DNA from: Candidatus Diapherotrites archaeon CG10_big_fil_rev_8_21_14_0_10_31_34
GTDB lineage: Archaea > Iainarchaeota > Iainarchaeia > Iainarchaeales > 1-14-0-10-31-34
Direction of reading: 5' to 3'
Assembly (NCBI GenBank): GCA_002763225.1
Contig: PFAI01000049.1
Span: forward strand, 1-18,838
DNA length: 18,838 bases
Shown: piece after piece, positions 1-18,838 of the stretch
Numbering within the stretch: the stretch's first letter is position 1
Layout: each line of letters opens with the position of its first letter
Program-made: the position numbers and the translations under genes
The notes under the pieces: model-generated
Seen by the model: the letters and a program-made list of their open reading frames with translations, nothing else
Told to the model about the DNA's origin: nothing
Database searches by the model: none

Positions 1-85
1 TAATTTAATTCCATGGGGAATAGGAACAGCAATAATAATTGTTTCAACTGCATTAGCTTATGTTTTATTTACAGTTGATATTTAA
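1..85 (+). CDS. 3' end of a membrane protein (partial, runs off left edge)
   Basis: Frame 2 is open from the edge and reads NLIPWGIGTAIIIVSTALAYVLFTVDI, then TAA at 83-85. Hydrophobic TM-like C-terminus; its stop overlaps the AGGTGA RBS of the next gene. Confidence 0.55.
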   Translation, partial: NLIPWGIGTAIIIVSTALAYVLFTVDI

Positions 86-95
86 AGGTGAAAAA

Positions 96-392
96 ATGTT
101 TTTGAAAAATAAAAATAATATTCAGATAAGATTTACAGTTATTGCTTTAGTAATCGGGTTTATTGGAGGCTTTTTTTCTGTTGTGTATTTAGGAAGCACA
201 GGAAACCTGATTTTAGAGTTAAATCAAAAGCCCTGCTTTAAATACATCGGAGAAGACCCGAATGCGTTTTGCGATGAAAAAGGAAGTTTGCATACTTTTT
301 TTGAAGGAAACAATAAATTAGAAAAAGGATGGTATATTAACAGTGAATCAGATAAATGTGTTTCATGTAAAGAAGTTTTAGGAGGGAATTAA
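96..392 (+). CDS. small N-terminally membrane-anchored, Cys-containing hypothetical protein
   Basis: ATG at 96 follows AGGTGA (85-91), so it is preferred over ATG 60. TM segment FTVIALVIGFIGGFFSVVYLG, then a domain with 4 Cys. Confidence 0.65.
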   Translation: MFLKNKNNIQIRFTVIALVIGFIGGFFSVVYLGSTGNLILELNQKPCFKYIGEDPNAFCDEKGSLHTFFEGNNKLEKGWYINSESDKCVSCKEVLGGN

Positions 393-626
393 ATGGATTT
401 AAAAGAAAAAAGAATAGCAATGATTTTTGGAATGTTTTTTGTTGCAACATTAATTATAACTGTTACGTTTAATACCGGAGATGTTACAGGAGAAGCAGTA
501 AAACAATTTAATTCAACTAAAGAAAAAAGTATTTACTGTGAAAGCTTTTGCGATGAAGAATTAAGCAAAACAGTTTCAGCTTTTAACAGCTGGACTAACT
601 GCCATGAAGAATGCATGAAAAACTAA
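393..626 (+). CDS. small membrane-anchored/secreted Cys-rich hypothetical protein
   Basis: GGAGG RBS at ~381-385, directly coupled to the upstream stop. Basic N-terminus plus TM helix, VTGEAV after the TM, two CxxxC motifs (CESFC, CHEEC). Confidence 0.65.
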   Translation: MDLKEKRIAMIFGMFFVATLIITVTFNTGDVTGEAVKQFNSTKEKSIYCESFCDEELSKTVSAFNSWTNCHEECMKN

Positions 627-968
627 TTATTTTTCTTCTTTTGGTTTTTCAACTGCTTCAATTTTCTTTTTTAGTTTATTCATTTTGTCTATTGAAATGT
701 CTTCTTGTTTTTGAACTGTTTTAAGTCTTAATTCCATTGCTTCAACTTCTTCTGCTAATTCTTTTTTTACTTCAGTTACTGGAGTCTGAATCATAATGTT
801 TCCCACTGCTTTCAAGACTTTTTCTTCTTTTGTTTTGCTTATTTCTTCTAATGCATCTTTCAGCATTTTAGTCTGAAACTGAAGCTGTTGTTTTTGTGAA
901 GACAACTGCATTAATTGATTTCTTTGCCTTTCAAAATCAATTCTATCCTGTTGGTTTTCTAAATCCAT
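627..968 (-). CDS. pfdB: prefoldin beta subunit
   Basis: Coiled coil - beta hairpin (VLKAVGNIMIQ) - coiled coil architecture, 113 aa; canonical last position in the exosome superoperon; GGAGGT RBS. Confidence 0.93.
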   Translation of the reverse strand: MDLENQQDRIDFERQRNQLMQLSSQKQQLQFQTKMLKDALEEISKTKEEKVLKAVGNIMIQTPVTEVKKELAEEVEAMELRLKTVQKQEDISIDKMNKLKKKIEAVEKPKEEK

Positions 969-979
969 TGTTTTACCTC

Positions 980-1246
980 CTATTTGCTTAAATTATTAAA
1001 TAATATTAAGGGCTTCAAAACAGAGTTAAATGAAGCTCTTAAAGCAGTTTTATCTTTTGCTTTAATATTAATTAAAAAAACATTATTTTTAACTGTAATG
1101 CTTGTAACACTTCTTGCTTTAGAATCCATTACATCCATTGCTATTGCCTTTAACGCAGTTTCCGCTTTTTCTTTTGATTTAAATTCAATGCTTGCATCCA
1201 AAAAACAATTATAATTTTCTGTTCCTTCAATTGAATTTAAATCCAT
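980..1246 (-). CDS. pcc1: KEOPS complex subunit Pcc1
   Basis: RSVTSITV...INIKAKDKTALRASFNSVL matches the Pcc1 pattern; lies between rpoP and pfdB as in the conserved operon. Confidence 0.85.
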   Translation of the reverse strand: MDLNSIEGTENYNCFLDASIEFKSKEKAETALKAIAMDVMDSKARSVTSITVKNNVFLINIKAKDKTALRASFNSVLKPLILFNNLSK

Positions 1247-1256
1247 TAAAAAAACC

Positions 1257-1415
1257 TTATTCTGCTTTAACTTTCCTTAACACTGGCTGTTTTAGTTTGC
1301 TGATTATTTTGTATGCACATGAAGGGCATCTAAAAACTCCTTTAGGCATTTCATCAAATTTTTCCCCGCATTTTTCGCACTGGTATTTTCCTGAAGTAAC
1401 TTCTTTTTTAGTCAT
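1257..1415 (-). CDS. rpoP: DNA-directed RNA polymerase subunit P (Rpo12)
   Basis: Not in the ORF track. Manual translation MTKKEVTSGKYQCEKCGEKFDEMPKGVFRCPSCAYKIISKLKQPVLRKVKAE (52 aa) is a YxCxxCG...RCPxC zinc ribbon. ATGA overlap with the rpl37ae stop; GGAGG RBS at 1423-1427. Confidence 0.92.
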   Translation of the reverse strand: MTKKEVTSGKYQCEKCGEKFDEMPKGVFRCPSCAYKIISKLKQPVLRKVKAE

Positions 1416-1876
1416 TTTTTGTCCTCCTTTTTCTCTTCTTTTTTGTGTTCATGTTTTTGATCAAACTTTTTTGAAAAAGTTTGCATTCCTAAAACAGATT
1501 TTGCTTTGGTTAAAAGTTTTTCTTTTTTTGATTCTTTTTTTTCTTCACCTTTTTGTTCAACTTTTTCGGAAAAAGGTTGTTCTTTGATTTCGTTTAACTC
1601 TTCAATACCAGAAGAAAACTTTTTTTGTGAAACAATTTTTTTTATTAATGAACCAGTCATTGTTTCAGGAACATATGCTCCACCAGCAATTTGTTTATTG
1701 CATTTACTGCATTCATAAATTCCTGATGCTTTTCTTTTCAGTATTCCATGATTACAGTCAGGGCAGTTTTGTTTTTGTTTTTGCTGTAATTCAACTTTTA
1801 AAACTCTTTTTCTTATTCCTACCCCATATCTTGAACCAAATCTTCCTGTTGAATGAACTTTTTTTGTTTTGCTCAT
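1412..1876 (-). CDS. rpl37ae: 50S ribosomal protein L37ae (eL43) with long charged C-terminal extension
   Basis: TKKVHSTGRFGSRYG, CPDC...CSKC zinc finger, GGAY; roughly 70 extra K/E-rich residues containing two repeat-derived segments. Confidence 0.95.
   Translation of the reverse strand: MSKTKKVHSTGRFGSRYGVGIRKRVLKVELQQKQKQNCPDCNHGILKRKASGIYECSKCNKQIAGGAYVPETMTGSLIKKIVSQKKFSSGIEELNEIKEQPFSEKVEQKGEEKKESKKEKLLTKAKSVLGMQTFSKKFDQKHEHKKEEKKEDKK
1455..1483 (+). repeat. AT-rich TTTTG-hairpin repeat copy inside rpl37ae tail
   Basis: TTTTGATCAAACTTTTTTGAAAAAGTTTG; stem CAAACTTTTT/AAAAAGTTTG; encodes QTFSKKFDQK on the minus strand. Confidence 0.8.
1551..1579 (+). repeat. AT-rich TTTTG-hairpin repeat copy inside rpl37ae tail
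   Basis: TTTTGTTCAACTTTTTCGGAAAAAGGTTG, near-identical to the intergenic copies at 8551 and 9029; encodes QPFSEKVEQK. Confidence 0.85.
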
Positions 1877-1895
1877 TTTTTTCTCCCCTATAACT

Positions 1896-2010
1896 TTTTT
1901 CTTTTTTTACATCCTTTTTCTTTTTTTAGTTACGCCGTTTTTCTTTTTTTGTTTATATCATTTTTCTTTTTTTATTTATGCTATTTTTCTTTTTTTATAT
2001 CATTTTTCTT
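1896..2010. repeat. mini-array: five perfect 13-bp repeats TTTTTCTTTTTTT (plus a partial sixth) with variable 6-10 bp spacers
   Basis: Copies at 1896, 1915, 1938, 1961, 1984 and a partial at 2003; periods 19, 23, 23, 23, 19. Confidence 0.8.
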
Positions 2011-2777
2011 ATTTCTTTTGCTGCTTTAAATGCAATATCAATTGCATTATCTATGTCATCTTTTTTTAATGAACCAGAAATTCCTTTTTGGAAAGCAGAA
2101 ACAAAATTATCTTCTGTTGTTGCAACAGAAAATCTTGCCTGCATTGCAGTTTCTTCAGCCAAATCAGGATCTAAAACTAATGCATTTCCAATTTTAGCAA
2201 AAGTGCTAAGCAAAGGCTTTCTCTCTAATTTTAGTTTTCCTGAAAATTCTTCCTTAACAACTTTTCCGTCTTCTATTTTTGGAATTTTTGCTTGATTTAA
2301 TGCAGAGATTGCTGCAATAGAACATGCATCAAATAAATTCCCATCATAGTTGATTGCATAAATATCAACAAAACCAATTAATACTACTTCTCCTTCTTTA
2401 ACACATAATTTTTTGAAGTCAACTGCTTTTGATTCTCTAATGCCTCTGTCAACTACTCTGGCTAATTCAATTGAATCCATTGAAGGAGGCCCAGACTCAA
2501 AATAAGGTGAAGCCAAAGGAATTAATTCTGTTCCAACTGAAATTGTTCCTTCAGCAGGAGAATCAGGATACGGAGCTCCAGGAATAAATTTTACTCCTGC
2601 AATTACTTCAGTGTTTCCTAAAAAAACTTTTGCTGAGCCTTCAGCATTATGAAATAAATCTTTTTCTATTTTAATTTTCCTGTATTCATCTAATTTTCTT
2701 CCATCAGCTCTTTTTCCTTCTTTTAAATTATTTAAAATTTTGTCTGATTTTAATTCTAATAATACATCTTTTTGCAT
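1995..2777 (-). CDS. rrp42: exosome complex component Rrp42
   Basis: RADGRKLDEYR, NAEGSAKVFLGNTEVIAGVK, ELARVVDRGIRES, DGNLFDA: RNase PH fold. Confidence 0.96.
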   Translation of the reverse strand: MQKDVLLELKSDKILNNLKEGKRADGRKLDEYRKIKIEKDLFHNAEGSAKVFLGNTEVIAGVKFIPGAPYPDSPAEGTISVGTELIPLASPYFESGPPSMDSIELARVVDRGIRESKAVDFKKLCVKEGEVVLIGFVDIYAINYDGNLFDACSIAAISALNQAKIPKIEDGKVVKEEFSGKLKLERKPLLSTFAKIGNALVLDPDLAEETAMQARFSVATTEDNFVSAFQKGISGSLKKDDIDNAIDIAFKAAKEIRKMI

Positions 2778-2778
2778 T

Positions 2779-3660
2779 TTATTGCACCTCTGATTTAATT
2801 TCTTTTTCTTCAGTTTTAACTACTTTTTTTTCTGAAGAATGTTTTTCTTTTTTTGTTTCGTCCGAAGGACTGTTTTTGCTCAAGCTTTTGGAAAAAACTT
2901 GATTATCTTCTTTTTTTTCTGTAGTTTTTGTTTCTATTGGTTCCTTGAATTGCTGTTTTAATGCATTAATCTGGTGTTTTTTTACATCTTCTAATGCCTT
3001 TAAAGACATCTCATATGCTTCTTCCCATTCTTTTTTTGAAAAAAGCCCATCCATTTGCAATAAAACTATTTCTTGAGAGTTAGTCATCATTGCAATAGGC
3101 ATGTCAACTGCATCAGGAGCATCTTCTTCTTCTTTATTTAAATCAACAATTATTTTTCCGTCTGCTCTTCCAACTGCTACTGCTGTAACTAAATCTTTCA
3201 TTGGGATCCCTGCATCAGCTAAAGCAACTGAAGCAGCAGTTAAAACTGCAACTCTTGAACCAGCATTACTGTCTAATACCTGCGCCCAAACTTCTATTTG
3301 GGTATTAGGATATTTTTCCAGTAAAATTGCTTTTTCAAGTGCTTCCCCACAAACTTTAGATATTTCTATGTCTCTTCTTCCTGGTCTAGGGTTTTTTCTG
3401 TCTGGAACAGAAAAAGCAGCCATTCTATAAGTAAATTTTACTATTGCTTTTAAAGGGTTAGCCATGTGTTTTGGCAAAACTTCTCTTGGCCCTTGAACTG
3501 AAACCAAAACTTTGTTTATTCCCCACTCCAAATAACAAGAACCTTTTGCATTTTTTAATACTCCTGCAGTAATTTTTATTGGTCTTGTTTCATCTACTTT
3601 TCTTCCATCTAATCTTAATCCTTTTTTATTTACATATTCTTTTTTTTCCTCTTTTTTCAC
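2779..3660 (-). CDS. rrp41: exosome complex exonuclease Rrp41 with charged C-terminal extension
   Basis: RLDGRK, GPRE, YRMAAFS, RRDIEISKV, AGSR phosphate-binding motif, LLQMDG; GTG start; about 55-aa tail containing a repeat copy. Confidence 0.96.
   Translation of the reverse strand: MKKEEKKEYVNKKGLRLDGRKVDETRPIKITAGVLKNAKGSCYLEWGINKVLVSVQGPREVLPKHMANPLKAIVKFTYRMAAFSVPDRKNPRPGRRDIEISKVCGEALEKAILLEKYPNTQIEVWAQVLDSNAGSRVAVLTAASVALADAGIPMKDLVTAVAVGRADGKIIVDLNKEEEDAPDAVDMPIAMMTNSQEIVLLQMDGLFSKKEWEEAYEMSLKALEDVKKHQINALKQQFKEPIETKTTEKKEDNQVFSKSLSKNSPSDETKKEKHSSEKKVVKTEEKEIKSEVQ
2860..2901 (+). repeat. composite GC mini-hairpin + TTTTG-hairpin repeat inside rrp41 tail
   Basis: GTCC-GAA-GGAC (2860-2870) followed by TTTTGCTCAAGCTTTTGGAAAAAACTTG (2874-2901); encodes QVFSKSLSKNSPSD on the minus strand. 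Confidence 0.7.
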
Positions 3661-3666
3661 TTTTTT

Positions 3667-4278
3667 TCACCTTTTTTGTTTTGACAAAAATTCTGTCACT
3701 TTATTTGTTAGATTTGGCAAGTGCGCTTCTTCTTCAATAATTTTAATTGCTTTAAACAATAATTCAGTGTTTCCACCCTTAGCCCAAATTCTTCCGTTTC
3801 TGCCTATAATTAAATTGCAGTTTGTTCCTCGCCTTAATACTTCAAGCATTGAACCGTTTTTTCCAATCATTCTTGGAACTTTAACTGGAGAAATTTTTTC
3901 AATTTCCCCTCCATAAAAAACTCTTGGTTCAGCTAAATCTGCTTCATTTAATTCATTTACCCGTAAAACTTTAACTGAAACAACTGAACCTCTTTTTAGT
4001 GGTTCACGAATTCCTTCTTTTGACATAAACGACCAATGAAATGCCCCAATGTCAACTAAAAAACCTGAAAATAATTCTGATACAACTAAGCCAATCACAA
4101 TATCATTTTGTTTTGGCATATAAAATCCTTTTAATGCAACAACTGAAGCCATAGTGGATTCATTATCTGTTATTCCAATTACTTCTGAATAAATTTTTCC
4201 GTTTAAACTATAAACATTGTCTCCCATTTTTTTTCTTTGTTCTGTTACTACTTCACCTGGCGCAACAATTTTCTTCAT
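3667..4278 (-). CDS. rrp4: exosome RNA-binding cap protein Rrp4 (S1 + KH)
   Basis: IVAPGE N-terminus, YMPKQNDIVIG S1 domain, KH motif KVPRMIGKNGSM, IGRNGRIW. Confidence 0.95.
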   Translation of the reverse strand: MKKIVAPGEVVTEQRKKMGDNVYSLNGKIYSEVIGITDNESTMASVVALKGFYMPKQNDIVIGLVVSELFSGFLVDIGAFHWSFMSKEGIREPLKRGSVVSVKVLRVNELNEADLAEPRVFYGGEIEKISPVKVPRMIGKNGSMLEVLRRGTNCNLIIGRNGRIWAKGGNTELLFKAIKIIEEEAHLPNLTNKVTEFLSKQKR

Positions 4279-4289
4279 TTTTTCACTCC

Positions 4290-4982
4290 TTAATCCATTA
4301 TTTTTGACTCAATGTTTCCTTTAGTTAAATGATTTAAGTCATTCAATAAATCTTCTTTTGCTCCTGCAGGCAATTCAAGCACTGCAACTAAGCTTCCATC
4401 TGACTGCCATTCTTCCTGCTTTAAACCATATTTGTGTAAAACATGTGTGGCTTTTCCTGCGTGTTCTGCAGGAATCTTAAAAGCAATTTTAATTTTTTCC
4501 ATTGAAATCGGAATTAATTTCTTTATTTTACCCATTATTTCTGGAAGCTGCTCTTGAACTGTTTTCATTGGATCAACATGAATTTTTGCTTCCTCTAAAA
4601 TATTTTCAATTCGCTTAGGAGGATGAGGGGTTTTAGTCTGAGGATTAATTGCATTTCTTGAAATAAAATCAATTAACTCTTTTCTTCTTTGCTCTAACAT
4701 CTTTTTTCTTTGATCTGTGGTTAACTGAACTCTTCCGTCTCTGATTATTTTTTCTGCAACTTTTTCTATTTCAGTTGTGCCAAAAACTTTTGTTATTGTT
4801 TCAGGAGAAGCTTCAGTTCCTTTATTTGAATCCTTAAAAATTGTATCTATTGCCATTAATTGATTGAAATCAACTGTTTTTCCTTTCTTTAAATCCATAG
4901 ATAAATCTGGGTCAACAAGGATTTCAAATTTTTCCCCTTCTTTTTCATATCTTGCAATTACTGCATCACTAACTTTTACCAT
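4290..4982 (-). CDS. ribosome maturation factor SBDS/SDO1
   Basis: AVIARY, FEILVDP, QLTTDQRK, NPQTKTPHPPKRIE, EEWQSDGS; canonical position between psmA and rrp4. Confidence 0.95.
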   Translation of the reverse strand: MVKVSDAVIARYEKEGEKFEILVDPDLSMDLKKGKTVDFNQLMAIDTIFKDSNKGTEASPETITKVFGTTEIEKVAEKIIRDGRVQLTTDQRKKMLEQRRKELIDFISRNAINPQTKTPHPPKRIENILEEAKIHVDPMKTVQEQLPEIMGKIKKLIPISMEKIKIAFKIPAEHAGKATHVLHKYGLKQEEWQSDGSLVAVLELPAGAKEDLLNDLNHLTKGNIESKIMD

Positions 4983-5022
4983 AAAAAAACCATTTATAAA
5001 AGATAAATTTCTTTAAAAAAAA

Positions 5023-5757
5023 TTATTTTTTGTTTGAAGTGAAATTTACTAATTCTTCTTTTGCTAATCTCTTTAAGCTTGTTCCTTGCTCAATAAAAGC
5101 AAAATCAACTTTGTTTAAATCAAATTTTTCGTTTTCAGTAGCACTTGCTTTTAAAGCTGTAACCATTAAATGAACTGCTTCTTTTTTTGACATATTATCT
5201 TTGAATCCTGCTTCAAGTATTTTCATTGCTTCTTTTTTGTTTTTTCCAATTGCAACTGCCTTGTATTCAGCTAAAGCGCCTGAAGGTTCAGTTTCAAACA
5301 ATCTTTTTTCTCCTGTAGGATCAATGCCCCCAAAAATAAAACTTACTCCAAACGGTCTCATTCCCCCGTATTGAGTAAAAATCTGCATTATTGCAGCAAT
5401 TTTTTTCACTAAAGTTTCAACATGAATTTGTTCTCCATAATAAGACTGGTTTTCCTGGCTTTCCTGTCTTGCAATCTGAACTAATCTTCTTGCATCTCCA
5501 ACTAAACCAGAAGAGATAGCAGAAATATGATCATCAATTAAAAACAATTTTTCAACTGAAGCAGGCATAATCAAAGGACTTGAAACCCTTTTATCTGCTC
5601 CAAACAAAATCCCTTTATCATAAATAAAACCAATTCCTAAAGTACCTTGTTCTACAATTTTTGACGCGTACTCTACTTGATATAATCTCCCGTCAGGAGA
5701 AAACATTGTTGCCGCTCTATCATAAGCTGCTGTTGAGGCTTTAGAACCAGGATACAT
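5023..5757 (-). CDS. psmA: proteasome subunit alpha
   Basis: YDRAATMFSPDGRLYQVEYA signature, SGLVGDARRL, RPFGVS, LFETEPSG; AGGTGAT RBS at 5761-5767. Confidence 0.97.
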   Translation of the reverse strand: MYPGSKASTAAYDRAATMFSPDGRLYQVEYASKIVEQGTLGIGFIYDKGILFGADKRVSSPLIMPASVEKLFLIDDHISAISSGLVGDARRLVQIARQESQENQSYYGEQIHVETLVKKIAAIMQIFTQYGGMRPFGVSFIFGGIDPTGEKRLFETEPSGALAEYKAVAIGKNKKEAMKILEAGFKDNMSKKEAVHLMVTALKASATENEKFDLNKVDFAFIEQGTSLKRLAKEELVNFTSNKK

Positions 5758-5812
5758 TAAATCACCTATATTCTTTTTTTTTCTCTCTACTTAATTATTT
5801 AAATACAAATAC

Positions 5813-5822
5813 TTTTATAAAA
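5813..5822 (-). promoter_or_regulatory. candidate TATA box for an internal psmA promoter
   Basis: TTTTATAAAA in the rnp2-psmA intergenic region, about 55 nt upstream of the psmA ATG. Confidence 0.4.
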
Positions 5823-5828
5823 GGAACT

Positions 5829-6176
5829 TTAAAGGAAAGTTTTAGCTTTCTTTACAGTTCCAGAAGTCTTCAAAGTTCTGGGCAAAATCTTTACTCCATT
5901 TACTTCTTTTAACAAAAGAATTCCGGCTTTTAAATCTTCAACTGCAGTATGCCTGCATTTTAAAATTCCTTTCCTTGATTTTTCATCAAACCCAATAAAC
6001 TGATAATTCATTTTGCTTAAACCTAGTTCTCCAAACAATTTCAATAAAAGATTTTTCAAATCAAAAGAAACATCTCTTTCAAATAAAGTTTGTTCACTAA
6101 TTAATTCAAACACTAAATACCTTTTTTTGTCTCTCAGAGAAAGAGGAATTGGATTCATTGATTTTTTTTGATTCAT
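5829..6176 (-). CDS. rnp2: RNase P protein subunit Pop5/Rpp14
   Basis: SLRDKKRYLVFE, LFGELG, GILKCRH, TSGTVKKAK motifs. Confidence 0.92.
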   Translation of the reverse strand: MNQKKSMNPIPLSLRDKKRYLVFELISEQTLFERDVSFDLKNLLLKLFGELGLSKMNYQFIGFDEKSRKGILKCRHTAVEDLKAGILLLKEVNGVKILPRTLKTSGTVKKAKTFL

Positions 6177-6180
6177 TTTA

Positions 6181-6771
6181 TCATCTCACGCTTTCAAATT
6201 TTTTATCTAAAAAACTTTTAAAGGCTTCCAAATCTTTTACTGAACGCAGTTCATTAACTTCTTTTGCAAAAGAAACAACTCTTGAGTTTAATTTAAATTT
6301 ATTGCTTAATTTCAGCATAAAAACATAATTTTTTGTTAAAACAACTCTTTTAGAAAACTGTACATTCAGAAACTGTGAAAAAGGAATTAATATTTCTGTT
6401 TTATTTTCTTTTGCTGTTCTTGCAATAGCAGTATCAAAAGTTAATCTTCCTTCATTGCATGGGCTTATTAAAAAATCAATTTGTTTGTTTGAAACAGCAA
6501 ACTTATTTATTGAAACATTTCCCCCGAAAACACCAATAAACTCTGTTTTGTTTTTGAATTTATTTAATTCCTTTGAATTCTGATTGTAAAGCAAGTGACA
6601 GGTAAAAAAGTTAACCGGAAAATTTTCTTTTTTTATTGTTTCCTTTAAATCAGTTAATTCTTTTTCAGAAAAATTTCTGCATAAAACTACTTCATTGTTT
6701 CCAAGCTGTTTTTCAGTTTTAGCTAATTCATTCAATTCAAATGCTTTTGAATACAAAACAAAGTCTTTCAT
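6181..6771 (-). CDS. rnp3: RNase P protein subunit Rpp30 (divergent)
   Basis: NKFAVSNKQIDFL, FDTAIARTAKENK, SFAKEVNELRS resemble the Rpp30 TIM barrel; synteny rpl15e-rnp3-rnp2. Confidence 0.78.
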   Translation of the reverse strand: MKDFVLYSKAFELNELAKTEKQLGNNEVVLCRNFSEKELTDLKETIKKENFPVNFFTCHLLYNQNSKELNKFKNKTEFIGVFGGNVSINKFAVSNKQIDFLISPCNEGRLTFDTAIARTAKENKTEILIPFSQFLNVQFSKRVVLTKNYVFMLKLSNKFKLNSRVVSFAKEVNELRSVKDLEAFKSFLDKKFESVR

Positions 6772-6810
6772 TGAATTAATTCTGATAGAAAAAGATTTTA
6801 AATATAAAAT

Positions 6811-7410
6811 TCAGCCTTGTCTTTGGTTTGCTCTTCTGCTTGGCCTTACTTTGTGAGTTGTTTTTTTCTTGGATTTATGGCCTCTGGATTTTTTTCCTTC
6901 TGAAGTTAATCCTCTTTCTGCTCTTCCTCTGCTGTTTTTTTCTGTTAACCAATTTAAATCTTTGTCTGACTTGATTTCAGGAGCATTAACATCTACAAGA
7001 ATTACTTCAAAGTACTTGTGTTTTCCGTCTTCTGCAATCCAATAAGAATTCAATACTTCACAATTAGAATATTTTTTTGAAGCCCTTTGCTCTGCAATTA
7101 ATTGAATGCTTTTTCTTCTTGTAAGTTTTTTTAATCCCATTCTTTTAGGTCTTCTGGCTCTGTTTGGTCTTGTTTTTGTTCCTGAACCTTTTCTTACTCT
7201 GACTCTTACAACAATAATTCCTTTTTTTGCTTTATAACCCAAAGTTCTTGCTCTGGGCAGATTAGTTGGCCTGTCTAATTTTACTACAGACTGTTTTTCT
7301 TTTCTGAAACCAATTAACCTGTCTTTATACAGTTTATTATAGTCATACTCTGAGACTTCTCCAGAGAATTCTTTTTGAAAGGTTTCTTTTACTAATTTAC
7401 CGTAAGACAT
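6811..7410 (-). CDS. rpl15e: 50S ribosomal protein L15e
   Basis: RPTNLPRARTLGYKAKKG, LNSYWIAEDGKHKYFEVILVD, RGLTSEGKKSRG. Confidence 0.97.
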   Translation of the reverse strand: MSYGKLVKETFQKEFSGEVSEYDYNKLYKDRLIGFRKEKQSVVKLDRPTNLPRARTLGYKAKKGIIVVRVRVRKGSGTKTRPNRARRPKRMGLKKLTRRKSIQLIAEQRASKKYSNCEVLNSYWIAEDGKHKYFEVILVDVNAPEIKSDKDLNWLTEKNSRGRAERGLTSEGKKSRGHKSKKKTTHKVRPSRRANQRQG

Positions 7411-7534
7411 AAAATCACTTTAAAACTCTAAAAAATAAGTTAAAATGTAATAATAATTTTTCAACACAAGAGATTTTAAAGGTTATGTTAAGGCCTTCAA
7501 AAGACATAAAAAAACAAAGTGGTAAAATTATTAA

Positions 7535-8449
7535 ATGACTTTATGCGATAAATGCAGTAAAAAAAGCAAATTCAGGTTAAATTATGGCCCAATGAACTTT
7601 TGCTCTGAACACTTTAATTCTTTTTTTGAACAAAGATTTAAGAAAACAATAAGAAAATATAACTTGCTTAAAAAAAAGGATGTTGTGGTTTTAGGGGTTT
7701 CAGGCGGAAAAGACTCAATGACTGCATTGCATTTATTAAACAAGTTTTTTTCTAAAGAACAAACAATTAAAGCATTAATGATTGATGAAGGAATTCCAAA
7801 TTACAGGGATAAAGCATTAAAGTTAGCAAAAAAAGAAGTGAAAAAATTAGGAATAGAATTCAAAGAAATCTCTTTTAAGGAAAGGCTTGGAAAAACAATG
7901 ATTGATGTAATGAAAAAAACCGGAAGAAAAAAATTAGTTGGATCTACTTGTGCTTTTTGCGGTCCATTCAGAAGAAAATTATTAAATGAAGGAACAATTG
8001 AATTGCATGGAACAAAAATGGCTACAGGGCATAACTTGGATGATGAAATTCAAAGTATTACAATGAATTTTTTTGACAATGACTTAAAAAGAATGTCAGG
8101 ATTAGGCCCAATAACCCAAGGAACAAAACAATTAATCCAAAGAATAAAACCATTATATCTTTCTCCAGAAAAAGAAATTATTGCTTTTGCTGAATTAAAT
8201 GAAATCAATTACTTTAAAGAACACTGCTGTCCTTTTTCCTGGCAGGCAAAAAGAAATGAATTCAGAGGAATGCTAAACCAAATGGAAAACAAGTTTCCCG
8301 GCACTTTTTACTCAATTTTATCTGCTTTTGAAAACATGAACCCATTGCTTAAAGACAAATTCAAAGAAGAAAATTACTGTCAGAAATGCGGTTCTTCGAG
8401 TTCAGGAAAAATTTGTGCTGCCTGCATGAAACTTAAAAAACTATCCTAA
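7535..8449 (+). CDS. ttuA: tRNA 2-thiouridine synthetase, TtuA/NcsA (Ncs6) family PP-loop ATPase
   Basis: N-terminal CxxC...CxxH zinc finger, SGGKDS PP-loop, CAFCG and CP Fe-S ligands, ATGHNLDD, C-terminal CxxC...CxxC. Confidence 0.88.
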   Translation: MTLCDKCSKKSKFRLNYGPMNFCSEHFNSFFEQRFKKTIRKYNLLKKKDVVVLGVSGGKDSMTALHLLNKFFSKEQTIKALMIDEGIPNYRDKALKLAKKEVKKLGIEFKEISFKERLGKTMIDVMKKTGRKKLVGSTCAFCGPFRRKLLNEGTIELHGTKMATGHNLDDEIQSITMNFFDNDLKRMSGLGPITQGTKQLIQRIKPLYLSPEKEIIAFAELNEINYFKEHCCPFSWQAKRNEFRGMLNQMENKFPGTFYSILSAFENMNPLLKDKFKEENYCQKCGSSSSGKICAACMKLKKLS

Positions 8450-8471
8450 CAGGATATTTTATTGGTTTAAA

Positions 8472-8580
8472 ACACAGCGAAGCTGTGTAAGGCGTAAGCC
8501 ACTTTTTTTGAAAAAGAGTTTTTGATTAAACTTTTTTCTGAAACAAAGGTTTTTGTTCAACCTTTTTTTGAAAAAGGTTG
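8472..8580 (+). repeat. hairpin cluster immediately 5' of tRNA-Val
   Basis: ACACAGC-GAA-GCTGTGT (8472-8488), GGC-GTAA-GCC (8491-8500), degenerate AT hairpins at 8501-8552, and a full copy TTTTGTTCAACCTTTTTTTGAAAAAGGTTG (8551-8580) ending 1 nt before the tRNA. Confidence 0.8.
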
Positions 8581-8581
8581 T

Positions 8582-8653
8582 GGGCCTGTGGTCTAGTGGT
8601 ATGACGTCTGCTTGACGTGCAGAAGACTGCCGGTTCGATTCCGGCCAGGCCCA
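8582..8653 (+). tRNA. tRNA-Val (GAC), no intron, CCA not encoded
   Basis: Acceptor GGGCCTG/CAGGCCC-A; anticodon stem TCTGC/GCAGA with loop TTGACGT; T arm GCCGG-TTCGATT-CCGGC. Confidence 0.95.
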
Positions 8654-8933
8654 TCCGAGCTGCTCCTCGGAAGGGAGCGTGCTACTTTCAGTAGCACTGC
8701 TTTAAAACGCGAGTAACGCGTGCTATCTAAAGATAGCACTGCAATAAGGGTTTCGCCCCTTAACAACAATGCAGGACATTCGCTGCGCTCAGTCCAGCTG
8801 CTCCTCAGTCACGATTCCGATCGTGAGTCACGGTGCACGGCTCAAAGCCGTGCTAGCGCTGCTTTATGCAGCGCACAAGCGCCAGCCGATTGAACGGCTG
8901 AGAGCGTGCTATCTAAAGATAGCACTGCAATAA
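8654..8933. repeat. GC-rich nested hairpin mosaic (REP/BIME-like or structured RNA)
   Basis: Exact 30-bp direct repeat GCGTGCTATCTAAAGATAGCACTGCAATAA at 8718-8747 and 8904-8933, variant at 8677-8700, GCTGCTCCTC at 8659 and 8797, plus at least six further short inverted repeats. Confidence 0.8.
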
Positions 8934-8990
8934 TTGTCACGCCCAGTTAACATTTGTACACTATCTTCGCTTGGACTCAATAGAACTGCT

Positions 8991-9083
8991 TTTTGATAAA
9001 ACTTTTCGGCTGGACTGAAAGCCCAATTTTTTGTTCAACCTTTTTTCTAAAAAGGTTGTGTTAAACCTTTTGAAAAAGGTTTA
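8991..9083 (+). repeat. cluster of TTTTG-hairpin repeats at the 3' end of the coiled-coil gene
   Basis: Half copy 8991-9006, TGGAC-TGAAA-GCCCA (9011-9025), full copy 9029-9058, and copy 9059-9083 whose last TTA is the stop codon of the 597-aa gene. Confidence 0.8.
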
Positions 9084-10874
9084 TCTTGTTCCTTTGACTC
9101 CGGAAAAAGTTTTTCCTTTTTTGTTTTTAAATGAAACAGTGGTTGCTTTAATTTTTTTTTCTTTTATAACAGTTTTTTGTTCTTTAACTTTTGGCTTGCT
9201 TTCTTCTCTTTCCACTATTTCTTGTTTCAGTGTTTTTGCTTTTGTTAATTCCTGTATTTTTACACCCATTTCTTTTGCAAAAGCTTTTTCAAATTCATTT
9301 AATTCTTTTATTTTAGTGTCAATTATTTCAATTCTTTTATCTATCTCTTTTTCTTTTTCTTCAATCATCACTTCTAGTTCTTCTTTATCTGTTTTCATTT
9401 CATCCAAATTTTTTCTGATAGTATTAACAAACTGCCCTTTGAATTCATCTAATTCCTCTACTTTTTGATTTATGTCCTTTAAATTTGTTGCTTTAAGAAC
9501 TTTGTTTTGAAATCCTTCTAATTCTTTTTTTCTTTGTTCAAATAAGTCATTTAACTGGCTTTCAGAGTTTGTGGATGATTCAGCTAACTGCACAGCAATG
9601 AATTTTTTTAATTCAACTTTAGTGTTTTCCAGTTCCTGAACTGCATCATCAATTTCTTTCCGTAAACTTATTCTAAATGCTTCCAGTTTCATATTAACTT
9701 CTTCAGCTAATTTTTTTGCAGGAGAATCCTGTTCAATTTTAATTTTAATTAATTCAATTTCTTTTATTTTTTCCATAATAACTTCATCTATTTCTTTTTC
9801 TTTTTCCATTATTGTGTTGGAAATTTTTACTTCAAAATCAGAGGAAATTTTTCTTATATTTTCTTCTGTTTTTTTCGGGTTCATTCTTTTGGTTAATTCC
9901 TCAAAAGCAGCAAGTTTTTTTGTTAACTGAATTGACAGAGATTCTGTATGGGTTTTGCTTATTTCTTCAATTTTTTTTTCTGCATTAGTTATCAATCCTT
10001 CAGTTATCTTTGATTCTAATTCTAATGCCTTGTTTACCCTTTCATCTAATTCTTCTATTTGTTTTGTTGAATCAAACATAAACTGTTTTGACTCATTTTT
10101 CATTTCTTCTAGTTCATTTTTTAATGCTTTAGTCAAACCAAGTTTAGAGGATTCAATTTCTTTTAATTTGGTTTTAATTTCAGCTAAAACCTGTTCATCT
10201 TGTTTTTCTTTTTCTTCTGATTCCCTGCTTTTTTTTGAAACAGAAATCTTTAATTCTTTTAATGCCACAAGCTTTGCATCAAGAGTTGCTGTTATTTCTT
10301 TTGTTTTAGTCTCCAGAGAGGAATTAATTTTATCAACCATTAACTGTCTTTTGGATTCAATTCCTTCTTCCAGCTTTTTTGTTTCTTTTTTCAGTTCTTC
10401 TCTTATTTTTTCATTAATCACTTCATTAATATTATCCCTGATGTTTTCTATTTCATCTAATCTTTCATTCACTACAGTTAAAACTCCTTTTTCCCAGACT
10501 TCAGTTTCTCCTGCTTGAAGTTTTTTTGGGGGTTTAACTTCAACTGCTGATTTAACTTCATTTTTTTCTTCACTTGTTCCTCTGACTGCTTTCATTAATT
10601 CTTGTCTTGCTAGTTCTTCTTTTTCCTTTTTTTCTTCTGCTTCTTTTTTTCTTTCATCTTCTTCTGCTTTTCTTAATTCAAAATCCGGTTTTTTTTTCAC
10701 TATTTTTGCTGATTTTATTTTTTCCGGAACTTTATCTTTTGCTTCTTTTAACAGCATTTTTGATTCTTCTTTGCTTATTCCAACTTCTTCTAAATTAGAT
10801 ATTATTTCTTCATCTGAAACATTTAATGAAATCAGTTTTTTAATGCTTGAAATCAAAGTAACTTTGTCTACCAT
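9081..10874 (-). CDS. long coiled-coil hypothetical protein (597 aa), no TM segment
   Basis: K/E/I/L-rich heptad character throughout, small helical N-terminal domain (VSDEEIISNLEEVGIS), basic C-terminal tail; no Walker A motif; AGGTTGA RBS. Confidence 0.8.
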   Translation of the reverse strand: MVDKVTLISSIKKLISLNVSDEEIISNLEEVGISKEESKMLLKEAKDKVPEKIKSAKIVKKKPDFELRKAEEDERKKEAEEKKEKEELARQELMKAVRGTSEEKNEVKSAVEVKPPKKLQAGETEVWEKGVLTVVNERLDEIENIRDNINEVINEKIREELKKETKKLEEGIESKRQLMVDKINSSLETKTKEITATLDAKLVALKELKISVSKKSRESEEKEKQDEQVLAEIKTKLKEIESSKLGLTKALKNELEEMKNESKQFMFDSTKQIEELDERVNKALELESKITEGLITNAEKKIEEISKTHTESLSIQLTKKLAAFEELTKRMNPKKTEENIRKISSDFEVKISNTIMEKEKEIDEVIMEKIKEIELIKIKIEQDSPAKKLAEEVNMKLEAFRISLRKEIDDAVQELENTKVELKKFIAVQLAESSTNSESQLNDLFEQRKKELEGFQNKVLKATNLKDINQKVEELDEFKGQFVNTIRKNLDEMKTDKEELEVMIEEKEKEIDKRIEIIDTKIKELNEFEKAFAKEMGVKIQELTKAKTLKQEIVEREESKPKVKEQKTVIKEKKIKATTVSFKNKKGKTFSGVKGTR

Positions 10875-10940
10875 TTAATCAACCTAAAAAATAACACAAA
10901 TAGAAAATAAAAAGGTTTGTTTAATGGGATTTTAGCAGCT

Positions 10941-10985
10941 CGACTGAAAGTCGTACATTTTGATAAACCTTTTGAAAAAGGTTTA
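10941..10985 (+). repeat. composite GC mini-hairpin + TTTTG-hairpin abutting tRNA-Ala 3' end
   Basis: CGAC-TGAAA-GTCG (10941-10953), then TTTTGATAAACCTTTTGAAAAAGGTTTA (10958-10985), directly adjacent to the discriminator base. Confidence 0.8.
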
Positions 10986-11057
10986 TGGACTCTACGGGAC
11001 TCGAACCCGTAACCTTCCGATTGCCAACCGAACGATCTACCATTGATCTAAGAGCCC
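10986..11057 (-). tRNA. tRNA-Ala (GGC), no intron, CCA not encoded
   Basis: Reverse complement GGGCTCT...AGAGTCC-A with the G3:U70 Ala identity pair; anticodon loop TTGGCAA; T arm ACGGG-TTCGAGT-CCCGT. Confidence 0.95.
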
Positions 11058-11120
11058 GGCAACATATATAATTAAATTAAATAAAAAGATTAAAAAAAGG
11101 AATAAGTTAAAAAAAATGGA

Positions 11121-11339
11121 TTAAGGGGAAATCAGAATTACTGTGTCACCGCGAATCATTAGTTTGCCGTACTTTTTTTTGGTTTCTCCGTTAACTAATT
11201 CTTCAGCGTTTTCTAATACAATGTTCATGTGAACATCAAAAGCTTTTAGTGTTCCTCTGAAATGTAAATCTCCTTTTGTTACAACTAAAACTTCTTTTCC
11301 TACTGCTTCGTTTAATAAATCAAATGGTCTACTCGACAT
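11121..11339 (-). CDS. Sm/Lsm family RNA-binding protein (SmAP1)
   Basis: RPFDLL, GTLKAFDVHMNIVLENAEE (Sm1), IRGDTVILISP (Sm2). Start re-set to ATG 11339, 4 nt after the minD stop. Confidence 0.94.
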   Translation of the reverse strand: MSSRPFDLLNEAVGKEVLVVTKGDLHFRGTLKAFDVHMNIVLENAEELVNGETKKKYGKLMIRGDTVILISP

Positions 11340-11343
11340 AAAA

Positions 11344-12261
11344 TCACTCTTCCATTTCAATATTGTCTTCGTTTATTTCAGGCAAAACTTCCTCATCAAA
11401 AGATTCTTCAATTTTTTCTTTAACCCTTTTTTTTCCGATTTTTTCTTCTAAAGGTTGTTTTGGTTTCCTTTTAAAGATAGAAAACAACTTGTTTAAAAAT
11501 CTTGTTATAGGTCCTTTTTTCTTGATTTTAATTGTGGTTTGAACTCCGGTTAGTTTTTCTGCAATAATGTTTATTGCTGCAACTGCTTTAGAGTTTGGCT
11601 TGAATAAAATTGTTGGCATGATTTTTTCTCTCATAAAAGATTTTCTTATATCATTATCATAAGGAACCAAACCATAAATTGGCAGTTCAAGCATTTTCAT
11701 TATATCTTCAGGCAAAACTTCTCCTTTTTCGTTTCTGACAAAATTAACTATTATTCCAATTGGTTTTGCCCCAAGTCTTTCGGCAACAATTTTTGTTTTT
11801 AACACATCTGCAATTGAAGGAGAAACAGGCATTGTAATTAACAAAACATTATCTGAAGCACTTAATGCAGACATTACATTTGTTTCAATTCCTGCCGGTG
11901 CATCCAGTAAAATATAATCAAACTGGTCTTTGACTGACGCAATTACTCCTGCAAGTCTTGCTGAATCAACTCTTCTGTAACTTTCAAAACTTAAACCTGA
12001 AGGAACAAAAAAAATTCCGCCTGGCCCGTCATAAATTGCATCCTGTAAAGAACTTTCTCCTAACAATACATCATGCAAAGTAATTGGAGAAGAATGCATT
12101 CCTAATAATAAACTTAAATTTGCCATTGCAATATCTGCATCAACTAATAAAACTTTTTTTCCTCTTTGAGCTAAAGAAATGCCTAAATTAGCAGTAATAG
12201 TTGTTTTTCCGACTCCACCTTTTCCTGAAGCCAAAGCATAAACTGTTCCCATTTTTTTCAC
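11344..12261 (-). CDS. minD: archaeal MinD-family ATPase
   Basis: Deviant Walker A SGKGGVGKTT, LVDADIAMANL, DAPAG, amphipathic helix ITRFLNKLFSIF then a charged tail; start GTG 12261 or ATG 12252. Confidence 0.9.
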   Translation of the reverse strand: MKKMGTVYALASGKGGVGKTTITANLGISLAQRGKKVLLVDADIAMANLSLLLGMHSSPITLHDVLLGESSLQDAIYDGPGGIFFVPSGLSFESYRRVDSARLAGVIASVKDQFDYILLDAPAGIETNVMSALSASDNVLLITMPVSPSIADVLKTKIVAERLGAKPIGIIVNFVRNEKGEVLPEDIMKMLELPIYGLVPYDNDIRKSFMREKIMPTILFKPNSKAVAAINIIAEKLTGVQTTIKIKKKGPITRFLNKLFSIFKRKPKQPLEEKIGKKRVKEKIEESFDEEVLPEINEDNIEMEE

Positions 12262-12301
12262 TAAAATTAATTTTATTATAAGAAAGAAGAGTTATTTGTT
12301 A

Positions 12302-12751
12302 TTAAAAGCTTTTTCCTTTTGAAAGCTTATCTTCTACCTCTTTTGCTAAAGCATTAAATTCAACTGTTGAAAGTGATGCCGGTGCCCTTACAATAAAAAC
12401 CTTGTTTTTATAAGGCATCAGCATATACCATTCATTTGATTTAACTAAAACTGTTTCAGATTTAGGAATCTCGGAATTAATGTAATTAAACATTGCTGTT
12501 CCTGTTATTGCTTCTTTTAATCCATTTCCGTTTGCAGTTGAAGCAATCACTGAACCATTTCTTCCTGCAATGCAAATCATGTCAACTAAATGTTTTTTTT
12601 TCAAAATTTTTAGAAATCTTTTCAAATCAGTTGTATTTGTATTAAAAGTGTGCTTAGATAAGAGTTCTGAAACAGCATTTAATTGTTTTTGAGGAACCTG
12701 AGTATTATCCAAGCCTAAGACTCTTGAAGCAAAATTTTTAAGTAAATCCAT
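12302..12751 (-). CDS. Roadblock/LC7 (MglB/profilin-like fold) domain protein
   Basis: Helix, then VDMICIAGRNGSVIAST (beta-beta with the typical xGxxIAS turn), helix, three strands and a C-terminal helix; pattern recognition only. Confidence 0.6.
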   Translation of the reverse strand: MDLLKNFASRVLGLDNTQVPQKQLNAVSELLSKHTFNTNTTDLKRFLKILKKKHLVDMICIAGRNGSVIASTANGNGLKEAITGTAMFNYINSEIPKSETVLVKSNEWYMLMPYKNKVFIVRAPASLSTVEFNALAKEVEDKLSKGKSF

Positions 12752-12810
12752 TTATACCACTTTAAAGTAAAGAATTATTTATCAAGAAACGTTTTTATTG
12801 TATTGCTCTT

Positions 12811-13302
12811 TTAACCCATTTCTCCTAAACCGAGTTTTTTCATTATTTCTCCTCTGTGAGAAGAAGATTTCATTACCATGCTCAATACTTTTCTTGCATA
12901 AGCCGGATTAAATTTAGTTTTAGTTAATTTTTTTATGTCTCCGGCAGAAACATCCACATTTAATCTTATTTTTGGATTAACTGCAATAGTTAATTCTGCA
13001 TCAGTTGGCCTAAAAGAAATTATATCAAATACTCCGTTTTCTGCTGCAGCCGAATTAAATGTCTGGGCTATTGCAGAATTTCCATTAACTGAAATCCCAT
13101 ACTTTAAATATTCATAACCTGAAGCAATAATTTTTCCTTCCCTGAAAATTAATGTTCCTTCTTCTAATCCGTCAAAACCCTGAATAGTTAAATTAACATA
13201 ACCAGAAAATTTTGTTTTAATTAATTCAATCATTCTGTCACTAAAATCGTGTTCAGCTAAACTCATTCCCTGCTCCACTACTCTTCCTTCAACTAACTGC
13301 AT
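12811..13302 (-). CDS. DUF2226-like (PATAN/DUF4388-related) protein
   Basis: FSGYVNLT...EEGTLIFREGKIIASGYE core and C-terminal RGEIMKKLGL resemble archaeal DUF2226 proteins. Confidence 0.65.
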   Translation of the reverse strand: MQLVEGRVVEQGMSLAEHDFSDRMIELIKTKFSGYVNLTIQGFDGLEEGTLIFREGKIIASGYEYLKYGISVNGNSAIAQTFNSAAAENGVFDIISFRPTDAELTIAVNPKIRLNVDVSAGDIKKLTKTKFNPAYARKVLSMVMKSSSHRGEIMKKLGLGEMG

Positions 13303-13303
13303 T

Positions 13304-13768
13304 TTATCTCTTCCCTAAAACAATTACATGATCTGCAGTATTTTTTAAGGCTGCAGCAGAAGCTTCTTCTGCAAGAATAACTATTGTGTCTTTTCCATAT
13401 CTTTTTGCTTTAACTAAAACCGGCAGAAAATCTGAATCCCTGGTAACAAAAGCAATTGATTGAATTGAATTATTAAAAATTGTTTCTGTTGCATCAACTG
13501 CCATATAAACATCTACATCCCCTACTGTAATAATTGGTTCAAATCCCTGGTTTACCACTGCTTCAACTAATTTATCTGAAGCATATTGATTCAAAAAAAC
13601 TTTCCCTATTTTTACTTTACCAAACTTTCCCAAAGATTTTTTTACTTCATCCAAATCAATGTTTAATTCTTTTCTAAGAATATTTGGGCCGTCAACAAAA
13701 ACAGCAATATTTTTTTCTGTTTCTTTTTTTGCCCCAAATAATCTGTCTAAAACCAAGAATAACACCAA
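13304..13768 (-). CDS. NYN-domain (PIN-like) nuclease, TIGR00288-type
   Basis: IAVFVDGPN, GDVDVYMAVD and TRDSDFLP acidic catalytic motifs; start codon uncertain (TTG/GTG). Confidence 0.88.
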   Translation of the reverse strand: MVLFLVLDRLFGAKKETEKNIAVFVDGPNILRKELNIDLDEVKKSLGKFGKVKIGKVFLNQYASDKLVEAVVNQGFEPIITVGDVDVYMAVDATETIFNNSIQSIAFVTRDSDFLPVLVKAKRYGKDTIVILAEEASAAALKNTADHVIVLGKR

Positions 13769-13860
13769 AAATATATATTTATTTCTCTCTTAATTAACAT
13801 GACAGGATAAAATTAATAAGATATCCATTGTAATCTATTTAGAACAAAAGAGGTGTTTTT

Positions 13861-14259
13861 TTGTCAGATAAAAAGTTTGTTAAAATAAGTCAGTTAAAAG
13901 AAAACGGTTATGTGTTGATTGACGATATTGTTTGCAGAATTAATTCAATTGATAAATCAAAGCCAGGGAAACATGGGGCAACTAAAGCAAGAATTGTTGC
14001 AACAGGATTATTTCAAAACACAAAAAAAGGAATTCTTCAGCCAACTTCAGCTGACGCTCAAGTTCCAATAATAGAAAAAGGAGTAGCACAAGTAGTAGCA
14101 GTAATCGGAGATTCACTGCAGTTAATGGATACAACCACTTATGCCACATTTAATGCTGATTTGCCATCAGAACTAAAAGGATTAAAGTCCGGAAACGAAG
14201 TCGAATTCATGAGATACAACGAAGATGCAAAAGTGATAAGAAAAAAGCCAACAGAATAA
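13861..14259 (+). CDS. eif5a: translation factor aIF5A
   Basis: SKPGKHGATK hypusine motif; TTG start preceded by GAGGTG. Confidence 0.95.
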   Translation: MSDKKFVKISQLKENGYVLIDDIVCRINSIDKSKPGKHGATKARIVATGLFQNTKKGILQPTSADAQVPIIEKGVAQVVAVIGDSLQLMDTTTYATFNADLPSELKGLKSGNEVEFMRYNEDAKVIRKKPTE

Positions 14260-14532
14260 TCAGTCAACTTTCACTCCTAAAAAATCAAAAATCATTTTTT
14301 TTATTTCAAAAGCTTTTTGATGATTAAGGGAAACATGCAAACCATAATCAACTGGTTTCTTAAACAAAAAATTTTCTTTAATTAATTCTTCAGCAACTTC
14401 ATTAACTAAAAAATGATCATTTGGTTTAAAACCTTTCTTCAGATTATCAAAAGCTGTGTGGCTGTTACCCCAATTTCTTCTTCTTGCTAGTTTGAATAAA
14501 AGTTTTGCTTTAATCAAATCATGTTTGTCCAT
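14260..14532 (-). CDS. small hypothetical protein, probably winged-helix-like
   Basis: 90 aa with WGNSHT..NLKKG, a helix EVAEELIKENFL and a wing-like KPVDYGLHVSLN; ATG lies about 25 nt from a TATA box. Confidence 0.7.
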   Translation of the reverse strand: MDKHDLIKAKLLFKLARRRNWGNSHTAFDNLKKGFKPNDHFLVNEVAEELIKENFLFKKPVDYGLHVSLNHQKAFEIKKMIFDFLGVKVD

Positions 14533-14538
14533 TTAAAA

Positions 14539-14564
14539 ATACTTTGAAAGTATGGATTTATAAA
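14539..14564. promoter_or_regulatory. palindromic operator ATACTTT-G-AAAGTAT and bidirectional TATA box TTTATAAA
   Basis: Perfect 7-bp inverted repeat at 14539-14553; self-complementary TATA at 14557-14564 about 24-25 nt from both divergent ATGs. Confidence 0.6.
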
Positions 14565-14587
14565 CCTTTATTTTCGTTTATTGTTGT

Positions 14588-14905
14588 ATGGAAGAAGAAA
14601 CAAATTTAGTGAAATTTTTTGGAGACAATCCTTTTGTTAGAATACTTGACTCTTTGATTGACAATATTGGAGAAGACTATTCTAAAAAAGAGATTCAGGA
14701 ACTGGCTGGGATAAGCAAGGCTTCCTTGTTCAGTCACTGGGCAAAACTGGAAGGGCTGAATTTGGTTAAAGTCACAAGAGTTTTTGGAAAAACAAAATTA
14801 TTTACTTTAAACACAAAAAGCCAGCTTATAAAAGACATCTTAAAATTTGAAGCAAGAATGATTGAAGAAACAATTCCAAAAGAAACTATTTCAGTGAAAG
14901 CTTAA
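14588..14905 (+). CDS. winged helix-turn-helix transcriptional regulator
   Basis: YSKKEIQELAGISKASLFSHWAKLEGLNLV HTH followed by wing TRVFGKTKLFTLN. Confidence 0.85.
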   Translation: MEEETNLVKFFGDNPFVRILDSLIDNIGEDYSKKEIQELAGISKASLFSHWAKLEGLNLVKVTRVFGKTKLFTLNTKSQLIKDILKFEARMIEETIPKETISVKA

Positions 14906-16485
14906 TCAGTTTTCTTTTTTTCTTCTTCTTTTGTTTCGCTTTCTTTTGTTTTTTCAAAAACAGGTTTTTCTGCTTCAACTTTCTGGAATAAAATTTCTGC
15001 TTTGCCTGTTTTAGTGTTTTCTTTTATTTGATTCCATTTTGTTGTTTCTTCAAAGTTAGTTGAAGTGATTCCTAATTGTTTCTGGATTTTTTCTGCGGTT
15101 TCAGGCATAAAAGGCAAAAGAAGAATGCTTGTAATTCTCAATGATTCTGATAAAGTATAAAGAATATTTCCTAGTTTTTCTTTTTCATTGTTTTTTGCTA
15201 GTTCCCAGGGCTTTTGGTCATTAATGTATTTGTTTGATGCATCAATGATTTCCCAAATGCAGGATAAAGCCTTATTGAATTCCAGTGAATCAATTAATTT
15301 TCCTGTTTCTTCTGCTTTTTTTAGTGTAATGTCCCTTAACTCTTTTTCTGGATTAGAAATATTAAATGCTTTAGGAATTTTTCCTTCAAAATACTTTTCA
15401 ACCATTACAATAATTCTATTCAACAAGTTTCCCAAACCATCTGCTAACTCTGAATTAATTCTTTGAACTAAAGCTTTTTCAGAATAATCTCCATCAGAAC
15501 CAAAAGGAATTTCTCTTAACATAAAATATCTTAATGCATCAACTGAATATTTTTCTGAAACTTCAATTGGGTCAACTACATTTCCTTTTGATTTAGACAT
15601 TTTTTGTCCGTCAACTGTAAGCCAGCCATGACCAAACACCATTTTAGGCAGTTCTAAGCCGGCAGACAAAAGCATTGCAGGCCAAATTACTGCATGAAAC
15701 CTGACAATTTCTTTTCCCATTAAATGAACATCTGCAGGCCAAATACTCTTAAACATTTTTGAATTGCTTCCATAACCAATTGCAGTAATATAATTCAGCA
15801 AAGCATCAAACCACACATAAATTACGTGGTTTTTGTTTAAAGGAACAGGAATACCCCATTTAATTGAAGTACGGGAAATTGATAAATCCTGTAATCCTTG
15901 TTTAATAAAATTAAGTATTTCGTTTTTTCTTGTTTCAGGCATTACAACATTATTGCTTTCAATATAGCCAATTAAAGCCTGTTGGTATTTGCTTAACTTA
16001 AAAAAATATGATTCTTCTCTCATTAACTGGGTTTTTTTTCCGCAGCTAACGCAATTTTTGTCTTCTTTTAATTGCAGTTCAGTGTAATAGGTTTCGCAGG
16101 GAACACAGTAATATCCTTCGTATTCTCCCAGATAAATGTCTCCGTTTTCATAAACTTTTTTGAAGAATTTTGTTACGGCTTTTTCATGCATTAAATCAGT
16201 TGTCCGAACAAAACCATCATAAGAAATATTCAGTTTTTTCCATGCTTTAGTAAAAGTCGGAATTAATTCATCCAAAAATTCTTTTGGCATTTTTCCTTTT
16301 TCTTCTGCTGCCTTAACAATTTTTTCTCCGTGTTCGTCTGTCCCTGTAAGAAAAAAGACTTTTTCTCCTTTACTTCGATGAAATCTGGCTAAAACATCCG
16401 CAGCTATAGTAGTATAAGCAGAACCAATATGTGGTTTATCATTCACATAATACACTGGTGTTGTAATATAATATGTATTTTTCAT
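14902..16485 (-). CDS. metG: methionyl-tRNA synthetase, short MetRS1-type
   Basis: YYITTPVYYVNDKPHIGSAY, GTDEHG, one Zn knuckle (CVPC, CVSC), YVWFDAL, KMSKSKGN; no C-terminal Trbp domain. Confidence 0.96.
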   Translation of the reverse strand: MKNTYYITTPVYYVNDKPHIGSAYTTIAADVLARFHRSKGEKVFFLTGTDEHGEKIVKAAEEKGKMPKEFLDELIPTFTKAWKKLNISYDGFVRTTDLMHEKAVTKFFKKVYENGDIYLGEYEGYYCVPCETYYTELQLKEDKNCVSCGKKTQLMREESYFFKLSKYQQALIGYIESNNVVMPETRKNEILNFIKQGLQDLSISRTSIKWGIPVPLNKNHVIYVWFDALLNYITAIGYGSNSKMFKSIWPADVHLMGKEIVRFHAVIWPAMLLSAGLELPKMVFGHGWLTVDGQKMSKSKGNVVDPIEVSEKYSVDALRYFMLREIPFGSDGDYSEKALVQRINSELADGLGNLLNRIIVMVEKYFEGKIPKAFNISNPEKELRDITLKKAEETGKLIDSLEFNKALSCIWEIIDASNKYINDQKPWELAKNNEKEKLGNILYTLSESLRITSILLLPFMPETAEKIQKQLGITSTNFEETTKWNQIKENTKTGKAEILFQKVEAEKPVFEKTKESETKEEEKKKTD

Positions 16486-16581
16486 TCTCCCATCCTAAAA
16501 TCAAAACAAAAAATCTAAAACTCAATAGAGAAAAAAGTATATAACTTAGAAAGTTAAAGCCTTAAAAAATGAATTGTTAGC

Positions 16582-17280
16582 TCACAAATTCTTTATTTCC
16601 ACTTTATCAAAGAACTTTTCCAATATTATTTTTAGTTCATTTAACTCTCCAACAGAAAAAGGTTTTTTTTCTTTAAATGATTCATCAAATAAAGGAACAT
16701 CATTTTGAAACTGCTGTAACACAAAAATTTTGCTGTCTTTCAGCCATTCACCGATTTTTAAAGCATCTTTTTTGGAAAAAAATTCAGGAATAACCGTGCA
16801 ACGAAACTCGTATTCCAGACCGGAATTCTTTATTATTTCAGCGCTTTGTTTTATTTTCTCTGAATCAACTTTTACTCCGCATAACCCAGAATACTTTTCC
16901 AGAGAAGTTTTGATGTCCATTGCAATAAAATCCACTAATTTTTCTTTAATCAGTTTTTTCAGCGTTTCAGGGTTAGAGCCATTTGAATCTAATTTGACTT
17001 CAAAGCCCATTGATTTAATTTTTCTGCAGAATTCCGGAAGATCTTTTTGAAGAGTAGGTTCTCCGCCTGTAATGCATACTCCGTTAAGCCATTTTTTTCT
17101 TGACTCCAGAAAAGCAAAAATTTCTTTTTCCGGAATAACCGGAAGCCTTGGATTAGAAATAATTAAATCAGGGTTCTGGCAGAAACCACAGCGAAAATTG
17201 CATCCATCAGTAAATAAAGTGCATCCGACTCTTCCCGGAAAATCAATTAAAGTTGTTTTTTGCAGTCCTTTTATTATCAT
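16582..17280 (-). CDS. nrdG: anaerobic ribonucleotide reductase activating enzyme (radical SAM)
   Basis: GLQKTTLIDFPG, CNFRCGFC Fe-S motif, ITGGEP; adjacent to nrdD. Confidence 0.93.
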   Translation of the reverse strand: MIIKGLQKTTLIDFPGRVGCTLFTDGCNFRCGFCQNPDLIISNPRLPVIPEKEIFAFLESRKKWLNGVCITGGEPTLQKDLPEFCRKIKSMGFEVKLDSNGSNPETLKKLIKEKLVDFIAMDIKTSLEKYSGLCGVKVDSEKIKQSAEIIKNSGLEYEFRCTVIPEFFSKKDALKIGEWLKDSKIFVLQQFQNDVPLFDESFKEKKPFSVGELNELKIILEKFFDKVEIKNL

Positions 17281-17333
17281 AAAAAATTCCTTTTAATATA
17301 AATACCAGAAAAAGAAAAACAAAAGAAAAAAAA

Positions 17334-17504
17334 TCAGCAATCAATTTTTTTTTCTGTTTTAAAAGAATTAGACATTGTTTTTTGTTCATTATATTCTGTT
17401 CTGTCTTTGAATTCTTCTGTTTTTCCTTTATTCCAGTTCTGTACCGGCCTAAAATAACCTACTATTCTTGAATAGGTTTCACATTTTTCATTACATTCAG
17501 TCAT
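17334..17504 (-). CDS. stand-alone glycyl-radical domain of class III RNR (56 aa)
   Basis: Not in the ORF track. Manual translation MTECNEKCETYSRIVGYFRPVQNWNKGKTEEFKDRTEYNEQKTMSNSFKTEKKIDC carries the RIVGY glycyl-radical motif. GAGGTGA RBS 6 nt upstream; ATG 1 nt after the nrdD stop. Confidence 0.88.
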   Translation of the reverse strand: MTECNEKCETYSRIVGYFRPVQNWNKGKTEEFKDRTEYNEQKTMSNSFKTEKKIDC

Positions 17505-17505
17505 T

Positions 17506-18838
17506 TCAAATCACCTCTTTTTGAATTAAAATTTTTTCTTCTTTTTGCAGCACAAGTTTATCCCCTTTATTGTGTTCAGCCGGCGGAACGGTTGCGGACG
17601 AAACCGCGAGCGGACAGTTAAAATGTTCTCCTTTAATATAGCCATGAACAGGACAAACACTAAAAGTCGGAGTAATAGTGTAATAAGGCAATTTAGTGTT
17701 TTCTGCAATTTTTTTCACTAATTGTTTGCAGGTTTCTCCACTGCTCATTCTTTCTCCTAAAAAAGTGTGAAAAATTGTCCCTCCAGTGTATAAATGCTGG
17801 ATTTGATTTTGGTGTTCTATTGCTGTAATTGCATCTTCAGTATGGTTTACAGGCAATTGAGTTGAATTAGTTAAATAAGGTGTATCGGTTCCAGCAGTAT
17901 AAATTTCTGGATGAACTTTTTTATCTAATCTGGCTAATCTATATGAAGCTGATTCAGCCGGAGTTGCCTCCAAATTATATAAATTATTTGTTTCTTTTTG
18001 GAACTCAAAACATTTGTTTCTCATAAAAGTTAATGTTTCAATTGCAAACGCTTTTCCTTCTTCAGAAGCAATGTTTTTACCTAAAAAATTCACACAAGCT
18101 TCATTCATTCCAATTAAACCAATAGTAGAAAAATGATTATTGAATGTTCCAAGATAAACTTTAGTAAAAGGCATTAAATTGTTTTTCAAATTCTTGTTAA
18201 TTATTTCTCTTTTAATTTCCAAAGATTCTTTTCCTAAATTCATGTAATGCTCTAATTTCTGAAAAAACTCTTTCTTTGTTTTATTTTCATATGCTATCCT
18301 ATTCAAATTAATTGTTATGACCCCAATGCTCCCTGTTGCATCCCCTGGCCCCCACATTCCTCCGGGGCGGTTAATTAATTGAGAAGTATCCATGTTTAGT
18401 CTGCAACACATTGCCCTAATACTTTTTGGATCTAAATCAGAGCCAACATAATTCTGGAAATAAGGAATACCATATTTTGCTGTAACATCAAACAATAATT
18501 TTGAGTTATCTGAATCCCAGTTAAAATCTTTAGTTAAATTATAAGTCGGGATAGGAAAAGTGAAAATTCTTCCGTTTGCATCTCCTTCTCTCATTACTTC
18601 CAAAAAAGCTTTATTAACCATGTCCATTTCTTTTTGCAAATCACCATAAGCAAACTCTTGTTCTTTTCCTCCAACAATAGCTTTTTCGTTTTTCATGTCT
18701 TCTGGAACAGTCCAATCAAAAGTTAAATTAGAAAAAGGATACTGTGAACCCCATCTGCTCGGAATATTCAAAGAATAAACTAATTCCTGCATACATTGTT
18801 TTGTTTGCCTGTAAGTTAAACTATCTGCTTTAATAAAA
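17506..18838 (-). CDS. nrdD: class III (anaerobic) ribonucleoside-triphosphate reductase, large part (5' partial)
   Basis: FTFPIPTYN, AMCCRL, NLEATPAES, YTGGT, TPTFSVCPVHGY. The frame stays open past ATG 18792 to the right edge, and it ends before the RxxGY motif. Confidence 0.95.
   Translation of the reverse strand, partial: FIKADSLTYRQTKQCMQELVYSLNIPSRWGSQYPFSNLTFDWTVPEDMKNEKAIVGGKEQEFAYGDLQKEMDMVNKAFLEVMREGDANGRIFTFPIPTYNLTKDFNWDSDNSKLLFDVTAKYGIPYFQNYVGSDLDPKSIRAMCCRLNMDTSQLINRPGGMWGPGDATGSIGVITINLNRIAYENKTKKEFFQKLEHYMNLGKESLEIKREIINKNLKNNLMPFTKVYLGTFNNHFSTIGLIGMNEACVNFLGKNIASEEGKAFAIETLTFMRNKCFEFQKETNNLYNLEATPAESASYRLARLDKKVHPEIYTAGTDTPYLTNSTQLPVNHTEDAITAIEHQNQIQHLYTGGTIFHTFLGERMSSGETCKQLVKKIAENTKLPYYTITPTFSVCPVHGYIKGEHFNCPLAVSSATVPPAEHNKGDKLVLQKEEKILIQKEVI
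17577..17612 (+). repeat. GC-rich hairpin pair inside nrdD C-terminal tail
   Basis: CAGCCG-GCGGAA-CGGTTG and GCGG-ACGAAA-CCGC, then GAGCG; resembles CAGCCG-ATTGAA-CGGCTG-AGAGCG at 8883-8906. Confidence 0.6.

Follow-up and report, generated by a model that had tools for sequence, protein, structure and literature searches.

A MITE is defined by sequence-conserved terminal inverted repeats, a target duplication of fixed short length, and a cognate IS. REP-like mobile repeats have been described from bacteria (PMC6006769, PMC3116915, PMC3733652), and in one survey, as far as its accessible text extends, REP-type Y1 enzymes were not seen in archaea (PMC6006769). The word "archaea" is also absent from the main text of the paper on the Ssn GIY-YIG system (PMC11893778). 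For the tRNA introns of Asgard archaea, a 2026 preprint put copying, mobile elements, and reverse transcription to the test and, in its available portion, left their arrival open (10.64898/2026.10.13.758758). Our literature search returned no description of a two-hairpin element family; since subscription journals and bioRxiv supplements lay outside its coverage, a prior description is possible. The locus presented here, a hairpin-rich island behind a tRNA gene, is best read, with a probability of roughly 0.55, as an insertion hotspot of a mobile DNA element some 45 nt long, which is non-autonomous, carries no gene, and consists of a first hairpin (H1), a linker, and a second hairpin (H2).

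The window, that is, the whole 18,838-nt stretch of DNA that was analysed, is contig C32 of an archaeal genome (G000; 1.04 Mb, 31% GC, 81% complete), and it carries archaeal exosome, proteasome, eL15, and eL37a genes. The island is found directly 3′ of tRNA-Val(GAC), between a PP-loop gene and a convergent coiled-coil gene. Elsewhere in the window, two divergent small ORFs (90 and 105 aa; 14260-14905) between an eIF5A-like gene and metG have no Pfam match and look like a small toxin-antitoxin or regulator pair. An earlier, sequence-only reading of this DNA had described positions 8654-8990 as a GC-rich mosaic of hairpins. The GC content is indeed 0.51 there against 0.31 for the whole window, and all nine of the hairpin strings that were listed are present exactly, beginning, in the order of that reading, at 8679, 8707, 8720 (and again 8906), 8746, 8774, 8809, 8835, 8856, and 8883. 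The island contains nine perfect hairpins with a stem of at least 6 bp, where 300 dinucleotide shuffles gave a mean of 1.1 and a maximum of 6. The folding z-scores are −7.0 (RNA) and −6.7 (DNA) for the forward strand and −5.1 (RNA) for the reverse strand. The inventory was nevertheless incomplete, as the first hairpin (8654-8671) had been missed; the hairpin at 8707 is incidental, since it occurs only once and is disrupted in the homologous composites on contigs C55 and C1; and the limits were drawn too narrowly, because A/T-rich copies of the same family continue on both sides, at 8519-8580 and 8990-9081.

A metagenome contig (L485), which may derive from the same sample, is identical to the locus over 3,912 nt, and short contigs from four other sequencing runs, none of which spans the island, match parts of it without differences. 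The junctions seen in these short contigs most likely belong to paralogous copies or to other organisms and were set aside. No look-alike of the stretch was returned from the other genomes compared.

The unit has a simple grammar. H1 possesses a 6-bp stem and a 6-nt loop, which is mostly TTYCGY; it is followed by a linker of 8 nt (7 nt in a second class), by H2 with a 7-bp stem opening in G-C and a loop of either 5 or 13-15 nt, and then by TG or TA. H1 may be GC-rich or A/T-rich, and H2 is sometimes missing. The A/T-rich hairpins of 28-30 nt around the tRNA represent H1 plus linker of this family, as is seen in their fusion to GC-rich H2 and in their docking, which follows the common rule. Parsed in this way, the island is a mosaic of about six copies of a gene-less two-hairpin element of some 45 nt, rather than one RNA. 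With its neighbours it reads as follows.

8519-8580, reverse strand: A/T-rich copies of H1 plus linker upstream of the tRNA, the first beginning 1 nt from the tRNA 5′ end
8582-8653, forward strand: tRNA-Val(GAC), the host target (Rfam RF00005, 71 bits); the discriminator base is 8653 and CCA is not encoded
8654-8699, forward strand: U1, consisting of H1 (8654-8671), a 7-nt linker, H2 (8679-8697), and TG; it begins at the first base past the discriminator
8708-8741, forward strand: U2, lacking the start of H1; the remaining H1 arm, the linker, and H2 (8720-8739)
8718-8747, forward strand: left copy of a 30-nt exact direct repeat, a probable target duplication, the last 3 nt of which overlap the start of U3
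8745-8800, forward strand: U3, consisting of H1 (8745-8762), an 8-nt linker, and an H2 of the long, 14-nt loop type (39.7 bits)
8801-8808, forward strand: 8-nt junction, which, starting from a 5-nt overlap with the U3 end, extends a U1-type H1, presumably through a template switch
8809-8855, forward strand: U4, canonical (6-6-6 / 8 / 7-5-7), 64.4 bits, a member of the training set; it forms the left half of a tail-to-tail doublet
8854-8900, reverse strand: U5, a second canonical unit, running on the opposite strand; 46.6 bits, likewise a member of the training set
8904-8933, forward strand: right copy of the 30-nt exact direct repeat
8931-8988, forward strand: U6, decayed, with the 7-nt H1 loop subtype and a long-loop H2; 77% like the copy on contig C45
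8990-9081, reverse strand: A/T-rich family members, namely H1 (9036-9058), linker, and a short H2 extending down to 9009, with remnants at 8990-9006 and 9062-9081

The composite of U1 and U2, approximately 90 nt in length, recurs at three further places in the genome with 93-95% identity, which indicates that composites move. U5 shares the central TA with U4, so that H1 lies outward at both ends of the doublet. U6, taken alone, folds weakly (−1.7 kcal/mol, DNA). The H2 of U2 carries a TAAA loop variant that is private to the island: it is found in two of the 16 such hairpins in the genome, both of them here, and the 30-nt repeat is therefore a local duplication. This repeat flanks the insert formed by U3 to U5, with an H1 within 3 nt of each insert end.

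The parse also bears on a claim of the sequence-only reading, that of a unit which occurs twice, the second time with additional hairpins nested inside. The repeated frame was found at 8659-8700 and 8797-8927 as claimed. In the first copy, the 6 nt said to be enclosed are the end of an H1 arm and the start of the linker, not a hairpin loop. In the second, the frame is real, and its origin is most simply read as a chimera, the right part of which is the local 30-nt target duplication. Serial insertion into a hairpin loop was only partly right, the private direct repeat being the better explanation of the nested copy. Alternatively, the doublet may have inserted into the H1 arm of a U1-type unit. 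In a plausible history of the island, U6 would have arrived first, U1 plus U2 would have followed at the tRNA end, and U3, the junction, and U4/U5 would have come last with the 30-nt duplication; that U6 preceded U1 plus U2 is a supposition on our part.

BLAST of the island against its own genome yields dozens of matching places. A descriptor scan of the genome gave 43 matches, a few of them false or double readings, as compared with 0 and 1 in two block shuffles. A covariance model (R1) produced at least 69 matches in G000, where 101 of 157 candidates were scored, and 17-74 matches in each of five congeners; overall, 30 of the 61 genomes searched contain matches (E ≤ 0.01), as do 41 of 151 in a phylum sample (E ≤ 0.001). 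Inspection by eye places the best R1 matches in distant families at tRNA ends, within tRNA introns, and in one RNase P-like RNA. Unit-like hairpins were observed inside two RNA genes (G000:C47:1687-1826 and L345), which, on the basis of their motifs, we take to be RNase P-like. Two motif scans of viral contigs gave no match. A degenerate motif scan of genome contigs returned 119 stretches, of which the 80 listed all came from unrelated bacteria, and these were treated as chance; a loose descriptor with many false matches in coding regions served for the viewing of junctions only.

Covariation was assessed on 22 gapless copies (21 from G000, one from G003), in which 96.5% of the cells are paired and 12 of the 13 pairs show changes on both sides. 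The covariation score of 0.76, compared with 0.19, was reached by none of 500 shuffles, in a test which leans favourable because the copies had been picked with a hairpin descriptor. Among 125 copies there are 51 different H1 arms, so it is the fold that is kept and not the sequence. The mismatches over these copies are balanced (17 G-T and 15 A-C; 11 and 3 in H1 alone) and thus overall give no sign of selection on one RNA strand.

The tRNA-Val genes of the five congeners reveal what happens at the same site in other species. Those of G001, G003, and G005 are followed by different canonical units, that of G002 by a decayed unit, and that of G004 by a longer A/T-rich hairpin; no empty allele was found among the five. 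The proposal of a BIME-like hotspot of mobile repeats is consequently borne out, since the modules recur throughout the genome, their stems covary, and the hairpin insert at this tRNA end differs in each of the five congeners. The competing suggestion of the sequence-only reading was a structured RNA co-transcribed with the tRNA. As a rival explanation we considered such an RNA as a host-beneficial signal for stability, processing, or termination. It would account for the strong folding, the location in a tRNA trailer, and the presence of some hairpin here in every congener. Its content, however, differs in each species, units are transcribed in either orientation and also lie within coding frames, 68 of the 118 tRNA genes examined have no unit at the 3′ end, and the mismatches do not favour one strand. 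At the gathering score and E-value thresholds of Rfam nothing but the tRNA matched, so that no known RNA class accounts for the island (the best hit inside 8654-8990 scored 19.7 bits where the cut-off is 67), and a scan for terminator-like sites of the bacterial type found none. We regard such an RNA as a very improbable explanation.

Docking was examined at 118 tRNA genes, comprising 28 of the 29 listed in G000, 30 of 38 in G002, 30 of 32 in G005, and 30 of 35 in G003. An H1-first unit begins 0-5 nt from the tRNA 3′ end in 50/118 genes (35 of them within 0-1 nt), and a unit on the opposite strand lies within 0-5 nt of the 5′ end in 36/118, figures which lean towards the result because the motif lists behind them were tuned after viewing the same flanks. 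No gene has its first unit 6-120 nt behind the 3′ end, and at the 5′ end the unit is farther away in three; an oppositely oriented unit is the nearest in one case at the 3′ end and in nine at the 5′ end. An earlier descriptor gave 43/118 (3′) and 35/118 (5′), as compared with 3/118 and 1/118 at control offsets, 16/765 after stop codons, and 6/784 before start codons. The same rule is seen elsewhere in the window, where a full unit with an A/T-rich H1 (10936-10983, reverse strand) begins right behind the discriminator of tRNA-Ala(GGC). Both tRNA ends carry the same subtypes. A mirror copy of the 5′ flank, transferred to the 3′ flank via the acceptor stem, was considered and rejected, since tRNAs with units at both ends carry different ones (by eye). 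Two units lying 1.5 kb from each other in G001 proved to enclose tRNA genes and not a transposase or 16S gene.

Seven tRNA introns were viewed by eye; in five, the units face outward and an H1 lies at each splice site or only a few bases from it, and inverted pairs of units make up whole tRNA introns. H1 thus starts at all four pre-tRNA processing sites, an arrangement that invites an RNA-templated route, in which RNase P, RNase Z, and the splicing endonuclease would cut unit-bearing leaders, trailers, and introns of pre-tRNAs exactly at H1, a reverse transcriptase would switch between the resulting RNA ends and tRNA ends, and the cDNA would recombine into the chromosome. The precise end, the ragged other end, and the long variable duplications described below (14 host-sequence rows for 408 units) may also speak for it, these three features resembling target-primed reverse transcription. 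Against it, a reverse transcriptase is present in one of the six genomes of the genus (G002), where units are fewest, and was found in none of G022, G031, and G041, which lie outside the genus and are rich in units; over all 61 genomes it occurs in nine and does not track unit number. Nor is CCA encoded after the discriminator in any of the 118 tRNA genes, the mismatches show no overall excess of G-T over A-C (17 vs 15), the bias in H1 alone notwithstanding, and identical subtypes occupy both ends. We consider this route unlikely. Selection may account for part of the flush positioning seen at splice sites, stop codons, and 5′ ends.

Units also intrude upon genes. Many overlap stop codons and supply the last bases (by eye). 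Two genes, nrdD and rpl37ae, contain in-frame copies that not all congeners share. In nrdD, the part encoding the C-terminal tail holds an in-frame unit with a second, partial H1 (17553-17606, reverse strand), placed directly after the last conserved Cys-Pro; at this site G001 has one unit, G004 two, G002 and G005 decayed traces, and G003 none. The long C-terminal extension encoded by rpl37ae contains A/T-rich H1 plus linker in frame at 1455-1481 and 1550-1578 (reverse strand), copies that are similar in G003 and absent from G001, G002, and G005. By adding C-terminal tails to proteins and supplying stop codons, units reshape genes in these reduced genomes.

Gene starts provided a few separate observations. 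A supposed Y1-like leader on contig C15 was dismissed, as it is a unit that has inserted where an eIF1A-like gene begins and is accompanied by an 18-nt duplication. At L229 (G000:C15:8301-8800) and L438, the unit lies just past the start codon, and the duplication rebuilds the ribosome-binding site and start codon downstream. Antisense units at L365, L381, L419, L432, and L228 lie at a short Arg-Gly-Gln coding motif near the starts of small proteins, which we take to be a pilin-like signal; units at this motif always follow a GCCC-like run.

Exact direct repeats of host sequence of at least 14 nt accompany 21 of 408 units, a count in which one event is entered on both strands and three rows go back to one ancestral event. 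Fourteen of the 21 end within 4 nt of the H1 start, a zone covering 9 of the 47 scanned positions, and they measure 14-33 nt. A cruder test gave a less clear-cut picture, with 16/229 as against 7, 7, and 0 of 224 at shifted positions. The duplications are real and anchored at H1, and they are rare, being visible at about 4% of units. Two loci deserve separate mention. One tRNA 5′ end common to three species (L217, L226, L263, L290) has a 16-nt duplication that surrounds an A/T-rich unit and, behind this unit, the tRNA's first bases in inverted form, a signature of copy-back. At L452 (G000:C47:12001-13800) a Fic-domain gene has on each side a 19-nt tRNA 3′ end joined to roughly 36 nt of a unit, and the locus looks like a one-gene cassette integrated at a tRNA.

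There is very little doubt that a unit with covarying stems exists in many copies, that it has polarity, H1 facing the target, and docks flush at tRNAs on both strands, that it turns over between species, and that a minority of copies have long direct repeats. How it moves is harder to say. The mechanism that we favour as a whole, to which we would give an even chance, is that a structure-specific enzyme acting on single-stranded DNA joins the foot of H1 to a 3′ end in the target, after which the unit is copied. The putative enzyme would recognise the two-hairpin fold, and the 3′ end to which it attaches H1 by its 5′ foot would be generated in the target, with a preference for stem feet, for instance that of the tRNA acceptor stem or of a resident unit; position 37/38, which sits in a loop, goes against this preference. 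Synthesis would proceed through the linker and H2 and often beyond, and template switching at short overlaps would generate the ragged far ends, the composites, and the tail-to-tail doublets. Re-joining upstream of the nick would leave a duplication of 14-33 nt. Selection would then retain those copies which RNA processing removes as leader, trailer, or intron, or which spare a reading frame.

The search for a mobilising enzyme covered the Y1, GIY-YIG, reverse transcriptase, and Cas1 families. Y1 transposases number none in G000 (81% complete), and were found in one of the five congeners and 18 of the 61 genomes overall. GIY-YIG genes are present in none of the six genomes of the genus and in 34/61 overall. 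For Cas1, the integrase of a casposon-type system, the counts are 0/6 and 7/61. Lineage-built profiles run against the six frames of G000 gave nothing significant (best E 0.03-0.2). No cognate IS was recognised among the 115 ORFs adjoining units in G000 (by eye) or at Y1 loci. Across 77 loci centred on candidate mobilising genes and on integrases, R1 gave five matches and no flanking pair; of 30 Y1 loci in relatives, not one has units on its flanks, a single match at one of them lying about 700 nt away, and none of 30 GIY-YIG loci has units on both sides, two having one unit in a nearby tRNA region. The REP-like single-strand DNA system of the sequence-only reading therefore holds as regards hotspot behaviour, while an enzyme of the REP type was not found in these searches.

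These counts speak against the idea of an archaeal REP/REPIN proper, whose Y1 HUH transposase (RAYT-like), missing from the assemblies or acting in trans, would move single-stranded doublets. Pair 3 of H2 is recurrently mismatched (35/125 copies) and CT is conserved at the H2 foot; a recurrent stem mismatch and conserved hairpin-foot bases recall REP features. The mosaic clusters and inverted doublets also match those of BIMEs and REPINs, as far as the latter are described in the accessible text (PMC3116915, PMC3733652). Yet a GTAG, GTGG, or CGTC tag was seen at either hairpin foot in 0/125 copies, no Y1 locus is flanked by units, and long duplications are, to our knowledge, not a product of Y1 enzymes. 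The Y1 proteins observed in archaea, moreover, were of the IS200 subclass only, according to the part of the survey that is available (PMC6006769). A REP system in the strict sense is accordingly quite improbable, more so than the RNA-templated route.

LAGLIDADG genes docked at tRNAs provided a further lead, as they occur in those four genomes of the genus that have the most units and are missing from the two with the fewest. On contigs C13 and C42 of G000 (L450, L451), each of two free-standing LAGLIDADG-like ORFs runs into the 5′ part of a tRNA gene and ends there, and 15 of 17 homologous loci contain a predicted tRNA, mostly Leu, Pro, or Ile. Spread without a dedicated enzyme can thus be imagined, whereby breaks made at tRNA genes by LAGLIDADG nucleases or integrases are repaired by host enzymes that copy hairpin DNA from nearby or ectopic sites, and recurrent rounds together with selection ratchet the junctions towards gene ends. 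The distribution within the genus and the tRNA at 15/17 loci fit this proposal, as does one insert with an inverted copy-back of target sequence. A host activity of the right kind is exemplified by primase working across discontinuous templates; archaeal PriSL, in the accessible account, anneals 2-4 GC pairs and polymerises across templates (PMC12019639). Outside the genus, however, the link is weak, LAGLIDADG being found in 5/13 genomes with at least three unit matches and in 8/42 others, and G022 (97% complete) has units and no LAGLIDADG. Repair of breaks also leaves unexplained the fixed two-hairpin geometry under compensatory change and the H1-first order. It ranks with the RNA-templated route as a doubtful explanation.

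Returning to the preferred reading of a mobile DNA element, we tentatively suggest, with less confidence than for the hotspot itself, that the units form a class of archaeal miniature mobile DNA, with an enzyme of its own or served by a host pathway, which is written H1-first at the four cut sites of pre-tRNA, and that an inverted pair at position 37/38 creates a spliceable intron de novo. The element may in this way show how archaeal tRNA introns arise. Introns made up wholly of inverted units, with H1 at both splice sites, render one route of intron origin testable, and, if it is true, the units would be a direct and ongoing source of tRNA introns in small-genome archaea.

A comparison with known systems places the element close to several and inside none. 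With REP, BIME, and REPIN sequences, as portrayed in the available text, it shares short palindromic non-coding repeats that are kept in structure, mosaic clusters, inverted doublets, an occasional intragenic position, and non-autonomy (PMC3116915, PMC3733652, PMC6006769). It differs in having two hairpins and a fixed linker per unit, an archaeal host, no GTAG/CGTC tag, and no unit-flanked Y1 gene, and in docking flush at tRNA ends and splice sites with some duplications of 14-33 nt. The SRM/NTS (dRS3-type) repeats of the Ssn GIY-YIG system are likewise dispersed, clustered hairpin repeats, thought, in the accessible text, to be handled as single-stranded DNA (PMC11893778); GIY-YIG, by comparison, is found in 0/6 genomes of our genus, and none of the 30 loci from relatives has units on both flanks, two having one unit in a nearby tRNA region. 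MITEs resemble it as gene-less miniatures, and a doublet with H1 at both ends is like their terminal inverted structures, to judge from the available accounts (PMC3184786, PMC11602168). The ends of our element are conserved in fold (51 H1 arms in 125 copies), single units are common, the duplications are long, variable (14-33 nt), and mostly absent, with none of a fixed short length, and no cognate IS was recognised among the ORFs next to units in G000 or at Y1 loci. Elements of tyrosine integrases at tRNA genes (attL/attR; SSV and pNOB8 types) also target tRNA ends, duplicate the tRNA 3′ end, with a duplication that may begin in the T arm, and have been proposed as a route of intron gain, according to the accessible part of that paper (PMC3293823). 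Units, on the other hand, also duplicate ordinary gene starts and ends, dock at 5′ ends on the opposite strand, and lack an integrase or fixed core. The element is REP-like in behaviour but is not a REP; as a structure-selected, tagless mini-element with strict polarity and long, variable duplications, it points to a movement of DNA that matches none of the families tested.
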